From assembly GCA_038998335.1 (NCBI GenBank), contig JAVZHQ010000001.1, forward strand, positions 384,001 through 448,000: a stretch of DNA of 64,000 bases, in the 5' to 3' direction. The position numbers were made by a program, and so were the translations under genes. This stretch comes from Candidatus Aenigmatarchaeota archaeon. Lineage in GTDB: Archaea; Aenigmatarchaeota; Aenigmatarchaeia; CG10238-14; SCSR01. Positions 1-64,000 of this stretch are shown here, one piece after another. The first letter of the stretch is position 1. The number at the start of each line of letters is the position of its first letter. Below the pieces are notes generated by a model. That model was given only the letters and a program-made list of their open reading frames with translations, was not told where the DNA came from and did no database searches.

Positions 1-2
1 AC

Positions 3-800
3 CCAAAAATGCTTTTTGATAAAAATCTCCTTGGTTCGAATGTTTTTAAAGAGCTTTATTGTTTCCAAGATATAGAAGGGAAAAGAATATGTTTAAGGTT
101 TGACCATACTATTTCCTTGTTAAGGATTGTTAGAACCAACAAAAATCTAAAATATCCTTTAAAGAGATACGCGATCGGCCCGGTTTGGAGATTCGAGAAA
201 AAAATAGAAGCAAACCGCTGGAGAGAATTTTGGCAAGCAGATGTGGATATAGTTGGGGGCAAAGAAGTAGAAATGGATGCCACATGTTTAGATATCGTTA
301 ATGAATGCTTAAGGGAAGTTGGCATAAAAGATTTTATATTTAGGTTTAATTCAAGAGAGGTTATTCACGAAATAATATCAAAAAAAGTTGGAAGGAAATA
401 TATGGATAAGATAATGCTTTTTCTAGACAAGGAAAGAATAAATGAACTTAAAAAAGTGGTCACGAAAAAATCTCCTGAATTAATTGAACTGGTAGAAATG
501 AAAGATTCTAACGAAAAAAAGTTACTTTTTTTAAAAGAAAATTTCCTGGGTATAAGCGGCGTCGAAAAATTGTTTAAATTTTACCGAAAATTAAGAGAAA
601 CAATTCGAGATAAAAACTTAGAATTTAATATCAGAACAGTTAGGGGCTTGAGATATTACACTTCATTGGTTTATGAAGTTTACATTAAAAATGTAGGATG
701 TTGTGGTGGCGGAAGTTATAAAGCTATTACTTATAGCAGAAAGGTATTGCCGGCAGCTGGCTTATCTTTGGGTTTGTTCAGGATCTTATATATGGAATAA
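3..800 (+). CDS. Histidyl-tRNA synthetase-like / HisZ-like catalytic domain (5' end outside window)
   Basis: LRFDHT, motif 2 WRFE...RWREFWQADVDIVG, RGLRYYT and motif 3 GLSLGLFRI; stops before an anticodon-binding domain. Confidence 0.8.
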   Translation, partial: PKMLFDKNLLGSNVFKELYCFQDIEGKRICLRFDHTISLLRIVRTNKNLKYPLKRYAIGPVWRFEKKIEANRWREFWQADVDIVGGKEVEMDATCLDIVNECLREVGIKDFIFRFNSREVIHEIISKKVGRKYMDKIMLFLDKERINELKKVVTKKSPELIELVEMKDSNEKKLLFLKENFLGISGVEKLFKFYRKLRETIRDKNLEFNIRTVRGLRYYTSLVYEVYIKNVGCCGGGSYKAITYSRKVLPAAGLSLGLFRILYME

Positions 801-838
801 AATTTTTTGAAAATTTGAGAATTTTTCCAGAGAGCTTT

Positions 839-3800
839 CTAAATAAGCAACCTTAAGCTTGGGTTGTACTTTACACCTTTTTGTATTGCACTTCTCATTA
901 TTTCCTTAACTTCTGTAAAAAATTCTTTTATCACTTCTTGAGCTTTGGCTTCGCCTATTTCAACCTTATCCATCTTTTCTTCCAAAACTTTTGTCAATTC
1001 CTCGTTCAGATATTTTCCGTATTTTTCCCTCAAGAAAAAGTAAACCTTTGCACCAAGCAAAGTTGAAACAAGCCTTTTATTAATTTCTTTAACATATTCT
1101 CTTTTCTTCAAAATTTCCAAAATTTTAGCATAAGTTGAAGGTCTTCCTATACCTTTTTCTTTCATCATAGAAACTATTTCAGAATAAGTAAACGGATAGT
1201 AAGCTTGAACCACTTTTCTTCTAACAAAGGAAATCCATTGTTTTCCTTCTTTAACTTCTGGAATTTCTTTTGTATAAACAGGAGCAATTTTTGAAAAGCC
1301 CTCTTCTATTATTCTTGTTAAAAACTCGAAATCCATTTCTTTTCCTGCTATTAACACTTTCATATAAACCTTTTCTACCTTCGTAGCTTTCATTTGACTT
1401 GCTATAAATCTTTTGAAAATTATATCATAAGCCTTAAGCTCTTGCTCGCTCAAAGCAACTCTAATTGTTTTAAGAGCTATCATGCTTCTCAATCTTTCCA
1501 GATCTATAGCTTTTGTTGGCCTAATGCATTCATGAGCTCCTTCAGTTTGCCACTTCCTTTCCTTAACAAAGTTTTCTCCAAATTTTGAAGAAATATAGTC
1601 TTTTGCTATAGCTATTCCTGTGCTGCTTACAGTAGTACTGCTAGTTCTGTGATAAGTTATTAGACCACTTTCGAAAAGTTTTTGAGCTATTTTCATAGCT
1701 TCGTTTGCGTCAATTTTTAAGGAAGAAGTAAGGGCAGAAATTAAAGTATCAGTTGTAAAAGGAGGATATGGGTTAAGCTCCTCTACTTTTCTTTCTACCT
1801 TGAGAATTTCTGCAACTCTATTTTTCAAAATTTTCTTCCATGTTCCGAGCTCGCTCTTGAAAGAAAGTTTTAGACCATTCTTTAAAGTAATGTTTATTAG
1901 CTCTTGTTTTTCCTTCAACTTTTTAGTTCTTTCGTATATCCAACCTAGAACAGGGGTTTGAACCCTACCTGCTGATAATCTGTTATTGTTGAAAACTTTC
2001 CAGAGTACTGGGCTTATGCTGAAACCTATCCATCTATCTTGAATTCTTCTCACAACTTGCGCTTCCACAAGCTTAAGATCAAAATCCTCTAAATTTTTTA
2101 AACTGTTAATTATTCCTTTTTTTGTAACTTCATGAAACCTTGCTCTTTTGATGTTTTGATTGAATGGTTTAAGCAAAAGATACAAGTCAAAAGCTATCTT
2201 TTCTCCTTCGGCATCTGGATCTGTGCCTATTACTACTTTATCGACTAAGCTTGCAATTTTTCTCAAAACTTTAATTCTTGGCTCAGAGCTAACAAAATCT
2301 TTTCTATTGCAAATAGGGCAAACATCATTTTCAACTTCTTTTCCACAATATCTACATTTTTTAATTGTCCTATAAACAGGAATGAACTCATCGTTAACTT
2401 TAACTCCAAACAAACCTTCAACCAAATCTAAATCAGTAATGTGGCCTTTGCTTGCCGTTATTATAGCTAAAGAATTCTCGATAAAAACTTCAAAAGTTTT
2501 CAAGTCTTCTACAGTTTTTCTGAAAGGTCTTCCAAAGTACCTTGCTATAGTCCTTGCTTTGTTCGGCGATTCCACTATGAAAAGAATAGTAGAAAGAGAA
2601 ACTTTTTCCTCAACCTTAAGCTTACCTTCTTGTGCTAGCAAGACTTTTTCCCTATCTTTATCTATTTCCCTTATCAAAGAAGGCAAGTCAACATCTTCAA
2701 AATTTTTCCACTCTATTTCTTCAAGATAGCCAAGCTCTTTTTTAAGGTTATTAAATGCTTTTTCATCGTCTATAATCATAATGCTTAGCCCTTTTGTTAG
2801 GCCTGCTATGTAAAGTCTACTAGTTCTTCCGCTTGCTTGAATGTAAGCAACCTCGTCAACTACCAAAAAATAATATTCGTTTTTTTCAAACCCAAAGGAT
2901 ATGGTAGGAGATTCTTTTAAGGTTTTGAGTATATTTTGATCATTAAGTATTTTTTGAAAAAATTCCATTCCTTTTAAGGCAACTTTTCTCGTGTACTCAA
3001 GAAAACCTTCCAATTTCTTATTCTCTTTCAAAGCTTCTCTGACAATTTTCAATTGTTCTAAGGTTAGAGTTTTGATTTTAGCCAACTTTTGAACTAAAAC
3101 CTCAAATTCTTTCTTATAATCTTCTCCTATTGCATAGGAAATGTTGTTCAAAAGCATAAGCCATTTTGTAGGATGAAACTCTTGAAGGTTAATTCTTATA
3201 AAAAACTTTGGAACGCCTACAAAAACAGCGTACCTTATTCTATGCGGCAAATCTATTCCTCTAACTAATGGACTTCTTAGAGTTGCCATTCCTATTAAAC
3301 AATCTAGCTCGCCTTTATCAAACATTTCAAAGTATTTTTTGTTTGGCTTGAGAAAAGCCCTTGCTTTTACGTTTTTTTCTTGTAAGTGTTTCTCTAAACT
3401 TTCTGCAAACTCACTTCCTTTATCGGTAGGAACAAAAATTAAAGCTCCGCCTCCAACTTTTTTAATTATTTCTACAACCTCTTCTTCCAAAGGTCTTTTT
3501 GGCTTAAGGTAAGAATCTAAGATTTTTCTTCCAAATTCAACTTTACCTCCAAGCGTAAAACCAAAAATTCTGGCCAAAATAAGAATGCTTTTAGTTCTTT
3601 TTCCTCTTGGCGTGGCACCACTTACTATAACTTGACACTTAATTTCTTCTTCACTTTTCATTTTTTCTATTTTTTGCAAAGCATCTTTTAGTTCAATCTT
3701 CTTTTCATAAATTTTTAGAATTATGTTCTTAATTTTTCTTGGTAGTTTTAGCATTTTAAAAACGTACATAACGCTTTTACTTCTCTTAAGAAAACTGTCA

Positions 3801-4387
3801 ACGTCATCGACAAAAACTAAATCAACGTTTTGTGAGTTTATTTCTTCCTTTTTCATTATGCTTAAGTGGGTAGTAACTATTATGTGAGCTTTTGCCATTT
3901 TTTTAAGCTGTTCTTCTTTCTCTTTTTTTGTTAGCATGCTGTGATAAAATGCTATTTCTGTTTTTAGGTTAAGAGTTTCTTTAAAATTAATCAATTTCTG
4001 GCTGACTTGATGAACAAGGATGCTTGTTGGTAAAATTATTAAACATCTTTTGTTCATTTTTGAGGAAGCGTACAAGCTTAGTATAACTTGCATAGTAGTC
4101 TTTCCGCTTCCTGTGGGAGCGATCAAAGCAAAACTTTCTCCTTCCAAAAACCTTCTTGCCCAAAACCTTTGCAAAGCCCACATGTCAGTTTTCAAAATTT
4201 TCTGAAAAATTTTCTCGATTTCTTCCAGATTTTTATTTCTTAAAGCTAGCCTAGTAAGAAAACCTTCTCTCATTTCTTTCGAACGCTCTGGCAAGCAAAT
4301 TTCGCAGGGCAAGCCTCTTTCCAGTCTTTCAGAAGTTATAGTATTTCCGCAATTCGGGCAAAGTCCCTTATATTCAAATTCCATCAT
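839..4387 (-). CDS. rgy: Reverse gyrase
   Basis: N-terminal Zn finger, APTGSGKT, DDVD, QASGRTSR helicase-like half fused to type IA topoisomerase (VESPNKA, DPDAEGE, SAGRVQTP, ITYHRT). Confidence 0.97.
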   Translation of the reverse strand: MMEFEYKGLCPNCGNTITSERLERGLPCEICLPERSKEMREGFLTRLALRNKNLEEIEKIFQKILKTDMWALQRFWARRFLEGESFALIAPTGSGKTTMQVILSLYASSKMNKRCLIILPTSILVHQVSQKLINFKETLNLKTEIAFYHSMLTKKEKEEQLKKMAKAHIIVTTHLSIMKKEEINSQNVDLVFVDDVDSFLKRSKSVMYVFKMLKLPRKIKNIILKIYEKKIELKDALQKIEKMKSEEEIKCQVIVSGATPRGKRTKSILILARIFGFTLGGKVEFGRKILDSYLKPKRPLEEEVVEIIKKVGGGALIFVPTDKGSEFAESLEKHLQEKNVKARAFLKPNKKYFEMFDKGELDCLIGMATLRSPLVRGIDLPHRIRYAVFVGVPKFFIRINLQEFHPTKWLMLLNNISYAIGEDYKKEFEVLVQKLAKIKTLTLEQLKIVREALKENKKLEGFLEYTRKVALKGMEFFQKILNDQNILKTLKESPTISFGFEKNEYYFLVVDEVAYIQASGRTSRLYIAGLTKGLSIMIIDDEKAFNNLKKELGYLEEIEWKNFEDVDLPSLIREIDKDREKVLLAQEGKLKVEEKVSLSTILFIVESPNKARTIARYFGRPFRKTVEDLKTFEVFIENSLAIITASKGHITDLDLVEGLFGVKVNDEFIPVYRTIKKCRYCGKEVENDVCPICNRKDFVSSEPRIKVLRKIASLVDKVVIGTDPDAEGEKIAFDLYLLLKPFNQNIKRARFHEVTKKGIINSLKNLEDFDLKLVEAQVVRRIQDRWIGFSISPVLWKVFNNNRLSAGRVQTPVLGWIYERTKKLKEKQELINITLKNGLKLSFKSELGTWKKILKNRVAEILKVERKVEELNPYPPFTTDTLISALTSSLKIDANEAMKIAQKLFESGLITYHRTSSTTVSSTGIAIAKDYISSKFGENFVKERKWQTEGAHECIRPTKAIDLERLRSMIALKTIRVALSEQELKAYDIIFKRFIASQMKATKVEKVYMKVLIAGKEMDFEFLTRIIEEGFSKIAPVYTKEIPEVKEGKQWISFVRRKVVQAYYPFTYSEIVSMMKEKGIGRPSTYAKILEILKKREYVKEINKRLVSTLLGAKVYFFLREKYGKYLNEELTKVLEEKMDKVEIGEAKAQEVIKEFFTEVKEIMRSAIQKGVKYNPSLRLLI

Positions 4388-4526
4388 ACTTAACCCTTAA
4401 TTTGAGATTATTTTTAAAGTTTATAGACGAAAAAAATTTATTTTTCCTTTATAATTATTTAGAAATAGGTGTTGCCTGCCGTGGGTAGTAAAATCTGTTT
4501 CCCAGGATTCGACGGTAAAGGTGGGT

Positions 4527-4865
4527 ATGATGAGTATTCACCTTATCGTCGAGTTCATGGGGGTAAAGCCAGAAAAAATATCGAAAGTAAAGCCTGTTAA
4601 AAGAATTTTGGATAGTGTTATTTCTAAAGCTGGCTTAAAAGTTGTCTCCTCAAGTTTCCACCAGTTTAAACCTTTTGGCGTTTCTGCTGTTTATCTTTTA
4701 AGGGAATCTCATTTAAGCATTCACACCTGGCCTGAACTTGGTTATGTGGCTCTAGACATTTTTACTTGTGGGAATGAAAAAAGTGCTCTTAAAGCTTTTG
4801 AATTGCTAGTCAAAAAATTCGAACCAAAGAAGATAAAAAAGAAGATAATAAGGAGGTATGGATGA
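4527..4865 (+). CDS. speD: S-adenosylmethionine decarboxylase proenzyme
   Basis: HQFKPFGVS...LRESHLSIHTWPE...DIFTCG pyruvoyl cleavage signature. Confidence 0.92.
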   Translation: MMSIHLIVEFMGVKPEKISKVKPVKRILDSVISKAGLKVVSSSFHQFKPFGVSAVYLLRESHLSIHTWPELGYVALDIFTCGNEKSALKAFELLVKKFEPKKIKKKIIRRYG

Positions 4866-5881
4866 TGAAAAGAATAAAAGCAAAAATTTTGAATGAAATA
4901 GCAGAATCTCCCAAGAACTTATGGGAAATCCTTGAAAAGTCTGATTTCTTGCTTAGAGATTCTATCGATACCTTAAGAAAACTTTACAAAAATGGCTTAA
5001 TAGAAAGTAAAAAGAGAAAAATAGTTCTCACAAAAAGCGGGAAAAAACTGATTAACAAAAAAAGCTTAGCCCTTAAGCCTGAACTCTGCCATAAATGTCT
5101 GGGGAAAAGAATAGTTTTAAACAAAAAGCTCAAAGAACTCCTTAAAGGATACAAGAAAATCGTAAAGGAAAGGCCTTTGCCAACAGAAAAATTCTTTCAA
5201 GGCTATATGCAAGAGTTTGACGTAATAACAAGAGTTGCTTTCATGCATTATAACAACGACTTGGACAAGAAGAAAATCATTTTAATAGGCGATGATGATT
5301 TGCTTAGCATAGCCTTAGCTCTTACAAGTTTACCTTCAAGAATTCTTGTTTTGGATATTGATGAAAGAATAGGAAGTTTCGTGGAAAAGGTTAGCAAGAA
5401 GTATAAGCTCGATATAGAGTTTCAAGAATATAACGTTGAAGAACCTTTACCAAAAAAGTTTTTAGGAAAGTTTGATGTTTTCTCTTCAGAACCTTTAGAA
5501 ACGCTTACCGGACTTAAGGCTTTCATCTTGCGCGGAGTTTCTGCTTTAAAGAAGAATTCTTCAGGATATTTCGGTTTAACTCATGCTGAAGCTTCTCTCA
5601 AAAAATGGTTGGAAATTGAAAAATTCTTAACAAGGATGAACTGCGTGATAACAGATTTGATAGCTGGTTTTTCGGTTTATCCCACTATTTATGGAGATTT
5701 AAGTTATGAGAATTTTGTTAAAAAGCTTCCTTTCAAGGTTCCGGAAAATAAAGGAATTAACTGGTACAAATCAGCTTTATTCAGGTTTGAAGTTTTGGAA
5801 AAGCCGAAAGTTTCTGTTTTGAACAAGAAGATGAGAATAGAGTTCATAGATAAGGAAGAGGATATAACTTTTCCAGGTTAG
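4862..5881 (+). CDS. bpsA: N4-bis(aminopropyl)spermidine synthase (branched-chain polyamine synthase)
   Basis: N-terminal wHTH plus CxxC, GDDDLLSIAL, DIDER, GYFGLT, WYKS; adjacent to speD. Confidence 0.88.
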   Translation: MMKRIKAKILNEIAESPKNLWEILEKSDFLLRDSIDTLRKLYKNGLIESKKRKIVLTKSGKKLINKKSLALKPELCHKCLGKRIVLNKKLKELLKGYKKIVKERPLPTEKFFQGYMQEFDVITRVAFMHYNNDLDKKKIILIGDDDLLSIALALTSLPSRILVLDIDERIGSFVEKVSKKYKLDIEFQEYNVEEPLPKKFLGKFDVFSSEPLETLTGLKAFILRGVSALKKNSSGYFGLTHAEASLKKWLEIEKFLTRMNCVITDLIAGFSVYPTIYGDLSYENFVKKLPFKVPENKGINWYKSALFRFEVLEKPKVSVLNKKMRIEFIDKEEDITFPG

Positions 5882-6294
5882 GAAATTTTTCCCAAAAGTT
5901 TGGTTAGCTTGAAAAAAGCTTCTTCCGGAGTTTTACATTTTTCGACAGCTTTTTCAAAAGGACAAGTTTCTGTTTTATTTTTATTGAGAATCCTTTCCGC
6001 TAAGGTCTCATACTCGTAGGGAATTCCATTTTCCTTTAAAACTTCTAAACCATGCTTACTTAAAACCTTGGCAAAAACATTTTTCACTTGAGAAAAAGCA
6101 AGAAGAAAAGCTGCAGCTTTTCCAACTATTTTATCAGCAACACTTGAAGCTTTAACATCAAATTCTGTAACAGCTTTTAACAAATCTTTTATTCCACTTG
6201 AACTACTTTCAAAAATAATTTTACTATCTTTAACAAAGACTAAAGCTAAATTTTTTTCTTTCATCGTTTGCTTAGCTATTTCTAAATCTTCCAC
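5878..6294 (-). CDS. DUF1893 (TM1506-like) protein
   Basis: VADKIVGKAAA and CPFEK motifs. Confidence 0.8.
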   Translation of the reverse strand: MEDLEIAKQTMKEKNLALVFVKDSKIIFESSSSGIKDLLKAVTEFDVKASSVADKIVGKAAAFLLAFSQVKNVFAKVLSKHGLEVLKENGIPYEYETLAERILNKNKTETCPFEKAVEKCKTPEEAFFKLTKLLGKIS

Positions 6295-6320
6295 TTTTAA
6301 TTTAATGAGCTTGAAAAATT

Positions 6321-6566
6321 TTAAATTCTTTCAACTTTTTCTTCTTCTATTAACCATAGTCCATAGAAATTTTGGCCTCTGTGATGTCTTGTAAAACCTA
6401 TACCAAAACTTAAGTTTTCATCTACTTTGTAAACTTCCAGAGTTGCATCTTCAGGGAAAAAATAATGAACTATCTTTGGTTTAATTTGTTTAACTTCTTC
6501 TAGGGAAAGACCTAGCAAATTACAAGCAGCAAGCAAAGCTTTTTCCTCACTTTCGTATTCTTCCAT
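6321..6566 (-). CDS. Hypothetical protein
   Basis: 81-aa ORF with host-like composition filling the gap between genes. Confidence 0.55.
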   Translation of the reverse strand: MEEYESEEKALLAACNLLGLSLEEVKQIKPKIVHYFFPEDATLEVYKVDENLSFGIGFTRHHRGQNFYGLWLIEEEKVERI

Positions 6567-6642
6567 AATTAAGAAATAAAAGAAAAAATTTAATCTTTTA
6601 GTTTGTCGGATTTTTTATCTTTTTAATGCTTAATTAAAATTT

Positions 6643-7065
6643 ATGGAAACTTTTAATGAAGTAGTTAAAGGTTATCTTTATTTTAGAAGAGTTTACCTTT
6701 TGGACAAATTTGAATACGGAAAAAGCTTGGTTGCGCCTAAAAATTTTTTTGATAAGCTAGGGATAAAAATTACTCAAATTTCAATCAAATTCAAACCAAT
6801 ATCAGGAGAAGAAATGAAAAATAAAGTGAGAAAATATTCGGGCAAAAGTTCTGTAAGAAATGCTTCTAAAAGATTGGAAGAAGAATGGTTGGAATGTCAT
6901 TTGCTAAAATCAAAATTTAGCTATCATTACAGCATCTTTTATAATCCAATAACCCAAATCCAAATAGAAGAAATTTTCTATGCAACAAGCCAATGGTTTG
7001 ACAGTTATGAGCTTTTGCCTGGTGTAAAAATTGTGGTAAAGATTCCAGGAGAGTATTTAGTTTAA
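6643..7065 (+). CDS. Hypothetical protein
   Basis: 140-aa ORF, ATG start, no recognised motif. Confidence 0.6.
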   Translation: METFNEVVKGYLYFRRVYLLDKFEYGKSLVAPKNFFDKLGIKITQISIKFKPISGEEMKNKVRKYSGKSSVRNASKRLEEEWLECHLLKSKFSYHYSIFYNPITQIQIEEIFYATSQWFDSYELLPGVKIVVKIPGEYLV

Positions 7066-7117
7066 TAATGAATTTACTTTTATATTTAATTAAGTCAAGG
7101 ATAATTTTTAATAGAAA

Positions 7118-7214
7118 GCGCCAGTAATCTAACCTGGTAGGATTAACTATACTAATACCAGCTTCCCAAATCTGGAATAAGCTGGGTGTCCGGGTTCAAA
7201 TCCCGGCTGGCGCA
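7118..7214 (+). tRNA. tRNA-Gly(CCC) with two short introns (~7144-7156 and 7169-7179)
   Basis: Acceptor GCGCCAG/CTGGCGC, T arm CCGGG-TTCAAAT-CCCGG, anticodon stem CCAGC/GCTGG; removing 13 + 11 nt gives a 73-nt tRNA. Confidence 0.88.
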
Positions 7215-7254
7215 TAAGTTAAGCATAAATCCTTTTTCTTTCTTTTTTAACTTG

Positions 7255-8760
7255 ATGACTTCGATAACTTTTTACGGTGGAGTAGGAGAAGTTGGAGGAA
7301 ACAAAATTTTAATAGAAGATAAAAATACAAAAGTTTTCCTAGATTTTGGAACTTCCTTCGGAAAAATAAAAAGATTTTATAAAGATCCTTTTTCTTCGCC
7401 AAGAAGCTTGTTAGATAGATTTGTTATGGGAATTCTTCCAAGTTTGGAAGGAGTATACAATCCTGCTATGCTCAAGAAGATAGGTAAAAAGCCTCATGAA
7501 GAGCCTTTAATAAACGCTTGCATTTTATCTCACTCTCATCTTGACCATTTTGGTGATATTGGTTTTCTTGACCCCAACATACCTGTATACTGCTCAAGAG
7601 AAACTTATTGCACAATAAGAGCTTATGAAGATGTTACAAAAGGCTTGGAAGAAAAGCAATGGACTTACTACCAAGAATCAAGAAAATTTGACGACTGGAT
7701 ACCTATAGGGTATTATATAATAGACGAACTTGGAAAAGCACATAAAGCACCAAAAGAAAAAGCTACACATGAAAGGGTAATAATTCAGTTCGAAATTCCT
7801 CCTGAGGAAATAAAAAGAAATTTTATTCAAAGATTAAAATCCAAAATTGATGATTTAGAAGTTGAACTTTATCCTGTAGACCATAGCTCTTTTGACGCTC
7901 AAGCTTGTATACTCTACACTTCTGACGCAAAAATAGCTTACACAGGAGATATAAGGTTTCACGGCTTCAAAACACAAGAAAGCATAAAATTTGTAGAAGA
8001 GGCAAGGAATGCAGATATTCTTATAACAGAAGGGACTAAAATTAACGAGGAAGTAAATTTCACGGAGTATGATGTAGAAGAAAAAACAAAGGAAATTGTA
8101 AGAAATACAAAAGGTTTGGTTTTGATTGACTTCTCTTCAAGAAATTTGGAGGAATTTTTGATTTACAAGAGAATAGCAGAAGAAACAGGAAGGAAGTTTG
8201 TAACTTCTCCTAAGAATGCCTTGTTTCTTTTGTATAAGGATATGAGAAACTTGATAAAGGAAAGGTTTTCCAATTTTTTATCAAAAATTCTTGTTTTTGA
8301 AAAAAATGCTTCTTCAACAAGGTCTAAAAGAAGTATTTCTCGGTATAAAGAAGTTGAAGTAGTTAAAGATGAGGAAATAAAAAATAATCCTCAAAATTAT
8401 ATAGTAAACCTAAGCTTTTATGATTTTGACAAGCTTGTTGACTTTTCTCCACCAGAAGGAAGTGTTTTGATAGTTAACAACCCGGAACCTTTTGACGAAG
8501 AATCTACTCTTGATGAGGAAAAAATACAAAACTGGTGCAACTACTTTAAACTCAAATATCATAGAATTCATGCTTCAGGTCATTTGGGAAATTCAGATTT
8601 GTTGTGGATGGTAAAAGAAATTAAACCAAAGCATATATTGCCAATTCATTCAAGCCTAGACAATGCTTTACTGATTAGAGAAAGGTTTGGCTCAAACGTT
8701 AAGATTATGAAAGAAGGTGAAGCTTTCAACTTTAGACCTGGTCTTTTAAATTTCATTTAA
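7255..8760 (+). CDS. Metallo-beta-lactamase/beta-CASP RNase J-like protein (paralog 1)
   Basis: GGVGEVGGN, HSHLDH, VDHS, YTGDIRFHG, HASGH, PIH; start moved to ATG 7255 because the longer ORF overlaps the tRNA. Confidence 0.85.
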   Translation: MTSITFYGGVGEVGGNKILIEDKNTKVFLDFGTSFGKIKRFYKDPFSSPRSLLDRFVMGILPSLEGVYNPAMLKKIGKKPHEEPLINACILSHSHLDHFGDIGFLDPNIPVYCSRETYCTIRAYEDVTKGLEEKQWTYYQESRKFDDWIPIGYYIIDELGKAHKAPKEKATHERVIIQFEIPPEEIKRNFIQRLKSKIDDLEVELYPVDHSSFDAQACILYTSDAKIAYTGDIRFHGFKTQESIKFVEEARNADILITEGTKINEEVNFTEYDVEEKTKEIVRNTKGLVLIDFSSRNLEEFLIYKRIAEETGRKFVTSPKNALFLLYKDMRNLIKERFSNFLSKILVFEKNASSTRSKRSISRYKEVEVVKDEEIKNNPQNYIVNLSFYDFDKLVDFSPPEGSVLIVNNPEPFDEESTLDEEKIQNWCNYFKLKYHRIHASGHLGNSDLLWMVKEIKPKHILPIHSSLDNALLIRERFGSNVKIMKEGEAFNFRPGLLNFI

Positions 8761-8818
8761 AAATTTAAATTCTTTTATATAAAAAACTAAAAATACAATA
8801 TTTTTAAAAAGTGAGAAA

Positions 8819-9181
8819 ATGAGACCAACAGGACCAACAAACCCCTACTTAAAAAAGCTTATAGAAGAGCTTAAGAAAAAAAGCAAGGAATTAAAAGCAC
8901 CTATTTGGCTTAGCGTAGCTGAAAAGTTAGAAAAGCCAAGGAGAAAAAAAGTTGAAGTTAACGTTGTTGATATAGAAAGACATGCAAAGGAAAATGAAAG
9001 TGTGGTTGTCCCTGGTGTAGTTTTGGGTTATGGTGAACTAACAAAACCAGTAAAGGTTGCTGCTTGGCGCTTTAGCTTAAAAGCAAGAGAAAAGATTGAA
9101 AAAGCTGGAGGAAAGTGCATAAGCATAGAAGAATTGCTTAATGAAAACCCAAAAGGTAGTGGAGTAAGAATACTTACGTGA
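8819..9181 (+). CDS. rpl18e: 50S ribosomal protein L18e
   Basis: TNP, VVVPGVVLG, FS..AREKIEKAGG. Confidence 0.95.
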   Translation: MRPTGPTNPYLKKLIEELKKKSKELKAPIWLSVAEKLEKPRRKKVEVNVVDIERHAKENESVVVPGVVLGYGELTKPVKVAAWRFSLKAREKIEKAGGKCISIEELLNENPKGSGVRILT

Positions 9182-9185
9182 TTTT

Positions 9186-9605
9186 ATGATAATAGACGCT
9201 GAAAACCAAATCCTTGGAAGGCTTGCTTCAAGAATTGCAAAAAAACTTTTAGAAGGAGAAAAAATAATTGTTGTTAACTGCGAAAAGGCAATAATTTCTG
9301 GGAATCCAAAGTATACGATTAAAAAATACTTAGAAAAAATTCATCGAGGAGATCCTAAGCATGGTCCTTTTTTCCCAAGAACTCCTGACGGAATTTTTAG
9401 AAGAACTGTAAGAGGGATGCTTCCTTGGGATAGGGCAAAAGGTAGAAAAGCTTTTAAAAACTTAAAGGTTTTTATTGGCATCCCAGAAGAGTTAAAAGAT
9501 AGAAAATTTGAGAAGTTTAAGGAAGCTGATGCAAGTAAGCTTAAATGTGAATTTATAAGTTTGGAAGAGCTTTCGATAGCTTTGGGGGCTAAGAAAAGAT
9601 GGTGA
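9186..9605 (+). CDS. rpl13: 50S ribosomal protein L13
   Basis: IDAENQILGRLAS, RRTVRGMLP. Confidence 0.96.
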   Translation: MIIDAENQILGRLASRIAKKLLEGEKIIVVNCEKAIISGNPKYTIKKYLEKIHRGDPKHGPFFPRTPDGIFRRTVRGMLPWDRAKGRKAFKNLKVFIGIPEELKDRKFEKFKEADASKLKCEFISLEELSIALGAKKRW

Positions 9606-10021
9606 AGAAAGAAAAACCAAAAATTGTGATAACCTTGGGAAAAAGAAAAAGTTCTGTAGCAAGAGCTGTAGCCAAAGCAGGAAGCGGAAAAGTAACTATA
9701 AACTCTATACCTTTAGAAATTTGGGGAACTGAGCTTGCTAGAATGAAAATAATGGAACCTTTAGTTCTTGCAGGAGACGCTTCAAAAAAAGTTGATATTG
9801 AAGTTAATGTTAGTGGAGGTGGAACAACAGGGCAAGCAGATGCTGTAAGAATGGCCATTGCTAACGCTTTAGTTGAGTTTTACAAGGATGAAAATCTTAA
9901 AAGAAAATTTCTCGATTATGATAGAAATTTGTTAGTTGCAGATGCTAGAAGGCCTGAACCAAGAAAACCTTCAAGAAGTAAGAAAGGCGCAAGAAGACAT
10001 AAACAGCGCAGCAAAAGATAG
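9599..10021 (+). CDS. rps9: 30S ribosomal protein S9
   Basis: GKRKSSVARA, GGGTTGQADA, QRSKR C-terminus. Confidence 0.96.
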   Translation: MVKKEKPKIVITLGKRKSSVARAVAKAGSGKVTINSIPLEIWGTELARMKIMEPLVLAGDASKKVDIEVNVSGGGTTGQADAVRMAIANALVEFYKDENLKRKFLDYDRNLLVADARRPEPRKPSRSKKGARRHKQRSKR

Positions 10022-10072
10022 ATTGTGCGCATTCTCAATTAAATATTTAAAAATGATTTTGAAATTAAGAAT

Positions 10073-10663
10073 ATGGAAGCAAAAAATAATTCACCAATAG
10101 AGTACATAAAAAATGAAAAAATCAACGAACTTATAAAGCTATACTATGAAATTAATCACTTAAAACAACTTTATAGAAAAGGATGGTTAAGATATGTACC
10201 AAATGAAAAATGTGAAAGTGTGGCTGACCATAGTTTTGCAGTAGCTGTTCTTGCTTATTTTCTAGCAGAGAAGTATTTTCCTCAACTGGACAAAACCAAA
10301 ATTCTTAAGATGGCCTTAATCCATGATTTTTGTGAAGTTTATGCAGGAGATATAACTCCTTCTGATAAAATTGACCAGGAAAAAAAAGCAAGTATAGAAG
10401 AAAAAGCAATAGTCAAAATTTTTTCTAAACTAGAAAAAGGTCAAGATTACATAAACTTGTGGAAAGAATTTCAAGAGGAAAGCTCGGAAGAGGCAAAGTT
10501 TGTAAAGCAGGTTGATTGTTTAGAAATGGTATTGCAGGCTAGTATTTATGAAAAGCAAGGTTATAAAAATCTACAGGAATTTTTTGACATGGGAAATAAA
10601 AAAATAAAAAATCGAGTATTAAGAAAATTTCTTGAAGATATAATTAAAATAAGGGGAAGATAA
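10073..10663 (+). CDS. HD-domain 5'-deoxynucleotidase-like hydrolase
   Basis: RKGW, ESVADHS, IHDFCEVYAGDI. Confidence 0.88.
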   Translation: MEAKNNSPIEYIKNEKINELIKLYYEINHLKQLYRKGWLRYVPNEKCESVADHSFAVAVLAYFLAEKYFPQLDKTKILKMALIHDFCEVYAGDITPSDKIDQEKKASIEEKAIVKIFSKLEKGQDYINLWKEFQEESSEEAKFVKQVDCLEMVLQASIYEKQGYKNLQEFFDMGNKKIKNRVLRKFLEDIIKIRGR

Positions 10664-11094
10664 TGGAAGTTCAGGTTGGAACTGCAGCCGTTGTTGTAAA
10701 AAATGGAAGTTTTTTAGTTATAAGAAGAGCTATGAAAGACGAAATAGGAAAAGAAAGTAGCTGGACTTTGCCTGGTGGGAGAGTAGAAAATTATGAAGAC
10801 CCGAATAAATCAGTTTTAAGAGAGGTAAAGGAAGAAACAGGCCTAAATGTAAGTTTAATTAAACCAATTTTTGTTTGGACAGGAAGAAAAGGTAGCTTGT
10901 GGAGAATAGTAATCCATTATCTTTGTAAGTATAAAAGTGGGAAAGTTAAACTAAGCAAAGAGCATAGTGAATTTAAATGGATTGATTTTAAAGATTTAGA
11001 AAAAGTAAAGCTTGAAAAATGGGTAAAAGAGCGTGCAAAAACTGCAATGGAAGAACTGAAATTAAACCGAAAGTCTTTTAAATTATCAAAATAA
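10663..11094 (+). CDS. NUDIX hydrolase
   Basis: Nudix box PGGRVE...LREVKEETGL. Confidence 0.9.
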   Translation: MEVQVGTAAVVVKNGSFLVIRRAMKDEIGKESSWTLPGGRVENYEDPNKSVLREVKEETGLNVSLIKPIFVWTGRKGSLWRIVIHYLCKYKSGKVKLSKEHSEFKWIDFKDLEKVKLEKWVKERAKTAMEELKLNRKSFKLSK

Positions 11095-11122
11095 TCTAAT
11101 AAAATTATTAAGGTGATATTTT

Positions 11123-11317
11123 TTGATCATTCCAGTGAGATGCTTTACATGCGGAAAAGTTGTTGGCCACTTGTACGAAGAATATAAAAAGAGAGTAGAA
11201 GCTGGAGAAGAAAGGGAAAAAGTTTTAAATGAGTTAGGTCTTAAGAGGTATTGTTGCAGACAGCTTTTCTTAGGGCATGTAGACTTGCTAAAAGAAATAA
11301 AGCACTTCAAACCATAA
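11123..11317 (+). CDS. rpoN: RNA polymerase subunit Rpo10 (N)
   Basis: [11 protein letters not shown]...RYCCR. Confidence 0.96.
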
Positions 11318-11402
11318 ATTTTAAAGTTTAAAAATCCATAAAACTTAAATATTTAAAATATGGGAGCTGAAATGAATACAAAACTTTTTTTGTGGTGAGA
11401 TT

Positions 11403-11663
11403 TTGATATGGCCTATAGACAGACTAACGAGATTTGAAGCTGCCCGTTTACTCGGAGCGAGAGCTTTGCAAATCTCTCTTGGGGCCCCGATTTTAGTTAA
11501 AGCGGAAAAGGAAACCAATCCTATAGAAATAGCAAAGCTTGAATTTAAAAATAAAATTATACCCATAACTGTTAAAAGGAGATTACCTTCAGGGGAAGAA
11601 ATGGTAATAGACATAAAAAAAGCAATAGAAAATTGGCTAGCTAATCATGGGGGAGAAATTTAA
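11403..11663 (+). CDS. rpoK: RNA polymerase subunit Rpo6 (K)
   Basis: TRFEAARLLGARALQISLGAP. Confidence 0.95.
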   Translation: MIWPIDRLTRFEAARLLGARALQISLGAPILVKAEKETNPIEIAKLEFKNKIIPITVKRRLPSGEEMVIDIKKAIENWLANHGGEI

Positions 11664-13267
11664 ACCAATTTTCTTAGATGATTTAAAAGCTCGGAATAAG
11701 CTTCGTACCTTTTTCTTCTATCATACTCTAGGACTATTTCACTTCCTCTGTTTTCTTTGATAAAGTCTTTTAAAACTTTAAAGTTTTCTCTTCTAACTTT
11801 ATCGCTTACTTTTGGTTCTTCCATTTTTTCAAGATTTTCGTGAACATAATGCATAGAGGTAAAGTATAAGTAATCCCAAGAAGTTTCAAAAGGTTTTTCT
11901 ACGTAGCAGCATACCCCATGCCTTATTTTTGAATTCAAGCTTCCAGGAACTTTCCAACCTTTGTTAAAGCATATCGAAGTAGTGTCTACTATTGCATCGC
12001 TCTCTATCTTTTCAGAAAAATTTCTAGGGTCAAAACCAACTTTAAGTTTGGATTTTAAGGTAGAGATTAAAGAATAAGTTAAAATCGTTTCTCTTAAAGA
12101 ATCAAGAAGTATTTCACCAGGACTTTTTCTTCTCTCGTAAGTTTCGAGCTTAAGTTGAGAAGAAGGCGAGATTAAATTTTCCTCGTAGATCAGAGGAATA
12201 AAAAGGTGGTAGCCTCCTACTGAACTTCCCGAAGCCCTTACTATAATGTCTTTTAAACCTATACTCTTATCAAACTCAAGAATTTTATTAACTATTTTAA
12301 GGGTATCTTGGTATTCAAGAGATAAAGGATCTATGTCTCTAATAGCATCTATCGGAGTTTGATGAACAGAAGCTTCAGAAAGAAGTTCAAAGCCTAAGGG
12401 ATGGGAATTTCTTATTATCTCGAAAGCGAGTAAGCGTTGATTCAACTCTTTTATTTCTTCTTTTTTTTCTATTTTTATAGGTTTTTTTCCATAAAAGCTG
12501 GGCCAGTTCCTTAAAGTAACAGACTCTTCTAGTTCAAGCTCTTCATCAAGCTTTTGCCATTCTTCATCTTTAATCAAAGAAGTTGAAATTTTTTTCAAAA
12601 AAGGAAACCAGTTTTTTGGTCTTAAACATTTAACCGAAACTCCATAATTTTTACAATAATTTGCAATAATATCACCAATCAACTTGTAATGTTCAATTAT
12701 TTTTGGCATATCTTTTAAAGAATAAGCCTCTTTGTAAGGCTGTTTGAGCTTGAATTCACCTTTTAAAGATAAGGGAAAATCTTTTGAAATATAAGAAACA
12801 CAGAAGATTTTTTTGCTATCTGAAAAAAGTTGGTAAGTGAAACGATGGCAAAAATTTATGCTTTCATAATCTAACAAAAGCCTGTTGAAATCGCTCACTT
12901 CTTTTACCAAATCTTTGAAGTCTTCTGCTTCAATTCTCCCTATGGCTTCTACCTTTTTTGAATCAATAGAAGGAAGAAAGTGTGCTTTCAAGTTGATGTT
13001 TTTAATTCCTGCAATCTTGTTTATCGTGCTAACAAAATTTTCTGCATGATTCTTTCCTTCCTTAAGTAAAACCTTTCCTGTAAAAGGGTTTTTTATGAAA
13101 AACTCAAGCTCAACCCTAAAAGTTAAAGTCTTTGCCTCGGTAAGAAAAGGCCTAACTCTATTCTTTGCTTCCTCGTTAATCTCGCTAACAGGCAAAACAT
13201 CGACTAATTTATCCTTAAAATAAAGCTTCACGTTTCTTCTTTTTTTATACTCTTCTTTCCAAGACAT
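11660..13267 (-). CDS. Putative archaeo-eukaryotic primase (AEP) superfamily protein with long N-terminal extension
   Basis: C-terminal half has AIRDIDP (DxD), RASGSSVGGYHLF (SGxxGxH-like) and IVD...KVPGSLNSK. Confidence 0.55.
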   Translation of the reverse strand: MSWKEEYKKRRNVKLYFKDKLVDVLPVSEINEEAKNRVRPFLTEAKTLTFRVELEFFIKNPFTGKVLLKEGKNHAENFVSTINKIAGIKNINLKAHFLPSIDSKKVEAIGRIEAEDFKDLVKEVSDFNRLLLDYESINFCHRFTYQLFSDSKKIFCVSYISKDFPLSLKGEFKLKQPYKEAYSLKDMPKIIEHYKLIGDIIANYCKNYGVSVKCLRPKNWFPFLKKISTSLIKDEEWQKLDEELELEESVTLRNWPSFYGKKPIKIEKKEEIKELNQRLLAFEIIRNSHPLGFELLSEASVHQTPIDAIRDIDPLSLEYQDTLKIVNKILEFDKSIGLKDIIVRASGSSVGGYHLFIPLIYEENLISPSSQLKLETYERRKSPGEILLDSLRETILTYSLISTLKSKLKVGFDPRNFSEKIESDAIVDTTSICFNKGWKVPGSLNSKIRHGVCCYVEKPFETSWDYLYFTSMHYVHENLEKMEEPKVSDKVRRENFKVLKDFIKENRGSEIVLEYDRRKRYEAYSELLNHLRKLV

Positions 13268-13305
13268 TCAAATAAGATTTATAAGCTACTTATAAATCTT
13301 TAATT

Positions 13306-14226
13306 TTATTCCAAAAATTCTACATCATCTATTCTTCCGTCAGAATCTCTGTCTATTCCTAAAACAACCTTTGCTATAGTATTAGGAGAAAATTTATTGC
13401 CTCTTTCTATTTCTTCAAGATAGTTGATTAGCCCAATTATCGCTGCTCTTGTTCCCTTAAACCTTTTTCCACTTAAAACAAGAATTTCTTTTTCCGGGTT
13501 GAAAGGATTCTTAATTTTTTCTATTATTCCAACCTCATCTTCAACATAAACTTGTTTAGAAAAAGGAGAAACTATGTTCCATTCTCGGTGAAAATCAAAG
13601 TAAATTGGCAAACTTTTGTTTATTCTTTCAACAATCATATTCGCCTTTGGACCACCAACCAAAATCAAGTTTTCTTTTAGTTCCTCTTCTTTTACTTCAG
13701 TGTCAAGCTTATAGTTTGCATAAACTTCTTTTAGCAAACTTCCTAGAAATAAAGCTAAGTCTATTGCACAGCAACCATCAGAAGCTTGTGCTGCATACTT
13801 TCCGTGAGGATCTGGCGAACCCACTATTATTTTTGCCTCTAACTTGCCATCTTTTATAAAAGGCTTGAAAAACTTTATTTCTCTAACTTTTATCTTGCTG
13901 TTTATTATTTCCTTTCCTTCAAAAAGTTTGAAAGAAACTACCGGATAACTAACAGAATAAATTTTTGCCGTAGCTCCAACTCTTTCCTCTGTTTTTTCAA
14001 GTTTGATTAGGCCTATTTCTTCCAAGTTTCTTAAGTGATAATAAACCTTTTGTTCATGTTCCTTCAACTTTCTTGCTATATCCATAGCACAAGAAGGTTT
14101 TTTTGAGAGAAGAGAAATGATTTTTAAGGCTAGCTCGTTACCCAAGCAAGAAAAAAGTTTTGGGTTTGTTATGAGCAAAGATTCGTAAGCTCTTTGCTTT
14201 TTGCCTTCTTCTACTAGAAATGCCAT
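13306..14226 (-). CDS. ArsR-type HTH transcriptional regulator with C-terminal ligand-binding-like domain
   Basis: MDIARKLKEHEQKVYYHLRNLEEIGLI wHTH; C-terminal NLILVGGPKAN; divergent from glmS. Confidence 0.75.
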   Translation of the reverse strand: MAFLVEEGKKQRAYESLLITNPKLFSCLGNELALKIISLLSKKPSCAMDIARKLKEHEQKVYYHLRNLEEIGLIKLEKTEERVGATAKIYSVSYPVVSFKLFEGKEIINSKIKVREIKFFKPFIKDGKLEAKIIVGSPDPHGKYAAQASDGCCAIDLALFLGSLLKEVYANYKLDTEVKEEELKENLILVGGPKANMIVERINKSLPIYFDFHREWNIVSPFSKQVYVEDEVGIIEKIKNPFNPEKEILVLSGKRFKGTRAAIIGLINYLEEIERGNKFSPNTIAKVVLGIDRDSDGRIDDVEFLE

Positions 14227-14229
14227 AAT

Positions 14230-14249
14230 GTTATAATTAAAATTATAAC
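14230..14249. promoter_or_regulatory. 9-2-9 inverted repeat, candidate operator
   Basis: GTTATAATT-AA-AATTATAAC immediately upstream of the regulator start codon. Confidence 0.4.
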
Positions 14250-14523
14250 CTTATAAATTTGTTTGTAATGGTTAAGCTTTTTTTGACTTTATTTTTAAGC
14301 TTACAGCTAAGCCTTAAAATTTTATTTTTAGGTTTTCTTTTTATTCAAAACTTTATTTTCTTAATTTTGTGAAGAAAAAACAAGCTTTGTGGAGCGAAAT
14401 TTTATGCTCAAGATTTGGCTCAAATTTTGTTGTAATTTCTAGTGTTAATTATCCAAATTCTTTTGAGTGCAAAAAATGTGGAAACCTTTTTTTAAGAATA
14501 CCAAAAGCTTTGGTTGATGAATA

Positions 14524-16290
14524 ATGTGTGGAATTTTTGGTTATTTTGGTGAAAATAATGCTTTTTCAACTATCTTGAAAGGGTTAAAAATGCTTGAGTA
14601 TAGAGGATACGATTCTGCTGGAATCGCGATACTAGGCCAAAAACTAGAGATAGTTAAAGATATTGGAAAAATAGACGAAGTTTTTTCAAAAGTTAATCCT
14701 GAAAGCTTAGCCGGAAATCTTGGAATTGGTCATACAAGATGGGCAACTCATGGGAAAGTTACAAAGGAAAACGCTCATCCACATGTTTCAAACAACAAAA
14801 AGATTGCAGTTGTTCATAACGGGATAATAGAGAATTACCAAGAACTTAAGAGTTTTCTTGAAAGTAACGGCTTTGTTTTTTACAGCGAGACTGACACTGA
14901 AGTTATTCCTAACCTTATCGAGTATGAGATGAGAAAGGGGGAAAGTTTTGAAGAAGCATGCAAAAGCGCTTTTAAAATGCTTGAAGGAAATTATGCAATT
15001 CTTGTCGTTCATGAAGATGAGAAAAAAATTATAGCAACGAGAAATGGCTCTCCTTTGGTTATAGGCGTTGGTGAAAAAGAATACTTTGCAGCTAGCGATA
15101 TTCCTGCTTTTCTTGAGTTTACTCCAAGAGTTATTTACTTGCACGATAAGGATTTTGTTGTTATTGATAAAGAAATGAAATTCTTCAACCTTGCTGAAGA
15201 AAGAGAAGTGAAAAGAGAAGTGAAAAGTGTTGAGTGGAGTTTGGAGCAGGTTAAAAAGGGGAATTTTGAACATTATATGTTAAAAGAAATTTCTGAGCAA
15301 GTTGAAACTATTCAAAGAGCTATAAATCAAGACGAAAAAATATTGATGGAAGTTGCAAAAAAGATTAAAGAAGCAAAAGGAGTTTTTTTGATCGGATGCG
15401 GAACTTCTTACCATGCATGCTTAACAGCAAGCTACTTGTTCTCAAGAATAGCTAAAATGCATGTTAATGCAGTTTTGGCTTCAGAATTTTCAAACTATGA
15501 AGATTTTCTAATGGAAAAAACTCTTGTTATAGCAGTATCGCAAAGCGGAGAAACTGCAGATGTTTTAGAAGCTGTAAAGACTGCAAAGAAAAAAGGAAGT
15601 AAAGTAATTTCAATAGTTAATGTAGCAGGCTCTTCTTTACACAGAAATTCTGACCAAGCTTTACTCATGAATGCTGGACCAGAAATTTGTGTGCTTTCAA
15701 CAAAAACCTACACTTCTCAACTTGCTATTTTAACGCTTTTAGCTTATGCCTTAGCTGGAAAGTACGAAGAAGGAAGGAAAAAATTAGGATATCTTTGGAA
15801 CTTGATTTATAACCTAACTTCAGAGAGTACTAGAGAGCATATAAAAAAGCTTGCCGAAAAACTGAAAGATAAAGAGCATATATTTTTGATAGGAAGGGGC
15901 TTGCAATATCCCACTGCTCTAGAAGCTGCTTTGAAAATAAAAGAAGTTTCTTACATCCATGCAGAAGCTTTTGCTGGTGGCGAGCTTAAACATGGGACAA
16001 TAGCCTTAATAGAAAATGATACCCCTTGCATAGTTTTTGTTTCAGAAGAAAATGAGAAAGAAATTATTTCTAACGCTTACGAAGTTAAAGCGAGAGGAGG
16101 TTATATAATCGGAATTTCTCCAAAAAGAAATGAAATTTTTGACTTTTGGATAAAAGTCCCTGAAGTTGGAGAAACAAACCCTATATGCCAAATCATTCCG
16201 ATTCAAATTTTAGCTTATCAGCTGGCAGTTTTAAGGGGTTATGACCCTGATAAACCTAGAAATTTAGCTAAAAGCGTGACTGTAAAATGA
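14524..16290 (+). CDS. glmS: Glutamine--fructose-6-phosphate aminotransferase
   Basis: MCGIFG, EYRGYDSAG, HTRWATHG, PRNLAKSVT. Confidence 0.97.
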   Translation: MCGIFGYFGENNAFSTILKGLKMLEYRGYDSAGIAILGQKLEIVKDIGKIDEVFSKVNPESLAGNLGIGHTRWATHGKVTKENAHPHVSNNKKIAVVHNGIIENYQELKSFLESNGFVFYSETDTEVIPNLIEYEMRKGESFEEACKSAFKMLEGNYAILVVHEDEKKIIATRNGSPLVIGVGEKEYFAASDIPAFLEFTPRVIYLHDKDFVVIDKEMKFFNLAEEREVKREVKSVEWSLEQVKKGNFEHYMLKEISEQVETIQRAINQDEKILMEVAKKIKEAKGVFLIGCGTSYHACLTASYLFSRIAKMHVNAVLASEFSNYEDFLMEKTLVIAVSQSGETADVLEAVKTAKKKGSKVISIVNVAGSSLHRNSDQALLMNAGPEICVLSTKTYTSQLAILTLLAYALAGKYEEGRKKLGYLWNLIYNLTSESTREHIKKLAEKLKDKEHIFLIGRGLQYPTALEAALKIKEVSYIHAEAFAGGELKHGTIALIENDTPCIVFVSEENEKEIISNAYEVKARGGYIIGISPKRNEIFDFWIKVPEVGETNPICQIIPIQILAYQLAVLRGYDPDKPRNLAKSVTVK

Positions 16291-17411
16291 AGGCTGTAAT
16301 TTTAGCAGCAGGAAAAGGGACAAGAGCTTTTCCCTTAACAGAAAATAGACCAAAATCTATGCTTAACGTTCTGAACAAACCTTTGCTTTACTATATAATT
16401 GAAAAATTAAAAGGTTTGGGAATTGAAGAAATAGGAATTGTTGTTGGCTATAAAGAAGAGAAAATAAAGGAATATTTTGGAAAGGACTTTAAGTATTTTA
16501 AGCAAAAAAAGTTGGTAGGAACTGCTAATGCTTTATATCAAGCAAGGAATTTTATTGATGGTAATTTCATCGCCTTGAACGGTGACATTTACTTTGAAGA
16601 CAATTTAAAAAATTTTTTGAAGTTCAAGAAAAATGCGATAGGCACAACTTTTTCAAACAATGCTAGTTTATACGGAAGAATTTTGAAGAAAGGAAATAAG
16701 TTAATAAGAATAGAGGAAAAAGGCGTAGAGAAAAAAGGGTTGATAAACACTGGAATTTATCTTTTTGATGAAAAAATTTTTGATTTTATAGAAAAAACTA
16801 GAGAAAACGATTTGAGAAAAGAATATGAGTTAACAGATTCTATAAACCTTATGGCTAAAAAGTTTGAATTCAAAATTTATGAGCTTGAAGGTTATTGGCA
16901 AGATATTACTTTCCCTTGGGATTTGCTTAAAGCAAATCTTTTTGCACTTAACAAACTTAATGATGTAGTTATTGGTGAAAACACAGAAGTTTGGAAAAGT
17001 GCTATAATAAGAAAACCTGCAGTTATTGGAAATAATTGTACGATAAAAAATTGTGTGATAGAATCTTCTGTTATTGGAAATAATTGTACTGTAGGAGAAT
17101 TTTCTATCGTTAAAAGAAGTATAGTAGGTGATTTTTCAAAAGTTCCGCACTTGAACTATGTTGGAGATAGTATAATCGGCGAAAACTGCAACTTGGGAGC
17201 AGGAACTAAAACAGCAAACCTTAGGTTTGATGAAAAAGAAATTTTTGCAATAGTGAAAAATGAAAAAGTTTGCACTGGCTTAAAAAAATTCGGAGCAGTA
17301 ATTGGCGATGGAACAAAAACTGGAATAAATGTTTCCATTTATCCTGGAAGAATTATTGGCTGTAATAAATGGATTAAGCCTCATTCAGAAGTAGTAGAAA
17401 ATATAATTTAA
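16287..17411 (+). CDS. glmU: Bifunctional sugar-1-phosphate nucleotidyltransferase/acetyltransferase
   Basis: LAAGKGTR, hexapeptide repeats, HLNYVGDSIIG, ANLRFD. Confidence 0.88.
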   Translation: MKAVILAAGKGTRAFPLTENRPKSMLNVLNKPLLYYIIEKLKGLGIEEIGIVVGYKEEKIKEYFGKDFKYFKQKKLVGTANALYQARNFIDGNFIALNGDIYFEDNLKNFLKFKKNAIGTTFSNNASLYGRILKKGNKLIRIEEKGVEKKGLINTGIYLFDEKIFDFIEKTRENDLRKEYELTDSINLMAKKFEFKIYELEGYWQDITFPWDLLKANLFALNKLNDVVIGENTEVWKSAIIRKPAVIGNNCTIKNCVIESSVIGNNCTVGEFSIVKRSIVGDFSKVPHLNYVGDSIIGENCNLGAGTKTANLRFDEKEIFAIVKNEKVCTGLKKFGAVIGDGTKTGINVSIYPGRIIGCNKWIKPHSEVVENII

Positions 17412-17429
17412 AAGAAACAAATTAAACTT

Positions 17430-17636
17430 ATGATCATAAAAAACTTTTCGCTAACTGAGAAAAAAGGGATGTTTAACCTAACTTTGCTATGCCTCTCGCC
17501 TCGTGGAAAAGAAAAAGTAGTAAAACTTTACCTTTCTTTTCCAACTCTAGAACATCTAGCAATTTCCCTACAAAAAGCTGTTGAAGAGCAAAAGAAAAAA
17601 ATTCCTACTGGTAAAGATACAAGATACATAGCTTAG
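17430..17636 (+). CDS. Small hypothetical protein
   Basis: 68-aa ORF filling the gap between glmU and argS. Confidence 0.5.
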   Translation: MIIKNFSLTEKKGMFNLTLLCLSPRGKEKVVKLYLSFPTLEHLAISLQKAVEEQKKKIPTGKDTRYIA

Positions 17637-19322
17637 CTACATTTTTTCAGGAATTTGTATCCCGATTATCTTCAAACAATTCTTTAAGATTTTTCTCGTA
17701 CAATCAACTAAAGTAAGTCTAAATTCTCTTAACCTTTTTTCTGCTTTCAAAACCGGACAATACTCATAAAATTTGTCAAAAGCTGTGGCCAAATCAAAAG
17801 CATAATTACAAATATAATTCGGCCTTAGATTTTCTGCTGCATCTTTAACAACTTTTGGAAATTTCAAAAGCAATTTAATCAAGTCTTTTTCTTCCTGAGT
17901 AAGTTTTTTTGTTTTATAACTTGGCTTCCACTTTCCTGCTTTTTTTAAAATTCCATTACATCTTGTACAAGCGTACTGCAAGTAAGGGCCAGTATCTCCC
18001 TGCAAACTTAGCATTCTGTTCCAATCAAAAATTATAGCATTGCTTGGGTCTATCTTAACTATAGCATACTTTAAAGCTCCTATTCCGATAATTTCCGCTA
18101 TTCTAACTTTTTCCTTTTCTTTCATTCCTGGGTTTCTTTTCTCAACTTCTTTTAAAGCAAGTTCTGTTAGTTTTTTAATAACTTCATCAAGCATGACAGC
18201 TTTTCCTTCTCTTGAAGACATTTTTCCTTCAGGCAGTCTTACGAGCTCGAAAGAAAAATGATAGCAATTTTTAACCCAGGAAAAACCCAAAAGTTCCAAA
18301 ATCTTAAAAAGTTGTTTAAAGTAAAGGTTTTGCTCAGAAGAAACAACCCAAAATGCTTTTTCAAGCTTATACTTTTCAAACTTTTGTTTCGTTAATCCTA
18401 AATCGCTAGTTACGTACAAACCTGTACCGTCTGACCTTAAAATAACAATGTTTGGCAAACCATACTTTTCCAAATCTGCGACTATCGCTCCTTCGGGAGA
18501 CCTGAAAGCTATTCCTTTTCTTAAAGCATCTTCAACTAATTTCTTTCCCAAATCTCTTGAATCACTTTCATAAAAATAAACATTGAATTTTATCCCAAGT
18601 TTTTTGTAAGTTTCTTCAAAACCTTTTACACACCAACCAACAACTTTATTCCAAATTTTTATTACTTCCTTGTCTCTTTCTATTTCATACTTTCTCAAAA
18701 TTTCTCTTGCTTTTTCCTCTAGCTTAGGATTTTTGTTTGCTTCTTCATGAAACTTAACGTAAAATTCCCAAAGCCATAAGTCTGGTTTTTCTTCTGGTTC
18801 TTTTTTATTACCCCAAAGCAAGTAAGCAGTAACTAGCTTAGCAACTTGTAAACCAACGTTATTCATGTAGTTTGCTCTTATAACTTTATAATCAAGAAAT
18901 TCAAGCATATTTGCTAGCGCATCACCAAGAAAAGTTGACCTTGCATGGCCTATATGCATAGGATGTACAGGATTTGGTTGAGAGTATTCAACCATTATTC
19001 TTTTTCTTTTTCCTTCGTTAAGCTCTATCCCTTTTTGAATTTCCTTCAAAACCTTTTCAGAAATTTTTTCCCAATCAAAGAAGAAGTTTATGTAACCAGA
19101 TTTTGCTTCAACTTTTTTTATCAAGCTTTTTCTAGGAATTTTTATTTTTTTAACAATTTCTTCAGCAATTTCTTCCGGTTTTTTTCTTTCTTTTTTTGCT
19201 AGCTGAAAACAAACGGTAGAAGCTAAATCTCCAAGTTCTGAGCAAGGCGGAACTTCTAGAGTTTCCTCTATTTTCTCTATGCCCAAAAACCCTAAAGTTT
19301 TTATAACTTCCTCTTCTAACAT
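17637..19322 (-). CDS. argS: Arginine--tRNA ligase
   Basis: HIGH, KMSSR, GPYLQY, DALR-type C-terminal domain. Confidence 0.96.
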   Translation of the reverse strand: MLEEEVIKTLGFLGIEKIEETLEVPPCSELGDLASTVCFQLAKKERKKPEEIAEEIVKKIKIPRKSLIKKVEAKSGYINFFFDWEKISEKVLKEIQKGIELNEGKRKRIMVEYSQPNPVHPMHIGHARSTFLGDALANMLEFLDYKVIRANYMNNVGLQVAKLVTAYLLWGNKKEPEEKPDLWLWEFYVKFHEEANKNPKLEEKAREILRKYEIERDKEVIKIWNKVVGWCVKGFEETYKKLGIKFNVYFYESDSRDLGKKLVEDALRKGIAFRSPEGAIVADLEKYGLPNIVILRSDGTGLYVTSDLGLTKQKFEKYKLEKAFWVVSSEQNLYFKQLFKILELLGFSWVKNCYHFSFELVRLPEGKMSSREGKAVMLDEVIKKLTELALKEVEKRNPGMKEKEKVRIAEIIGIGALKYAIVKIDPSNAIIFDWNRMLSLQGDTGPYLQYACTRCNGILKKAGKWKPSYKTKKLTQEEKDLIKLLLKFPKVVKDAAENLRPNYICNYAFDLATAFDKFYEYCPVLKAEKRLREFRLTLVDCTRKILKNCLKIIGIQIPEKM

Positions 19323-19368
19323 ATATGAGATATTTTATTTTAACTTAAAAAATAAATTGTTGGTGAGT

Positions 19369-20304
19369 ATGGAAGTAAAAGAATTTGAACCAAAAAAGCA
19401 AAGTGTGAATGAGCTAACCAAACAAATGAGAAGAACAGCCTTTAACGCAAGAAGGCTTGGGGAAGCAGTAGAAATTATAGAAGAAATGATAAGAGATAAA
19501 AATTGTGTTAAATTTTTAGGTTTGGCTGGAGCCCTAATTCCTGCTGGAATGAGTAAGTGTATAGTAGAAATGATAAAAAATAAATGGGTTGATATAATTG
19601 TTTCTACAGGAGCTAACATTACTCATGAGCTTGCAAATTGTTTTGGAGAGAAATATTATCAATGCGAACCGGAAAAAGTTAACGATTTAGAACTGAGAGA
19701 AAAAGGTTTGGATAGAATTTACGATGTTTATGCAAGCTCAACCACAATGGCAATAATGGAAAAAAATTTTCAAGAAATTTTGAGCAAAATCAAAGAAGGG
19801 GAATACGCTACTTTTGAACTTCTCGAGGAAATAGGAAAAAGGATTGAAAAGAAAGAATCGATCTTAAGAGTAGCGTTTGAAAATGAGGTTAAAATTATTG
19901 TTCCAGGAATTGTTGATTCAATCCTAGGAATTCAAGTTTGGATGTTTTCTCAAGACCATAAATTAAAGATAAATGAAATGAAAGATTTGGACTTTTTGAT
20001 AAACTTAAACTTTGACTTAAAAAAGGAAGGAAAAAATACTGGTGTAATAATTTTAGGTGGAGGTGTACCGAAAAACTTTATTTTACAATCAGTTTTGTTA
20101 GCTGACAAACCTCACAAGTATGTTGTTCAAATAACAACTGAAGTTCCAGAGTATGGTGGTTTATCGGGAGCAACTTTAGAAGAAGCTTTAAGCTGGGGTA
20201 AAGTTGACAAAAGCTCAAAAACCTGCACAGTTTATTGCGATTCGACCATAGCTTTACCCATAATAGTTTCTTCTTTAAAAGAGAGACTAACTTTCAAAAC
20301 CTAA
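19369..20304 (+). CDS. dys: Deoxyhypusine synthase
   Basis: STGANITH, GGGVPKN, GGLSGATLEEALSWGK; GGTGA RBS before ATG 19369. Confidence 0.93.
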   Translation: MEVKEFEPKKQSVNELTKQMRRTAFNARRLGEAVEIIEEMIRDKNCVKFLGLAGALIPAGMSKCIVEMIKNKWVDIIVSTGANITHELANCFGEKYYQCEPEKVNDLELREKGLDRIYDVYASSTTMAIMEKNFQEILSKIKEGEYATFELLEEIGKRIEKKESILRVAFENEVKIIVPGIVDSILGIQVWMFSQDHKLKINEMKDLDFLINLNFDLKKEGKNTGVIILGGGVPKNFILQSVLLADKPHKYVVQITTEVPEYGGLSGATLEEALSWGKVDKSSKTCTVYCDSTIALPIIVSSLKERLTFKT

Positions 20305-20940
20305 CTCTTTCAGTTTCTTTAAAATTCTATCAACAACAACTTCAGGGGGGATATCAACTTTGCTACACCTTACATTTCCAAAAGGTTTTTTCTTTTTATA
20401 ATATTTTATCAAAGGTTTTGACTGTTTTTGATAAACTCTAAACCTTTCTTTAATAACTTCTGGTTTATCGTCTTCTCTTTGAATTAGCTTGCTTCCGCAC
20501 TTATCGCATATTTCATCGTTTTTTGGCTTAAGAAAAATTTTATGGTAAATCGCGTTGCAATTTGGACAGATTAACCTTCCAGAAAGTCTTGCAATTATAA
20601 CACTTTGAGGGACAACCAAATTTATAATTACGTCAGGAGAAGAGATTTTTTCCAAAGCTTCTGCTTGCGGAATTGTTCTCGGATACCCATCTAAGATATA
20701 ACCTTTTGAGCAATCTGGTTTTGAAAGTCTTTCTTTAACTATTTCTATAACAATATCGTCAGGAACTAGCTCGCCTTTACCTTGATATTCAGCTATTTTT
20801 TTAGCTAGTTCGCTTCCTGACTTAGCAATTTCTCTTAGAATATCACCAGTGTTAATTTTTGGTATTCCTAACTTGCTTTCAATAATTGAAGCATAAGTTC
20901 CTTTTCCTGAGCCTGGGGGACCAAAAATTATTAGCTTCAT
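20287..20940 (-). CDS. adk: Adenylate kinase (long LID, Zn-binding)
   Basis: GPPGSGKGT, LDGYPRT, CxxC...CxxC LID, QREDD. Confidence 0.93.
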   Translation of the reverse strand: MKLIIFGPPGSGKGTYASIIESKLGIPKINTGDILREIAKSGSELAKKIAEYQGKGELVPDDIVIEIVKERLSKPDCSKGYILDGYPRTIPQAEALEKISSPDVIINLVVPQSVIIARLSGRLICPNCNAIYHKIFLKPKNDEICDKCGSKLIQREDDKPEVIKERFRVYQKQSKPLIKYYKKKKPFGNVRCSKVDIPPEVVVDRILKKLKELGFES

Positions 20941-21023
20941 TTTCTTGCCTCAATTTTATTAAATTAGGGAAAACAAAGCTATAAAGTTTATTAAAAAAAT
21001 ATAAGAGAAATAATTAATTAGAA

Positions 21024-21132
21024 GCTGGGATAGTTCAGCGGTTAGAACGCGGCGCTCATAAGCTTTATGAGCTTTGAAAAAATGATGAAAGATGAAACGC
21101 CGAAGTCCCGGGTTCAAATCCCGGTCCCAGCA
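21024..21132 (+). tRNA. tRNA-Met(CAT), elongator type, with 36-nt anticodon-loop intron
   Basis: Acceptor GCTGGGA/TCCCAGC, anticodon stem CGGCG/CGCCG, CTCATAA loop after removing 36 nt (21061-21096, or 21062-21097 by BHB geometry). Confidence 0.9.
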
Positions 21133-21173
21133 TTTTCTTAAAGAATTTATCCTTTCACTTTTTGTTTAATATT

Positions 21174-21422
21174 ATGATTGTACCAACAAAAATTTTGAAG
21201 AAAGAAGATGATTATGAAATAGCCTTGATGGTTTTCCCTGTTTTTGAAAAAGAAAAAACTTTCTACGAGTTTCATCTTGTCAAATCATCTAGCTCCAAAA
21301 CGGAAACACTTAAAGTAAATGAATACAAACCACCACTTAAACTAGAAGAAATAGCAAATGATTTTAACGTTAAACCAGAAGACGTAAAAGAACTTTTAGA
21401 AAAGCTGGGTTACAAGGCTTAA
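21174..21422 (+). CDS. Hypothetical protein
   Basis: Open frame with ATG start, host-like composition. Confidence 0.6.
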   Translation: MIVPTKILKKEDDYEIALMVFPVFEKEKTFYEFHLVKSSSSKTETLKVNEYKPPLKLEEIANDFNVKPEDVKELLEKLGYKA

Positions 21423-21476
21423 CTTTAGAAAAGTATTAAATTTATTTTTGCTTAAATATTATCAAAAGGTGAAAAA

Positions 21477-21704
21477 ATGGTTGAATTGACAGAAGAGGAA
21501 AAAAAAGTTGTAGAAGCGATGAAAATGCTAAAAGCAACTTCCGAATCTCAGCTTAAAACAGTAGACCATATAGCAAAAGCTGCATCAATGCCAAAAAGTA
21601 AAGTTGCTTCAATAATCCAAATGCTAATGAACAAAAAAGTTGTAAAAAGAATTGCAAGGGAAAAAGCAGCAGGATATTATCTTGATCCTTCAGCCCAAGT
21701 TTGA
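21477..21704 (+). CDS. Small winged-helix DNA-binding protein
   Basis: HIAKAASMPKSKVASIIQMLMNKKVVKR..GYYL wHTH pattern; GGTGA RBS. Confidence 0.7.
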   Translation: MVELTEEEKKVVEAMKMLKATSESQLKTVDHIAKAASMPKSKVASIIQMLMNKKVVKRIAREKAAGYYLDPSAQV

Positions 21705-21779
21705 CATAACCTTACCTTTGAATTAATGGGATAAAAAGAGGATTTATTTATTCCTAATTCTAATTTTTATTTAAACCAT

Positions 21780-21854
21780 GGCCCGATTAGCGTAGCCTGG
21801 TTAGCGCGCAGGCCTGTGGAGCCTGAAGGCCGGGTTCAAATCCCGGGTCGGGCC
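21780..21854 (+). tRNA. tRNA-His(GTG) with encoded G-1
   Basis: G-1:C73, acceptor GCCCGAT/GTCGGGC, anticodon stem CAGGC/GCCTG around CTGTGGA. Confidence 0.93.
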
Positions 21855-21998
21855 CAAATTTCTCATCCTTCAAACCCACAGAAGAATTTTTGGATATTTT
21901 GGTAAACTTAAGTAGTTTCAGGATTAAACTTCATCTTTCACAAGAAATTTTAAAAATTTAAAAATTTGATTTAAATTAACAGTTAAAAGTGGAAAAAT

Positions 21999-22736
21999 AT
22001 GAATGAAATGGAGATTTTTGTACTTGGTTCTGGTAATGCTTATTCAGAAAAACGTAACCCAACAAGCTTTGTAATTAATTCTTCTGGAAAATATACACTA
22101 GTTGAATGTCCTAGTATGCTGAGAAAAATTTTAAGAGAATTTAGAGAAAGGTCTGGCAAAAAATTAGGAATCGAGGAAATAAACGATGTTATAGTAACCC
22201 ATTTACATGGCGATCATTCTAACGGTTTAGAAGCTTTTGGATTTTGGAAACATTTTGTAGAAAAGAAAAAGCCAAACATTTATTCTATAAAAGAAGTTTT
22301 TGAAGATTTATGGGAGAATAAACTTAAAGCCAGTATGCAAAGAATTTATACAGAAAATTTTTCTTTAGAAAAAGTTTCTTTAGATTTTTACTTCCAAACA
22401 AAAATTTTAGAATTTGGAAAGATAAATGAAGTAAACAATTTAAAAGTGGAGATTAAAAGAACAAAACATGTTGTACCCTGTTTTGCGATTAAAGTTAATG
22501 GTATACTAGGCTACAGCTCAGATACTTCTTTTGACCCTGAATTAATAGAATTTTTGTCGCCATGTAGAATGATTATTCATGAAGTTGGACCTGGAATTCA
22601 TACAGACTATAAAGAACTAATTCGATTGCCAAAGCATATAAAAGAGAAAATTTATCTTGCTCATTTGGACGATGACTTTAATACCATAAGATCTGAGTTA
22701 AAAATTTTGGAAGAAGGCTTGGTTTACAGAGTATAA
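21999..22736 (+). CDS. MBL-fold hydrolase (RNase Z / phosphodiesterase-like)
   Basis: LGSG, THLHGDH, YSSDT, HE, LAH. Confidence 0.8.
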   Translation: MNEMEIFVLGSGNAYSEKRNPTSFVINSSGKYTLVECPSMLRKILREFRERSGKKLGIEEINDVIVTHLHGDHSNGLEAFGFWKHFVEKKKPNIYSIKEVFEDLWENKLKASMQRIYTENFSLEKVSLDFYFQTKILEFGKINEVNNLKVEIKRTKHVVPCFAIKVNGILGYSSDTSFDPELIEFLSPCRMIIHEVGPGIHTDYKELIRLPKHIKEKIYLAHLDDDFNTIRSELKILEEGLVYRV

Positions 22737-22802
22737 AATCTTTTTTCTTATATCTATACAGAAAAAAATAAAGTGTTAAATACTCAAATTAATTATGAGA
22801 AG

Positions 22803-23441
22803 ATGGGAGTAAGAGAAAAATTAACATCCTTCTGGAAAAGCTTAGAAGGCGCCTCTCTTCTTAGAAAATATGTTAACGGAGAAATAGGAATTAAGGAAGT
22901 AGTAACAGTAGAAAAAGGTGGAATAAAATTCTTTGGTGTTATACCAGTTTTTCCTATGGAAGCAAAGGACTGGGGAAGACTTATAGAAGAACTTATAAAA
23001 ATTCATGGTCCTGGTGTAGTTGCAACGATGAGAATGAGTTATAAAAAGAATGGTTACGAAGAAACAAAAGAACTTAAAAAAATTTTACCAAAAGAAAAAA
23101 TAATTAAACTTCTTGAATTTTGGATAGACTTAGGGCATATAGAAAAAATTCTCGAGATTAAAATGGGAAAAAATAACGAGCTGCGAGAAGTTTCTTTTGA
23201 GAATATTTTAAATGAAATAAAGGAAGATGATAATAAAGTTGTAGTAAAGGTAAAAGGTTCTCTTTCTTGCAAAGCAGTAAAAGAAGTTATGAAAAAAACT
23301 CGGTATCCAGTTTGTATCCATGAACCAGGTTATATAGCTGGCTTTCTAGAAGCTTTAGTAGAAGGAAAATGGGAAGTTGAAGAAACTAAATGTGAAGGAA
23401 TGGGAGATAAGTTTTGTGAGTGGGTTTTCTTTAAAAAATAA
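22803..23441 (+). CDS. V4R-domain protein
   Basis: PVC...GYIAGFLE...VEETKCEGMGDKFCEW. Confidence 0.8.
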   Translation: MGVREKLTSFWKSLEGASLLRKYVNGEIGIKEVVTVEKGGIKFFGVIPVFPMEAKDWGRLIEELIKIHGPGVVATMRMSYKKNGYEETKELKKILPKEKIIKLLEFWIDLGHIEKILEIKMGKNNELREVSFENILNEIKEDDNKVVVKVKGSLSCKAVKEVMKKTRYPVCIHEPGYIAGFLEALVEGKWEVEETKCEGMGDKFCEWVFFKK

Positions 23442-23462
23442 TTTTTATCTCTTTAAGTAAAA

Positions 23463-23479
23463 CGAAAAACTTATAAATA
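23463..23479 (+). promoter_or_regulatory. BRE/TATA promoter of the 16S transcription unit
   Basis: CGAAAAAC-TTATAAATA about 30 nt upstream of the structured leader. Confidence 0.65.
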
Positions 23480-23506
23480 CTTTGAAAACAATTCTTTTAA
23501 ATAAGC

Positions 23507-23586
23507 CTCATGGGCATGGCGTTGGACTTTGACTCTACCGACTTAACGGCAGGATGAAAAGTTCTATTCCTGCTCATGAGATAAAC
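23507..23586 (+). ncRNA. H/ACA-like guide RNA in 16S leader, predicted target U24629 (E. coli 966 equivalent)
   Basis: Lower stem CTCATGGGCA/TGCTCATGAG, pocket TGGCGTT / ATTC, upper stem GGACTTT/AAAGTTC, GA...ATGA K-loop, ATA box 15 nt from the pocket. Confidence 0.75.
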
Positions 23587-23646
23587 TTGATCCTGAAGTA
23601 GTGCTTCAGGTAGGTTGATTGGTGAAACCTAGAGGTATTCCCGCCA

Positions 23647-25193
<1,547 letters not shown>

Positions 25194-25240
25194 TAAGTCT
25201 TTGTGTGCGGTAATACCTCTAGGCACCAAAAATCGCTACC

Positions 25241-25252
25241 TTTTTTCTTTCT
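25241..25252 (+). terminator. Oligo-T terminator after the 16S processing stem
   Basis: TTTTTTCTTTCT directly after the 3' processing arm. Confidence 0.5.
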
Positions 25253-25288
25253 CGGTCAAAAAAAATAGAGGCTTTAATTAAAAATAAA

Positions 25289-25304
25289 TGTTAGACGTCT
25301 AACA
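25289..25304. repeat. 16-bp perfect palindrome TGTTAGACGTCTAACA (copy 1)
   Basis: Identical copy at 46014-46029; related GTTAG-N4-CTAAC at 27439-27452. Confidence 0.8.
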
Positions 25305-25309
25305 AAAAT

Positions 25310-25765
25310 TTAAATTCGATCTTGATCTTTAAGGAACTCTAAGGTTTGGAGAAGTAATTCTTCAAAACGATAAAGAGCTTTTTTGTTTCCAAAAATTTCT
25401 ATAATACCAAAATTTGTAGGAAAGTCTCTTAACTTCCACATCTCATAAGGATAAGGGAATAATCTGTCAACGAGATTTTTTTCTTGTAGATAAAAAGCTA
25501 AATCCCTAACAATGCCTTTATCACAGAACTCTAGTTCAAAAATCGTTGGCGAATAATCATCACAACTGTGCACACCTAAACAAACCTTCGAGAATTTTGA
25601 CAGAACTTTTATTTTACTTTCCTTTCTCGCAAAACATTCCAAGTCAACAAAAATAAAATTCCCATTATTATCGTACTTCTTCATCAGTTTTAAGCAATAG
25701 TTTCTCGCATCTCTATCCTTATCTAACCCGAAAAGAATTCCAACATAGTTTTTTACTTCTGTCAT
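25310..25765 (-). CDS. Hypothetical protein
   Basis: 151-aa ORF with ATG start. Confidence 0.6.
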   Translation of the reverse strand: MTEVKNYVGILFGLDKDRDARNYCLKLMKKYDNNGNFIFVDLECFARKESKIKVLSKFSKVCLGVHSCDDYSPTIFELEFCDKGIVRDLAFYLQEKNLVDRLFPYPYEMWKLRDFPTNFGIIEIFGNKKALYRFEELLLQTLEFLKDQDRI

Positions 25766-25792
25766 CTTGAAAATAAAAATACTTTAAAAGAT

Positions 25793-26599
25793 TTAACTCT
25801 TAACTATTTGACCCAGGAAATAACTAGCTATTTCAAATTTACCAGTTCTTAGGAAACCAGTCGTATGATCTCTCAGCAAATATATAGTTTCCCTAAGCAT
25901 GAGAGTATGCGAAGGAGTAATGTAAGGAATTATGTAATTGTTGTTAAAACCTTGTAAAGAAGCTTTTTCTAAGCATTTCCTTATATCTTCTTTAAAGAAA
26001 TTAAAAGCTAAATCAAAACTTTTGAACCTTGAGTCTAAGCCAGAAATCAAGGCCAAGTTGTTTTTTCTAGCATAATTTATAGCTTCTTTGTTTGCTTTTT
26101 TAAGACCCTTTTTTAATGAAGGAATAGATTCCAAGTAATAGCTTACTTCTATGAAAGGTTTGTGACAAATTTCACCTTTTTCGTAAAGTTTAATTATCTC
26201 GTCTGCTCTTTTACCCAACCCGCAAGGTCCAAACTGGTGCGGAACGACAATAAATCCTTCATCCCTTTCTATGCTCTTGCAAACATCTTCTAAATTTTTT
26301 GGTGAGATCTTGTTTTCCCATCTTTCTGGAGTTAAGCATAAACCCAAAATATGATAATTGTCGAAAGTCAAAAATTCTAAACCAAAAAGCAAGTTTTCTT
26401 TTTTTGCTTTAAGGTAAGATTTGATCTCTTTGAAAGCTTTTATCGGCAAATCGATTTTTTCACACGCAAAAGCTTTATCAGTAAGAATAAGATAATCTAC
26501 TTTGCTTTTTTCAAAATCTTCTGCTAATTTTTTTGAAGTTTTTCCTAGGTTAAGTTTTTCTCCTTCTTTTGTATGGTAATGGATTGTTACTAAAGGCAT
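25793..26599 (-). CDS. PHP-domain-like protein (degenerate metal ligands)
   Basis: IHYHT, ILTD, GLE...HILG, VPH, SGLDS. Confidence 0.6.
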   Translation of the reverse strand: MPLVTIHYHTKEGEKLNLGKTSKKLAEDFEKSKVDYLILTDKAFACEKIDLPIKAFKEIKSYLKAKKENLLFGLEFLTFDNYHILGLCLTPERWENKISPKNLEDVCKSIERDEGFIVVPHQFGPCGLGKRADEIIKLYEKGEICHKPFIEVSYYLESIPSLKKGLKKANKEAINYARKNNLALISGLDSRFKSFDLAFNFFKEDIRKCLEKASLQGFNNNYIIPYITPSHTLMLRETIYLLRDHTTGFLRTGKFEIASYFLGQIVKS

Positions 26600-26654
26600 A
26601 CTTATTTAAATAGCTCTAATCTTCAAATCTATTGCTCAAAAGTAAAGTTTTATT

Positions 26655-27389
26655 CTATGTAATATAAGGTTTGTAATTTTCTCCAAAAGCTCCCATAATC
26701 ATTTTTTTTAATTCTTTCTCGAAGAAGCTCCTACAAGTTTTATAAAATGGATAAAATATTTTATATATACTTTCACTTTTCTTTTCATAATCCACAAACT
26801 TCGCTTTCAGTTTTTCTCTTGTGTACTCGTACAATTCTTTGGTACTGATTGTTTGAATTTCATTACAACCATAAAACTTTCTAAAAGTACATAATTGAGG
26901 GTTGGCAATCCCTTTATCATATTCTTGGATTTTAATTTTTTTACCCCATTCCTTAGAGGAATTTATCAACCCGATTTTATAAGGATTTTCCCGATCCGAC
27001 AACCTACAGATTAAAATGCTTTCGCTTAGTTCTTTTCCTGGTACAGGCATAATAGAAGCGATAAGAAAATAATCACAAAAATATTGAATTCCTTTTATCT
27101 TTTCTTCGTCCAGGAAAGTTGAAGAATTGTGAAGGATTTTTCTTACCGGTGCCCCTGGACCCTCGACTATAGAATGATTCAAGAGAGACGGCCTTGAATA
27201 TAATAAAGTGAGAAAACTTAAACCGATTAAATGACCTGTAAGGGGTTCTTGTACTTCTTTATCTCTTCTGAAAAGTTCAAACATAAAAATGTCCAAAACC
27301 TGTACTCCATTTAAACCAGTTTTTTCTTTGGCTTCCTCAAGAGTTGATTGAAATTCTGCCCACATTGCTTCCTCTTCTTGGATATCCAT
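26655..27389 (-). CDS. Hypothetical protein
   Basis: 244-aa ORF, no recognised motif. Confidence 0.65.
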   Translation of the reverse strand: MDIQEEEAMWAEFQSTLEEAKEKTGLNGVQVLDIFMFELFRRDKEVQEPLTGHLIGLSFLTLLYSRPSLLNHSIVEGPGAPVRKILHNSSTFLDEEKIKGIQYFCDYFLIASIMPVPGKELSESILICRLSDRENPYKIGLINSSKEWGKKIKIQEYDKGIANPQLCTFRKFYGCNEIQTISTKELYEYTREKLKAKFVDYEKKSESIYKIFYPFYKTCRSFFEKELKKMIMGAFGENYKPYIT

Positions 27390-27566
27390 TATAAGAAATA
27401 GAAAGTAGAAGAATTTAAACCTTTTGACAAAAAGAGTCGTTAGGTTTCTAACACTTTAGAATTTTTAAACTATAAAGCCTTATCTCATAAGAACAAAGCT
27501 CCTTGAACTTAAAAACTTAAGGATAAAATTTTATCTTCATCTTAACTAAATTAGAAATAATTAATT

Positions 27567-27638
27567 GGGCCGGTAGATCAACGGTAGATCGCCTCGCTTG
27601 CAACGAGGAGGTTCGGGGTTCGAATCCCCGCCGGTCCA
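27567..27638 (+). tRNA. tRNA-Ala(TGC)
   Basis: GGGCCGG/CCGGTCC acceptor with G3:U70; CCTCG-CTTGCAA-CGAGG. Confidence 0.95.
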
Positions 27639-27712
27639 TACTCTTAATAAAAGTTATCGAGAAAATCCAAATGAGTTTAAAAATTTTTATTTTTAGTTGT
27701 AAATTAAATCAA

Positions 27713-28273
27713 ATGGAAGTCCCATCTTGGTATGTAATAACGGGAGAACCTTCTTCTGGTAAGACAACAATTTTAAAAAAATTGGAAGAATTAGGATACT
27801 TTGTTGTTCCAGAGACTGCAAGAATTTTGATAGATAAATATATCAAAAAAAGGTATACCAGCACAAAAATTAAGAAAAAACGAAAGTCGATTTCAAAAAC
27901 AAGTTTTAAAGTTGAAATTAAAAATTGAAGAAACTGTTCCTAAGGATAGAATTGTATTTTTTGACAGAGGTATTCCAGACAGTATAGCCTATTTCAAAAT
28001 TTGTGGGCTAGATACCAAGGAATTAGAAAAATATCAAGAAATAGATATAAAAAAATATTCTTTTTAGAGCAGCTACAATTCCAGCGAGATTATGTAAGAA
28101 TAGAAAATGAAGAAACTGTTAAAAAGTTAAATCAATTACTTCTGGAGACTTACAAAAATTTAGGCTACAACATTGTTCATATCCCAGTTTCTTCGGTTGA
28201 AAAAAGAGTAAGACTTATTTTTATTCAATTTATGATTTATTGGCACGGTATTGAAAAAATGTACAACTACTAA
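27713..28273 (+). pseudogene. AAA_28/NadR-like P-loop kinase with two compensating frameshifts
   Basis: ITGEPSSGKTT...VPETAR; frame shifts at A7 (27845-27851) into FFDRGIPDSIAY, and returns at A5 (28027-28031). Confidence 0.7.
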
Positions 28274-28409
28274 CTTTTTTAAAAAAAGGTTTCTTAACAA
28301 AAGTAAAACAAAAGCTTTAAATAGGATAAAGCTTTTAAATTATAAAAACTAATAAATTAGTTGCCGGTGTCGTTATGTCTGCTTAGCTTGAACATCGGCC
28401 TTTTTGTTT

Positions 28410-28467
28410 AGCTATGAGTTTGCCCTTCTAACTGATAAAAGATGAAGAAATGGGCACCTAACGAGCT
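28410..28467 (+). ncRNA. Box C/D sRNA 1 in 23S leader (D guide to U2552 equivalent)
   Basis: C ATGAGTT, D' CTGA, C' ATGAAGA, D ACGA; TGGGCACCT is antisense to 31499-31507. Confidence 0.8.
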
Positions 28468-28514
28468 TCCTTTGATGCGAATCCTTATTTTGATAATAAG
28501 GGTTTAAGAGTTGA

Positions 28515-28576
28515 GGTTGATGACTTGACTGACAGCGTCTGATAAAAGATGAAGAACGAACTGTCTTTATGAAACC
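28515..28576 (+). ncRNA. Box C/D sRNA 2 in 23S leader (guides to 2504 and 2600 equivalents)
   Basis: GGTT/AACC stem, C ATGACTT, D' CTGA, C' ATGAAGA, D ATGA; guides antisense to 31451-31459 and 31548-31557. Confidence 0.85.
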
Positions 28577-30618
28577 AGAAGATGAAACTACCATAGGATA
28601 AGCTGGTCAAGAGGTCCTGGCAACAGTAGCCCACTTGGTGGATGGCTCGGCTTGGTTAGCCGAAGAAGGCCGTGCCAAGCTGCGATAAGCCTGGGTTATC
28701 CGCATGGAGGAGCTGACCCCAGGATTGCCGAATGGGATTCCTAGCCCGTTAAGGGCTATTTCGGAAGAAAAGGGAACGCGCCGAAGTGAAGCATCTTAGT
28801 AGGCGCAGGAAAAGAAATCAAACGAGATTCGGTGAGTAGGGGCGACCGAAAGCCGAACAGGACAAACCGAACTTTCTTTCGAAGAGGAAGAAAGGATGTG
28901 GAGTTACAGGACTTGGGCCTTTCCTAGCTTGCTAACCTGAAGTGAGCTGGAAAGCTCCACCATAGAGGGTGATAGTCCCGTAGGGGAAGGCAAGAAGGAA
29001 AATGCCAAGTCTCCTGAGTACCATTCCTTGGATATGGAGTGGGAATTTGGGTGGCATTAACATCCAATCCTAAATACTAACCAAGTCCGATAGCGGACTA
29101 GTATCGTGAGAGAAAGCTGAAAAGTACCGCGAAAGCGGGGTGAAAAGAGCCTGAAACCAAGTTGGGCATAGTCAGCTAGGGCATGAAAGGTGCTACTCCG
29201 AAGGAAATTCTCGCAAGAGAAGAGTACGAGGAGTAGCTTACAGTGTCCTAGCATCCGTTCTGAAAAACGGGGCAGGGAGTTTGCTCGAGTAGTGAGGTTA
29301 AGGGGTTTAAACCTCGAAGCCAAAGCGAAAGCGACAAGCCCGTAGTCTCGCAAGAGACGTGGGGCGGGGTGTGAAAGCGCCTGAAATTACTCGAGCAAGA
29401 CCCGAAGCCGGTCGATCTAATCCTGGGCAGGATGAAGTTCCTCGAAAGAGGAATGGAGGTCCGAACCGGTGCTGAGACCCAATCGCTCGGTTGACCCAGG
29501 ATTAGGGGTGAAAAGCCAATCGAGACCGGTGATAGCTGGTTCCTCCCGAAATGAGCGTCAGCTCAGCCTGGTTGGAGGTAAGCAGTAGGGTAAAGAGACT
29601 GATTGGACGGTCAAGGTGCGAAAGCATCAGCCGTCCTGTCAAACTCTGAATCTACTGCTGCCTGAGAAGACCGGAGTGAGGGTACTGGGTTAAGCTCGGT
29701 ACCCAAAAGGGGAACAACCCAACCTGGGGTTAAGATCCCTAAATGCCGGCTAAACGAAGAAGGGAGTCCAAATCCTTAGACAGCGGGGCTGTAGGCTTAG
29801 AAGCAGCCATCAGTTAAAAAGTGCGTAACAGCTTACCCGCCGAGGGTTTGGGCCCTGAAAATGGAAGGGACTAAGCCGGCTGTCGATACCCCAGACCTGC
29901 GAAAGCAGGGGGTAGGGAGGCGTTCTGCATGGGTAGAAGCTTGTTCGTGAGAACAAGTGGACCGTGCAGAATTGAAGATCCTGCCATGAGTAGCAGCATA
30001 GCTGGGTGAAAATCCCAGCCGCCTGAACCCTCAGGGTTTGCCAGCAATGTTCGTCAGCTGGCAGTTAGTCGATCCTAAGGGCGCTCTTAACCGAAGCGCT
30101 CAAAAGGGAAATCGGTTAATATTCCGATACCATGGAGGTACGTGCGGCAACGCAAGCTAGCTTTCCGACGTTTCGGGATAGGCCGACGCAAGTTAACTGC
30201 CGAAGCCTGCAGAGTCTCGTAACGAGGAGAAGCAGGTGAAAGCAGGAATAGCTCCGCGTATGCGGAGTTCGGCCGATTCCTGGAACCCGTGAAAAGGGAA
30301 GCTAGAAGGATCCTCCATGATCGTACCAAGAACCGACACAGGTAGGGTCGCTGAGAAGGCGAAGGCGTGTTGGGAGAACCCAATCCAGGGAAATCGGCAA
30401 ATTGGCCCCGTATCTTCGGTAGAAGGGGTGCCTGTTCTCTCGAAAGGGAGAACAGGTCGCAGTGACAAGGGGGAAGCGACTGTTTAACAAAAACACAGGA
30501 GACTGCTAGTCCGAAAGGATTTGTACAGTCTCTGAGGTCTGCCCAGTGCCGGTGTGTGAAACCCGGTTCCAACCGGGAGAAGCCCCGGCAAACGGCGGCG
30601 GTAACTCTGACCGTCGTA

Positions 30619-30664
30619 ACTCAGGGCGGTCATCTGATTTGATGATACGCCGCCTGGGCGACAT
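30619..30664 (+). ncRNA. 46-nt BHB intron in 23S (E. coli 1927/1928) with D'/C' motif and cis guide
   Basis: GTCG-TA|A-CTCAGG...CCTGGG-CGAC-AT|A; CTGA-T-TTGATGA inside. Confidence 0.9.
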
Positions 30665-30792
30665 AAGTAGCGTAATCCCTTGCCGTTTAATTGACGGCCC
30701 GTTCAACGGCTTAACGACTTCCCCACTGTCCTGGGTTGGGACCCAGCGAAAATGCTGTTCTGGTGAATAGGCCAGAGACCTCCGGTGGGAAA

Positions 30793-30823
<31 letters not shown>

Positions 30824-30976
30824 GCGTTGCTGTAAGGTTGAAATTGCATAGAGTAGCTGGGACTCGCTATTAGGCGCAGGCTTCGGCCGAGGCTGAGAGG
30901 AAAGTGTAACACCAGCCCTTTTCAACCTTACGGCTTACCCGTAAGGGGACAGCGTCAGATGGGCAGTTCGGCTGGG

Positions 30977-31060
30977 AGTTTAGGAGCTAGAATGAAGAGT
31001 CCCTTAAGTTATGAAAAAATGATTAAGGGCATACGGTCTGAACAGCTCCTAAACCAGCAA
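30977..31060 (+). ncRNA. 84-nt BHB intron in the 23S P-loop (2252/2253) containing a complete box C/D sRNA
   Basis: GCTG-GG|A-GTTTAGGAGCT...AGCTCCTAAAC-CAGC-AA|G; splicing restores GGCTGGGGCGG. Confidence 0.93.
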
Positions 31061-31115
31061 GCGGTACGCCCTTGGTAAGAGATCAAGGGCGCCCAAAGCT
31101 CAGCTCATCCGGGTC

Positions 31116-31212
31116 ATGTCAGAAGTTGAAGCTATGATTACACTGCTCCAGAATGATTTAAAGATGAGTATGGAGGTAGCTTATGAGCTTTCATCAACTT
31201 CTGACACCCGAA
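31116..31212 (+). ncRNA. 97-nt BHB intron in 23S (about 2306/2307) containing a complete box C/D sRNA
   Basis: CGGG-TC|A-TGTCAGAAGTTGA...TCAACTTCTGACA-CCCG-AA|A; splicing restores CGGGTCAGAAATCC. Confidence 0.92.
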
Positions 31213-31384
31213 AGAAATCCGGAGTAGAGTGTAAGCGCAAAAGCTGGGTTGATTGGATCCCGCAAAGCGAGGGATCCAAGGGCGAAAGCCTGGGCTAGCG
31301 ATACATCGGTTCGCCTTAATGGCGGCCGGTGGTATCAGAAAAGCTACCTCGGGGATAATGGGCCCGTGGCCGGTGAAAGCCCAC

Positions 31385-31427
31385 AGCTCAGGGGTTTTCA
31401 TCCCACTCGATAGCGACGAGCGGGTAA
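31385..31427 (+). ncRNA. 43-nt BHB intron in 23S (about 2477/2478)
   Basis: GCCC-AC|A-GCTC...GAGC-GGGT-AA|A; splicing restores AGCCCACATTGACCC. Confidence 0.88.
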
Positions 31428-31526
31428 ATTGACCCGGCGCGTTGGTGCGTCGCTGTCGGCTCCCCCCCTCCTGGCCGTGCAGTAGCGGCCAAGGGTACAG
31501 GTGCCCACTGGTTAAAGGGGGACGTT

Positions 31527-31560
<34 letters not shown>

Positions 31561-31958
31561 GCTATCTACCGGAGGTGCTGGCTGTCTGACCGGAAGGATG
31601 GGTGAGTACGAAAGGAACACCCATCCGTGGCCTCTGGTCTACCGGTTGTTCATCGCACAGCCGGGCAGCTAAGCCATAGCGGATAAGTCCTGAAGGCATC
31701 TAAGGACGAAACCGCCCGGGAAAATAGGCAGCCAATTGCTCTGCTATTCCGCAAGGAACGGTAGAGCAACGAGGGCTCTCCTAGACGAGGAGGTTGATAG
31801 GAAGGGGGTGTACGCGCCAAGCTTTCGAGCGAGGCGTTCAGCCCGCCTTTCCTAATCGCCCGAGGTTGCCAGGACTTGATAAGCAGCTTATCCTATGGTA
31901 GTTTCAAAAGTTTTTTTCTAAAATAAAAAAGTTAAACTTTTTTTTCTTAATTTAATTT

Positions 31959-32267
31959 GTGAAGATTGAAGTGTACATAAGAAATAGAGAAGTTGAAATT
32001 CCTTGTGTTTACTCAAATCAAAATCTTTACTTGGAAACTCTAAACCTTTCTATTGATTTACCTCCTGTTATAGTTTACAAAAAAGTAAGAGAAATTCCGG
32101 AAAAAGATAGAAAGGCCTTAGAAGTAGCTAGAAAACTCGCAGTCGATGGAGAGTTAAAGATTTATGATGTTTGTAGCTTAAGGGGGAAAATTTTAGCGAA
32201 AATAAAAAGGGTAAAAGATTTTCCTGCAGTTTTTGTTGATGGTAAAAGGGTAGAGTTAGAGGAGTGA
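31959..32267 (+). CDS. Hypothetical protein (thioredoxin-like C-terminus)
   Basis: IYDV...VKDFPAVFVDGK. Confidence 0.55.
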   Translation: MKIEVYIRNREVEIPCVYSNQNLYLETLNLSIDLPPVIVYKKVREIPEKDRKALEVARKLAVDGELKIYDVCSLRGKILAKIKRVKDFPAVFVDGKRVELEE

Positions 32268-32271
32268 TTCG

Positions 32272-32637
32272 TTGAGAGAAGTTTTGTTAAAGTTTGGTGG
32301 AAAAAGAATTAAAACAAAAATTAGAAAAAATTTTTTGGAAAAGACTATCGGGTTAATGTTTAAGAAAAAATTAAAGAAAAACGAAGGTATGCTATTTGTT
32401 TTTGAAAAAGAATGCTTTCCTAGTTTTTGGACTTTTGGAATGCTTTTTCCAATAGATATAATTTGGTTTGATAAAGAAATGAAAGTTGTAGATTTGAGTG
32501 AGAATCTTAAGCCTTTTAGGTTTTGGAAATTTTATACACCAAAAAAGGCTTCAAAGTTTGTTTTAGAGGTTAATTCTGGCTTTATTAAAGAAAATAGAAT
32601 TAAAGTTGGAGATAAGTTTGTTTTAGAGCAAAAGTAA
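32272..32637 (+). CDS. DUF192 protein
   Basis: GLMF, GMLFVF, FPIDIIW, VLEVNSG. Confidence 0.88.
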   Translation: MREVLLKFGGKRIKTKIRKNFLEKTIGLMFKKKLKKNEGMLFVFEKECFPSFWTFGMLFPIDIIWFDKEMKVVDLSENLKPFRFWKFYTPKKASKFVLEVNSGFIKENRIKVGDKFVLEQK

Positions 32638-32991
32638 GGATTTGATCTCTTTAATCGCTTTCTCCATTTTCACTATTACCATTCCTAAATTCACATCTTT
32701 GTAAAGAAGGGAAGAAAAAACTAATTCGCTACCTATACTGAAACAAACATAATTACCATCACTTGATTTTACTATCGTATACTCTAACTCGCCTATTCCC
32801 AATTCTTTTGTCGTAAATTGTGAACTTTTGATTATAGCAGCAGAAAGAGCAGCAACCATTTTAGAGTTAATTTCCATAGGTAAAGTGGAAGCAACAAGCA
32901 AACCATCATACTTAGCTATAACAGAACCTTTTACTCCATCTATTTCTTTTAATTTCTTTAAAATTTTTTCGAGCTCGGCTTTTAGCTCCAT
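32623..32991 (-). CDS. Roadblock/LC7 (MglB-like) protein
   Basis: GSVIAKYDGLLVAS...AALSAA...ELGIGEL. Confidence 0.88.
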   Translation of the reverse strand: MELKAELEKILKKLKEIDGVKGSVIAKYDGLLVASTLPMEINSKMVAALSAAIIKSSQFTTKELGIGELEYTIVKSSDGNYVCFSIGSELVFSSLLYKDVNLGMVIVKMEKAIKEIKSLLLL

Positions 32992-33314
32992 CAGCCTTCC
33001 CTCGTTATTCTTTCTAAGGTTTTAAGGAAGTAAATAAAACCAAAAAGATAAATAACTGTAGCGATCCAGGAAATCCAAGGCTCTGTTATAAACAAAAACT
33101 GAATTAAATCTAGGCAAAGAAAAATTAAAAGAGAGTATAAAATGACTTTAAAAGCTTTTGGAGATTGTGAATGGGTAAACAGCATAAGCAAAGCAAAGTT
33201 TAAGTTTTTCTTGAAATTTTTAAGAAGGTTAAAAGAGTAATAAACAGAAACTACTAACTCTACAACTACAATGAAAGTAAAAATGAATAGAGGAATAACC
33301 ATAAAGCTAAGCAT
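32991..33314 (-). CDS. Small membrane protein (paralog of 38972-39298)
   Basis: Hydrophobic helices; GFIYFLKTLERIT. Confidence 0.7.
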   Translation of the reverse strand: MLSFMVIPLFIFTFIVVVELVVSVYYSFNLLKNFKKNLNFALLMLFTHSQSPKAFKVILYSLLIFLCLDLIQFLFITEPWISWIATVIYLFGFIYFLKTLERITREG

Positions 33315-33711
33315 ACTTTTTAAACCTCCTTAGCCATCTAAAAACTATAAAAGCCATTGTTATAGCATAAAGCGTTGCCGAAATCATAACAGTTGTTCCA
33401 CATATTAAAGAAATTAATAGAAGAAAAGGTTCTGTTGTTGTAAACTCGTAAAAATGACTTGGAAATGCAAATATACTACCTACAAAGAAGATGAGAGTTG
33501 AGTAAAACAACAATTTAATCTCGTAAAAAGTTTTTTGAGGTTCAAGAAGAAAAGAAACCATAGAAACTTCTTCTTTTTTTGTCAAGTATCTTAAAAGTCT
33601 TAAAGTTATAATGATGGCAAAGATTGAGAGACAAAGCCATATTATTCCAAAGAAAGCATTAACCATATTTTCAAACTCATCAGAAAGTAGAAAGGAAATC
33701 ATATCTTCCAT
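33307..33711 (-). CDS. Small membrane protein (paralog of 38497-38979)
   Basis: Hydrophobic helices; KEEVSMVSFLL, RWLRRFKKY. Confidence 0.7.
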   Translation of the reverse strand: MEDMISFLLSDEFENMVNAFFGIIWLCLSIFAIIITLRLLRYLTKKEEVSMVSFLLEPQKTFYEIKLLFYSTLIFFVGSIFAFPSHFYEFTTTEPFLLLISLICGTTVMISATLYAITMAFIVFRWLRRFKKYA

Positions 33712-33770
33712 AAGTAAAATTTCTCTTTTTAAAAATATCTTTATCGCTTAAGAAATAGAAAATAAAATTG

Positions 33771-35201
33771 ATGGTAAAGCTAACTTTTTTTGGTGGAATA
33801 AACGAAATAGGAGGAAACAAAATTTTTTTGGAAGATAAGGATACTAAGCTATTTTTTGATTTTGGTTTTAGCTTTTCTTCTGCAAGAAAATATTTTGCAG
33901 AATTTTTAAGACCAAGAGTTTGCTCTGGTTTAGAAGATTACTTTGAGTTTGACTTATTACCAAGAGTGAAAGGAATTTATAGAGATGATTTGCTCACTCA
34001 ATCGGGAAGAGAAATTACTGAAAAGCTAGAAATTCAAGGAGTTTTTATTTCTCACGCTCATGCAGACCATTCTTGGGATATCGCTTTTTTACATAAGGAT
34101 ATGCCGATTTATTGTGGTGAAACTTGTAAGCTTTTTCTTCAAGCTATACAAGAAACTGGAAAGGGAAGTTTTGAAACAGATTTCTTCACTTACAGGCAAT
34201 GCTTTGTTTCAAGGGGAGAAAAACCAGAATTTGAAAGAAATTTTAGAACTTTCAGAACTGCAGATAAAATTAAAATTGACTCGGTAGAAATTTTACCAGT
34301 ACATGTAGACCATTCTATTCCAGGGGCTTATGGCTTTATAATTTTTTGCTCTGACTCAACTTTAGTTTATACAGGCGATTTAAGAATGCACGGCCCAAAA
34401 AAACAAATGACACTAGATTTTGTTGAAAAAGCAAGAGAAGCTAAACCTGATTTGCTCATAATTGAAGGGACTAGGATGGATAAGAGTAAAAGCTTAAGTG
34501 AAAAAGAAGTTAAGGAAAGAGTTAGCAAATTTATTTCTAAAACAAAAAAGCTTGTAGTAGCAAACTTTTCATGGAAAGATATAGACAGGCTAAATTCATT
34601 CTTTCAAGCTTGTAAAGAAAATGGAAGAAAGCTTGCGATAAACACAAGAATTGCTTACTTGCTCGAAGTATTAAAACAGGATAAAAGACTAGAAATACCA
34701 GATATAAAAGATGAAGATTTGTTAATTTACTTTCATAGAGCTAAATGGGGCCTAATAGATAAAAACGTTAGCGTAGAGGAAAAGAAAAAAGATTACTTAA
34801 AATGGGAAAAAGATTACTTGGATTATTCAAACGTTGTTTGCTATAAGGATGCGAGGGAAAGAGAGGAAAAAATTGTTTTGTTTTTGGATTACTTTGATTT
34901 AAAGGAATTGATAGACTTAAAACCAAGTTTGGGAAGCACTTACATATATTCAACTTCTGAACCTCATGACGAGGAACAAGAAATAGATTTTGAAAGAATG
35001 TTGAATTGGGTTAGGCATTTTAAGCTTGATTTTAAGCAAGCTCACGCTTCTGGACATGCTTCAAGAGAGGAAATAGTAAAAATAGCAAGAAGTATTAATG
35101 CTAAAAAAATAGTTCCCATTCACACACAAAACGCAAAAGAATTCAGAAAATTCTTTAAAAATGTTTTAATAGTGAAGAAAGGGAAAGAAATACTTATTTG
35201 A
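33771..35201 (+). CDS. Metallo-beta-lactamase/beta-CASP RNase J-like protein (paralog 2)
   Basis: GGINEIGGN, HAHADH, VDHS, YTGDLRMHG, HASGH, PIH. Confidence 0.87.
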   Translation: MVKLTFFGGINEIGGNKIFLEDKDTKLFFDFGFSFSSARKYFAEFLRPRVCSGLEDYFEFDLLPRVKGIYRDDLLTQSGREITEKLEIQGVFISHAHADHSWDIAFLHKDMPIYCGETCKLFLQAIQETGKGSFETDFFTYRQCFVSRGEKPEFERNFRTFRTADKIKIDSVEILPVHVDHSIPGAYGFIIFCSDSTLVYTGDLRMHGPKKQMTLDFVEKAREAKPDLLIIEGTRMDKSKSLSEKEVKERVSKFISKTKKLVVANFSWKDIDRLNSFFQACKENGRKLAINTRIAYLLEVLKQDKRLEIPDIKDEDLLIYFHRAKWGLIDKNVSVEEKKKDYLKWEKDYLDYSNVVCYKDAREREEKIVLFLDYFDLKELIDLKPSLGSTYIYSTSEPHDEEQEIDFERMLNWVRHFKLDFKQAHASGHASREEIVKIARSINAKKIVPIHTQNAKEFRKFFKNVLIVKKGKEILI

Positions 35202-35272
35202 TTTAGCTTTTCCAATTTTTAAAGCCTATTTTTCTAAGTATAATTTAAAAATATTCGAGATTAATTTCAATC

Positions 35273-35893
35273 ATGCTCAAACTAATAATTTTTGATGGTG
35301 AAGGAGTTTTGTACACAGGAAAAAAGGCAATCAAAATTTTTGAAAGGGAATACAATAAGTTTTTGAAAAATTTTGGAGTAAAGTTTGAAAATCAACATAA
35401 AATTTGGATAAAGCTTTATCCTAAAATTTCCTCTGGAAAAGTTTCATTGAGAGAAGCTAACAAGATTGTCTACAAGAAACTTGGAATTCCGACTTCAAAA
35501 GTTGATGAATGGCTGAGAAAAGATAAAAAAATAAACTTAAAGTTTATCAAACTTTACAAAAATAGAAAAGAATTTCTAGAAAAAATTAAGTCAAAAGGAA
35601 TAAAAGTTGCAATTCTTTCAGATAGTGTTCATCCTCTAAAATGGAGGTTAGAGCTTTTCAAAAAGTTTGGTCTGAAAAAAGGAAAACATTATGATAAACT
35701 TTTTCTCTCTCGCTTAATTGGTTATGAAAAACCTCATCCAAAAGCTTACTTAAAAGTTTTAGAGTATTTTAAAGTTAAACCAGAGGAAGCAATCTTTGTT
35801 GGACATGATGAAGAAGAAATGAAAGGTGCAGAAAGAGTTGGGATAAAAGCAGTTTGTTGGGAAGAATTAAAGAAAATCTCAAAAAATATTTAA
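35273..35893 (+). CDS. HAD-superfamily hydrolase
   Basis: FDGEGVL, KPHP, FVGHD. Confidence 0.8.
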   Translation: MLKLIIFDGEGVLYTGKKAIKIFEREYNKFLKNFGVKFENQHKIWIKLYPKISSGKVSLREANKIVYKKLGIPTSKVDEWLRKDKKINLKFIKLYKNRKEFLEKIKSKGIKVAILSDSVHPLKWRLELFKKFGLKKGKHYDKLFLSRLIGYEKPHPKAYLKVLEYFKVKPEEAIFVGHDEEEMKGAERVGIKAVCWEELKKISKNI

Positions 35894-35910
35894 AAAACAG
35901 AATTAAAATT

Positions 35911-36234
35911 ATGAGAAAAATAGTTTTAATAGTTCCATTGATTATTGTAGTTGTTGGAATAGTAGGATACTATTACTACTTAAGTCTAAAGGAAACAGAA
36001 GCTGCAAAAGAAGCTTGTATTCAAGCTTGTATGGAAGCTAAAGCCCAAGAAATGAATTTAAACGATGGACCTTGCCTTTCTAACAAAATAATAGAGAATT
36101 GGGTTTGTGATGTAGCTCATAGCCCAAGAGAGCCTGTAGACGATATAAAAGAAAACCAATGCCCAGAATATGGAAAAACAGCCTTTCATTTTGTTGAAGT
36201 GGACCCCAACTGCAATTTCATAAGAGCAGTTTAA
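35911..36234 (+). CDS. Membrane-anchored Cys-rich protein
   Basis: N-terminal TM helix, six Cys, GPCLSN...WVCDVAH. Confidence 0.7.
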   Translation: MRKIVLIVPLIIVVVGIVGYYYYLSLKETEAAKEACIQACMEAKAQEMNLNDGPCLSNKIIENWVCDVAHSPREPVDDIKENQCPEYGKTAFHFVEVDPNCNFIRAV

Positions 36235-36236
36235 TT

Positions 36237-36782
36237 TTAAGAGGAACTTTTACCTGAAAGCTCTAAACTTTTTCTTACATAAATTTCTAGTTTTTCGTAT
36301 ACACTTTTTAAAGCATCTAAATCGTCTTCGCAATGCTCTATTATTTCTTTTTTTGCCTTCTCATTTCTCTTTAAAAACTGGAAATAAAGCTCTTGAACGT
36401 TTTTTCCTGTTATACTTAAGTTTTTCTTTATTCCAAAAAATCTAGAAACTTCATCTAACTTATAACTTGCAAGAGCTAAGTTTTCTTTTGCAAACTTACA
36501 CAAATCTAAAATTTTTGTTTCAAACAAGATTGATGCATCGATATTATACTTAATGGCTCTAGTTAAAAGAAAAGGGATATCAAACCCAGAATGCCAAATG
36601 AGTAAGGTTTCGTTCTTATTTTTTCTTATAATTTCTAAAGCCCTTTGTATGGTTTCTTTTTCCTTTTCTGGCTCTTCAGTAAAAATTATTTCTTTTTTTC
36701 CGTTTGGTAGAATAAAGCCAATTGCAATTATAATTCCTATATCTGCGTGAAGCGAGGAAGTTTCCAAGTCTAAAAACATCAT
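36237..36782 (-). CDS. RNase H-like DEDD exonuclease domain protein (YprB-like)
   Basis: FLDLETS, GFDIPFL, HCEDD. Confidence 0.8.
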   Translation of the reverse strand: MMFLDLETSSLHADIGIIIAIGFILPNGKKEIIFTEEPEKEKETIQRALEIIRKNKNETLLIWHSGFDIPFLLTRAIKYNIDASILFETKILDLCKFAKENLALASYKLDEVSRFFGIKKNLSITGKNVQELYFQFLKRNEKAKKEIIEHCEDDLDALKSVYEKLEIYVRKSLELSGKSSS

Positions 36783-36824
36783 ACTTTTTCATAAAAACTT
36801 AAACAACTTAAAGGTTTCTCTACC

Positions 36825-37181
36825 TTATTTCCGGTGAAAGTATAACAACTCTTTTGATAAAGAAGAAGAATAATCTACTTCAAAAAAGGCTTTCCTTCCT
36901 ACTCTTCTCTTTTTAAGATAACCCATAACCATAAGCTGATTCAAGTAAGCTGATTCTACTGCCCTTGCTCTTTTTGTTTGTTCAGCAACCTGAGAAGCGG
37001 TTGCCTTTTCAAGTTTATAAACAGCAATAAAAGTTTTAACCAAATGTTCTGGTAATTGAGAAGTCAATTTTATGTAGGGTAAATTTTCTAGTATTTCTAT
37101 TTTTTTACTTAAATCATTGACTAAGCTCTCTAAAGAATTAAGCCTTTCTTCCAATTTCTTTAGTTTTTCTTTTAAACTCAC
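36825..37181 (-). CDS. Coiled-coil plus wHTH transcriptional regulator
   Basis: ATASQVAEQTKRARAVESAYLNQL...RVGRKAFF. Confidence 0.75.
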   Translation of the reverse strand: MSLKEKLKKLEERLNSLESLVNDLSKKIEILENLPYIKLTSQLPEHLVKTFIAVYKLEKATASQVAEQTKRARAVESAYLNQLMVMGYLKKRRVGRKAFFEVDYSSSLSKELLYFHRK

Positions 37182-37250
37182 AAAATGAAATTAATCTCTA
37201 AGGAATAAATTCTTTTAAAGTTAAAATAGTTGGCGTGAGAATTTAATTAA

Positions 37251-37343
37251 ATGAAGTATTGTAACAAATGCAATAAAACTTATTCGGACAAAATAAAAGT
37301 TTGTCCAGAGTGTGGGAAAAAGCTAGTAAAAGTTAGTTATTAG
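37251..37343 (+). CDS. 30-aa CPxCG zinc-ribbon microprotein (absent from ORF track)
   Basis: MKYCNKCNKTYSDKIKVCPECGKKLVKVSY*. Confidence 0.7.
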   Translation: MKYCNKCNKTYSDKIKVCPECGKKLVKVSY

Positions 37344-37733
37344 TTACTTTATTTCCTTCAAAGTCTTTATTCCAAGAACTTCAAAGTACTCTGTTTCTTC
37401 TCCAGCTTTAATTTTCTCCTTAACTTCTTCAGGAATATCGAGCTCAAAAACAGAAAAATCTGTCAAATCCATAAGTTGAGCTTTTTCCCCAATTATAGCT
37501 AAAACTTGAGCTTTTTTTCTTTCAACTATCGGAACTTCTACAACTTCGTCTGCAGGTTTAACTATACTATGTCTTCTACCATCAAACAAACCTATAGCTT
37601 CAACTCTTGCTTTAGCAGCACCATGCTTTCCTGATTTGCTTACATCTACTCTTTCAACTCTGCAAGGCTCATTATCTATTAAAACAAAACCGTTTGGTTT
37701 TAAATCTTTTATAACAGCTGTTGTCTTGCTCAA
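37344..37733 (-). CDS. eif5a: Translation factor aIF5A
   Basis: SKSGKHGAAK hypusination loop. Confidence 0.96.
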   Translation of the reverse strand: MSKTTAVIKDLKPNGFVLIDNEPCRVERVDVSKSGKHGAAKARVEAIGLFDGRRHSIVKPADEVVEVPIVERKKAQVLAIIGEKAQLMDLTDFSVFELDIPEEVKEKIKAGEETEYFEVLGIKTLKEIK

Positions 37734-37737
37734 AATC

Positions 37738-37962
37738 TCACTTCCTTGTCACAAGGAGAATATCTTCTCTTTTAACAGTTACTCTTTTTGCATGATGTGC
37801 TACAGTTACCGCATCTATGGCAATTTTGTCTGCAACCTCTAAAAGATAATTCTTTAGCTCTTTCACAGCTTCCAAGGAAACTCTATCTGCTCCAACTTCC
37901 TTTCCTGCTTTTTTTGCTATCTTTTCTATTGCAAGCAACGGAAAATCTTTAACCATATTCAT
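37738..37962 (-). CDS. Archaeal histone
   Basis: PLLAIEKIAK...RVS...AHHAKRVTVKREDI histone fold. Confidence 0.9.
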   Translation of the reverse strand: MNMVKDFPLLAIEKIAKKAGKEVGADRVSLEAVKELKNYLLEVADKIAIDAVTVAHHAKRVTVKREDILLVTRK

Positions 37963-38024
37963 TACCCTTTTTTAATTACCTTAAAATATATATTTTCTTT
38001 GGATTTTTAATTAATTAAGGTTTT

Positions 38025-38495
38025 ATGAGAGTTGTAATAGACACTTCTGGGTTAATTTATCTGAATTATTTCAGAACCTTTGAAGAAATTTTTACTGTTC
38101 CTGAAGTTATAGAAGAAGTAAAAGATAGGCTAACTAGCCTTAAAGTTTCTGGTTTAAACCTTAAGGTAGAAAACCCATCAAGAGAAAGTATAAAAGAAGT
38201 AAAAAAGATTGCTAAAGAAACCGGAGATTTAGAAAAATTATCAAAAACTGACCTTAAACTTCTCGCTTTAGCCAAAGAAAAAGAGCTTGTAATAGTTTCT
38301 GACGATAGAAATGTTCAGAACGTTGCTGAGAAAATCGGAATTAAGTATATTTCAATATTCAGCAAAAAGATTACCAAGTTAATAACATGGAAAAAATATT
38401 GTAAAAACTGTAAAAAATTTTTCCAAGGTAAAGTTTGCCCAATATGCGGAATGAAGCTAATAAAAATACCAAAGAAAACCAAATATATATATTAG
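38025..38495 (+). CDS. nob1: Nob1-like PIN endonuclease
   Basis: VIDTS, TGD..LSKTD, SDD..VQNVA, C-terminal Zn ribbon. Confidence 0.9.
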   Translation: MRVVIDTSGLIYLNYFRTFEEIFTVPEVIEEVKDRLTSLKVSGLNLKVENPSRESIKEVKKIAKETGDLEKLSKTDLKLLALAKEKELVIVSDDRNVQNVAEKIGIKYISIFSKKITKLITWKKYCKNCKKFFQGKVCPICGMKLIKIPKKTKYIY

Positions 38496-38496
38496 G

Positions 38497-38979
38497 ATGA
38501 AAGAAAGTACAAAGATGTTTTTAAAAATTTTTATAATTTCTTTAATCATTTTTCTGCCATTTGAATATTTCTACTATTATATTCAGGACAATTATGGAAT
38601 GGAGAAAAGTTATTATTTTTCTATCATTTCCCAAAACTTAACATTTTCCTTTTTTGGTTGTATAGGTTTCTTCGTATCTCTAAACTTATACAGGATTTTA
38701 AAGACAAAAGAAGAAATATCCATGGTTACTTTTCTCTTAAAGTCTAGCGAAATGACAGAAGAGTGTAAAGTTTTATTTTATATTTCTGTGATATGTGTGA
38801 TTTGTTGGTCGGTTTATACCTTATGCCTTCCTATAACACTTGGCATTATTCCACCTTTAGTAAGTAAAAGAATTAGTGAAATGATTGGTGACGGCTTCCT
38901 TTTTTCTTCCATTCTTTTTTCCTTAGCTGCAATTTTTATGTTTAATAGATGGCTTAAAAGAGTGAAGAAATATGTATGA
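38497..38979 (+). CDS. Membrane protein (paralog of 33307-33711)
   Basis: KEEISMVTFLL, RWLKRVKKY. Confidence 0.7.
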   Translation: MKESTKMFLKIFIISLIIFLPFEYFYYYIQDNYGMEKSYYFSIISQNLTFSFFGCIGFFVSLNLYRILKTKEEISMVTFLLKSSEMTEECKVLFYISVICVICWSVYTLCLPITLGIIPPLVSKRISEMIGDGFLFSSILFSLAAIFMFNRWLKRVKKYV

Positions 38980-39298
38980 GATAATCTTAATTGTTGTTCC
39001 CATACCGGTAGTAATTCTTTTTTCATTTCTCTCGTTTTACCTGAACAAATTCTTAAAAAACGTGAAGAAAAATGAAAAGCTTACCTGGACTTTAATCTTT
39101 GTTCATCCCTCTGCTTCTAAAGCACTTAAAGTATTAGTTATAACTTTATTATTTTTCAGCATAGTTTGGATTGTAAGAACCATCATAAATCTTTTTTTAA
39201 TTCTTCCTATACCGCTAGGTCCTATCGGTACCTATGTTCTTCTTTTAGGGTTTGTTTATTTCTTTAAAACCTTAGCTAAAATAACAGAGGGAAAATGA
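38972..39298 (+). CDS. Membrane protein (paralog of 32991-33314)
   Basis: GFVYFFKTLAKIT. Confidence 0.7.
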   Translation: MYEIILIVVPIPVVILFSFLSFYLNKFLKNVKKNEKLTWTLIFVHPSASKALKVLVITLLFFSIVWIVRTIINLFLILPIPLGPIGTYVLLLGFVYFFKTLAKITEGK

Positions 39299-39299
39299 A

Positions 39300-39647
39300 A
39301 TGGAAAAAGAAAGAGTTGAAGAAATAGTTGCGAAAATAAAGAAAAGAAAGAAAAATTTGAAATTTATTCTAGCAGGAACTGATGGCTTTTTACTTGCTTC
39401 AGGTTTTCCTTTGGAAATTAATAGCAGAATGTTAGCAGCACTTGCTGCTGCTGTATTCAAAAGTTCGGTTATAAATTCAAGGGAACTTAAAATTGGTAGC
39501 TTTTCTTATGCTTTAATCAAAGCTTCTGATGGTTTTTTCGTTTGTTTTGAAGTTTCTCCAAGTATAATTCTTGGTTGCATTCTTAGTAAAATGGGTTTGA
39601 ATAAGGCTTTAAGTGAAAGTACAAAACTTAGAAAAATATTTATTTAA
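39300..39647 (+). CDS. Roadblock/LC7 protein
   Basis: DGFLLAS...EINSRMLAALAAA...ELKIG. Confidence 0.82.
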   Translation: MEKERVEEIVAKIKKRKKNLKFILAGTDGFLLASGFPLEINSRMLAALAAAVFKSSVINSRELKIGSFSYALIKASDGFFVCFEVSPSIILGCILSKMGLNKALSESTKLRKIFI

Positions 39648-39667
39648 AGAAAAATGAAAAATAATTA

Positions 39668-39970
39668 ATGATAGACTCAGCTTTTTTGCTTCTTTTACTT
39701 ACAGCAATATTCTGTGCTATCGATGATATTCTTATTTACTTTATGGTTAAAAGAATTGGCGGAACTATAGGAGCTGGTTTAAAAGTAGTTGGTTTTTCAC
39801 TTTTTGCTATTTTGGTTTATATGATAATAGACTTAGCAGTTATCTACTTTGGTTGGTTGAATGCTGTCTATTATCTTATAGCTCATTACATAATAGAAAT
39901 GATTGCGTACTTACCGATGATTGTAGGTCTATATTTAATATACAAGGCAATTAGGGGCGAGAAAAAATGA
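39668..39970 (+). CDS. Small membrane protein (about 3 TM)
   Basis: Hydrophobic helices; KRIGG loop. Confidence 0.65.
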   Translation: MIDSAFLLLLLTAIFCAIDDILIYFMVKRIGGTIGAGLKVVGFSLFAILVYMIIDLAVIYFGWLNAVYYLIAHYIIEMIAYLPMIVGLYLIYKAIRGEKK

Positions 39971-40362
39971 TGGAATTTATAATGGCTTTTATAATGGTTG
40001 AGAGTATAATCACGCCAATAATAACTTTAATCATTCTTTTCTTTGCTCTTTACATGGCAAAAAAGTTTGGTGGAATGTACAAGAAATTCTTTATTGTTTT
40101 TGCTATAGGCTGGATATTCCAAATCCTTCATTCTATAGATGAAACTCTTTTGGTTCAAGCAATGCCAAGCATGATGCCTCTTGAAGCTATGTTCCTAACT
40201 TTTCCAGAAATATTGGCAAGCATGCGTATACCATCGCCTCTCTTTGCAATTCTAGGTTTAAACTTTGATTTTATCCTAGTTAAAATGACTTTCATGGCGG
40301 TTTGTGCAGTAATAATAACCTATGCTTTAACTATTCATTACAAACTAACAAAAGAAAAATAA
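39967..40362 (+). CDS. Small membrane protein
   Basis: Hydrophobic helices; KKFGG loop similar to upstream neighbour. Confidence 0.65.
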   Translation: MMEFIMAFIMVESIITPIITLIILFFALYMAKKFGGMYKKFFIVFAIGWIFQILHSIDETLLVQAMPSMMPLEAMFLTFPEILASMRIPSPLFAILGLNFDFILVKMTFMAVCAVIITYALTIHYKLTKEK

Positions 40363-40647
40363 CTATTTTAAAACTTCTGGAAGTTTAACTTTCTTTTTTC
40401 CTACTATTGGTTTTATAGCCTTTTTTATTGGTTCATGACAAACGTTGCCAACAATACTTTCAAACTGCTTTAAAAGAATCCCAACAACAATTTCACCTTC
40501 TCCATAAAAAGTTTTTACTTTTCCTTTTTCGTCTAGGAGTAAGGGCGATCTCCTCGCGCAAATTAAAGCAATTTTTTCACCAAGAAGCTCAGTCATAACT
40601 TCTATCATTTTATTCAATATTTTAATATAAGTCTTCTTTTCTTTCAC
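40363..40647 (-). CDS. Hypothetical protein in the Roadblock/GTPase operon
   Basis: 94-aa ORF, co-oriented, GGTGA RBS. Confidence 0.6.
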   Translation of the reverse strand: MKEKKTYIKILNKMIEVMTELLGEKIALICARRSPLLLDEKGKVKTFYGEGEIVVGILLKQFESIVGNVCHEPIKKAIKPIVGKKKVKLPEVLK

Positions 40648-40668
40648 TGGGTTTTCACCAAAAAAGTT

Positions 40669-41031
40669 TTAAACGAGCTTCTCGATTTTCTTTGCTGCTT
40701 TTTCCATCTCAAGAAGAATAAGCCCAATATTTGCATTTTTTCTCAGCAAAGCTATAAGTATTGCTTCTTCTCCTGCACCTATTGCTACGTATTGCCCTTC
40801 AGAAGCGTTAACTATTACTTGTTGAAACTCACCTATTTCTAATTCTTTTGTTGAAGTTTCAGAAGTACCAACTATTGCAGCAGCCATAGCAGCAACTGCC
40901 CTTGCGTTTACTTCACTTGGTAAACCACTTGCAATTAATAAACCATCTCTCCTTACTATGGCTGAACCTATTATATCGCCGATCTTTTCTAGTTCTTTCA
41001 AAACATCCTCAAGTTCTTTCTTCTCAACCAT
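40669..41031 (-). CDS. Roadblock/LC7 (MglB-like) protein
   Basis: GSAIVRRDGLLIAS...AAMAAA...NIGLILLEM. Confidence 0.9.
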   Translation of the reverse strand: MVEKKELEDVLKELEKIGDIIGSAIVRRDGLLIASGLPSEVNARAVAAMAAAIVGTSETSTKELEIGEFQQVIVNASEGQYVAIGAGEEAILIALLRKNANIGLILLEMEKAAKKIEKLV

Positions 41032-41046
41032 TCTCTCACTTAAATT

Positions 41047-42192
41047 TTAGATTGTTTTTAATTTAAATATTTTGTCAAACAAGAGCCTTAAACCTTCCTC
41101 CAAACCTTCCTTCTTAACTGCACAAGTTCCTATAACATCTTCAAAACCTAGAGCTTTCTTAATTTCCTCTATGCTTAAAGCTTCTGGCAAATCTTGCTTG
41201 TTTGCAAAAACAACGAAAGGAATCTCATAACCCCTAACTTTATCAAGCATTTCTTTTGCTCTTTCAAAAGTTTCTGGTTTAGTAGAGTCAACAACAAGAA
41301 TTACTCCCCAAACATCTCTTGCTAGGATTTTAAGTATCCAGTCAAACCTTTCTTGGCCAGGAGTTCCAAAAATGTCGCAAACCAAACCTTTTTTCTCTAT
41401 GTAACCATGGTCTAAAGCTATTGTTGTTCCAAGCTTATCTATGGAAACAGCTTTTTCTGAAAGAGAGTGAATAGTGCTAGACTTTCCTGCGCCGAAAGGT
41501 CCGGTTACCAAAATTTTTGGAACGTATATATTTACTCCAGTTTGTGTTATTTGGAATAAAATTTTAGGTGAATCATTGTACTGGAAATAATTCATCCAAA
41601 GTAGTTTTTTCTCTATGGTATCAAGTTTGATAACGCTATCCATGACATTACAAACTTCTTCTATTTCTTCTTTTGAATAACCCCAATCTGTAAACAAGAA
41701 AAAGCAAGTAGTTTTTGTTTCCTCAAAAACATCTTTTAATTTTTTAATTCCTTCTGCTACTTTTTTTGCTCCAACCCCCATAAAAACTTCTAGACAATCA
41801 AAAATTGCAGTTTTTAAACCTGGAGTTTCTCCTAAAGCTTTTTCGAAAAGCTCTAAAGTTTTTTCCCAAGCTTCTTCTGGTCTTGTGACAAGCGCTTTTA
41901 AAACATACTTGGCATCGCTTTCTTGTTTGAGAGTAAAGGAAATGCAATCAACAAAAACTATATCCTTAGATTCCCAACCATGCTCGTACATATTCTTAAG
42001 AATTGCAGCAGGAGCTTTTGATGTTGTCAAATAAATTCCTTTGTCTCCTTCCAGAATTCTTGTTGAAAGTATATGCTGAGAAAAGCTTGATTTATCTATT
42101 AGTGTACCTGTTAAAAGTAAAACAGCCGAATTTGACTCTACGCCTCCACCTAAAATTTCATCAAGCTTTTCTATTCCAGTTGAGATTTTCAT
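41047..42192 (-). CDS. Fusion of degenerate KaiC/RecA-like domain and MglA-like small GTPase
   Basis: STGIEKLDEILGGG with broken Walker A (TGTLIDKS); C-terminal GPFGAGKS, GTPGQERF, NKQD. Confidence 0.85.
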   Translation of the reverse strand: MKISTGIEKLDEILGGGVESNSAVLLLTGTLIDKSSFSQHILSTRILEGDKGIYLTTSKAPAAILKNMYEHGWESKDIVFVDCISFTLKQESDAKYVLKALVTRPEEAWEKTLELFEKALGETPGLKTAIFDCLEVFMGVGAKKVAEGIKKLKDVFEETKTTCFFLFTDWGYSKEEIEEVCNVMDSVIKLDTIEKKLLWMNYFQYNDSPKILFQITQTGVNIYVPKILVTGPFGAGKSSTIHSLSEKAVSIDKLGTTIALDHGYIEKKGLVCDIFGTPGQERFDWILKILARDVWGVILVVDSTKPETFERAKEMLDKVRGYEIPFVVFANKQDLPEALSIEEIKKALGFEDVIGTCAVKKEGLEEGLRLLFDKIFKLKTI

Positions 42193-42196
42193 ACCA

Positions 42197-42889
42197 TCAC
42201 TTTTCCACAACTATACCCTTTTCTGTTATAGCAAATCTTAAAGCTTCTAATGGAGGTTTGGTATCTTTTAGCCTTCTTATCCACATTAATCTTTGAGTAT
42301 AAGCAGTAGGGTCAAAACCTAACTCTATTGTTCCGTCTGTCAAGGCTTCTAAAGTTACCATATCTTTTTGCTCGATAACATCTTTTTCTATGGTTGAAAT
42401 AGAAGTTATTCTTGAAGATTTTAACTTAGCAAATAAAACTGAGGAAAATTTTGCACAAAGGTCTTTTGGAACATAAAGGTAAAGAGTGGAAATAGCATCT
42501 ATACAACATCTCCTGAGGTTTTTATCCTGCAATTCCTTAATTGCTTGAGAAATTTTAATATTAAACTCGTTTAAGTCAGCAGGGTTGTTTATTATATAAG
42601 TGTCTTTTTCTATTCCTCCTACTTGCCAAGAGTAAACGTCTATAAAAACTATAATCTTTCCTTCTATATGCCAACCGAACCTTTCCATACTTTTTTTAAC
42701 TTCTTCTGGAGGGGCATTAAAAAGTATATAAACAGCTGCTTCGTTTTGGGTCAAACCTTTGTAAATGAATTGATTGCAAAAAGTTGTTTTTCCTGAGCCT
42801 GGAGGGCCAACTAATAGAATAGAAGAAAACTCAGGAAGTCCGCCTTCGATTTTTTCATCTAAATTTTCTATCCCACTCGAAACTCTCAT
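42197..42889 (-). CDS. Single-domain KaiC-like ATPase
   Basis: SSGIENLD..IEGGLP, GPPGSGKT, DGTIEL, FAITEKGI. Confidence 0.88.
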   Translation of the reverse strand: MRVSSGIENLDEKIEGGLPEFSSILLVGPPGSGKTTFCNQFIYKGLTQNEAAVYILFNAPPEEVKKSMERFGWHIEGKIIVFIDVYSWQVGGIEKDTYIINNPADLNEFNIKISQAIKELQDKNLRRCCIDAISTLYLYVPKDLCAKFSSVLFAKLKSSRITSISTIEKDVIEQKDMVTLEALTDGTIELGFDPTAYTQRLMWIRRLKDTKPPLEALRFAITEKGIVVEK

Positions 42890-42927
42890 TTTCTCTTTTA
42901 TTTAATTTGTTTTCTATTTTTAAAAAC

Positions 42928-43398
42928 TTATGACTTTTTTTCTTCGTTAAAAGATTCTATCGAACCTTTAAGCTTAACTTCTATTTCTGTTAGGTCTTTA
43001 AGAATATTCGCATAAACTGCTTTCAAATCTTCCTCGGAAATTTCTTGCTTGAAATATTTCTCCCTTAAAGTGGCTATCATAAGCTTAAGCTCTTCGTATC
43101 TTTTTTTAAGTTGAGAAATTTCGTAAGCATTATAAAGTACTGTTACTGAGCCTATAAGGGTAAATATTACTCCGATAAGAGAGGTAACTATTATAAAAGT
43201 TGGTGCAAAAGGTTCTATCTCAACTCTAAACAGATGAGAAAGAGCTATAAATTCTAAGCCTAAACAAAGAGCAAAAACATTTACCGAAACTTGCCTTTTT
43301 GGGTTTGATAGCCTACCAAAATAAAAGATTAAAAGTGAAGCAAAGCTTAATCCAACAAAAGAAGCAAAGTTAATGAAAGTCATCCACCCAAGTTCCAT
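42928..43398 (-). CDS. Membrane protein with C-terminal coiled coil
   Basis: Three hydrophobic helices then a heptad-rich tail. Confidence 0.65.
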   Translation of the reverse strand: MELGWMTFINFASFVGLSFASLLIFYFGRLSNPKRQVSVNVFALCLGLEFIALSHLFRVEIEPFAPTFIIVTSLIGVIFTLIGSVTVLYNAYEISQLKKRYEELKLMIATLREKYFKQEISEEDLKAVYANILKDLTEIEVKLKGSIESFNEEKKS

Positions 43399-43427
43399 AA
43401 TTAAAATTTGTTTTCCTTATTAAAGAA

Positions 43428-43700
43428 TTATCTCTTTCTCTTTGCTTTTTTCATTCCTTGCTTAATTCCTTTTTTTATTTCTTTTAACACGCTTGGTAAT
43501 AACTCTTTTGTTATTTCTGCCATTTCTTTAGTTTTTTCTTTTAAAACTTCTGCTGTTTCTTCAGCAATGCTTTCTGTTTTCCTTACAACTTTTTTAGCTT
43601 TTTTTTCGCTTACTACAGCCATTTCCCCTAAAAGTTCTCCTAACTTTCTTGCTGTTTTAAGCACTGGCTTTACTTTTTTCAAAACTTTTTTCTCTCTCAT
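43428..43700 (-). CDS. Lys/Glu-rich helical hypothetical protein
   Basis: 90-aa ORF co-oriented with neighbours. Confidence 0.55.
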   Translation of the reverse strand: MREKKVLKKVKPVLKTARKLGELLGEMAVVSEKKAKKVVRKTESIAEETAEVLKEKTKEMAEITKELLPSVLKEIKKGIKQGMKKAKRKR

Positions 43701-43739
43701 AATATTTATTTTGATTAAAAAAATAAAAAGAAAGAAAGC

Positions 43740-43982
43740 TCACTCCCAGTAAAATAGACTAATACTGCTTGCTATTTCATCTTCAACTTGTGTGTTGAAG
43801 GATGCTTGATCTATAGAAATTTTTTCAAGCTCTTCTTCCATCAGTGTGTTTAGTGAGTCGTCTAAGATGTAGGCTTCTTCGACAGAAGGTTGGGGTGCTG
43901 GTCCTGGCTTTGGTTGAATCAAAAAATAAGCTGCTATTGCAATCAACGCAACGATACAAATCAAGATAATTAACTTGCTCAT
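43740..43982 (-). CDS. Membrane-anchored hypothetical protein
   Basis: N-terminal TM helix, Pro-rich linker. Confidence 0.6.
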   Translation of the reverse strand: MSKLIILICIVALIAIAAYFLIQPKPGPAPQPSVEEAYILDDSLNTLMEEELEKISIDQASFNTQVEDEIASSISLFYWE

Positions 43983-44614
43983 GCTACCGCCCTAGGGTAT
44001 GCAAAAGCTCCAAACTTGTAGGTTACTCCTTTAAACTCTAGGGTTCCTTTCCAAAGATAATGATTGCCAGGAAGTCCTGTAGGCTCGCCTTTTGTTAGGC
44101 TGATGCTTCCTACTTTTGTTGATTGAAGCTCACATTGCTCAGCAGAAATGTTTTGTTGCTTGCAGTTTTGATAGTTTGGAACTTCTTTTATGTCTGCACT
44201 GAAGCTTGTGTCAGTTTTAACTATGTTGGTTAAAGCGTATGTAGTTCCGTTAATAGAAATTCTTCCTTTTGAGATTACTGTTCCGTTAGCATCTATAGCA
44301 GCTCTTATTCTTTCTCTTACTGCAGACCAATCAACTACTTGAGACTTGTTTCTTTCTTCTCTTATTATTGAAAGCACTTGATTAAAAGGTAAAATTTTTA
44401 CGTTTAGTACATGGAACTTTGCTGTTATGTAAGAATCTCTTTCGCAATCAAAACCTATACCCCAACCATGGATTACTGGTGAAAGATAGTTTCTTACCAT
44501 ATTAGTAAAAGCTAGTCTTTCTGTTTCTCCTATTGGTCCTAATCTTGCAATCGCTAGAGAAGTTGTTACTGATAGAATTGCTAAAAACAAAAGAACTAAA
44601 GCCAAGGTTTTCAT
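43979..44614 (-). CDS. Secreted hypothetical protein
   Basis: Signal peptide MKTLALVLLFLAILSVTTSLA. Confidence 0.7.
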   Translation of the reverse strand: MKTLALVLLFLAILSVTTSLAIARLGPIGETERLAFTNMVRNYLSPVIHGWGIGFDCERDSYITAKFHVLNVKILPFNQVLSIIREERNKSQVVDWSAVRERIRAAIDANGTVISKGRISINGTTYALTNIVKTDTSFSADIKEVPNYQNCKQQNISAEQCELQSTKVGSISLTKGEPTGLPGNHYLWKGTLEFKGVTYKFGAFAYPRAVA

Positions 44615-44810
44615 GCTCTCACTCTCTATTATTTGCCCTTTTTTTATATTTATTAGTTTTTAAAAAAAGGTTTAGGAAAACTTAGGGTAAAAAATGATAT
44701 TCGTTTTTCTAAAAAATGTTTATGTTTTACAAAATAGAAAGCTTTAAATACTTTTCGACTTATATTTTATTAAGTTTTCGAAAAATGGATTTTCACTTAA
44801 AAGTGATAAA

Positions 44811-45743
44811 ATGGCAAAAAAAAGAAAATCGATGCCATCATGCCCTGAATGTGGAAGCACAAGTATTGTGGAAGATCCTTCTAGAGGAGAGCTTACTTGC
44901 TTAAAATGTGGATTAGTTATAAAAGAGGAAATGATAGACACAGGACAAGAATGGCGTGCTTTTGATTCTGAGCAAATGAGCAAAAGGGCAAGAGGTGGAG
45001 CTCCTTTAACTTTCACTAAGCATGATAAAGGATTAACTACAGAAATAGGAAAAGGCTTAGGCGAGCTTTACAAAGTTCCTGCTAGAAAAAGAGCCCAGTA
45101 TTATAGGTTAACAAAATGGCATAAAAGATTGATAAAATCAAAAGACAGAAACTTAAGCTTTGCTTTAAGCGAATTACAAAGAATTGTTTCTTTTCTTAAT
45201 TTACCGAGAAGCATTCATGAAAGAATTGCAAGGTATTATGAGGAAGCTGTAAATAAAGGGTTGGTAAGAGGAAGAAGCATAGAAAGCGTAATAGCAGCTT
45301 TAACTTATGCTGTTTCTCGTGAGTTTGGAAGCCCAAGAACTTTGGATGAAATTTCTGAGGCAAGTGGAGTTGAAAAAAGGGAAATAGGAAGAACTTATCG
45401 TTATGTTTCTAGAGAGCTTAACATAAGAATTTTGCCTGCCGACCCTATAACTTTTGTTCCCAGATTTTGCTCAATGTTAGGATTAAGCGATAAAGTTCAG
45501 GCAAAAGCAACAGAAATTTTGAAGAAAGCAAAGAAGCATGATATAACAAGCGGGAAAGGACCTACTGGAGTAGCTGCTGCTGCAATCTATATTGCTTGTG
45601 TTTTAGTAGGAGAAAAAAGAACTCAAAGAGAAGTTGCCGATATTGTTGGTGTGACAGAAGTGACCATTCGTAACAGATATAAGGAATTAATCGAAAAACT
45701 TGGTATAGAAGAAGAAGTGGAGAAAAAGGCTAAAGAAGAATAG
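44811..45743 (+). CDS. tfb: Transcription initiation factor IIB
   Basis: CPECGS...CLKCG Zn ribbon, EWRAF, two cyclin repeats, VTIRNRYKEL. Confidence 0.97.
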   Translation: MAKKRKSMPSCPECGSTSIVEDPSRGELTCLKCGLVIKEEMIDTGQEWRAFDSEQMSKRARGGAPLTFTKHDKGLTTEIGKGLGELYKVPARKRAQYYRLTKWHKRLIKSKDRNLSFALSELQRIVSFLNLPRSIHERIARYYEEAVNKGLVRGRSIESVIAALTYAVSREFGSPRTLDEISEASGVEKREIGRTYRYVSRELNIRILPADPITFVPRFCSMLGLSDKVQAKATEILKKAKKHDITSGKGPTGVAAAAIYIACVLVGEKRTQREVADIVGVTEVTIRNRYKELIEKLGIEEEVEKKAKEE

Positions 45744-45752
45744 GAAAGACTT

Positions 45753-45989
45753 ATGAGAGAAAAAAATCTTATAGAAGAACTTTATACTTCTAAACTTCCT
45801 CGTTATCTTTTTCAAAAATATAAAAATTCTAAAAAAAGTTATAAAAAAGCCTGCTATGCATTAGCATCAGTAACCTGTATGAATCCGTTTTACTTAATTT
45901 TAATGAGTAGTGAAATAATTATACGTGATAGTTGTCAGCAAATTAAGCTAGCGTTAAAAGAATTAGAAGAAGAAAAAATCAAAAAGTAA
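45753..45989 (+). CDS. Hypothetical protein
   Basis: 78-aa ORF directly after tfb. Confidence 0.45.
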   Translation: MREKNLIEELYTSKLPRYLFQKYKNSKKSYKKACYALASVTCMNPFYLILMSSEIIIRDSCQQIKLALKELEEEKIKK

Positions 45990-46013
45990 TTATGATAACT
46001 TTTTGATCTTCTT

Positions 46014-46029
46014 TGTTAGACGTCTAACA
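46014..46029. repeat. 16-bp perfect palindrome TGTTAGACGTCTAACA (copy 2)
   Basis: Identical to 25289-25304. Confidence 0.8.
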
Positions 46030-46521
46030 TTAAGAAAAATTTTTAGCTTTTTTATCACAAAAAATCCTTAGTTTCATTTTTTCCTCAACCTCTTTATCTT
46101 TAGGCTTATGCTCTTGAGTTTTTTCTTTATCAAAGATGTGAATCACTTGATGACCTAAGATTGCTAAACGATTTGCTATATATCTTCTATGACAGCGCCA
46201 CCATAGCAACTCAGCACAAAGTATTGCTGTAGTTTTATTATCAGCAATTTCTAAAAGTTTTTTTATAGTTTCTGAAAACTCTTTGCTTTTTGAAAAATTT
46301 TCATAACCCTCTTTCCTATAGCCGCCAAGCTCAGGAAAGTGAAGGTATTGAATTTTTTCTTTTGCTAATTCTTTTTCTAAATTTTCTTTGTTAAACCAAG
46401 GGAATTTTTTGCTGGAAGGAAACTTACGAACATCGATAACCAATTCGATCTGGTAATTCTTTAAAATCTCTAAAAATTCTTCAAAGCTTCTTGTGCTATG
46501 GCCTAAGGTGTAAATTTTCAT
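46030..46521 (-). CDS. DUF488 protein
   Basis: IYTLGHS, DVRKFPSS, CAE...CHR. Confidence 0.88.
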   Translation of the reverse strand: MKIYTLGHSTRSFEEFLEILKNYQIELVIDVRKFPSSKKFPWFNKENLEKELAKEKIQYLHFPELGGYRKEGYENFSKSKEFSETIKKLLEIADNKTTAILCAELLWWRCHRRYIANRLAILGHQVIHIFDKEKTQEHKPKDKEVEEKMKLRIFCDKKAKNFS

Positions 46522-46554
46522 AAGTTATTTTAATTCTTTATTTAATTTGAATTT

Positions 46555-47115
46555 ATGGAACTATCAACTTGTCCAGCATGTAAAAAACAAAGCATGATTT
46601 TCTCTAGCCTTACACAAGAAATTCCATACTTTGGGAAAATTCTAATTTTAAGTTTGAAGTGCGAAAATTGCGGCTTTAAGCATAACGATATTTTTAACGT
46701 TGAAATAAAAGAGCCGATGAGCTATAGAATTAGAGTAGAAAATGAAAAGGATTTGACAGCAAAAGTAGTAAGGGCTTCTTCTGGAACTATAATAGTTCCT
46801 GAACTTGGAGTTAAAATAGAACCAGGGAGCTATGCAGAAGGTTTTATAACTAACGTTGAAGGAATTCTAGAAAGAATAGAGAATGTTTTAAAATATCAGG
46901 AAAAAGTTAAAAAAGGAAAGAAGCTTGAAAAAATTAAAAAATTGATGGAAAAAATCGAAAGAATGAGAGAAGGAAAGGAAAAGTTTACGGTGATAATTAA
47001 AGATCCTTTTGGAAATTCTGCAATAATCTCAGAGAAAGCAAAAAGAAAAAAACTTAGCAAAAAGGAATTAAAAAATTTAAAAAGTGGTATGGTAGTTTTT
47101 GAAATGATCAAGTAA
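46555..47115 (+). CDS. ZPR1 zinc-finger protein
   Basis: CPAC, IPYFG, CENCG, ITNVEG, DPFGNS. Confidence 0.92.
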   Translation: MELSTCPACKKQSMIFSSLTQEIPYFGKILILSLKCENCGFKHNDIFNVEIKEPMSYRIRVENEKDLTAKVVRASSGTIIVPELGVKIEPGSYAEGFITNVEGILERIENVLKYQEKVKKGKKLEKIKKLMEKIERMREGKEKFTVIIKDPFGNSAIISEKAKRKKLSKKELKNLKSGMVVFEMIK

Positions 47116-47394
47116 TTACTTCTTTAAAGCTTTTTTGAATTCTTCTTTTAATTCTTCTAACTTTGAAATTAATCTATCGCAAGCTTTTTCTAGCGCAGTT
47201 TCTGGAGAACCACGAGAAACTTTGACGAATATTTTTGGCTCTGAAAGGTAAGGATGTTCTTTTATTTGGGCAGACTCTATCACACTTTTATCATTCCAAA
47301 GCTCTTCTCTTAAAAGATTTGTTAAAGTGTAAGTCTCCCCTCTAACTTCAAGCTCCAAGGTTTTTTCATCTTTCTTTATTACTCTAAGCTCCAT
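47116..47394 (-). CDS. rpoL: RNA polymerase subunit Rpo11 (L)
   Basis: GETYTLTNLLREEL...EHP. Confidence 0.9.
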   Translation of the reverse strand: MELRVIKKDEKTLELEVRGETYTLTNLLREELWNDKSVIESAQIKEHPYLSEPKIFVKVSRGSPETALEKACDRLISKLEELKEEFKKALKK

Positions 47395-48022
47395 CTTCTC
47401 CCTTCTCTATTATGTACAAATCAACGTCATAACTAATTTTTGGTTTTTCATGAAATTTAAACATATATGGAATTGAAAATTTATATTTTAATACTTGTTC
47501 TATCTTTCCTTTCCTTTCTTCAACAAACTTTTTTATAAAACTTCTAGTCTTTTTTCTTCCATTCTTGTGTAAAGTATAAATTCTTTTTCCACATCTTAAA
47601 GCTGCTTCAAGAAAAATTCTGTCAGCATGTCTGCTTTGAACACCAAAAGGAGGGTTTTGAATTATTGTGTCAGCTTTTGCGAGCCAATTTCTTATATCGC
47701 AAACAACAAAATAAACAGGTAATTTCTTTGAAACATAAGATTCATGTCTTTTCAAATTTTCTTTCGCAGCTCTTATAACATTTTTATCTATATCTATACC
47801 AACAACAAGCTTTGCCCCAAAGATTGCAGCACCTATAGCTAACCTTCCTGAGCCTGTACCAAAATCAAAAACTACTTTATTTTCTATATCGCCATGCAAG
47901 TAGGCAAGGTTTATAATTTCTGCCGCAAGATTTCCAGTAATTGTGTATTGTTCTAGGCTTGGCTTTGGAAGTGAAGGTTCTTTAAGTTGTGATAAAATTA
48001 TTTCAAGTTGCTTTTTGTCCAT
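47384..48022 (-). CDS. METTL5-like N6-adenine RNA methyltransferase
   Basis: LEQY, DFGTGSG, NPPFG. Confidence 0.88.
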   Translation of the reverse strand: MDKKQLEIILSQLKEPSLPKPSLEQYTITGNLAAEIINLAYLHGDIENKVVFDFGTGSGRLAIGAAIFGAKLVVGIDIDKNVIRAAKENLKRHESYVSKKLPVYFVVCDIRNWLAKADTIIQNPPFGVQSRHADRIFLEAALRCGKRIYTLHKNGRKKTRSFIKKFVEERKGKIEQVLKYKFSIPYMFKFHEKPKISYDVDLYIIEKGEDGA

Positions 48023-48035
48023 AATAATTATTTGA

Positions 48036-48947
48036 TTAAAAAATGTAATTTACGTTTAACACAGGAATTTTATACTTTTCTAAATCATCAATCCCTATTC
48101 TTGGACAAGCTAAGTTTATCAAAAAATCCAAACTTAAACCTTCTATTTTTTCTGGAGTTATTTCATCCATAGCCAAAATATAAATTTCCTTCCCTTCTTT
48201 TTCCAATTTTTTCTTAAGTTCGAAGAAATTTTTATTGAGTTGACCTTTTTTCCAGCTAACAAGAATTCCAACTCTTTTTGCTTCTTTAAATTGAGCCCTA
48301 TTCCAAGTTATTATTTTTTCTATCTTTCTTTTAAATTCCTCCAAACTGTAAATTTCTCCTTTTTCCAAATCCAGGCAAAAGACTGGTTTATTTGTTTTTA
48401 AAACTAAACCTAAACCATAAAACTTCCCTGCTGACACACATAAAAAGCAATCTACTTTTTTCTCTATAGCTTCTGCTGCTCTCAGATCACAACCTAAAAT
48501 TTGAGCAGGATGTTGTAGAATTTTTTGAGTAAAAACTTTTTTTGCTTTTTTTTCTAAAAAATTTTTAACTTTTTTGATAGTTTTAACAAATTGGATACTT
48601 GTAACTATTCCTATTTTCTCAAATTTTTTAATTTTCTCAAACTCTTTTTCCAAAATTGGAATAGGATTAGCATCTATAAAGTATTCCCAGTAAACTACTG
48701 GTAAAGAATTTTTCTTCAAAAATTCCTCATGCCCGATGTGAAGAATCGCATCGCAACCTAACCTTTTTGCTTCCTCATCTCTTATATCACAAGCGCCAAA
48801 ACAAGGTTCTAAACATAATACAACATCAAAACCTTCTTTTTCTAATTTTTTAGATATCTCTTGAATTCTAAGCTTTAGGCCTTCTGGAAATTGAACTAAA
48901 ACCTTTTTTGCTTTTATTTTTTTCAATTTTTTAATAGCCTCTTCCAT
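48036..48947 (-). CDS. dph2: Diphthamide biosynthesis radical-SAM enzyme Dph2
   Basis: QFPEGLK, CFGACD, QILGC, ACPR. Confidence 0.93.
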   Translation of the reverse strand: MEEAIKKLKKIKAKKVLVQFPEGLKLRIQEISKKLEKEGFDVVLCLEPCFGACDIRDEEAKRLGCDAILHIGHEEFLKKNSLPVVYWEYFIDANPIPILEKEFEKIKKFEKIGIVTSIQFVKTIKKVKNFLEKKAKKVFTQKILQHPAQILGCDLRAAEAIEKKVDCFLCVSAGKFYGLGLVLKTNKPVFCLDLEKGEIYSLEEFKRKIEKIITWNRAQFKEAKRVGILVSWKKGQLNKNFFELKKKLEKEGKEIYILAMDEITPEKIEGLSLDFLINLACPRIGIDDLEKYKIPVLNVNYIF

Positions 48948-48988
48948 TCTTTCACAAACTTATTTTCATCTTATGCTTTAATATAATT

Positions 48989-49231
48989 ATGGAAAAGGTT
49001 TCAAGAGAGGTAAGAAAAAAAGGTTACTTGCTTTTTAGGAAGAATAAAGTAAAAAAGGAACTGGAAACCGAAAAAAGAATACACTTTAAAGTTGAAGGTG
49101 AAACAGAAATTCATTCTGTAATTTTCGACAAAATAAAGAAAAAATTCTTTTGTGATTGTTCTTATTTCTCGCTTCATGAGAAAAAATGCTCTCATATAAT
49201 TGCTTGCGAACTATTTTTGAAGCAAGCCTAG
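48989..49231 (+). CDS. SWIM zinc-finger protein
   Basis: CDC...CSH. Confidence 0.75.
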   Translation: MEKVSREVRKKGYLLFRKNKVKKELETEKRIHFKVEGETEIHSVIFDKIKKKFFCDCSYFSLHEKKCSHIIACELFLKQA

Positions 49232-50544
49232 GGTAGCATTCTTGTCACATATCTTGGAAATAAAACTACCTCTTTTATATTTTTCATATCAAGTAACTTC
49301 ATGGTTAACCTTTCTATTCCTAGGCTAAAACCTCCGTGAGGAGGCACGCCATACCTAAAAACTTCTGTAAACCACCTTAAATTCTCTAAGTTTAGACCTT
49401 TCTCTTTTATCTGAGCAATTATTTTTTCATACCTATGCTCTCTTTGACCTCCTGAAGAAAGTTCTAGACCTTTAAAAATCAAATCAACACTTCTTGCCCA
49501 TTCAGGCTCTTCATCAACTCGCATAACATAAAATGGTTTAATAGAAAAAGGAAATCTATTAACAAAGAAGAAATCAGCCTTGTACTTTTCTTTTACGTAA
49601 TCTGTTAAAATTTTTGTAGATTCTTTATCTAAGTCTTGATTTCTGGGTAATTTTCTTCCATATTCTTCTAGTATTTCATAAATTTTTGGAAACCTTAACT
49701 CTGGAAAAGGAAGCTTAGGTACTTCTATTTCTTTATTAAGAATTTTTAGCTCTTTTTCACATTCTTCTACAACTTTTTTTATTCCAGCTACACAAAGTCT
49801 TTCTTCCAATTTTATCATATCGCTTTCGTCTTTCATGAAAGCAAACTCAGGAGCAATTGTTCTGTGCTCAGCTAAATGGGTTGGCTGATCAGAAGGTTCA
49901 GCCCTCCAGCTAGGTCCTAAGTCGTAGATTTTCTCAAAACCAGCAGCTATTAACAATTGCCTATGCAGCTGAGGATCTTGTCTTAAAAAAGCTTCTTTTC
50001 CGAAGAAATCTATCTTAAAAACTTCTGCCCCACCTTCTGAAATTCCGCCTATTATACTTGGTGTCCAAACTCTTAGGAAACCTTCTTTTTTGAGAAATTC
50101 CTCCATTCCCTCTTGCAATTTTGCTTGAATTATAAAAATAGCTTGATTTTCCCTTCTTCTCAAGTCAAGAGAACGCCATTCAAGTCTTGTTTCTAGGGTT
50201 GCTGGAGTAACATTCCTTGGGTCTAAAGGCAAAGGAGCTTGCGCTTTGCTTATAACCTCAATCTCAGAAGGAATTATTTCTATTCCTTCTTTTGCTATCT
50301 TGCTTCTTACAACTTTACCTTTAACACTTAAAACATCTTCTTGATGTAAACTTTTGTAAATCTCAAGAATTTTTTCAGGAACTTTTTTCCTTGGCGCAGT
50401 AACTTGAACTATACCTTCTCTATCTCTTAGTAAAAGAAAGTTTATTCCTCCTATCAGTCTTACATCATGACACCATCCAGAAACAATTACTTCTTTTCCT
50501 ATGTTTTTTTTCAGCTCGCTTGTGTAATGAGTTCTTTTAAGCAT
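49228..50544 (-). CDS. aspS: Aspartate--tRNA ligase (archaeal type)
   Basis: OB-fold FLLLRDREG, SGGQREH, PPHGGFSLGIERL, FPR. Confidence 0.93.
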   Translation of the reverse strand: MLKRTHYTSELKKNIGKEVIVSGWCHDVRLIGGINFLLLRDREGIVQVTAPRKKVPEKILEIYKSLHQEDVLSVKGKVVRSKIAKEGIEIIPSEIEVISKAQAPLPLDPRNVTPATLETRLEWRSLDLRRRENQAIFIIQAKLQEGMEEFLKKEGFLRVWTPSIIGGISEGGAEVFKIDFFGKEAFLRQDPQLHRQLLIAAGFEKIYDLGPSWRAEPSDQPTHLAEHRTIAPEFAFMKDESDMIKLEERLCVAGIKKVVEECEKELKILNKEIEVPKLPFPELRFPKIYEILEEYGRKLPRNQDLDKESTKILTDYVKEKYKADFFFVNRFPFSIKPFYVMRVDEEPEWARSVDLIFKGLELSSGGQREHRYEKIIAQIKEKGLNLENLRWFTEVFRYGVPPHGGFSLGIERLTMKLLDMKNIKEVVLFPRYVTRMLP

Positions 50545-50548
50545 TTTC

Positions 50549-50794
50549 TCACAAAGCATAGAGGGTAAACCAACTTAACAACCAAAATAAAATAAACGTA
50601 ACAAAGCTGTTATAAACTAAAACTCTTAATTTAACTTGTTTTTTGAAAAGAGGAAGCAAAACAAAGTAAACTATAAAAGGAAACGTTAAAGAAAAAATAA
50701 TGCTTCCGAAACTTTTAGAGAAATAATCTGAAATTACTCCACAAAAAATACCAGCTACTAAAAAAGCTATTGTGATTTTTTTAATCGGTTTCAT
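50549..50794 (-). CDS. Small membrane protein (about 3 TM)
   Basis: Hydrophobic helices; overlaps rnhB stop. Confidence 0.6.
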   Translation of the reverse strand: MKPIKKITIAFLVAGIFCGVISDYFSKSFGSIIFSLTFPFIVYFVLLPLFKKQVKLRVLVYNSFVTFILFWLLSWFTLYAL

Positions 50795-51586
50795 CTTCTC
50801 CCTCTTTACAGTTTACTTTTTTGGAAAAGAAATCTTTTATTTTTTTCTGCCAAGATTTCTCGCCCAAAACTTCATCTTTTACCCATGGTTGTAACTTTTT
50901 TCCTTCTTCAAAGAGTTTTGTAGCTACGCTTTCCACAGTGTCCCAATGCCACCTTATAAAATTTGGTTTTTCTTTGTATTCTGTTAAAACTTTTTCTAAA
51001 AACTTTATAGTTCTGTAATCATGGCTATAGCCTACACCAAAATCAAAACCAACTTTTAACTTTAACTCTTCTATAGCTTTATCTCTTTCAACCTTAGCTA
51101 TTATCGAGGCAGCTGAAACTACAGGATATGTTTCATCTGCGTAATTTTCAACTATAAGCTTCAAATCTTTTCTCCTTAGATTTTCAGCAATTAATTTCTC
51201 AAACCTTTTGTTTTTAGAATGGTTAGTATTGCCTAAAGCATCTATGTAGATTACTTTAGCGTCTATCATATTTATTATTTCAGCCATCTTCATAGCTTCT
51301 ATTCTATCTAAATTTATTTTCTTCTTCATGTAACTGTTAATCCTACAGGCTGGAACTCTTAAAACTACCATGCTCTTTGCTATTTTTTCTATAATTTTAG
51401 CTAACTCTTCCCTTCTTTTTGGCGAGAGCTCTTTTGAATCTTTAACCCCTAAACTCTTCAACTTTTTTTCATCTTTCCTTTCTATTACCAAACCACAAAT
51501 TACCATTGGCCCTATAAGAGCTCCGCGGCCTGCTTGACGTTGCAAAAAGCAATTTCGTCTATGCCGCAGATTAGAATTTTCTTCAC
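50781..51586 (-). CDS. rnhB: Ribonuclease HII, join(51586-51554, 51533-50781), interrupted by a 20-nt BHB intron
   Basis: Spliced frame reads MKKILICGIDE/AGRGALIGPM (261 aa); VKDSK, VSAASIIAKVERD. Confidence 0.9.
51534..51553 (-). other. Putative mRNA intron with BHB splice motif
   Basis: GACG-AA|A-TTGC-TTTTT-GCAA-CGTC-AA|G on the minus strand. Confidence 0.85.
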
Positions 51587-51605
51587 CCCCTTTAAATTAA
51601 TTAAT

Positions 51606-51977
51606 TTATTTGTTTCTTTTAATAAACCAATGTTTGATTCCAATTTTTAAAATCATAAAATCTTCGAGCAAATCCCAAGCTTGATGTAAAACTAATGAAA
51701 GAAAAATTAATTTTAAAGGGAAACTAACTAAAATTGTTAAAAAAATGAAAAACAATAAAAATAAAAAGTTATGAAAGAGATATCTTCTTGGTTTGTTAAA
51801 TTTTATTATTTCATTAAAACCCTTTCTTAAAATTGTTGGCAAATGGTCAAAATCGATAATAATAGTTGAGAGAAAAACTAGAAAGGATAGAAACAAATCA
51901 AGCTTAAACAATGCTATTATCATGAACGCTAGAGAAAAATGAACGAACCAATGAAAAATTATATACCTGAAACTCAT
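51606..51977 (-). CDS. Membrane-bound metal-dependent hydrolase-like protein
   Basis: H..., DFDH, R..FH, H...D motifs with TM helices. Confidence 0.7.
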   Translation of the reverse strand: MSFRYIIFHWFVHFSLAFMIIALFKLDLFLSFLVFLSTIIIDFDHLPTILRKGFNEIIKFNKPRRYLFHNFLFLLFFIFLTILVSFPLKLIFLSLVLHQAWDLLEDFMILKIGIKHWFIKRNK

Positions 51978-51979
51978 AA

Positions 51980-52453
51980 CTAAACCTTTAAAATAATTAG
52001 CAAGACGAAAATAATGCTTACCAAAAGACTTGGTATATGCGATCTTTTGTGAGTTTTAAGGTAAGAAGGATCTTCTAACAAATAACCAACTGGCAATGAA
52101 CCTTTTATTTTTTTCTTAATTAAGGGAGGTAATATATAAATTCCGTTTTTATCTAAAATGTCTAAAAATAAATGGGCAAACAAAGGAATGAAAATTAACT
52201 CTACAGGTAAAAAGAAAAGGAAAGGTATTGAAACGATTAAAAGGCCTAAAATGCTATGAAACCAGCTTCTTGGCCTGTAAGCTAGATGAAGCAGTGAAGG
52301 AATTTCTATAGGAAGCTTTTTTCTTTTATCATACAAGTAGCCGATAACATGATCTAAATCAAATATACAGCTAAAAAATAAAGGCCAGTAATTCTCGAAT
52401 TTTATACTCAAGTACAAACCGACTATAAAATGAGCAAGTATGTCCATTTTCAC
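51980..52453 (-). CDS. Membrane-bound metal-dependent hydrolase (YdjM-like)
   Basis: AH, DLDH, RSWFHS, HLFLD. Confidence 0.75.
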   Translation of the reverse strand: MKMDILAHFIVGLYLSIKFENYWPLFFSCIFDLDHVIGYLYDKRKKLPIEIPSLLHLAYRPRSWFHSILGLLIVSIPFLFFLPVELIFIPLFAHLFLDILDKNGIYILPPLIKKKIKGSLPVGYLLEDPSYLKTHKRSHIPSLLVSIIFVLLIILKV

Positions 52454-52506
52454 CCTTAATTTCTTTATTTTAAAAGAAAAAAAACTTATTCCTTTAATAT
52501 TATTTT

Positions 52507-52968
52507 ATGCTAGAAGAAATAAAGACAAAAAATTTGGAAGAAGAGCTTAGATCTTTGGATTGGAGAAATTTTGAGAAAGTAGTACAAGAAATTTTTGAAG
52601 CTAATGGATTTAGAGTTAAAAGAAACTTTAGGTTCAAAACTAAAAAAAGGTATGAAATAGACATAATAGCAATAAAGGATAATTTTAATTTTTGTGTGGA
52701 TTGCAAACGCTTAGGAAAAGGTAGATATAAAAAAAGTGAAATTGTAAAAGCAATAAAGAAACAAGAAGAAAGAAGCAAAGAACTTAAAAAGTTTTTAAAG
52801 ACAAACCTTTTAGCAAAAGATTCTTTAAAAATAATATCTGAAAAGTTTTATCCTATGTTAGTTACTCTTTTTGAGGAAGAAATAGTAAAGGAAAACGAAA
52901 CTTTTGTTGTGCCAATTTGGAAGTTAAACTCTTTTTTAAACGAGGTAGAAAATTACATCTCGATCTAG
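52507..52968 (+). CDS. PD-(D/E)xK restriction-endonuclease-like protein (Mrr/NERD-like)
   Basis: WRNFE...GF.V, EIDIIA, VDCK. Confidence 0.75.
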   Translation: MLEEIKTKNLEEELRSLDWRNFEKVVQEIFEANGFRVKRNFRFKTKKRYEIDIIAIKDNFNFCVDCKRLGKGRYKKSEIVKAIKKQEERSKELKKFLKTNLLAKDSLKIISEKFYPMLVTLFEEEIVKENETFVVPIWKLNSFLNEVENYISI

Positions 52969-53078
52969 AAATCAGCTTTATAAAGTCTTTTTTTTCTTTT
53001 CTTATAAACGTTTCGAAAAGTATATAAGGAAGTTATTTAAATACTTTTACTCTTATATTTAAGAGTATAGGTGAGAAG

Positions 53079-53636
53079 ATGACTGATTTTAAAATAAGAA
53101 TAGAAAACATAGTTGCTTCTGCTTCACTTGGAGTGAATGTAACTTTGGAAAAAATTGTATCAAAACTAGAAGGAATGGAGTATGAACCTGAGCAGTTTCC
53201 TGGTTTAGTTTACAGGGTAAAAAATCCTAAGGCTGCTGCTTTAATTTTCGGTTCAGGGAAGATTGTTTGCACAGGAGCAAGAAGTGTAGAAGATGTGAAT
53301 ACAGTAATAAAAAAAGTAATAAAAGTAGTAGAGAGTACAGGAGTAAATGTTCCTAAAGGAGTTAAAGTTCAGATTGAAAACATAGTTGCTTCCGCAAAAC
53401 TTAATGCAAACTTAAATTTAGACATAATAGCTTTTAACCTAGAAAATTCTGAGTATGAACCTGAGCAGTTTCCTGGTTTAGTTTACAGGATGGACAACCC
53501 AAAAGTTGCTTTCCTTTTGTTTGGTTCAGGAAAGATTGTTTGCACAGGAGCAAGGAGCATACAAGATGTGAATACAGCAGTAAAAAAAGTGTCAAGAAAG
53601 TTGAAGGAAATTGGCGCACTAGTTAAAAGCAAGTAG
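53079..53636 (+). CDS. tbp: TATA-box binding protein
   Basis: Two repeats IENIVASA...YEPEQFPGLVYR...FGSGKIVCTGA. Confidence 0.97.
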   Translation: MTDFKIRIENIVASASLGVNVTLEKIVSKLEGMEYEPEQFPGLVYRVKNPKAAALIFGSGKIVCTGARSVEDVNTVIKKVIKVVESTGVNVPKGVKVQIENIVASAKLNANLNLDIIAFNLENSEYEPEQFPGLVYRMDNPKVAFLLFGSGKIVCTGARSIQDVNTAVKKVSRKLKEIGALVKSK

Positions 53637-53696
53637 CTTTCCGAAACATTTCAAAAATTAGAAAAATTTAATAAACTTTGAAAACAATAAAAAAGC

Positions 53697-56600
53697 GTGG
53701 AAAAGGAAAACATAATAGAAAAGTTTGCTGAGTTTCTAAGGGAAGAGTATTATAATGATTTAGTGAACGCTGTAAATGAGGGAAAAAAATCAATCTATAT
53801 CGATTTTTCTCTTTTAGATAAATTTGACCCTGAGTTGGCAGATTATTTACTTGAAAATCCTGAAGAAGTTTTGGAGTTGGCTGAAGAAGCAATAAAACAA
53901 ATTGACTTGCCTGGAGAAGCAAAGTTAAGAGTAAGAATACTAAACCTTCCAGAGAGTAGAGAAATAAGAATAAGAAATATTCGTTCAGAGCATATAGGGA
54001 AACTAATCGCAGTAGATGGAATAGTAAAGAGAGCAAGTGAAATAAGACCAGAAGTTTCAGAAGTTATATTTTCTTGCCCAGAATGCGGAAGAGAAATAAC
54101 TGTTATCCAAACAGAAAGAACTATTAGAGCTCCTGTTGAATGTGAATGTGGGAATAGAAAAGGTTTCAGAATTTTAAAGCAAAAACTTTATGACGCTAGA
54201 TGGATTGTAATAGAAGAGCCTTTTGAAATAGTCTCAGGAGAAAGACCTTCAGAAATAATGGTTTTTCTCAAGGAAGATTTGACCTCTCCAAAAATGCAGA
54301 ATAAAACTGACCCAGGTAACAGGATTAAAATAGTAGGAATACTGAAAGAATTGCCAAAAAGAGTTAAAGGAACAAGGTCAAGACAAGTTGAAATATACAT
54401 AGAAGCAAATTCTGTTGAAAGTATAGAAGTTGAGTGGGAAGAACTTGAAATAACTCCAGAAGATGAGAAAAGAATCTTAGAGCTAGCAAAAGACCCAGAA
54501 ATTTATGATAAACTTGTTAGGTCGATAGGGCCAAGTTTATACGGACTAGAAGAAGTAAAAGAAGCAATAGTTTTGCAACTTTTTGGCGGAGAGCCTCATG
54601 TTCAAAAAGATAAGTCAAGGGTTAGAGGAGATATTCACATACTTTTAATCGGAGATCCTAGTTGCTTGGTTGGGGATGAAAGAGTAGTCTTGGGTAATGG
54701 TGCTATAGCCAAGATTTCTTCCCTGGGAAAAGAACATTTACAAAAAATTGATGTTCCAGTTTATTTAGCCGAAGGATATAAACGTGGTACTGCTAAAACA
54801 TTTCATAAGTATGAATTTCAACCTGTCATAGAAATTGTTACAGAGAGTGGTAAAAGTATTAAAGGAACTTTTAATCAGCCAGTTTTAGTGAAGAAAAAAC
54901 CCGGCAAATTTGGAAAATTTAAGAGCGAGTGGAAACGTTTAGATGAGATAAAAATTGGTGATGAAATAAGGGTTATCAACTGGATTCCATGTAGAATTTA
55001 TAAATATGTAGAAACTGGATGGAGTTTGAAAAGTTCAACCAAAAGGAAAAAAATTAAAGTACCTAAGATTCTGGACGAAAAGTTAGCAAGTGTACTTGGT
55101 TATTTGTTAGCAGACGGTTATGTACAAAAATACAGAGTAGGCTGTGCTTTCAATTATGAAGAATTAGACTTATTACCGAAAATGAAAAAGCTTTTTGAAG
55201 AAATTTTTGGTATAAAACCTAGGTTTGAATATCATAAAGAAAAAAATGGTACTAACGTAGAAATGGTTTTCAATTCTATCGAGCTTGCTGAAATTTTACA
55301 ATTTTTGAAAAATAAAAGGGTTCCCGATATGATACTATCATCAAAAAATAGTGTTGTTGCTGCTTTTCTTTCTTGGCTTTATGATGGTGACGGTTCTGTA
55401 ATTTCGGAAGGAAGAGGTAAAAATGGTATACTCTACAAAGCAAAAGATATAGAATTGCTACGTGACATTCAAATCTTATTGTTAAGATTTGGTATACATT
55501 CCCAAATATACGGAAATAATTTGATAATAAGACAAGCAAATTCTATAATAAAATTTGCCAATTCTATTGGTTTTAATTCCAAAAAAAAGAAAGAAAAACT
55601 ACAAAAACTTGTAGAAAATGTAGAAAAACTTAAAAGAAAAAGACATAATAAAAGATGGGAAAGAATAGTTAAAATTATTTACCATCCTCCAGAGAGTGTG
55701 TATGATATAGAAGTTCCTGTACATCATAAATTTGTGGCAAATGGTATAGTTTGTCATAACACAGCAAAAAGTGCTTTGATGAAGGTAGTTTCAAGTCTGA
55801 TTCCTCGCGGACGATATGTATCGGGAAAAGGAGTATCCATAGATTATGACGATCCTGTAATTTACAAAGAAAACGGATTAATCAAAACAGATATAATAGG
55901 TAGGTTTTGTGACAAGTTCTATAAGCAGGGTGAAGTAGGCTTTGTTAAAGTAAAAGGAATAGAAGTTCCTGTTTTTGATCCAACCACTTTTAAAATTTCG
56001 TGGAAACCTGTAACTTATATTTTTAGGCATCCAGCCGAAGAACCGTTACTTAAGTTAACACTCAGGACAGGTAGAGAGATAAGAGTAACACTAGGTCATT
56101 CAATTTATACTCTTGATAAGGGAGAAATCGTAACTAAGCGGGCTGATGAACTAAAGGTTGGAGATTTTATTCTTATACCTTCTCGAATTCCTCCTAACAA
56201 TAAAATAGTTAAAAAAATTATTGTTGCTGATTTAATTAAAAATCACCCTGAGATAAAGCTAAGAACTCTTAAAAAATTTCCAAAAGAGATAAAAGTTAAC
56301 GGCGAGCTTATGAGGCTGATTGGCTACTACATTGCTGAAGGTTCTTTGAATGAAAGTGGAGAACATTGGAAAGTGAGGTTTGATGTCGGAGAAAAAGATA
56401 ATGAAATTATTGAGGATATAAAACGTATTGTAAAGAAATTGTTCGGGCTTGAAGTGAAAGAATATAAAAAGAAAAATTCTAAGGGTAAAGCTCTAGAGAT
56501 TAACTCCAAGTTACTAGTGTTGATTTTTAAAGAAATCTTACAACTCGGAAAAAGTGCTAAGATGAAAAAAATCCCCCCAATAGTTTTTAACACATCAAGC

Positions 56601-59600
56601 AGGAATCAGCTCGAATTTATCAAAGCCTACCTCAAAGGAGATTATGGTGTTACAACCTCTAAAGAACTTACATCAGACTTACAATACTTATTTTTGCTTA
56701 ATGGGGTTATTTCATCGTTTTTGAAAAAAAGAATTAAAGGAAAGATAAAATTTCCGGACCATCTAAGTTTTGTTGACACAATTGTCTATGAAGTGAAAGC
56801 TCCAAAAGTGAGTAAACTGCTAAGGGGTATTTTTAGTATTTCCCGTATTCATGGTTATCCTCCCTTAAAGTGTTTTAGTTCAGAAAAAATTTTAAACCTA
56901 GCAAAGAGTGGTTATAAAAGGGTTTCGAAATCCGCGATGAAAATTCTATTTTCACCTTACAATCTCTTACTTTTCAGTAGGTTAGAAATGTTAAAAAAAG
57001 GTATAGATACAAAAAAATTATCAAGAATTTGTAAAATAAATAGAAAATCTGCTTTGCAGTATCTTAACTCTCTGGTGAAAAAAGGTATTGCGCTTAAAAT
57101 CGGTAAAAAAGGAGAAATAAAGTATTTTTTAACAGAAAAAGGAAAGCTTTTGCTTAAAGAAATTAAACTAATAAATTCTCTTCTCTTGTCAGATTTAGGA
57201 TTTGTAGAAATAAAAAAGATTGAGAGAGTTAAAGCGTCTAAAAGATTTGTATACGATTTGGGAGTTGAAAACTTTAATAATTTTATTGCTGGCTTCGGTG
57301 GGGTGATTTGTCATAACACTGCTGCCGGATTAACGGCAACTGTAGTAAGAGACGAAGAATTTCTGGGAGGATGGGTTTTAGAGGCTGGAGCTTTGGTTAT
57401 GTGCAATAGAAGTCTTTGCGCTATTGACGAATTCGAGAAAGTTGAGAAGAGCGATCAAATAGCTTTGCATGAAGCGATGGAACAGCAAAGCTATCATCCT
57501 TCTATGGAAATCCTTCTTGCAGACGGAAGAAAAGTAAAAATTGGAGAATTTGTAGATAAATTGTTTAACCTTTTAAAGAACAAAATTGTAAGGGGAATTA
57601 ACTGTGAGATTTTACCGCTTCACGAAATATATATCCCGATTCTTACAACTGATGGGCAAAAATTGTTTGTAACGAAAATTACTCAAGTGAGTAGACATAA
57701 ACCGCCAGAAAAGTTTATAAAAATAACTTACTCAAACGGCAGAGAAATAATAGTTACTCCAGAGCATCCTGTCTTTGTTTTTGAGGATTCGCTTACAACT
57801 AAACCTGCTACAAAAGTTAGGCCTGGAGATTTTGTACCAGGAGTCCGCCAGCTTCCCTTGATTACTTCATCTAAAAATCTAGAATTACCAAGCACATCTG
57901 GAAGAAAAAAAATTAATTTTCCAACAGAAATGTCAACAGATTTTGGGAAGTTTTTGGGGTATTTCATAAGTGAAGGTTACTCTTATTCAGGATCTTCTAA
58001 GGAAATAGGAATATCTAACACTTCCAAAAGTATAATTTCTGAAACACAAAACCTAACAAATACCCTATTTGGTATAAATGCATTAGATTATTCACAAATA
58101 AACAGAACCCAACGAATTATATCTTCATCTCTATTTGATTTTATGTTAAAAAATTTTCCTGAAATCATGCAAAAAGCAAGGAATAAGAGAATTCCTTCTA
58201 GCATCCTAACAGCAGAAAAAGAAATATTAAGAGAATTCCTGAAAGCTGCTTTTGAGGGAGACGGCTCTATTGAAAGTAATGCTATATGTTATAGAACTGC
58301 TTCTTCTAAACTAGCAGAAGATTATCAGGATGCACTTTTAAGGTTTGGTATTTTTTCAAGAATTGCATACGATAAGCATAATAACTCTTATAAAGTATAC
58401 ATAACAAGTGATAGTCTTGAAAATTTTGTAAGGATAATCTTAAGGAAAAAGTGCAAGAAGATCGAAAAATTAATAAAAACTTCTAAGAGAAAACTTAGAA
58501 AGCATGATGTTCTCCCTACTTCTGTAGGCCTAAAGATAAGAAATCTTATGAAGAAGGTAGGACTTGTCTACTCAGGCTATTTTAATCAGCATTTGAGATT
58601 TAATTTTGGAATAACTAGAGAGGTTTTCGATAAATACCTTAAACAGATTAGAGAGAAAATAGAAGAAAGCAAAAAAGCTGTAGAAGAAATCCAAGACTTT
58701 AAAGAACTTAGAAGGAAGTTAAATTACTCTCAAGAGTATGTAGCAAACCTTTTGAAAATAAAGAGAAGTAAGATAAACTATATAGAAAGGGGAGGGTACA
58801 CGAAAGAGATAAGAGAAAAATTGCTCAAGTTATTTAAAGAAAACGTAAAGAAAGAAATTAAGAAAGTTGAAGAAAGCTTAAACCAACTAGAAGATCTCAA
58901 AAAATTTAGATGGCTAAGAGTTAAAAAAGTGGATGTTTTAGAAAATAAAGGAAGCGTAAAAGCAGAATGGGTTTATGATGTAACCGTTAAGCCGACAAAA
59001 TGTTTTATAAGTAATGGGCTAGTTCTTCACAACACAATTTCAATAGCAAAAGCAAACATAGTAGCTACTCTTCCTGCAAGAACTAGCATACTAGCAGGAG
59101 GTAATCCAAAGCTTGGAAGGTTTGACCCTTACTTGCCGATAAAAGAGCAGATAGATGTTCCAGAAACTCTTTTAGCAAGGTTTGATTTAAAGTTTGCCTT
59201 AAGAGATGTGCCAAACCCTGAGCTAGACGCAAAAATCGCAGAACATATTCTTAAAGCAAGGCATTATGAAGAAGAAGAGATTAAACCAGAAATAGAACCT
59301 GATTTTATAAGAAAGTACGTAGCTTATGCTAGGAAGAACTGCCATCCGAAACTTACAAGAGAAGCTGGGGAAACGATAAAAGAATTTTTTGTTAAATTAA
59401 GAGAAAAGGTTGGAGGAGAAGAGGCTCCAATACCTATAACTTTAAGGCAATATGAGGCTCTTATAAGACTTGCTGAAGCTTCAGCTAAAGTTCAGCTTAG
59501 AAATGAGGTTACGAAAGAAGATGCTATAAGGGCAATAAATTTAATGAAAGCCTCTTTGAGACAGTTTGGTTTTGACCCAGAAATAGGAAAAATTGACATA

Positions 59601-59831
59601 GATAGGGCAGAAGGACATATCACAGCCACACAAAGAAGTAAGATTAGAATACTGCTAGAAGTGATAGAAGAATTAACAAATACTATAGGGAAAAACATTC
59701 CAAAAGAAGATATAATTAAGCTAGCAAAAAGCAGAGGGCTAAAAGAATTTGATATAGAGAAAATGTTAAACGAGCTTAAAAGTAATGGAACTTTATTTGA
59801 GCCTAGACCAGGAATATTGCAAAAAATGTGA
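53697..59831 (+). CDS. mcm: Replicative helicase MCM with three inteins (669 aa after splicing)
   Basis: Zn finger, GDPS/TAKS, IDEFEK, AMEQQ/TISIAKA, ARFD, C-terminal WH. Confidence 0.96.
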   Translation: MEKENIIEKFAEFLREEYYNDLVNAVNEGKKSIYIDFSLLDKFDPELADYLLENPEEVLELAEEAIKQIDLPGEAKLRVRILNLPESREIRIRNIRSEHIGKLIAVDGIVKRASEIRPEVSEVIFSCPECGREITVIQTERTIRAPVECECGNRKGFRILKQKLYDARWIVIEEPFEIVSGERPSEIMVFLKEDLTSPKMQNKTDPGNRIKIVGILKELPKRVKGTRSRQVEIYIEANSVESIEVEWEELEITPEDEKRILELAKDPEIYDKLVRSIGPSLYGLEEVKEAIVLQLFGGEPHVQKDKSRVRGDIHILLIGDPSCLVGDERVVLGNGAIAKISSLGKEHLQKIDVPVYLAEGYKRGTAKTFHKYEFQPVIEIVTESGKSIKGTFNQPVLVKKKPGKFGKFKSEWKRLDEIKIGDEIRVINWIPCRIYKYVETGWSLKSSTKRKKIKVPKILDEKLASVLGYLLADGYVQKYRVGCAFNYEELDLLPKMKKLFEEIFGIKPRFEYHKEKNGTNVEMVFNSIELAEILQFLKNKRVPDMILSSKNSVVAAFLSWLYDGDGSVISEGRGKNGILYKAKDIELLRDIQILLLRFGIHSQIYGNNLIIRQANSIIKFANSIGFNSKKKKEKLQKLVENVEKLKRKRHNKRWERIVKIIYHPPESVYDIEVPVHHKFVANGIVCHNTAKSALMKVVSSLIPRGRYVSGKGVSIDYDDPVIYKENGLIKTDIIGRFCDKFYKQGEVGFVKVKGIEVPVFDPTTFKISWKPVTYIFRHPAEEPLLKLTLRTGREIRVTLGHSIYTLDKGEIVTKRADELKVGDFILIPSRIPPNNKIVKKIIVADLIKNHPEIKLRTLKKFPKEIKVNGELMRLIGYYIAEGSLNESGEHWKVRFDVGEKDNEIIEDIKRIVKKLFGLEVKEYKKKNSKGKALEINSKLLVLIFKEILQLGKSAKMKKIPPIVFNTSSRNQLEFIKAYLKGDYGVTTSKELTSDLQYLFLLNGVISSFLKKRIKGKIKFPDHLSFVDTIVYEVKAPKVSKLLRGIFSISRIHGYPPLKCFSSEKILNLAKSGYKRVSKSAMKILFSPYNLLLFSRLEMLKKGIDTKKLSRICKINRKSALQYLNSLVKKGIALKIGKKGEIKYFLTEKGKLLLKEIKLINSLLLSDLGFVEIKKIERVKASKRFVYDLGVENFNNFIAGFGGVICHNTAAGLTATVVRDEEFLGGWVLEAGALVMCNRSLCAIDEFEKVEKSDQIALHEAMEQQSYHPSMEILLADGRKVKIGEFVDKLFNLLKNKIVRGINCEILPLHEIYIPILTTDGQKLFVTKITQVSRHKPPEKFIKITYSNGREIIVTPEHPVFVFEDSLTTKPATKVRPGDFVPGVRQLPLITSSKNLELPSTSGRKKINFPTEMSTDFGKFLGYFISEGYSYSGSSKEIGISNTSKSIISETQNLTNTLFGINALDYSQINRTQRIISSSLFDFMLKNFPEIMQKARNKRIPSSILTAEKEILREFLKAAFEGDGSIESNAICYRTASSKLAEDYQDALLRFGIFSRIAYDKHNNSYKVYITSDSLENFVRIILRKKCKKIEKLIKTSKRKLRKHDVLPTSVGLKIRNLMKKVGLVYSGYFNQHLRFNFGITREVFDKYLKQIREKIEESKKAVEEIQDFKELRRKLNYSQEYVANLLKIKRSKINYIERGGYTKEIREKLLKLFKENVKKEIKKVEESLNQLEDLKKFRWLRVKKVDVLENKGSVKAEWVYDVTVKPTKCFISNGLVLHNTISIAKANIVATLPARTSILAGGNPKLGRFDPYLPIKEQIDVPETLLARFDLKFALRDVPNPELDAKIAEHILKARHYEEEEIKPEIEPDFIRKYVAYARKNCHPKLTREAGETIKEFFVKLREKVGGEEAPIPITLRQYEALIRLAEASAKVQLRNEVTKEDAIRAINLMKASLRQFGFDPEIGKIDIDRAEGHITATQRSKIRILLEVIEELTNTIGKNIPKEDIIKLAKSRGLKEFDIEKMLNELKSNGTLFEPRPGILQKM
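54663..55760 (+). mobile_element. Intein 1 in MCM Walker A (366 aa, LAGLIDADG)
   Basis: GDPS|CLVGDE...VCHN|TAKS; LGYLLADG and LSWLYDGDG. Confidence 0.93.
55836..57317 (+). mobile_element. Intein 2 in MCM (494 aa, LAGLIDADG-like, wHTH-like insert)
   Basis: GKGV|SIDY...ICHN|TAAGLT; IGYYIAEG. Confidence 0.92.
57489..59033 (+). mobile_element. Intein 3 in MCM (515 aa, LAGLIDADG, XRE-HTH insert)
   Basis: MEQQ|SYHP...VLHN|TISI; LGYFISEG, AAFEGDG. Confidence 0.92.
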
Positions 59832-59835
59832 TTGC

Positions 59836-60561
59836 ATGGTAAAAAGATTGCCAGCAAAAAAAGTAAGGATCTTTGACTTGGTTTATGGAAAATATTTCCC
59901 AGGAGAAAAGGAAAACATGAAAGAAAGCTATGTTATAACTCCTTTAGGTCAAAAAGTTTCAAGAGTAAATATAGTGGCAAGCGTCATCGATAAGTTTTTA
60001 AGCGAAGATGGGAACTACTCAACTATAACGATAGATGATGGTAGCGAGGCTATAAGAGTTAAAACTTTTAGAGAAAAAACAGAGTTGCTTCAAGACGTAG
60101 AAATTGGCGATCTTGTTTTAGTGGTAGGAAAAATAAAAGAGTTTAATAACGAGATTTATGTAAACGGCGAGCTAATAAGAAAAATTGATCAGCCAAACTT
60201 TGAAATTTTAAGAAAGTTGGAAATTTTAAAAGAACTTTTAGAGCAGAAGAAAGTAATAGATGAATTAAAAAATTTGAAAGAAAGGATGGAAGAAGACGAA
60301 TTCAAACAGTATGCGAAAGAAAAATACGGGCTTGAAGAGGATGCTTTAGAATTTATAATGAAAAAGCCAGAAGTAAAGGAAGATTATAAACCTAAGATAA
60401 TGAAAATAATTGAAGAGTTAGACGAAGGTGAAGGCGTAGAAATAGGGAAGATCCTTGAAATTTCAAACTTACCAGAGAATATAATAGAAAGGGAAGTAGG
60501 AGAATTGTTGGGTTCGGGAGTTATTTTTGAGCCTAGGCCTGGAATATTGAAGAAGGTGTGA
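59836..60561 (+). CDS. RPA32-like OB-fold ssDNA-binding protein with C-terminal WH
   Basis: VSRVNIVASV, TIDDGS..IRVK, FEPRPG. Confidence 0.8.
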   Translation: MVKRLPAKKVRIFDLVYGKYFPGEKENMKESYVITPLGQKVSRVNIVASVIDKFLSEDGNYSTITIDDGSEAIRVKTFREKTELLQDVEIGDLVLVVGKIKEFNNEIYVNGELIRKIDQPNFEILRKLEILKELLEQKKVIDELKNLKERMEEDEFKQYAKEKYGLEEDALEFIMKKPEVKEDYKPKIMKIIEELDEGEGVEIGKILEISNLPENIIEREVGELLGSGVIFEPRPGILKKV

Positions 60562-60968
60562 AAATGAATTATGAAGAAATGCTTGAAAAGGCGATAAAAG
60601 AACTGCCGAAAGAAATAATAACAAAGCAAAGGTTTGAGATTCCACAAGCTGTTTGTGAAATTGTAGGGAATAAAACTGTTCTAAGAAATTTTGGAGAAAT
60701 ATTAACAACTTTGAGAAGAGATGCTAACCATTTATCAAAATTTTTGCTCAAGGAATTGGCAACTGCTGGAAGCGTTGAAAACAATACCTTAGTTTTTCAA
60801 GGAAGAATATCAAGAGAAATCATTCAAAGGAAAATAGAAGATTATATTAAAAGATTTGTTATTTGCAAAGAGTGTAAAAACCCTGACACAAAGCTTGTAA
60901 AAGAAGATAGAATAACTATAATGAAATGTGAAGCTTGTGGGGCAAGGTCTGCGGTAGAAAGTATATAA
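60558..60968 (+). CDS. eif2b: Translation initiation factor 2 beta
   Basis: RFEIP, KELATAG, CKECKNPDT...CEACGA. Confidence 0.95.
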   Translation: MKMNYEEMLEKAIKELPKEIITKQRFEIPQAVCEIVGNKTVLRNFGEILTTLRRDANHLSKFLLKELATAGSVENNTLVFQGRISREIIQRKIEDYIKRFVICKECKNPDTKLVKEDRITIMKCEACGARSAVESI

Positions 60969-61002
60969 AAATTCTTTGCTTATTTCAAATATAGATGGGA
61001 AA

Positions 61003-61293
61003 ATGTTTTGGAGTAAAGTTTTTGAAACAAAGTACGATATAGTTGTAGCTATTTGTGATGAAGAGCTTATAGATAAGGAAATAGATAAAAAACTAAAAAT
61101 TAAGGTTAACAAAAATTTTTATGGTGGAGAATTAGTTGATGAAGAAACTGCTCTCAAGCTAATGAGAAAAGCAACAATAGGAAACTTGATGGGGAAAAAA
61201 ATAGTTGAGCTTGCTGAAAAAAATGGATTTATAACAAAAGAAAACATTATCTTAATTAATGGCATTTCTCACGCGCAATTTGTTAAAATCTAG
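61003..61293 (+). CDS. DUF424 protein
   Basis: VAICDEEL, FYGG, ATIGNLMG. Confidence 0.85.
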   Translation: MFWSKVFETKYDIVVAICDEELIDKEIDKKLKIKVNKNFYGGELVDEETALKLMRKATIGNLMGKKIVELAEKNGFITKENIILINGISHAQFVKI

Positions 61294-61663
61294 AAAAGCG
61301 GAATTTTTTGTAGTCTCTACTGTTGCTATTGTAAGCATAATTTTTGTTTTGAGTAAGCACATGGGACCTCAAACCTTGGTTGATACTTCTTCTGCAGTTT
61401 TGAACGAACCTTTTATTTTTGATAATATCGTGGAAAAAGCAATAGAAACAGTGAAAATAAGTAAGAATTGTGAAGATCTTAGGTATAACCTTGATGAGTA
61501 TAAGAATTTTGTTGAAAGTTTTTATGCTAAAAAAAACATAAAAGTAAGTATAAATTATGTAATTCATTCGCCTTGCGATAATAATATTTTAAGAACAAGT
61601 TTTGATATCCAACTTATTACTTCAAACATAAGAATGAGGAAGGAATTTGAAGCTAGGAAGTAG
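61280..61663 (+). CDS. Possible pilin-like protein (class III signal peptide)
   Basis: KSRKA-EFFVVSTVAIVSIIF basic leader plus hydrophobic helix. Confidence 0.45.
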   Translation: MLKSRKAEFFVVSTVAIVSIIFVLSKHMGPQTLVDTSSAVLNEPFIFDNIVEKAIETVKISKNCEDLRYNLDEYKNFVESFYAKKNIKVSINYVIHSPCDNNILRTSFDIQLITSNIRMRKEFEARK

Positions 61664-62810
61664 AGCTTAAAACTTTTTCCAAATTTTTACCAAAAATTAT
61701 TCTCAAATAAGGTAAAAACTCTAGCCTAATTTTTTTTGTTGAGCAATGTAAAACTTGCGAAAGTTTAAACAATAATTCTTTCTCTTCTTTTCTCATCGTT
61801 TTAGTTCCTCCAAGAATTATTAATTTCTGTGGATATTCGTACCTTGTAAATTTTCTGTACATTTCTTTTTTAGATAAAGCTACTCCTGCTGTCATTAGGT
61901 CTATCATATAGCCTCTGAACCTCCAGTTTTGGGTAAGAGTTATTCTTTGTCTAAACAAATCTGCTTTGCTCAAGGCATCAAAAGCTTTTGCTATTTCTTC
62001 TGGTTTTTCGTATTCTTTTGTTATATTGTTTTCAATCCACCAAAAAATTTCTTCAGGATCTTTGTCAACACTTGCTATTGCTAACTTTGCGGAAATGCTA
62101 GATTGAGTTTTAAAAATAATTTTTAAAGCATCAAAAATTGTTGTTTCCCTTTCTCTATAACCTAATGCTTCTAAATCTTCAAGAGTGACTTTTTTTCTCC
62201 CTGCTGCTACAACTTCCAAATCGTTTATCGCAGCTCTTAAATCACCTTCTGCTCTTTTTGCTAAATTTCTTAAAACTTCTTTTTCCACGCTTATTCCTTC
62301 TTTTTTGCATATTTCTTCTAACCTTTTCTCTATATCAAAAACGTGAATTTTTTTAAACTCAACAAGAATGCACTCTTCTCTTAAGCTTCTGAGCTTTGGG
62401 TCGTAAGGATTATTGGCTGTTAGTATACAAGGATAGTTTGATTCTTTTATTATTTTTATGATTGCACTTATTCCACCAATGTCTTCCCTTCCAGCAATAC
62501 CATCTATTTCGTCTATAAGAAAAATTTTTGATTTTTTAAACAAAGGTTTTTGAAGCATACTCCTTCCAAAAACTTCTTCTATTTGGGTTTTGCTTCGAAA
62601 ATCGCTAGCGTTCATCTCCACAAACTCTAAATTTTTTTCTTGAGCATAAGCCTGAACTAAAGCAGTTTTTCCTGTTCCAGGAGGACCATAAAAAAGCATT
62701 GCTTTGCTTCCAGGCTTCCAGTTCTTAACCCAGGCTAAAAATTTTTCCAGAGCTTCTTTTTGATTTACAAATTCCTTTAATGATTTTGGCCTGTACTTTT
62801 CACTCCACAT
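61653..62810 (-). CDS. rfcL: Replication factor C large subunit
   Basis: WSEKYRP, GPPGTGKT, EMNASD, DEIDG, GDLRAAINDL. Confidence 0.94.
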   Translation of the reverse strand: MWSEKYRPKSLKEFVNQKEALEKFLAWVKNWKPGSKAMLFYGPPGTGKTALVQAYAQEKNLEFVEMNASDFRSKTQIEEVFGRSMLQKPLFKKSKIFLIDEIDGIAGREDIGGISAIIKIIKESNYPCILTANNPYDPKLRSLREECILVEFKKIHVFDIEKRLEEICKKEGISVEKEVLRNLAKRAEGDLRAAINDLEVVAAGRKKVTLEDLEALGYRERETTIFDALKIIFKTQSSISAKLAIASVDKDPEEIFWWIENNITKEYEKPEEIAKAFDALSKADLFRQRITLTQNWRFRGYMIDLMTAGVALSKKEMYRKFTRYEYPQKLIILGGTKTMRKEEKELLFKLSQVLHCSTKKIRLEFLPYLRIIFGKNLEKVLSSTS

Positions 62811-62821
62811 TTTTTAACCTT

Positions 62822-63787
62822 TTATTGTTTGCTTGCTAAGAGAAATTGAGCTAAAAGACTTTCTAACTGAATTAGCTCGTTCCCGCCCAGGCTCAATCTA
62901 AACTCATATTCTCCACATTTTTCCACTAGCTTGACTTTTAATTCTTCTGGAATATTTAAGGAATAGATTTGTCTATGAATTTCAGAAATTATGTCACCTC
63001 CGCTTAGGCCCTGTCTCAAAATTAAATCTTGCAATTTTTTTCTAGCATCCTCAAACTTTCCTTTTAAGGTTAACTCAAGCATTTCTTTAACATCCATAGG
63101 CTTAGCTCGAGAAGCAACATCATAAATAGTTTCTTCTGTAATCTTTTTGTCTATGGAAGAGGCTGCTTGCAATAAATTAGCAACTTTTCTTAAGTCACCT
63201 TCTGAGATTTCTATTAAAGCCTGAATAGCATCTTCAGTTATCTTTAATTTTTCTCCTACTGCTATTCTTTGAATGAATTTTTTTATGTCAGCATCACTTA
63301 ACAACTTGAACCTAAATACTGCAGTTCTACTTTGGATGGGCTCTATAATCTTGCTCGAATAATTACAAATTAGTATAAAACGAGTTACTGAAGTGTAGCT
63401 TTCCATAGTTCTTCTTAGAGCGTTTTGTGCGTCAGGGGTTAGAGCGTCTGCCTCATCAAGAATTATTAACTTGTAAGGTATTTCACCAATTGGTTTAATT
63501 CTTGCAAAATCTTTTATTTCTCCTCTAATAACATCTATTCCTCTTTCGTCGCTTGCATTTTTTTCTAAGATATTTTGACGCCAGTTTTTGCCGTAAAGCT
63601 CGTAAGCTATACAAAGAGCTACAGTAGTTTTTCCCGTGCCAGGAGGACCAGCAAAAAGCATGTGTGGAATGTTTTTTTCTTCTACAAAAGTCTTTACTCT
63701 TTCAACAACATGCCTTTGATTTATTACTTCACTCAATTTCTTTGGTCTGTATTTTTCAGCCCATATATTTAACTCCATAGTAACCAC
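62822..63787 (-). CDS. rfcS: Replication factor C small subunit (no intein)
   Basis: WAEKYRP, GPPGTGKT, NASDERG, DEAD, QSR. Confidence 0.96.
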   Translation of the reverse strand: MVTMELNIWAEKYRPKKLSEVINQRHVVERVKTFVEEKNIPHMLFAGPPGTGKTTVALCIAYELYGKNWRQNILEKNASDERGIDVIRGEIKDFARIKPIGEIPYKLIILDEADALTPDAQNALRRTMESYTSVTRFILICNYSSKIIEPIQSRTAVFRFKLLSDADIKKFIQRIAVGEKLKITEDAIQALIEISEGDLRKVANLLQAASSIDKKITEETIYDVASRAKPMDVKEMLELTLKGKFEDARKKLQDLILRQGLSGGDIISEIHRQIYSLNIPEELKVKLVEKCGEYEFRLSLGGNELIQLESLLAQFLLASKQ

Positions 63788-63860
63788 TCAAATTATTGTT
63801 TATTTAAGATTTAAATATAAACTTTATAAATAAAGTTTTAAAGAATTAAAAGTAGAGAAA

Positions 63861-64000
63861 ATGAAGCCAGAGTTATTAGGTTTATCCGTTTTAATTTTAT
63901 TTCTTTTGATTCCTGTTGCTCTTTCTGCTGTAGTTGAAATAACAATAGAATACGAAGAAGTTTGTGTGATAAACGGAACTTGCGATCCAGGAGAAACTTG
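63861..64000 (+). CDS. Secreted protein, runs off window end
   Basis: Signal peptide MKPELLGLSVLILFLLIPVALS, then C...NGTCDPGET. Confidence 0.55.
   Translation, partial: MKPELLGLSVLILFLLIPVALSAVVEITIEYEEVCVINGTCDPGET

Follow-up and report, generated by a model that had tools for sequence, protein, structure and literature searches.

A 36-nt tRNA-Met intron of an Aenigmatarchaeota archaeon as a candidate single-K-loop guide for methylation of its own wobble ribose

Can a 36-nt tRNA intron direct 2'-O-methylation of the wobble base of the very transcript in which it resides? The question is raised by a tRNA-Met gene in a 64,000-nt stretch of contig JAVZHQ010000001.1 from a Candidatus Aenigmatarchaeota archaeon (hereafter the window, to which plain coordinates refer), for which an initial annotation proposed that the intron guides methylation of C34 of its own tRNA through an internal D'/C' pair. 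That annotation also held that Cm34 of tRNA-Met is normally placed by a separate sRNA and that tRNA-Trp is served by its intron, and the accessible text of a 2008 survey (PMC2584109) agrees, describing the tRNA-Met Cm34 guide as "always exonic" (not in an intron) and the tRNA-Trp guide as always intronic. A 2024 review (PMC11408192), in its accessible sections, cites only tRNA-Trp for intron-borne guides. Based on the evidence presented here, we estimate a probability of about 0.7 that the tRNA-Met intron would act as a natural one-K-loop (monopartite, or "half-mer") box C'/D' guide, in cis, on N34 of the unspliced precursor.

The tRNA-Met gene and the module in its intron

The gene matches the Rfam tRNA model with 59.9 bits and a 38-base insertion within the anticodon loop (Table 1). 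It was missed by ARAGORN at default settings, and the intron-mode call of the same program, Ser(cga), is a mis-call that was overruled by the Rfam match and by manual reading. The anticodon loop reads CTCATAA, and the 36-nt intron can be placed at 21061-21096 or at 21062-21097; as an A stands on each side, both placements give an identical mature tRNA. The gene has G1-C72, is without the three G-C pairs that the initiator carries at the foot of its anticodon stem, and is unlike the two tRNA-Ile genes of the genome (GAU and UAU). By these features it is an elongator tRNA-Met, neither an initiator nor a tRNA-Ile2. TiaS, which any CAU tRNA-Ile would need, was not found in the 90%-complete assembly (four of four archaeal control genomes were positive), and no second CAU tRNA, initiator tRNA-Met included, was found in the same assembly. 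AUA is apparently decoded by the UAU anticodon and not by an agmatidine-modified CAU. The tRNA-Ile(UAU) gene, which lies outside the window at G000:C2:71223-71316 (+), holds a 19-nt intron of its own. Within the window, an intron-less tRNA-His(GUG) gene is found at 21781-21855 (+), about 650 bases downstream on the same strand. DNA sequencing runs matching positions 20000-23000 are all labelled as hot springs metagenome, and two of them contain at least half of the sampled words; one of the two may have given rise to the assembly. The same look-up returned no RNA run for this DNA.

Table 1. Coordinates of the tRNA-Met gene and of the elements of the candidate guide module in the window
Feature	Position	Strand	Basis
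tRNA-Met(CAU) gene, elongator type, intron included	21024..21132	+	Rfam tRNA, G1-C72, anticodon stem CGGCG/CGCCG
Acceptor stem	21024-21030 with 21125-21131	+	read from sequence
Anticodon stem	21050-21054 with 21098-21102	+	read from sequence
Target strand, nt 31-38, GCTCATAA; wobble C34 at 21057, anticodon (CAT) at 21057-21059	21054..21061	+	read from sequence
Hairpin loop, 3 nt, first intron bases, linking target and guide	21062..21064	+	sequence, fold
Guide (antisense element), 8 nt, TTATGAGC	21065..21072	+	perfect reverse complement of nt 31-38
Spacer T, single base between guide and D'	21073	+	read from sequence
D'-like box UUGA (TTGA)	21074..21077	+	read from sequence
A-rich K-loop linker	21078..21081	+	read from sequence
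C' box AUGAUGA (ATGATGA)	21082..21088	+	matches consensus RUGAUGA
Intron 3' part, AAGATGAAA; ATGA at 21092-21095	21089..21097	+	ATGA able to pair with nt 33-36
3' exon, nt 39-73	21098..21132	+	sequence and Rfam match

The strings and coordinates that had been proposed for the intron are all correct by direct reading of the sequence. The element described as antisense to nt 31-38 is its perfect reverse complement, and the two boxes, TTGA and ATGATGA, stand where they had been placed, with the pattern GA...GAUGA conserved in relatives. The C34 target assigned by the D'+5 rule also stands: G21069, the partner of C34, is the fifth base upstream of TTGA, and this register is kept in 115 of 117 module sequences. 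A run of five A residues (21078-21082) lies between the boxes, and its last A doubles as the first base of C'. In a K-loop of this type, tandem G-A pairs are followed by a U-U pair and then by pairing of D' position 1 with C' position 6. The guide hairpin is part of the minimum-energy fold of the tRNA-Met precursor, and its 8-bp duplex obeys the D/D'+5 target rule of canonical box C/D sRNAs. The duplex is shorter than the 10-12 bp that are usual for box C/D guides. The C' box matches the C box consensus RUGAUGA, as that consensus is given in the accessible part of PMC5539422.

As in the intron guides of tRNA-Trp, the guide sits in an intron of the anticodon loop, and its pairing with the precursor that carries it spans the exon-intron junction. 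The second guide of Trp-type introns, directed at position 39, is not present in the tRNA-Met intron, which addresses position 34 only. At the sequence level, an internal D' and C' lie a few bases apart, and neither a terminal C/D pair nor a second C-like/D-like pair was found in or around the intron; a relaxed genome scan for the full C/D box set did not report the locus. The intron thus has one guide 5' of one K-loop with no second motif, an arrangement that fits a monopartite layout. The feature is guide-like and, having no terminal C/D pair, falls outside the canonical bipartite family; it is best filed as a putative natural monopartite variant.

Covariation and distribution of the module

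The same module is found in the introns of tRNA-Trp(CCA), tRNA-Leu with anticodon CAA, tRNA-Leu with anticodon UAA and tRNA-Gln(UUG) of this genome, the first three having been seen in the list of the genome's tRNA hits and the last having been added by a covariance model. Each paralogous antisense fits the loop of its own tRNA, with the fifth base upstream of the D'-like box opposite position 34. The genome has two paralogous tRNA-Gln genes (UUG and CUG; G000:C1:556997-557113 (-) and C2:98148-98244 (-)) with two introns each. One intron of each gene lies inside the anticodon stem after nt 29, and the module occurs only in the second intron of the UUG gene.

A comparison of tRNA-Met introns over related genomes, proposed in the initial annotation as a check, was carried out by BLAST against 40 relatives and the genome itself. 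Intron-containing tRNA-Met was recovered from 25 of these 41 genomes, and the guide, the D'-like box and the C' string were present in all 25 introns. Pairing from nt 31 extends over at least six contiguous base pairs in 24 of them and over 4 bp in the remaining one (G036), while one ortholog (L010, in G031) has the C' variant CATGA. No tRNA-Met match was obtained by BLAST from the other 16 genomes, most of which are incomplete. Matches to the intron's 3' half led to further host tRNAs in relatives, namely Glu(UUC), Lys(UUU), Gln(UUG) and Arg(UCU).

Covariation was scored on a MAFFT alignment, unfitted to any structure, of 39 sequences comprising 24 tRNA-Met and 15 other tRNAs; the latter were picked by the K-loop and the 3' part rather than by the antisense, and the finder afterwards demanded at least six pairs. 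Positions 34-36 pair through two to five pair types: position 34 in 39/39 sequences (C-G 30, U-A 9), position 35 in 38/39 through three types, and position 36 in 37/37 through five. The covariation score of 0.570 compares with 0.155 in shuffles, none of 500 shuffles attains it, and sliding the partners by 1-3 columns lowers the score to 0.137 or less. Read from this alignment, the antisense is re-tuned to the anticodon of its own tRNA across eight tRNA species. Where the base after nt 37 varies, the 5' end of the guide covaries with it (column pair 12/24; A-U 9, G-C 5, U-A 2, C-G 1). This column pair joins the guide to the first intron base, and the unspliced precursor is therefore needed for that pairing.

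A covariance model (R1) was built from the 39-sequence alignment. In the order (Aenigmatarchaeota, DPANN), R1 matched each of the 118 genomes, with 483 matches altogether; five near-complete members of the family had 6-7 matches each. When the phylum was sampled, 110 of 151 genomes gave a match, made up of 50/51 from the order, 59/99 that belong to the class but to other orders, and the genome itself. Outside the phylum, matches were found in 0/5 assorted archaeal genomes and in two samples, each taken from the phylum to which a titled record belongs: 8/121 genomes for a Nanoarchaeota record and 3/81 for a Micrarchaeota record. By this census the module is rare and weaker outside Aenigmatarchaeota. 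At four loci in other DPANN phyla (L175, L176, L184 and L185), introns of tRNA-Met or tRNA-Trp hold a guide and K-loop plus an additional box. This is either a D box that follows a second spacer of 12 nt or a C box that precedes the guide, and such introns may be transitional between full intron guides and those with a single K-loop.

Anatomy was compared over 119 distinct module sequences, of which 104 were handled by the parser; the 15 others mostly break its stem-closure rule, and the module in them is visible by eye. The parsed anticodons are CAU (42), CCA (22), CAA (12), UUC (12), UUG (6), UUU (5), UAA (4) and UCU (1). No other anticodon occurs among the 104, and all eight are C34 or U34 readers of purine-ending split-box codons. 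The GA of D' is invariant (TTGA 76, ATGA 13, CTGA 7, TCGA 6, TAGA 1, CGGA 1), GATGA is found within C' in 92 of the 104, and the pattern GA...GAUGA is near-invariant whereas both loops vary. D' and the GAU of C' are separated by 0-9 nt, mostly 5-6, and the hairpin loop measures 2-17 nt across relatives, with 2-6 nt in 71/104. The spacer is a single base in 115 of 117 module sequences and is T in 77 of the 104 parsed ones. When the boxes were ignored in locating the hairpin, the GA of D', counting onward from the partner of nt 32, fell at +5,+6, again in 115/117.

The sequences behind these anatomy counts, and behind the register and splice counts below, were gathered with R1, which was itself built from the module, and their uniformity is therefore partly selected for. 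The modules are also evidently related to one another as copies, and part of their fixed spacing may be inherited. Several features count against reading the module as a guide: a terminal C/D pair is missing, the duplex is short (8 bp in the window, and 5-7 bp from nt 32 in most relatives), and D' is degenerate, being UUGA in the window and CUGA in only 7/104. In family f4, an A at D' position 1 goes with a U at C' position 6 in three sequences; this candidate covariation is not convincing and was dropped, as further members of f4 fit either of two registers.

Splicing and the C/D machinery of the genome

The initial annotation suggested a splice site at 38/39 rather than 37/38. In the splice motif of the tRNA-Met precursor, a central helix of 4 bp can form between nt 33-36 and 21092-21095, with a 3-nt bulge on its 5' side; the 3' side has two bases opposite C32 and not a clean 3-nt bulge. 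As read from these pairings, the bulge-helix-bulge is relaxed. Its conformer is predicted at -7.5 kcal/mol, as against -9.6 to -11.8 kcal/mol for the guide fold, and since both structures draw on a common set of loop bases, the hairpin and the motif are alternative folds.

Two registers of the central helix, a canonical one (nt 32-35 with the intron 3' end) and a shifted one (nt 33-36), were scored in 106 sequences. The canonical register was better in 51, the two tied in 37, and the shifted register was better in 18, all of them tRNA-Met. The tRNA-Met of the window forms 1/4 pairs in the canonical register versus 4/4 in the shifted one. In the 14 tRNA-Met introns with 4/4 shifted pairs, an A follows nt 37 in every case, and C or U stands just before nt 39 in 11. 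Conversely, the 61 sequences with a base other than A after nt 37 all have an A before nt 39. An A is present on at least one side in 106/106 sequences and absent from both sides in none, which indicates that A38 can be supplied by either exon and that two splice registers exist. Together, the shifted-register scores and the A38 pattern support a 38/39 site in the tRNA-Met of the window. The intron is probably removed between nt 38 and 39, and the earlier placement gains comparative support with the qualification that the motif is relaxed.

The proteins that a box C/D guide would require are encoded in the genome. The genes for nop5 and fibrillarin are adjacent (Pfam Nop, 228 bits; Fibrillarin, 283 bits), and genes for L7Ae (Pfam L7Ae, 109 bits) and for the splicing endonuclease EndA were also identified. 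The fibrillarin shares 81-92% identity with proteins from five MAGs titled Aenigmatarchaeota, in agreement with the lineage. A strict regular-expression scan of the genome yielded no complete C/D sRNAs. A relaxed scan, crude and blind to half-mers aimed at rRNA, yielded five candidates, one or two of them credible. Judging by these scans, both of them crude, classical stand-alone box C/D sRNAs seem scarce here, although nop5, fibrillarin and L7Ae are kept. The only convincing full set in the relaxed scan was in tRNA-Ser(CGA), outside the window at G000:C1:504696-504833 (-), whose 53-nt intron has the complete C, D', C', D set and two guides.

Loss of the trans-acting tRNA-Met guide had been named as a further point to check. 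A search for a stand-alone guide (an antisense hexamer beside a D-like box) gave 16 loose matches and 6 CTGA matches, and inspection of the latter showed no C box near any of them in the context shown; the pattern search thus produced no stand-alone tRNA-Met guide in a 90%-complete assembly in which absence is not proven.

A related arrangement was observed outside the window in tRNA-Cys(GCA), at G000:C1:371541-371645 (+), whose intron shows this D'-like box together with the linker and GATGA. An antisense of 7 nt pairs there with the two final bases of the intron and with nt 38-42, placing C39 at the fifth position. The tRNA-Cys module is kept in 7 genomes of 4 genera (L186-L192), with a G-U pair changed to G-C in L191. 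The tRNA-Cys intron is a possible cis guide for Cm39, comparable to Um39 of tRNA-Trp.

Proposed mechanism, alternatives and known guides

From the anatomy, its conservation and covariation and the protein genes present, we infer that the K-loop folds, that the proteins bind, that methylation takes place and does so in cis, and that events run in the following order. In the unspliced transcript, the first half of the intron would fold back onto nt 31-38, and the adjoining UUGA...AUGAUGA would form a K-loop that binds L7Ae. Nop5 and fibrillarin would then dock and 2'-O-methylate C34, which lies opposite the fifth guide position upstream of D'. The guide hairpin would subsequently be replaced by the bulge-helix-bulge fold, which uses the 3' end of the intron, and the splicing endonuclease would excise the intron, probably at 38/39. 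Across the lineage, the module is predicted to serve the wobble base of tRNA-Met, Trp, Leu(CAA), Leu(UAA), Gln(UUG), Glu(UUC), Lys(UUU) and Arg(UCU).

Methylation is the best reading of the module for several reasons: the one-base spacer puts the wobble base at the fifth position, in keeping with the box D+5 rule; the hosts are the kind of tRNAs that are wobble-ribose-methylated elsewhere; and nop5-fibrillarin, L7Ae and EndA genes are all encoded. According to the accessible text of PMC7994747, Pyrococcus has four box C/D sRNAs for N34 of tRNA-Leu(CAA), Leu(UAA), Met and Trp, and these four targets are exactly four of the eight hosts of the module. U34 of tRNA-Gln(UUG) is a predicted target in Sulfolobus (PMC7668247, in the part available), and a table in PMC4033218 lists Trp, Leu(UAA) and Leu(CAA) as modified at position 34 by Trm7-Trm734 and TrmL. 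These enzymes, eukaryotic and bacterial respectively, resemble the proposed system in their overlapping substrates and differ from it in working without an RNA guide. Taken together, every sequence-level prediction of the proposed cis D'/C' guide for Nm34 was found to hold and to be conserved.

Several other explanations of the module were considered. If the resemblance were fortuitous, an AT-rich intron would merely hold GA-rich strings and a hairpin by luck, and lone K-loop-like strings are indeed common, appearing in 7,812 of 200,000 shuffles of the tRNA-Met intron and 578 times across the 1.0-Mb genome. The full module, defined as at least six Watson-Crick pairs from nt 32, one spacer base, NNGA, 2-9 nt and GATGA, was by contrast rebuilt in only 2 of the 200,000 shuffles. 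Genome-wide, a hairpin of at least 7 bp ends one base before a K-loop-like string in only 5 of the 578 cases; four of the five are tRNA introns, and their hairpins start at nt 31. The module is moreover kept in 118/118 genomes of the order with compensatory changes. The shuffles, the genome scan, the census and the covariation together rule out a fortuitous module, to which we attach a negligible probability. A different explanation, which we consider unlikely, is that the module is functional and yet is not a methylation guide, with an L7Ae-binding K-loop standing beside a hairpin that masks the anticodon. It would then serve folding, quality control or splice timing, for example by blocking translation or the endonuclease. 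Conservation and covariation prove only selection on the hairpin and the GA motifs, the mutually exclusive hairpin and splice folds lie within a few kcal/mol of each other in the manner of a switch, and L7Ae binds many K-turn RNAs outside C/D RNPs (accessible text of PMC5539422), all of which would suit such a role. It does not predict, however, an exact one-base spacer with N34 at the fifth position (115/117), nor does it predict the restriction to tRNAs that are wobble-ribose-methylated elsewhere.

A methylation guide could also act in trans, with the excised intron (linear or circular) or another precursor pairing with a second tRNA-Met molecule, and we find this slightly harder still to credit than a non-guide role. 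In vitro data favour trans action for tRNA-Trp, including the Haloferax intron (PMC2584109 and PMC11408192, as far as their accessible text goes), and the guide pairs almost solely with exon bases 31-38, so that the spliced tRNA would be a target as well. Duplexes of 6-8 bp would nevertheless be weak in trans, whereas in cis a loop of 2-6 nt (71/104) makes the hairpin the minimum-energy fold, and the covariation between the guide 5' end and the first intron base (column pair 12/24) requires an unspliced precursor.

Among the closest known systems is the tRNA-Trp intron guide (Pyrococcus sR50; Haloferax volcanii), which in the sources available is likewise a guide inside an anticodon-loop intron and is complementary to the anticodon loop of its own tRNA; L7Ae, Nop5 and fibrillarin make Cm34 ahead of splicing, and the fold of the guide is in competition with the splice motif. 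The Trp-type guide differs in its length of 60 to over 100 nt, its full C, D', C', D set and its guides for both positions 34 and 39, whereas the tRNA-Met intron has 36 nt, one guide and one D'/C' pair; the lineage's own tRNA-Trp also has the short form. Pyrococcus sR49 and haloarchaeal sR-tMet, as described in the same partial sources, address the same target base of the same tRNA and act on the intron-containing precursor, but they are trans-acting RNAs from separate genes with full box sets. In Nanoarchaeum equitans, a stable C/D-like RNA was reported in the 66-nt intron of elongator tRNA-Met (Randau 2012, PMC3491384). This case shares with the present one a DPANN host and box C/D-like elements in a tRNA-Met intron; the N. 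equitans RNA is longer and has a box C variant and a box D, and its target is not named in the accessible text of PMC3491384, whereas the intron in the window has a single K-loop and an explicit candidate self-target, C34.

Engineered half-mer guides (Wang, Yang and Ye 2022, PMC9670817; Hardin and Batey 2006, PMC1635284; both as far as accessible) share the layout of the module, the guide lying 5' of one L7Ae-binding motif, a K-turn or K-loop. Section 7 of PMC9670817 states that half-mer C/D RNAs work in vitro, and constructs of the MMG5 type resemble the module in targeting the fifth guide position and in using substrates of 8-11 bp, according to the same section. A single-site complex described in the accessible part of PMC1635284, which also cites earlier failures, was active but non-specific in site choice, and this counts against the guide reading. 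The engineered half-mers are synthetic, act in trans and were combined with Sulfolobus proteins, whereas the intron in the window is natural, is joined to its substrate by a short loop and is known from sequence. A full-text literature search that covered few subscription journals and no supplements returned no description of single-K-loop self-targeting tRNA introns or of a spread over eight tRNAs. Intron guides in tRNA-Trp are established, a C/D-like RNA from a tRNA-Met intron has been reported, and the single-K-loop self-targeting form appears to be new.

A wider proposal, to which we give somewhat less than even odds, is that the C/D machinery of Aenigmatarchaeota employs, in vivo, natural single-K-loop guides to which the substrates are covalently attached, that up to eight tRNA species keep introns as wobble-ribose guides, and that few or no classical stand-alone C/D sRNAs are left in these reduced genomes. 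If this is true, a single-K-loop guide, so far working only as an engineered construct, would be used in nature, and the minimal guide architecture from which bipartite C/D RNAs have been proposed to evolve would have a living representative. The wobble modification would be set, and forced to occur before splicing, by one compact RNA module. With a precursor of about 110 nt and three proteins, the system would be very small and easily reconstituted, and it could show how box C/D enzymes measure target position and whether they act in cis. For the lineage itself, tRNA introns would be given a clear job across a whole group of archaea, which would be a concrete selective reason for their persistence, and the module may explain the accurate decoding of purine-ending split-box codons in genome-reduced DPANN archaea.

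Follow-up and report, generated by a model that had tools for sequence, protein, structure and literature searches.

We found that the 16S rRNA leader of a Candidatus Aenigmatarchaeota archaeon contains a hairpin that is a real feature and has all the structural parts of an archaeal single-hairpin box H/ACA guide. With the support of matching changes in relatives, we consider it probable that this hairpin is a cis-encoded box H/ACA guide for the helix-31 uridine U24629 of the 16S rRNA, guide and target being carried on one transcript. A guide for the helix-31 site is already known in yeast (snR35) and in Sulfolobus (sR435), and the new part is the location of the guide at the 5' end of the pre-rRNA.

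The window analyzed here is a 64,000-nucleotide stretch (positions 384,001 to 448,000 of contig JAVZHQ010000001.1), and positions are counted from its first base. The host genome is 1.0 Mb, with 33% G+C, in nine contigs, and is estimated to be 90% complete. Rfam places the 16S rRNA gene at 23647-25193 on the forward strand (RF01959, 1476.9 bits) and the 23S rRNA at 28614-31875. The single-hairpin box H/ACA-type RNA, including its AUA box, occupies 23507-23583 of the same strand as the 16S gene, as defined by folding and by the covariance models R1 and R2. All other features of the leader and of the 16S rRNA given below are likewise on the forward strand.

RNA folding of positions 23500-23592 gave -30.6 kcal/mol with a z score of -4.05, and none of 200 shuffled sequences was equally stable. 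The lower stem pairs 23507-23516 with 23571-23580 over 10 bp, both in the fold and in the alignment of relatives. Above it lies a pocket with a 5' guide strand (23517-23523), which carries a GGCGUU core and pairs with 16S positions 24631-24637, and a 3' guide strand of 6 nt (23565-23570), in which 23566-23569 pair with 24625-24628, leaving U23565 unpaired at the junction. The upper stem joins 23524-23530 to 23558-23564 over 7 bp. It leads into a kink-turn with a variable distal stem-loop (23531-23557, the stem-loop being 23533-23553), where GA at 23531-23532 faces AUGA at 23554-23557; this is the presumed L7Ae site. An ANA box, here AUA (23581-23583), follows immediately 3' of the lower stem.

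A preliminary description, made from the letters of this stretch, had recognized an H/ACA-like RNA in the 16S leader, and this much is confirmed by the anatomy and by the conservation and covariation described below. The K-loop that it placed at the cap is actually a kink-turn with a further stem-loop (23533-23553) beyond it; K-loop forms are found in some relatives, for example at locus L029. Its distance of 15 nt from the ATA box to the pocket is correct when counted from the first pairing guide base, but not from C23564 in the closing pair of the upper stem, where the distance is 16 nt.

The 16 nt to the ANA box is at the upper edge of the reported range (14-16 nt) and so falls within it. 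The lower stem has 10 bp, against about 7-9 bp in the archaeal box H/ACA definition, a difference that we regard as compatible with that definition, and the relatives pair at 6-10 positions. The GA stem, with 7 bp and two G-A pairs, amounts to nine layers. In the excerpted text of PMC4652768, productive Pyrococcus guides have a 10/5-6/9 geometry with 14-15 nt to the box, and the leader hairpin would match that geometry only if the unpaired, conserved U23565 stacks as a tenth layer.

When this sequence is folded by itself, the strands of the pocket are partly paired with each other. Such self-complementarity is expected because the target is itself a hairpin. We rejected the closed pocket as the functional state since the pairs in question are without compensatory change, and in RNAalifold, run on an unfitted alignment of relatives, neither of the two pocket-closing pairs was backed by compensatory substitutions.

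An Rfam cmscan of 23350-23700 at E<=10 returned no H/ACA family, and the SSU rRNA was the only credible match. The C/D-box family snoR101 scored 19.8 bits over 23578-23661, under its threshold, and was set aside. The hairpin had been called an snR35-like guide; homology to snR35 is not supported, in that no Rfam family matches at E<=10. The leader hairpin would be a functional analogue of snR35 and, as far as Rfam shows, not a homologue.

The 16S 5' region was sought in 41 related genomes, and the leaders were extracted from the 29 that had one. The hairpin was present in 22 of these 29 loci. Covariance models were built from 8 hairpins (R1) and from 22 hairpins (R2), and R2 gave a single match in the present genome, the leader copy. 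A covariance model search of the leaders of relatives, which the preliminary description had proposed as a check, detected the hairpin in 46 of 118 genomes of the order (39/69 in family f1, 4/19 in f5, 1/3 in f2, 1/1 in f3 and 0/23 in f4); these frequencies are too low because many of the assemblies are without a 16S gene. Within a sample of 151 genomes of the class, 14 had it, and in a second order it was detected in 8 of 42 genomes, all of family f21, at 79-103 nt before the 16S gene. The relatives are kin, and all such counts overstate independence.

In each genome the hairpin is single-copy and always just 5' of the 16S gene, between the 16S promoter and the processing stem. A separate small-RNA gene is usual, if not strictly defining, for archaeal H/ACA RNAs, and the leader hairpin is not such a gene in any genome that has it.

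In the alignment of 22 sequences, which was fitted to the model, 90.5% of the cells were paired, compared with 31-47% when the partners were slid by 1-3 columns. Sixteen of the 17 stem pairs varied on both sides, and none of 500 shuffles reached the observed values. Both-side changes were found in nine of the 10 pairs of the lower stem, where 97.4% of the cells were paired, and in all seven pairs of the upper stem. The upper-stem pair adjoining the GA was non-standard in 10 of the 22 sequences; a non-standard pair at the 3b-3n position is usual in kink-turns. When RNAalifold was applied to the unfitted MAFFT alignment (8 sequences), the same two stems were recovered, with 11 of 19 pairs compensatory.

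The short motifs are also retained. Among 41 sequences, 38 carry GA after the upper stem and 36 carry NUGA ahead of its 3' strand; in the seed alignments both motifs are invariant. An ANA box follows the lower stem in 30 of 41 (ATA in 13, ACA in 9, AAA in 7 and AGA in 1), and UUA replaces it in four or five relatives. In 35 of 41, the lower stem ends 15-16 nt after the closing pair. Both flanking stems vary, while 28 of 41 hairpins keep the GGCGUU guide core. Judged by sequence comparison, the hairpin structure is under selection, and its conservation extends to at least two orders of small-genome archaea.

The helix-31 target covers 24625-24637. Its predicted pseudouridine is U24629, which we take to be the equivalent of E. 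coli 966, and C24630 is the unpaired neighbor. The 5' pocket strand pairs with 24631-24637 over 7 bp with one G-U, and 23566-23569 pair with 24625-24628 over 4 bp, again with one G-U, leaving U24629 and C24630 free. The preliminary description had drawn this same pairing with U24629 unpaired, and we confirmed it as 7+4 bp. A weak point is the 3' duplex, which has 4 bp including one G-U and requires the unpaired U23565 at the junction.

By our own scoring, the helix-31 site (11 bp) was the best of all uridines in the 16S and 23S rRNAs, which were the RNAs covered by the target scan. Other candidate sites in this genome scored 9-11 bp, and the runner-up, 24606, depends on G-U pairs. Shuffled pockets reached an equal or better best site in 421 of 2000 trials. 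The 7+4-bp match in this genome is by itself within chance and not significant, and the case that it exceeds chance must therefore be made from the relatives only.

The preliminary description had also assigned U24629 to the site of yeast 18S U1191. Positions 24626-24636 are identical to an M. jannaschii oligonucleotide of the 914 region, and in the excerpted text of PMC2853112 residue 914 of that oligonucleotide is equated with yeast 18S 1191. We therefore agree that U24629 is the yeast 18S 1191 position.

Helix 31 was readable in 23 genomes with the hairpin, and in three more. Six genomes with divergent pockets (G031, G025, G006, G026, G008 and G021) were left out as their 16S was cut by contig ends or unassembled. 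Among these, the pocket has GGGGUC in G031 and G025, GGUGUC in G006 and CGUGUU in G026. Where the target was changed, the guide core differed from GGCGUU in 8 of 8 genomes, compared with 2 of 16 where the target was AACGCC. The Fisher p value was 6e-5 by genome and 0.003 by lineage (5/5 versus 2/12), from counts that were entered by hand and with kin that are not independent. With L090 and L093 added, deviations at an unchanged target became 2 of 18. That the hairpin aims at the helix-31 uridine, as had been proposed, is supported by these joint changes of guide and target.

Two of the changes come with controls from within their own groups. Genome G009 has the target AACACC and the guide GGUGUU, and its congener G068 has AACGCC and GGCGUU. 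Genome G228 has the target GACGCC and the guide GGCGUC, and two other members of its family have AACGCC and GGCGUU. At the level of sequence, both are exact compensations. On the other side of the target uridine, G040, G115, G038 and G022 have C where the present genome has U24628, and the guide base opposite it is G instead of A. The unpaired N position next to the target varies freely, being C or A.

All but one of the 23 genomes read have the target uridine itself, and the quality of the match differs among them. The helix-31 uridine ranked first in 9 of 23 readable loci and second or third in three; in the remaining loci it had a lower rank or no score. A central U-C mismatch interrupts the pairing in G040 and G115. 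The 5' side pairs over 3 bp only in G028 and G033 and over 4 bp only in G022. At L012, L015, L018 and in G228 the base 5' of the target is unpaired with the guide, and G019 needs a one-base register shift. G018 has kept the hairpin, with A instead of the target uridine in helix 31 and with the pocket match lost.

Upstream of the hairpin, alignment of 41 upstream regions revealed a putative archaeal promoter at 23463-23479, consisting of a purine-rich BRE-like stretch and a TATA-like box. When the 41 loci were aligned at the hairpin start and inspected by eye, this element ended 21-25 nt before the hairpin model. Because of the usual archaeal spacing between TATA and start, transcription is predicted to begin at about 23503-23506. 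Such a start lies only a few bases from the lower stem, and the hairpin would therefore be the 5' end of the precursor, co-transcribed with the 16S rRNA. The co-transcription put forward in the preliminary description is thus favored by a conserved BRE/TATA-like element just 5' of the hairpin. A scan for bacterial promoters and terminators was uninformative, as it is not applicable to archaea. Among the sequencing runs listed over 23300-23660, 20 of 22 contain at least part of this region, and all are DNA-metagenome-like; none of those listed for it is an RNA run, and one may be the source.

Downstream of the guide, cofolding placed a second conserved leader hairpin at 23592-23610, between the guide and the processing stem. 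By eye, its stem is kept with changed sequence in the leaders of relatives. The 16S processing stem is formed by 23612-23646 on the 5' side and 25204-25241 on the 3' side, and the cofold of leader and trailer has -49 kcal/mol. It consists, in order, of a 12-bp helix (23628-39 with 25212-23), a 3-nt bulge at 23625-23627, a 4-5-bp helix, a 3-nt bulge on the other strand at about 25229-25231 and an 8-bp helix. As modeled, the stem carries a canonical bulge-helix-bulge (BHB) motif, a class defined by a pair of 3-nt bulges on opposite strands at a distance of 4 bp. BHB cleavage would free a leader of about 120 nt with the guide and the second hairpin. BHB processing had been suggested earlier, and the canonical motif 3' of the hairpin agrees with that suggestion, the release itself being what such cleavage would bring about.

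The absence of Cbf5 had been named in the preliminary description as a reason to abandon the guide, and Cbf5 is present: its C-terminal part scored 318 bits. Nop10 and L7Ae are also encoded in this genome. Gar1 was not found in this genome and was found in only one of 118 genomes of the order, with a Pfam model that also missed one of four control archaea. In family f4, which has the hairpin in 0 of 23 genomes, Nop10 was likewise found in 0 of 23 (62/69 in f1 and 17/19 in f5), and the Cbf5 matches were only short, at 166-256 bits. The joint absence of hairpin and Nop10 in f4, as seen in the sequences, fits an RNP and is probably one evolutionary event.

The preliminary description had expected a hypermodified uridine at the target, and here our results differ. 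Nep1/EMG1 (PF03587) gave no match in this genome and in 0 of 118 genomes of the order, with detection in two control archaea; Tsr3 (PF04034) likewise gave no match in this genome and in 0 of 118, with detection in four control archaea. Since neither was found, the product is probably plain pseudouridine rather than m1acp3-pseudouridine.

The cbf5 gene of this genus has a peculiarity of its own. In 6 of 6 genomes it contains a 12-nt in-frame insert with a TGA, located inside the codon of the catalytic Asp, and none of 12 relatives from other genera has the insert. By eye, the flanks of the insert can form a helix, a 3-nt bulge, a 4-bp helix and a loop, and if each bulge-like triplet were cut behind its second base, Leu-Asp-Pro would be restored. 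Cbf5 is thus probably made from a spliced mRNA. The cbf5 of this genus would need splicing for an active enzyme, and we counted this need against the guide reading.

One of the closest known systems is the Sulfolobus islandicus sR435, described in the excerpted text of PMC11077068. Like the leader hairpin, sR435 is a single hairpin with a lower stem, a pocket, a K-turn and an ACA box. It guides U930 in vitro through duplexes of 8-11 bp that tolerate bulges and mismatches (PMC11077068). Like U24629, U930 is homologous to yeast U1191, and with the leader hairpin too the duplex would be short and bipartite. However, sR435 is a separate sRNA with eight targets (PMC11077068), whereas the leader hairpin is at the 5' end of the 16S precursor. 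Homologues of Nep1 and Tsr3 are also present in Sulfolobus, where the site appears to be hypermodified, whereas neither enzyme was found here.

In yeast, snR35 starts the hypermodification of U1191, an H/ACA-directed pseudouridylation of the same P-site loop uridine (PMC2853112). The yeast RNA differs in being a eukaryotic two-hairpin snoRNA that acts in trans, and its product is then N1-methylated and receives an acp group, according to excerpts of PMC2853112 and PMC4872110. Nanoarchaeum equitans offers a different likeness, that of a reduced genome keeping one H/ACA RNA with kink-turns and ACA motifs. In the excerpt of PMC3491384, its only reported H/ACA RNA is a stand-alone two-hairpin gene of 159 nt, flanked by protein genes on both sides and equipped with a box A promoter of its own and a T-stretch, and it lies outside the rRNA leader. 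In snR30/U17, as excerpted in PMC7601244, an H/ACA pocket binds small-subunit pre-rRNA during maturation, as the leader hairpin would. That RNA is trans-acting and non-modifying and binds an expansion segment (PMC7601244), whereas the pocket here frames U-N as modifying guides do.

The sharing of a precursor by guide and substrate has a precedent of another class. The box C/D guide in the euryarchaeal pre-tRNA-Trp intron shares a precursor with its substrate and is freed by BHB cleavage. That guide is of the C/D type, directs 2'-O-methylation and is in a tRNA intron, whereas the present hairpin is of the H/ACA type and is in an rRNA 5' leader.

The main rival explanation is that the hairpin forms an H/ACA-type RNP which serves as a folding or processing chaperone on helix 31 or another part of the pre-rRNA, in the manner of snR30/U17, and that pseudouridine is either not made or secondary. 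Several of the observations suit such a role: the hairpin is a permanent part of its substrate's 5' end, G018 retains it despite the change of the target U to A and the lost pocket match, several lineages keep it with weak complementarity, and the turnover aid Gar1, missing in 117 of 118 genomes, could be spared by a single-use factor. An H/ACA RNA of this kind exists in snR30 (PMC7601244, in excerpt). Against a chaperone stand the target U found in 22 of 23 genomes read, a two-nucleotide gap placed exactly as in modifying guides, and joint changes that preserve canonical bipartite pairing around U-N. The homologous U is moreover pseudouridylated by H/ACA guides in both yeast and Sulfolobus (excerpts of PMC2853112 and PMC11077068). 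We judge a mainly chaperone-like RNP to be unlikely.

It could also be proposed that the kink-turn is bound by L7Ae alone, or by another protein, for the stability, transcription or processing of the pre-rRNA, and that both the H/ACA likeness and the complementarity to helix 31 are coincidental. L7Ae binds many kink-turn RNAs, including mRNA leaders, in the excerpted text of PMC5539422, and the complementarity within one genome is at chance level. Coincidence would nevertheless leave unexplained the ANA box at a fixed distance (30/41) together with the conserved single-stranded pocket, the matching changes of pocket and helix 31 in G009 and G228, and the joint absence of hairpin and Nop10 in f4, and we give this proposal little credence. 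The hairpin could, on the other hand, be a real H/ACA guide whose actual or principal target is a different uridine, in 23S rRNA, in tRNA or elsewhere in 16S rRNA, with helix 31 a look-alike. H/ACA target prediction is unreliable, one hairpin can serve several targets, as sR435 does with eight (PMC11077068, in excerpt), and further sites in this genome score 9-11 bp. Against this, helix 31 ranks first in nine loci, the substitutions mirrored in the pocket are those of helix 31, and the runner-up 24606 leans on G-U pairs. On the basis of the 16S and 23S rRNAs scanned, we regard a different main target as very improbable.

Under the preferred reading, a guide for U24629 in cis, we would propose a course of events that extends from transcription start through protein binding, action in cis and catalysis to release. 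The hairpin would be the first element to emerge from RNA polymerase. L7Ae would bind the kink-turn, and Cbf5-Nop10 would bind the lower stem and the AUA box. Helix 31 would be transcribed about 1.1 kb later, and the pocket strands would then open its loop through pairing with 24631-24637 and 24625-24628. U24629 would thereby be presented to Cbf5 and isomerized to pseudouridine. BHB cleavage of the processing stem would then part the leader and its RNP from the pre-16S rRNA, and without Nep1 and Tsr3 the base would stay plain pseudouridine.

We searched the genome for further H/ACA RNAs with our own motif scanner, which allowed one non-standard stem pair and is so crude that atypical H/ACA RNAs would escape it. 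On GC-rich islands it made 12 overlapping calls (about seven places, with four calls at the leader hairpin), compared with 3 in shuffles, and genome-wide it returned 119 loci, compared with 55 in shuffles. The leader hairpin was among the four longest-stemmed and had the highest G+C of the 25 matches listed. With R2 and this crude scanner, no second convincing H/ACA candidate was seen in this genome.

We also offer, tentatively and with more doubt than confidence, a further proposal. The hairpin may form a strictly-cis, single-use RNP on every nascent pre-16S rRNA, which would be both the helix-31 guide and a tethered assembly chaperone and would be discarded at BHB cleavage. It may represent the sole RNA-guided pseudouridylation kept in these reduced genomes, carried out by a three-protein enzyme without Gar1, and the endonuclease that frees the guide may also splice the cbf5 mRNA.

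No report of an H/ACA RNA within an archaeal rRNA leader was found in a search of open-access full text, and in the 2013 review PMC3608112 the words leader, spacer and cis-acting are all absent. Known H/ACA guides are separate small RNAs in archaea or intron-encoded snoRNAs in eukaryotes, whereas the hairpin described here would be the first structured element of its own substrate precursor. The covariance model can now be used to annotate the 16S leaders of metagenomic archaea.

If the hairpin is indeed such a guide, guide and substrate can be physically coupled, and the leader would provide a simple model for co-transcriptional, stoichiometric modification. Cbf5-Nop10-L7Ae may then suffice in vivo without Gar1. 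The snR35-type target would be either older than the Nep1/Tsr3 hypermodification or a survivor of its loss, and the pseudouridine of helix 31, at the P site, would be important enough to be the one guided modification that survived genome reduction in these archaea.

The 16S and 23S rRNA genes are not linked in this genome, being separated by 3.4 kb (25194-28613) that hosts three ORFs on the minus strand (25310-27389) and a tRNA-Ala gene (27566-27639), the latter roughly 1 kb before the 23S gene. Since the 16S gene is unlinked from the 23S gene, it has its own promoter and leader. A second TATA-like stretch (23495-23505) directly adjoins the guide hairpin. This stretch is limited to the genus, and the promoter element that is conserved across other genera is the one farther upstream. 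Use of the second stretch would place the transcription start within the guide hairpin.

The leader also contains a second hairpin (23592-23610), with the guide on one side and the processing stem on the other. When the leaders were compared by eye, this hairpin was present in the relatives with an altered stem sequence. It is overlapped by a sub-threshold Rfam match to the C/D-box family snoR101 (19.8 bits).

Near its 790-loop region, the 16S gene carries an insertion (24383-24460, about 78 nt) that is rich in A+T. A break in the BLAST alignment showed that the 16S genes of two other genomes, G074 and G228, are without this insertion. The insertion folds stably together with its flanks (z -4.5) and is probably an rRNA intron. 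Two Rfam tRNA matches, covering 109 nt (21024-21132) and 97 nt (7118-7214) for a model of 71 positions, were not called as tRNA at either place by ARAGORN; they are probably intron-containing tRNA genes.

The cbf5 gene lies outside the window. In this gene, an in-frame insert of 12 nt bearing a TGA is located within the catalytic Asp codon (L001:1797-1808, minus strand, corresponding to G000:C1:284122-284133). The insert is present in all six genomes of this genus and in none of 12 relatives from other genera. Read by eye, the flanks of the insert can form a BHB-like motif, at which symmetric cuts would give back Leu-Asp-Pro. In Crenarchaeota, cbf5 introns interrupt this codon too, and in the same phase (PMC2738675). 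The 12-nt insert is likely a mini-intron. Interrupted cbf5 genes were also found in three relatives: in G019, the two halves of the match are split by a TGA plus roughly 1.5 kb of inserted sequence (G019:C6:10313-12859), G034 carries an in-frame TAG (G034:C21:3279-4220) and G029 an in-frame TAA (G029:C23:1732-2679). If the 12-nt insert is a mini-intron, as seems likely, we know of no earlier case in cbf5 outside Crenarchaeota.

One relative, at locus L014 (G018:C61), retains the leader hairpin, the K-turn and the ANA box, with an A at the helix 31 target position and a diverged pocket. Function may have been lost recently in this relative, or the hairpin may have a second role. In family f4 of the same order, which includes G027, G032, G035, G037, G039 and others, neither the leader hairpin nor Nop10 was found (0/23 each), the Cbf5-like matches were all short (166-256 bits), and one 16S gene (L028) has a C at the target position. 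It appears that all parts of the guided system were lost jointly in this family.

Follow-up and report, generated by a model that had tools for sequence, protein, structure and literature searches.

The leader of the 16S rRNA gene in an archaeal genome of about 1 Mb carries, in the apical part of a hairpin, a 15-nt antisense element that exactly complements a hairpin in the 16S rRNA itself. This complementarity is conserved among related genomes well beyond chance, even though the shuffle figures given below overstate the case, since kin are not independent. The reading we favor, if with modest confidence, is that the distal stem-loop of a K-turn, in a cis-encoded H/ACA-like hairpin, carries the 15-mer as an accessory antisense, and that the 15-mer would pair with the nascent 16S; judged from sequence comparisons, it probably works as a base-pairing anchor or tether, or as a folding helper, in ribosome assembly.

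Within the window, by which we mean the whole analyzed stretch of 64,000 nt, archaeal 16S and 23S rRNAs are encoded at 23647-25193 and 28614-31875, respectively. As the original prediction had claimed, ACCGACTTAACGGCA at 23537-23551 (plus strand) is the exact reverse complement of TGCCGTTAAGTCGGT at 24741-24755 (plus strand), which lies inside the archaeal SSU rRNA match. Alignment to the annotated E. coli 16S places this target at annotated positions 1084-1098; with a +1 offset, which we take from the G966/C967 landmark, it would correspond to about 1085-1099 in standard numbering, the position assigned to it before, and we take the hairpin there to be helix 37. The 15-nt match ends abruptly, the bases flanking the antisense and the 16S site being unpaired, and no further copies of the complement of ACCGACTTAACGGCA were found besides 24741-24755 when up to two mismatches were allowed. 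The possibility that a longer 16S fragment had been copied in inverted orientation was considered and rejected, the match not being extended by the flanks. It should be noted that the window contains 49 exact inverted repeats of at least 15 nt, nearly all of them AT-rich, so that a 15-nt inverted repeat as such is not rare there; when the 147-nt leader was compared with the 16S and 23S, a match of 15 nt was reached in none of 5000 leader shuffles and one of 14 nt in two. Among the repeats of the region is also a palindromic 18-mer, TGTTAGACGTCTAACAAA, present twice as an inverted pair at 25289-25306, just after the 16S trailer, and at 46012-46029.

The duplex of the apical element with the 16S site is predicted at -29.7 kcal/mol, and the local hairpins that it would have to open at -4.3 and -4.4 kcal/mol (the 16S hairpin alone, -4.4); the best 23S site for the apical element reaches -21.8 kcal/mol. 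In contigs of two DNA runs (X2 and X4) compared with 23440-24800, the leader piece differs from the window only at 23503, 23535, 23582, and 23589, differences that constitute the variant seen in the sister genome G001 and leave the 15-mer unchanged; contigs of two other runs (X8 and X9) show further differences from the window.

The hairpin that houses the antisense extends over 23507-23583 (plus strand). It consists of a lower stem, P1 (23507-23516 with 23571-23580), an internal loop or pocket formed by the strands TGGCGTT (23517-23523) and TATTCC (23565-23570), an upper stem, P2 (23524-23530 with 23558-23564), and an ATA box at 23581-23583. The upper stem is topped by a K-turn at 23531-23557, in which GA 23531-23532 stands opposite GA 23556-23557 with GAT 23553-23555 as the bulge, and the K-turn encloses an apical stem-loop at 23533-23552. 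The minimum free energy of the whole hairpin is -30.6 kcal/mol (z -4.5; none of 200 shuffles was equally good). Across 44 distinct aligned hairpins, every one of the 17 pairs in P1 and P2 changes on both sides, and 76% of the cells of the two stems are paired, versus 36-50% with the partner slid (0 of 500 shuffles as high). The GA ... (R)ATGA signature of the K-turn is kept in nearly all relatives, the part that it encloses being variable. No Rfam family matched the leader at gathering score, the best being snoR101 (18.9 bits) and sRNA41 (19 bits).

The 15-mer spans the distal stem-loop of the K-turn, with two closing pairs, a small internal loop, a CCG/CGG stem and the loop ACTTAA; the CCG/CGG stem-loop forms within the antisense itself. 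It is followed by GG and then by ATGA at 23554-23557, which agrees with the 2-nt gap to the ATGA noted previously. The original prediction had placed the antisense in the apical loop of an H/ACA-like hairpin, beside a K-loop: The apical position stands, the 15-mer being itself a small stem-loop instead of a plain loop, and the supposed K-loop is more aptly described as a K-turn that has a distal stem.

A TATA-like box, TTATAAATA, is found at 23470-23478 (plus strand), and a TATA-like motif no more than 70 nt upstream is present in 35 of the 46 parsed leaders of relatives, mostly 43-47 nt before the pocket motif. With the start site placed by the usual archaeal spacing between TATA box and start, transcription would begin near 23497-23502; the box and its similarly spaced equivalents in relatives suggest that the transcript probably starts near 23500, and the hairpin at 23507-23583 would then probably be the first structure of the pre-16S transcript.

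The layout of lower stem, pocket, and upper stem is that of an archaeal box H/ACA sRNA, with covariation in 17 of 17 pairs. PMC7991803 places the K-turn or K-loop of archaeal H/ACA sRNAs 5-6 nt above the pocket; here, 7 pairs separate the pocket from the G-A pairs, or 6 if the pair adjacent to them is assigned to the K-turn. An ANA box is expected 14-16 nt from the pocket's top, and 16 nt (23565-23580) precede the ATA at 23581-23583, which reads ACA in G001 and in contigs of three DNA runs. The helix-31 loop of the 16S (24625-24637, plus strand), situated 112 nt upstream of the antisense target, offers a partner for the pocket. Its U24629-C24630 are equivalent to E. coli 966/967 by alignment to the E. 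coli 16S; AACGCCG at 24631-24637 is complementary by eye to the pocket strand TGGCGTT (23517-23523), and GGAT at 24625-24628 can pair, also by eye, with ATTC at 23566-23569, including one G-U. The bipartite pairing expected of such sRNAs around a target U amounts to 8 bp or more overall, with no fewer than 3 per side; counted by eye, there are 7 bp 3' and 4 bp (one G-U) 5' of U24629-C24630, with one pocket base unpaired, and this modest extent counts against the favored reading. U24629 is a candidate pseudouridylation target that the pocket may embrace. A pocket target adjoining the antisense site, TTAACGAG, was also considered and rejected, as it offers only 4 bp. The genome encodes proteins like TruB_N/Cbf5 (72 bits), Nop10 (71 bits), and L7Ae (109 bits); Gar1 was not found in this genome, which is 90% complete, by a search that also missed Gar1 in a Sulfolobus control.

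To place the match in its evolutionary context, leaders, and 16S sites where contigs allowed, were collected from relatives; the family concerned (f1) numbers 70 species genomes, and 53 of these have a 16S match. Using the pocket motif as its anchor, a script extracted the part enclosed by the upper stem from 46 leaders, and those of G022 and G067 were added by hand, giving 48 apical elements from 24 genera (12 of 60 leaders were unparsed and two misparsed). Conservation was assessed in those f1 genomes, 27 from 16 genera, for which the apical element was parsed and the genome's own 16S site was available. A Watson-Crick complement of at least 7 nt to the same 16S hairpin is present in 11 of these genomes and 9 of the genera: 18 nt in G045 (genus g11), 15 nt in G000 and G001 (g1), 14 nt in G042 (g11; 16 with G-U), 11 nt in G023 (g19), 9 nt each in G022 (g18; 12 with G-U), G019 (g15), and G065 (g33), 8 nt in G057 (g6), and 7 nt in G050 (g5) and G085 (g37). 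A tenth genus is added by G011 (g7), with 7 nt. In 2000 shuffles, the number of genera reaching 7 nt averaged 0.59, with a maximum of 4, in a test that keeps no phylogeny; with same-sense and reversed-site controls, two genera had at least 7 nt and none had at least 8 nt, and only 3.5% of the 28-nt windows of the same 16S loci reached 7 nt. Conservation in related genomes was the very check on which the original prediction had staked the complementarity, which has come through it, with compensating changes (see below) in addition.

Outside these ten genera the picture is different: No complement of at least 7 nt is present in 7 of the 16 genera with their own site (g10, g12, g14, g17, g20, g31, and g36), so the element is dispensable. 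Among 16 genomes from outside f1, the antisense was not seen by eye in any of the seven recognized leader hairpins (six parsed, and that of G033 by eye), and in G028 and G033, the only leaders of this group with their own 16S site, a scan of the whole leader gave 5 nt each. A quick 16S tree shows the carriers spread along the f1 backbone and not as one clade, many of its forks being weakly supported.

These absences bear on a rival reading, which we consider rather unlikely, namely that the apical stem-loop has no role beyond a structural one as the K-turn's distal stem and that its likeness to the 16S is an ancestral relic or due to chance, decaying neutrally and with no pairing in the cell. 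It is favored by the 7 of 16 genera that lack the complement, by the kinship that inflates the shuffle test, and by the variability of the enclosed part in length and sequence, which ranges from 5 to about 80 nt, with plain hairpins in g6 and a bare K-loop in G026. Against it stands the specificity of the match: When the apical elements are compared with the whole 16S, the reference bins 1080-1119 are matched by 10 genera and every other by no more than three. The conserved core, moreover, is found at differing places and on differing strands of the apical stem, and in g1 and g11 a core of 14-15 nt is intact with both flanks changed (one reading CTCT, TTTA, or TTTAAG, the other G, AA, or GAAA). 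In G045, new complementary bases have lengthened the match to 18 nt. Of all 6-mers in the apical elements, ACGGCA has the widest distribution, recurring in 7 of 20 f1 genera, and it is absent from the remainder of the leaders; this shared core may reflect one inheritance.

Changes on the 16S side provide a further point of comparison. Three genomes (G011, G057, and G050) have the 16S loop GCCGTC instead of GCCGTT, and the leaders of all three have GACGG instead of AACGG, a matching base in each case that also argues against a stem-loop kept for structure only; in G057, the compensation is weak because its G belongs to a stem GTC..GAC common to all g6 leaders. In g20 the 16S stem is altered to GCGC/GTGC, and the four g20 genomes with their own site have a complement of only 0-5 nt. 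Leaders of g20 type read AACGCAC in G074 and TAACGCA in the g20-like contigs L107 and L141; those of L107 and L141 match their own altered 16S stem GTGCGTTA, and for G074 this stem is known from other g20 genomes and not from G074 itself. A one-base deletion points the other way and is in line with neutral decay: The metagenome contigs L095/L098 and L135 lack one T of the core, and in L095/L098, whose 16S hairpin has not changed, 8+8 bp interrupted by a bulge remain, which indicates that perfect pairing is not maintained everywhere.

The arrangement of the antisense relative to the K-turn allows the type of guide to be assessed. It had been suggested that the 15-mer could act as a D-box guide, making the RNA a hybrid of the H/ACA and C/D types that would direct 2'-O-methylation of C24743, five bases from the ATGA. 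A gene for fibrillarin (282 bits) and a K-turn of the C/D kind, formed by GATGA and TTGA, are both in keeping with such a guide. Box C/D guides, however, leave the K-turn on the side of the noncanonical stem, directly 5' of a D or D' box (CUGA); here, the antisense lies on the distal, canonical (C-stem) side, the order of D-like TTGA, antisense, and C-like GATGA is the reverse of that in a guide, and no CUGA box follows the antisense. The sole downstream CTGA (23594) belongs to a covarying hairpin, where relatives have CTGG, CTTG, or CTGC instead, and a full C/D reading of 23552-23597 (GGATGA ... CTGC ... ATGAGA ... CTGA) was rejected for the same placement of its CTGA. Between the antisense and TGA there are 2-6 nt in g1, g11, g18, g37, g5, and g6 (3 nt in G000, 4 in G045, 6 in G042, and 2 in G085), as against 26 nt in G023 and 11-14 nt in g15, g33, and g7 (G019, G065, and G011), where the core is on the 5' strand of the apical stem; four genera in all have the antisense on the opposite strand of that stem. 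A spacing of 2-26 nt on either strand leaves no fixed target base, and a search for the marks of a C/D guide found none of a box-adjacent guide, a fixed fifth-base ruler, and a second C'/D' or terminal C/D pair. The variable spacing and the distal side of the K-turn lead us to reject the hybrid reading, and methylation of C24743 is hardly credible.

The favored pairing of the apical element is accompanied by a possible second antisense, GCCTCATGG at 23505-23513 (plus strand), which is complementary, with one G-U, to the 16S stretch CCGTGAGGC at 24731-24739 (plus strand; E. coli about 1075-1083), one base upstream of the main target. This suggests another reading, in which the leader is a folding timer acting through an alternative conformer: The hairpin would open, and 23505-23513 and 23537-23551 together would sequester 24731-24755 until the leader is removed, independently of pseudouridylation. 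Besides the proximity of the two targets, this reading can draw on a shuffle p of about 0.01 per genome for the match of the 5' flank, on two compensating changes in g6, where GTCTCACGA faces its own TCGTGAGAC, and on matches of other leader stretches to the 16S in many genomes. The second antisense, however, consists of the 5' flank and a strand of the lower stem, and its pairing would break P1, which covaries as a helix; the match is also missing in g12, g14, g15, g19, g31, g36, and g37, and the two arms are not ordered as a simple interrupted duplex. We regard this timer as quite improbable.

Several other elements were observed in the leaders. A second leader hairpin at 23591-23613, CCTGAAG-TAGTG-CTTCAGG, covaries in relatives and keeps an AGTAGCG-like loop. 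At 23621-23640, at the foot of the processing stem, there is a second K-loop-like hairpin, GGTTGATTGGTGAAACC, which is kept in most relatives and whose 5' side, GGTAGGTT(GA), is complementary to 16S positions of about 101-110 (23747-23756) in many genera. The last 10 nt of the leader, CCCGCCAATT at 23637-23646, are complementary to AATTGGCGGG at 24581-24590 in most genomes examined; since neither side varies, covariation offers no basis for judging this pairing. In g10, g12, and g31 (L011, L014, L055-L057, L060, and L062), the apical element is replaced by an insert of 50-80 nt with its own hairpin and a GGTGATGAC box resembling a second K-turn or a C box.

The 16S genes themselves also contain insertions. 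A 78-nt insert at 24383-24460 is absent from relatives, whose matches join across it; with a CACGAG/CTCGTG helix at its ends, it looks like a mini-intron. In many relatives (L008, L044, L052, L040, L041, and L095), introns closely flank the two 16S hairpins at E. coli 1075-1099 (equivalent to about 24712-24760) on both sides, so that a micro-exon of about 37 nt is left, and G056 and G061 have an extra mini-intron within the first of the two hairpins.

Under the favored reading of an accessory antisense, L7Ae, Cbf5, and Nop10 would assemble on the leader hairpin during its synthesis. On synthesis of the 3' major domain of the 16S, the apical ACUUAA would contact the UUAAGU loop at E. coli 1085-1099; the complementarity of the loops ACTTAA and TTAAGT means that a loop-loop contact could start the duplex, which may then zip up to as many as 15 bp. 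The duplex would fasten the leader particle to the head domain as it emerges, at a point 112 nt downstream of U24629, and would keep the 16S hairpin (E. coli 1085-1099) unfolded until the leader is cut off. The complement is conserved independently of its position, which fits an element that acts simply by pairing; it could equally serve as a tether of the leader particle near helix 31 or as a clamp that delays folding of the hairpin. A folding chaperone or anchor, the alternative offered earlier, is the putative role that agrees with the conservation pattern. A bolder version, which we put forward as a speculation and think unlikely, would give this family of small-genome archaea a cis-acting counterpart of the eukaryotic assembly snoRNPs U3, snR30, and snR37: An H/ACA particle on the first 80 nt of the pre-16S would modify the helix-31 uridine and also, by means of the apical antisense together with the 5' flank, hold the two hairpins at E. 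coli 1075-1099 unfolded, forming a checkpoint at which head-domain folding is released on leader cleavage.

The literature searched contains no account of an archaeal rRNA leader that includes an H/ACA-like RNA, nor of an archaeal K-turn whose distal stem carries an antisense. Dennis, Russell and Moniz de Sa reportedly described, in 1997, U3-like cis sequences in prokaryotic pre-rRNA leaders, which are said to concern the pseudoknot at the 5' end of the 16S. These sequences share with the element described here the idea that the leader pairs with the 16S to steer its folding; unlike it, they reportedly involve neither a head-domain hairpin as target nor an H/ACA or K-turn hairpin.

Among the nearest known systems are the archaeal box H/ACA sRNAs, with which, according to PMC7991803, the leader hairpin shares the lower stem, the internal pocket, the upper stem, an ANA box, here 16 nt below the pocket's top, and a K-turn, which here stands some 6-7 pairs above the pocket; genes for the Cbf5-like protein, Nop10, and L7Ae are likewise present here. 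Unlike these sRNAs, the leader hairpin belongs to the pre-16S transcript itself, at whose 5' end it is encoded in cis, and in the distal stem of its K-turn it carries a second, long antisense against another 16S hairpin. Eukaryotic box C/D snoRNAs have been proposed to be aided by extra base-pairing to the rRNA near the modification site (PMC3116282), and these likewise have an accessory complementarity outside the catalytic guide; that pairing is in trans and eukaryotic, whereas the one here is H/ACA-like, in cis, archaeal, and 112 nt from the putative target. Among H/ACA snoRNPs, snR30/U17 and snR37 pair with or scaffold the pre-rRNA (PMC7991803 and PMC13015370). Both are eukaryotic and act in trans; snR30 pairs through the bottom of its pocket (PMC7991803) and the leader element through its apical part in cis, and the bifunctional snR37 scaffolds through extra proteins (PMC13015370), unlike the leader hairpin. 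PMC7991803 and PMC3608112 treat nonmodification roles of archaeal guide particles as speculative and know of no archaeal counterpart of snR30 (PMC7991803) or of U3. The leader element is a concrete candidate for such a role: A hairpin resembling a guide RNA is joined to the very substrate it would act on and bears another antisense, one that is conserved and in part compensated; if this is true, a reduced genome would couple the modification of its rRNA to folding without trans-acting RNAs.

Follow-up and report, generated by a model that had tools for sequence, protein, structure and literature searches.

Several routes to a methylated A loop in large-subunit rRNA have been described. The A-loop sequence UGUUC is near-universal, and in yeast the guide RNA snR52 specifies methylation of the U2552 equivalent while Spb1, a protein enzyme, acts on the neighboring G. 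A guide-RNA route is given as one of three ways to Um2552 (PMC12123411), and in five of the species they studied, Dennis et al. 2015 (PMC4644070) predicted that the A loop is methylated at its first nucleotide by way of a guide. A C/D sRNA of halophiles and other euryarchaea acts in cis from a tRNA-Trp intron (d'Orval et al. 2001, cited in PMC7994747), and the contexts given for archaeal C/D sRNAs in PMC7994747 and PMC6009581 are overlaps with ORFs, clusters of sRNAs, tRNA-sRNA dicistrons, and tRNA introns.

The locus considered here belongs to a small-genome DPANN-type archaeon (1.0-Mb genome, 90.4% complete) and lies in a window of 64,000 nt, the whole stretch of DNA that was analyzed, whose coordinates are used throughout; all features are on the plus strand. 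We put at roughly 0.8 the probability that the leader of its 23S rRNA carries two real box C/D guide RNAs, sRNA1 and sRNA2, for 2'-O-methylation in domain V, cotranscribed with their target. Most likely they serve to guide the methylation of riboses in the catalytic center of the ribosome.

The 23S transcription unit

The 23S rRNA gene (28614..31875; Rfam RF02540, 2633.5 bits) is present in a single copy that is not linked to the 16S gene. Two TATA-like elements, CTTTAAATA and TTTTAAATTATA (28315..28344), read from the sequence as the putative promoter of a stand-alone 23S unit with an inferred start site; in relatives, similar TTTATAAATA/TTTAAATA elements lie ~25 nt upstream of the conserved block of the leader. 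A conserved 5' hairpin (CCGGTG ... CATCGG, 28363..28400, paired by eye) stands at the inferred leader start and is kept in several genera. A second conserved hairpin, with conserved flanks, lies between sRNA1 and sRNA2 (28474..28515; stem 28481-89 / 28496-28504); a reading of it as a kink-turn, made by eye, was rejected for want of consistent G.A geometry.

Downstream of sRNA2, the leader strand of a processing stem (28584..28624) consists of an outer helix (28584-28605), a central GTCA (28606-09), the bulge AGA (28610-12), and an inner helix (28613-24). It is a self-complementary match to 31865-31906, where the trailer strand (31865..31905) supplies an inner helix (31865-76), a central TGAT (31877-80), the bulge AAG (31881-83), and an outer helix (31884-31905). 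The bulge-helix-bulge geometry is 3-4-3, with two 3-nt bulges on opposite strands, 4 bp apart. Metatranscriptome contigs join 31882 to 28612, the junction of a circular pre-23S RNA, and mark cuts between 28611 and 28612 and between 31882 and 31883; the depth of the junction contig is 1814 in run X1 and 341 in run X2. Leader RNA is also represented in X1 by a 170-nt contig (28439-28608, depth 3.66, with zero depth at 28250-28438), in a library that may contain some DNA and in the form of contigs, which cannot reveal RNA ends or size. The matches of runs X3 and X4 were confined to the conserved ~28659-28691 and to further segments of the 23S gene and contained many differences; they come from other organisms, and X3 and X4 therefore provide no evidence. 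The initial annotation had placed both sRNAs between the putative promoter and the processing stem, and this order proved to be right, with the RNA contigs revealing the bulge-helix-bulge cuts.

Anatomy of sRNA1 and sRNA2

The first element, sRNA1 (28410..28467, 58 nt), scores 78 bits with our model R1 and displays covariation in its kink-turn and stem. Between the stem halves AGC (28410-12) and GCT (28465-67) it contains a C box region, TATGAGT (28413-19, with GA at 28416-17), a D' guide (28420-31), a D' box, CTGA (28432-35), a C' box, GATGAAGA (28441-48), a D guide, AATGGGCACCTA (28449-60), and a D box, ACGA (28461-64). The C-D' and C'-D spacers are each 12 nt, and the D'-C' loop is 5 nt. 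The second element, sRNA2 (28515..28576, 62 nt, 34 homologues), is built in the same order from the stem halves GGTT (28515-18) and AACC (28573-76), GATGA (28519-23), a D' guide (28524-38), a D' box, CTGA (28539-42), a C' box (28548-55), a D guide (28556-68), and a D box, ATGA (28569-72); its spacers are 15 and 13 nt, the 15-nt D' spacer being above the usual.

In spacers, total length, and short terminal stem, both elements fit C/D sRNAs (spacers of ~12 nt, ~50-70 nt overall), and their terminal C and D boxes are able to form a kink-turn with tandem G.A pairs. Both also share the internal D'/loop/C' segment CTGA-TAAAA-GATGAAGA, a kink-loop that is kept in relatives. In the relatives' set, the GA dinucleotides of sRNA1 are present in 22/22 C boxes and 20/22 D boxes, and UA replaces the D-box GA in six relatives. 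Outside GA the boxes of sRNA1 and sRNA2 depart from consensus and are therefore variant boxes; in sRNA1 they read AUGAGU and ACGA, against RUGAUGA/CUGA. No Rfam C/D family reached its gathering threshold, the best (SNORD5, sR5, sR30, and sR38) scoring 9.5-14.3 bits (E 5.5-7.8).

Predicted targets in this genome

Three of the four guides have predicted targets in domain V, each opposite the fifth residue upstream of the D or D' box. The sRNA1 D guide forms 9 Watson-Crick pairs with the A loop of helix 92 (31499..31507; N+5 = U31502, E. coli U2552). The sRNA2 D guide forms 10 Watson-Crick pairs and 1 G.U pair with 31547..31557 (N+5 = A31550, A2600), and the sRNA2 D' guide forms 7 Watson-Crick pairs, a G.U pair, and 1 further Watson-Crick pair with 31451..31459 (N+5 = U31454, U2504). 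E. coli positions come from alignment to a 23S copy of 2901 nt, whose numbers we take to be 2 lower at these sites than in the standard numbering; in this alignment, the N+5 sites are the A-loop U, the U after 2503, and the A that precedes A2602 by two nucleotides. The A loop here reads UGCCC and not UGUUC, and the 2503 equivalent is C31453. It had been proposed that the sRNA1 D guide complements this unusual loop, and the complementarity holds, also in relatives whose loops read UGUCC or UGUUC.

The fourth guide fared differently. A site for the sRNA1 D' guide had been tentatively proposed at 30420-30427 (8 Watson-Crick pairs, N+5 = A30423), and we discarded it: 1545/5000 shuffles did as well, which is chance level, and the guide is not conserved, relatives with an identical site having unrelated D' guides.

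The same test, 5000 shuffles per guide against the 23S and 16S rRNAs of this genome alone, reached 9 bp in 238/5000 shuffles for the sRNA1 D guide and 10 bp in 62/5000 for the sRNA2 D guide, and equaled the sRNA2 D' guide (a Watson-Crick run of 7) in 3184/5000. The duplexes are short, 9 bp at U2552 and 7 Watson-Crick pairs at U2504. Because two guides gave 238/5000 and 62/5000 and the other two were nonsignificant, the single-genome evidence is modest; the above-chance status that we assign to the guides is owed to the comparative data and not to the single genome. These counts also speak for a chance resemblance, in which an AT-rich leader happens to hold TGA/GA motifs and to match rRNA over short runs. 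We regard such a coincidence as extremely improbable, and it is already contradicted by comparative data, namely, conservation across families together with covariation. Moreover, a box/stem descriptor run over the whole genome found 4 places versus 1 in a reversed control, and 3 of the 4 are sRNA1, sRNA2, and a third element inside the 23S gene.

Conservation and covariation across the order

The leader aligns by BLAST across different genera and families, and among 23 leaders of 23S genes the U2552 guide is present in 22 and the A2600 guide in 21. Model R1, which bears the guide, matched 48 of the 118 genomes of the order, almost always once per genome, and had 0 matches in ~100 genomes outside it; a record labelled Candidatus Aenigmatarchaeota was matched at 62.5 bits. 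An exact-pattern scan of genome contigs returned mostly chance matches in bacterial genes. Genus g6 has no recognizable sRNA1 (R1 matched 0/11 genomes, and none was recognized in G010 in the 23-leader set); a search for a displaced copy in g6 with a short degenerate pattern gave counts equal to those of the reversed-pattern control.

The folds themselves covary. For sRNA1, the covariation score was 0.306 versus 0.179 in shuffles, 0/500 of which scored as high (12 distinct rows); 78.3% of cells were paired, versus 10-38% with the partners slid, and the two pairs after the G.A pairs covary. For sRNA2, GA/GA is invariant in 34/34 genomes, the position 6-D1 pair is UA in 27 and AU in 7, and the first three stem pairs are canonical in 34/34 with several pair types. 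In family f4, a single fused sRNA has the A2600 guide in the D' position and the U2552 guide in the D position in 7/7 genomes seen, with the same N+5 targets. Order-wide conservation, covariation of kink-turn and stem, co-variation of guide and A loop, and this fused form together support the initial annotation's reading of tandem box C/D sRNAs in the 23S leader directed at the peptidyl-transferase center.

The register of the guides is informative as well. In 42/43 leaders, twenty of them selected with R1, the U2552 guide is followed at a constant distance by GA (36) or UA (6). For A2600, 29/34 separate sRNA2 copies and 7/7 fused sRNAs retain the register, which is shifted by one nucleotide in 5/34 separate copies. 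The core of the sRNA2 D' guide, GACAGCG, is shared by 9 genomes, each of which has C at 2503. Of the two sites originally predicted for sRNA2, A31550 (A2600) is supported; U31454 (U2504) is an assignment of intermediate standing.

The A loop offers a further comparison. At the variable positions 2554/2555, guide and loop pair in 36/39 genomes, in the states CC/GG, UC/AG, and UU/AA, the last being that of genus g13; G014, read by eye, fits the covariation too. A tree built from the first 1000 nt of the 23S gene shows at least 8 changes in the A loop and 7 in the guide. In genus g20, three genomes have an A.C mismatch that lies two positions away from the target and is not compensated, and a sign test on independent pairs (2-3 well-supported contrasts, p 0.25-0.5) was not significant. 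With its 9 Watson-Crick pairs here and this co-variation in 36/39 genomes, the original assignment of the sRNA1 D guide to 31499-31507, with U31502 (U2552) as the predicted site, stands.

These data bear on two other functional readings. The conserved motifs could be kink-turns that bind L7Ae and thereby help to process or stabilize the leader, with incidental complementarity to 23S rRNA; L7Ae does bind many kink-turns, conserved leader hairpins without an antisense match also exist, and the sRNA1 D' guide lacks a conserved target. We find this very hard to credit, given that the guide segments are the best-conserved parts, that they change jointly with the A loop, and that in family f4 they survive a change of context from D to D'. 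Somewhat less improbable, though still unlikely, is that the C/D-like modules are cis-acting assembly chaperones only, which would pair with the A-loop, 2500, and 2600 strands of the nascent 23S rRNA and either hold these open or set the order in which they fold, as U3-type snoRNAs do, methylation not being the selected function. Such a role would suit targets that all lie in one functional center of the same transcript, degenerate boxes, an A2600 register that is off by one nucleotide in 5/34 copies, and the tolerance of genus g20 for a mismatch near the target. A purely antisense role does not, however, need a fixed distance from guide to D box, and that distance is the same in 42/42 U2552 guides found and, for the third element, in 22/22.

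A third element inside the 23S gene

The third C/D element (31118..31205; R1 17.8 bits, E 0.029) is located at the tip of an insertion of 98 nt (31109-31206) relative to E. coli 23S rRNA. A closing stem (31118-29 / 31194-31205) and a stem AGC 31130-32 / GCT 31187-89 enclose a C box, TATGATT, a D' box, ATGA (31153-56), a C' box, GATGAGT (31163-69), and a D box, ATGA (31183-86). Its D guide (31170-82) can form 10 Watson-Crick pairs with 31341..31350, for which N+5 = U31345 (E. coli U2438) is the predicted site. The element was found in 22/30 relatives scanned, all with the same guide-to-D-box distance, and in G007 there is a compensatory change between guide and target. Candidate targets for its D' guide were rejected, with at most 7 Watson-Crick pairs in rRNA and, genome-wide, 9-11-mers in coding DNA or in the element itself. 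If real, a C/D module in the body of an rRNA would mean that an rRNA insertion has been put to a new use.

The genome also holds a tRNA-intron C/D candidate; the Rfam tRNA model found a tRNA around it, and ARAGORN reported none.

Proteins and a possible mechanism

Fibrillarin (281.9 bits), Nop5 (230.3 bits), and L7Ae (109.3 bits) are all encoded in the genome. A check for an RlmE homologue, suggested in the initial annotation, found none in this genome or in 40 relatives (TIGR00438 at most 26.1 bits in the 41 genomes); because the genome is only 90.4% complete, absence is not proven. The FtsJ matches of the genome are Methyltransf_11/25 and RsmB, and SpoU_methylase (PF00588) had no match. Genus g6 is likewise without RlmE. 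Retention of fibrillarin in a 1.0-Mb genome speaks against the chaperone-only role, as does the methylation of U2552 in all three domains, as given in PMC12123411; another enzyme for it was not found here.

On the guide RNA reading, each sRNA would adopt an internal C'/D' kink-loop and a terminal kink-turn whose variant C/D boxes retain the tandem G.A pairs, and would be bound by L7Ae, Nop5, and fibrillarin. Being encoded in the 23S leader, sRNA1 and sRNA2 would share a transcript with the nascent domain V, their target, with which they would pair. Fibrillarin would then 2'-O-methylate the nucleotide opposite guide position 5, at U31502 (U2552) via sRNA1 and at A31550 (A2600) and probably U31454 (U2504) via sRNA2. 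Splicing endonuclease would cut the bulge-helix-bulge stem, releasing the circular pre-23S RNA and freeing the sRNA-bearing leader, and the guides may act before or after that release. In this lineage, the guide would replace the missing stand-alone A-loop methyltransferase RlmE.

A bolder extension, which we offer tentatively and consider doubtful, is that the 23S precursor of this order is self-guiding, with a full guide set for the peptidyl-transferase center in cis that would act intramolecularly and cotranscriptionally. The leader guides would be two or one fused, and the third, in the rRNA body (a helix expansion near E. coli 2300), may stay in the mature ribosome with L7Ae, Nop5, and fibrillarin. 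On this reading, all C/D guides detected in these reduced genomes (4/4 descriptor matches) would lie within stable-RNA genes and not be free genes.

Few rRNA modifications are, like Um2552, retained by all three domains, and a 1-Mb genome without a recognizable RlmE appears to keep it by a guide wired into the 23S unit. Leader placement would yield one guide per rRNA, adjoining its target. The lineage may also be regarded as a natural experiment, in which the A loop leaves UGUUC and the guide follows, offering a way to study the coevolution of a guide and a nearly invariant catalytic-center sequence. Degenerate-box C/D sRNAs may thus be findable in DPANN genomes by way of rRNA leaders, rRNA insertions, and tRNA introns.

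Comparison with known systems

The protein-only enzymes RlmE (FtsJ/RrmJ) and RlmR have the same predicted product, Um2552, and no homologue was found here. Yeast snR52, unlike the leader sRNAs, is a eukaryotic snoRNA that is encoded away from the rDNA and acts in trans.

The archaeal U2552 C/D sRNAs share with sRNA1 the RNP logic, the N+5 rule, and the target, but here the guide lies in the leader of its own target 23S gene, with degenerate boxes, a DPANN-type host, and a noncanonical, co-varying A loop. In the tRNA-Trp intron sRNA, the guide is likewise part of its target's precursor and is freed by splicing endonuclease at a bulge-helix-bulge, whereas the host here is a pre-rRNA leader plus an rRNA insertion and the targets lie ~3 kb downstream. 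Polycistronic and tRNA-linked archaeal C/D sRNAs resemble the present ones in lacking their own promoter and maturing from a longer precursor; rRNA leaders and insertions are absent from the lists of contexts in the passages of PMC7994747 and PMC6009581 consulted, and in the literature searched we found none that describes C/D sRNAs in the leader or an insertion of an archaeal rRNA. Guided formation of Um2552 is thus already known, and what appears to be new is a guide that lies in cis, in the same transcript as its target.

Tandem box C/D sRNAs in the 23S leader

The source genome is archaeal (1.01 Mb, 33% G+C, 9 contigs, 90.4% complete). Rfam places its 16S gene at 23647-25193 and its 23S gene at 28614-31875, and the interval between them holds three minus-strand ORFs, a tRNA-Ala gene (27566-27639), and short plus-strand ORFs that look broken, so the 23S gene needs a promoter of its own; TATA-like elements can be read in the sequence at 28315-28344. 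Three short overlapping plus-strand ORFs at 27671-28273, between the tRNA-Ala gene and the 23S promoter, look like one kinase- or ATPase-type gene split by frameshifts, the first bearing a P-loop-like GEPSSGKTT motif.

The leader contains two units, sRNA1 (28410-28467) and sRNA2 (28515-28576), that are nearly identical in plan. Each opens with a 5' stem strand (AGC at 28410-12 in sRNA1, GGTT at 28515-18 in sRNA2), followed by a three-nucleotide bulge (TAT and GAT, respectively), the GA of box C (28416-17 and 28522-23), two further nucleotides (GT and CT), and a D' guide of 12 or 15 nt. Both then share the D' box CTGA, the D'-C' loop TAAAA, and the C' box GATGAAGA. The D guide comes next (12 nt, AATGGGCACCTA, in sRNA1; 13 nt in sRNA2), and after it the D box (ACGA and ATGA) and the 3' stem strand (GCT and AACC). 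Neither sRNA matches a curated Rfam family.

The sRNA1 D guide is predicted to form 9 Watson-Crick pairs with 31499-31507, which puts U31502 opposite guide position 5 (N+5), and the sRNA2 D guide 10 such pairs plus a G.U with 31547-31557 (N+5 = A31550). Of the D' guides, that of sRNA2 would make 7 Watson-Crick pairs, a G.U, and one further pair with 31451-31459 (N+5 = U31454), and that of sRNA1 has an 8-pair candidate site at 30420-30427. Aligning the region to one E. coli 23S copy (2901 nt) made U31502 the A loop's first nucleotide, as initially annotated, U31454 the nucleotide just after position 2503, and A31550 the one two nucleotides ahead of the bulged A in the ACAG motif. Numbering in that copy is lower than the standard by 2 (by 3 at one point); from landmarks of the standard numbering, we take the three nucleotides to be U2552, U2504, and A2600. 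The A loop here reads UGCCC, not UGUUC (31504-31505), and position 2503 is C (31453).

With 5,000 shuffles per guide against the 23S and 16S of this genome, a match as long as the observed one arose 238 times for the sRNA1 D guide (9 bp), 62 times for the sRNA2 D guide (10 bp), 1,545 times for the sRNA1 D' guide (8 bp), and 3,184 times for the sRNA2 D' guide (7-bp Watson-Crick run). Taken alone, this genome therefore gives suggestive evidence for the two D guides and none for the two D' guides.

Conservation and register of the guides

When 41 genomes of the order were searched by BLAST with the leader and the 23S 5' end as query, 24 had the locus, the source genome included, with alignments extending into the leader for several genera and other families. 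Among 23 leaders, each taken as the 400 nt upstream of a 23S start, the U2552 guide motif occurs in 22 (exception, G010) and the A2600 guide in 21 (exceptions, G028 and G033). A covariance model built on sRNA1 matched 48 of 118 genomes of the order, almost always once per genome (27/69 in family f1, 12/23 in f4, 7/19 in f5, and 1/1 in f6); non-matches are not to be equated with absences, as many scanned genomes are without an assembled 23S. In a phylum-wide sample of 151 genomes, the same model, which includes the lineage-specific guide and is blind to any version aimed at a canonical A loop, matched 27, every one in f1, f4, f5, or f6, and none in families f8-f29. Public Candidatus Aenigmatarchaeota records share the leader motif, and the model matches one of them at 62.5 bits.

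The register of the guides is also kept. In 42 of 43 leaders examined, two nucleotides separate the U2552 guide from a four-nucleotide D box (ending GA in 36 genomes and UA in 6), a count in which the informative item is the single leader that fails, given that the search pattern itself demanded the spacing. Of the 34 separate copies of sRNA2, 29 preserve the distance between the A2600 guide and the D box; the guide is one nucleotide closer in G010, G020, and G029 and one farther in G014 and G016. Family f4 has a single leader sRNA, with the A2600 guide ahead of D' and the U2552 guide ahead of D, and this fused form retains the same N+5 nucleotides in 7/7 genomes (G027, G032, G037, G039, G052, G053, and G054). 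Such persistence of the guides in a different box context is difficult to account for unless they act as guides.

The D' guides behave differently from each other. The sRNA2 D' core GACAGCG lies directly upstream of D' in G001, G012, G019, G020, G060, and G102 as in the source genome (G000); G103 carries it displaced by one position, and in G006 it is GTCAGCG. In other genera the D' sequences are unrelated. Position 2503 is C in all of these nine genomes for which the region was obtained (all but G006 and G020). Within this group of genomes, U2504 is a probable target of the guide. The sRNA1 D' guide, by contrast, lacks conservation, and the site at 30420-30427, offered tentatively as its target, is given up; G060 and G097 share the identical site but bear unrelated D' guides, and chance is the best explanation for the 8-bp match.

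Variation at the base of each unit follows the pairing. Across 22 sRNA1 copies, the first pair beside the tandem G.A is G-C, G.U, A-U, U-A, or U.U, the second is C-G, U-A, A-U, or G-C, and the terminal stem appears as AGC/GCU, GGC/GCC, GCC/GGC, GAC/GUC, or UGC/GCA. Pairs were counted on a MAFFT alignment of 13 rows (12 distinct), 9 of the 22 copies being left out: four fused f4 sRNAs that MAFFT misaligned, G008 and G014 with long internal insertions, and G007, G028, and G033. Paired cells made up 78.3% versus 71.3% in shuffles and the covariation score was 0.306 versus 0.179, neither value being reached in 500 shuffles, and sliding the 3' partners by 1-3 columns left 10-38% paired. Among the 34 copies of sRNA2, GA/GA never varies, position 6 and D1 form U-A in 27 and A-U in 7, and the first three pairs of the stem take several forms, canonical in every copy. 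These patterns are characteristic of a kink-turn that carries a terminal stem.

Co-variation of the U2552 guide with the A loop

The peptidyl transferase center of the whole order departs from the near-universal sequence: position 2503 is C, or U in some genera, or A in genus g24, and the A loop is UGCCC or UGUCC, with UGUUC in genus g13 only. A loops were collected from domain V loci and from 20 additional 7-kb stretches lying downstream of covariance-model matches, the latter counted for co-variation and not for presence. Guide and loop pair at both variable positions, 2554 and 2555, in 36 of the 39 genomes with both sequences, bearing out the initial observation that the sRNA1 D guide complements the unusual loop. 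The paired states are, for loop and guide respectively, CC and GG, UC and AG, and, in G017 and G089 of genus g13, UU and AA. In G109 and G110, the G-C opposite 2553 is replaced by G.U, and in G014, a ~40-nt insertion directly after the A loop hid the loop from the search pattern, but it also fits when read by eye. In all three exceptions (G024, G093, and G097), which belong to genus g20, an A in the guide faces a C in the loop, and this A.C is uncompensated.

A quick maximum-likelihood tree was built on the first 1,000 nt of 23S; its deep forks are poorly resolved. On this tree, the loop changes state at least 8 times and the guide 7 times (6 and 5 without four long-branch rows). The starred branches hold only 2-3 independent contrasts, all in the same direction, and the sign test is not significant (p 0.25-0.5). 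As a pattern, then, the co-variation is strong, although few secure events underlie it.

C/D-like elements elsewhere and other inserts

The sRNA1 model also gave a weak match within the 23S gene (31126-31194, 17.8 bits, E 0.029). It marks a third, C/D-like element (31118-31205), closed by a stem of 12 bp and located at the tip of an insertion that spans 98 nt (31109-31206) relative to E. coli. Its plan is that of sRNA1: AGC, TAT, GA, TT, guide, ATGA, loop, GATGAGT, guide, ATGA, GCT. The D guide of this element is predicted to form 10 Watson-Crick pairs with 31341-31350, 150 nt downstream, with U31345, aligned to E. coli U2438, at N+5. In a scan of 42 genomes, of which 30 yielded the target region, the element was found in 22/30 with a constant guide-to-D-box spacing; its guide makes 9-10 continuous pairs in 14 and has one mismatch, at position 8, in 8 (genera g10, g12, g13, and g31). 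In G007, an A for G in the target is matched by a U for C in the guide, a compensatory change, and the G013 copy has a canonical CTGA D box. The element is also present in G015 and G025, and a short hairpin takes its place in G019, G023, G027, and G032. For its conserved D' guide, no target was found. With a single 3-nt bulge seen at the base, the element does not resemble a bulge-helix-bulge intron.

A genome-wide box-and-stem descriptor, modelled on the elements described here and hence biased towards them, hit 4 places versus 1 in a reversed control: sRNA1, sRNA2, the element in 23S, and C1:281272-281329. The last is in a tRNA intron, within a 145-nt match to the full Rfam tRNA model (42.3 bits; G000:C1:281226-281370; extracted locus L274:127-271, minus strand). 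This ~60-nt intron has a C/D plan (AATGA, CTGA, ATGATGA, and a D box ending GA), with no clear target in cis; ARAGORN, run without intron handling, reported nothing at the locus. Two other Rfam tRNA matches not reported by ARAGORN, at 7118-7214 (97 nt) and 21024-21132 (109 nt), are likely intron-bearing tRNA genes.

Other rRNA insertions were seen. In the 16S gene, 78 nt (24383-24460) split the universal GGATTAGATACCC...GTAGTCC region; this insertion occurs in about 10 relatives (e.g., G001, G024, G038, G040, and G010) and is cleanly absent, as for a small intron, in about 12 (e.g., G007, G016, G017, and G032). Its hairpin holds the CTGATAAAAGATGAAGA core common to sRNA1 and sRNA2, without a terminal C/D pair. 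In the domain V loci of many relatives (L037-L066), the 23S match is broken at a few recurrent positions, corresponding to 31369, 31484-87, 31534/35, and 31548 by inserts of ~90 nt to >900 nt, one of which, in G039, looks protein-coding. These inserts, including that after the A loop of G014, are probably introns.

Leader RNA and the circular pre-23S junction

Parts of the window are present in three metatranscriptome runs. One run (X1), compared over 28250-28850, supplied one 170-nt contig (28439-28608, depth 3.66) that differs at two positions, in both as the sister genome G001 does, and had zero depth at 28250-28438. Contigs from X1 (depth 1,814) and a second run, X2 (depth 341), join the 23S 3' end, up to 31882, to the sequence beginning at 28612. 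This is a circular pre-23S junction, and it falls exactly within both 3-nt bulges of a bulge-helix-bulge motif read beforehand from the sequence. The leader strand of that motif consists of a helix (28584-28605), GTCA, the bulge AGA (28610-12), and a second helix (28613-24); the trailer strand consists of a helix (31865-76), TGAT, the bulge AAG (31881-83), and a helix (31884-31905). A junction at 28612 means that the leader is cut off at 28611, and both sRNAs lie between the putative promoter and the processing stem, as the initial annotation had it. Leader depth is about one five-hundredth of that of the rRNA body, in an RNA library that may include some DNA, and the contigs do not reveal RNA ends.

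Protein partners and comparison with known systems

Genes for Nop5 (230.3 bits) and fibrillarin (281.9 bits) are adjacent at C1:769150-770470, and an L7Ae gene is present (109.3 bits). A check for an RlmE homolog, proposed at the outset, found none: the FtsJ family yields five partial matches of 19-27 bits, four of them assigned by Pfam to Methyltransf_11/25 or RsmB/F and the fifth inside the fibrillarin gene, and TIGR00438 (RlmE) reaches at most 26.1 bits across 41 genomes of the order, none above the cut-off. SpoU_methylase likewise gave no match, with the control positive in 14/14 named genomes. No protein-only route to Um2552 was therefore recognized in this genome, whose 90% completeness leaves room for a missed gene.

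In genus g6, the sRNA1 model matches 0/11 genomes (G010 and 10 others), and the G010 leader is also without sRNA1. The genus has sRNA2 and the element within 23S, an A loop of UGUCC, and a negative RlmE search.

By every feature testable in sequence, sRNA1 and sRNA2 are box C/D sRNAs, as first annotated, with variant boxes. We infer protein binding, methylation of the targets, and the timing of sRNA action relative to release.

Guide-RNA-directed formation of Um2552 as such is already known. It was predicted in five archaeal species by Dennis et al. (2015, PMC4644070), and a 2025 paper (PMC12123411) sets a guide-RNA route beside RlmE-type and SPOUT-type enzymes. Searches of open full-text literature turned up no C/D sRNAs described from archaeal rRNA leaders, archaeal rRNA insertions, or DPANN rRNA operons, and passages from PMC6009581 and PMC3608112 contain nothing further on rRNA leaders. 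The gene contexts given in a review of archaeal C/D sRNAs (PMC7994747, section 9) are ORF overlaps, clusters, tRNA-sRNA dicistrons, and tRNA introns that act in cis. The sRNAs described here differ from these in lying within a 23S leader, and such a location, in cis and in the leader of the gene that they are predicted to target, appears to be new.
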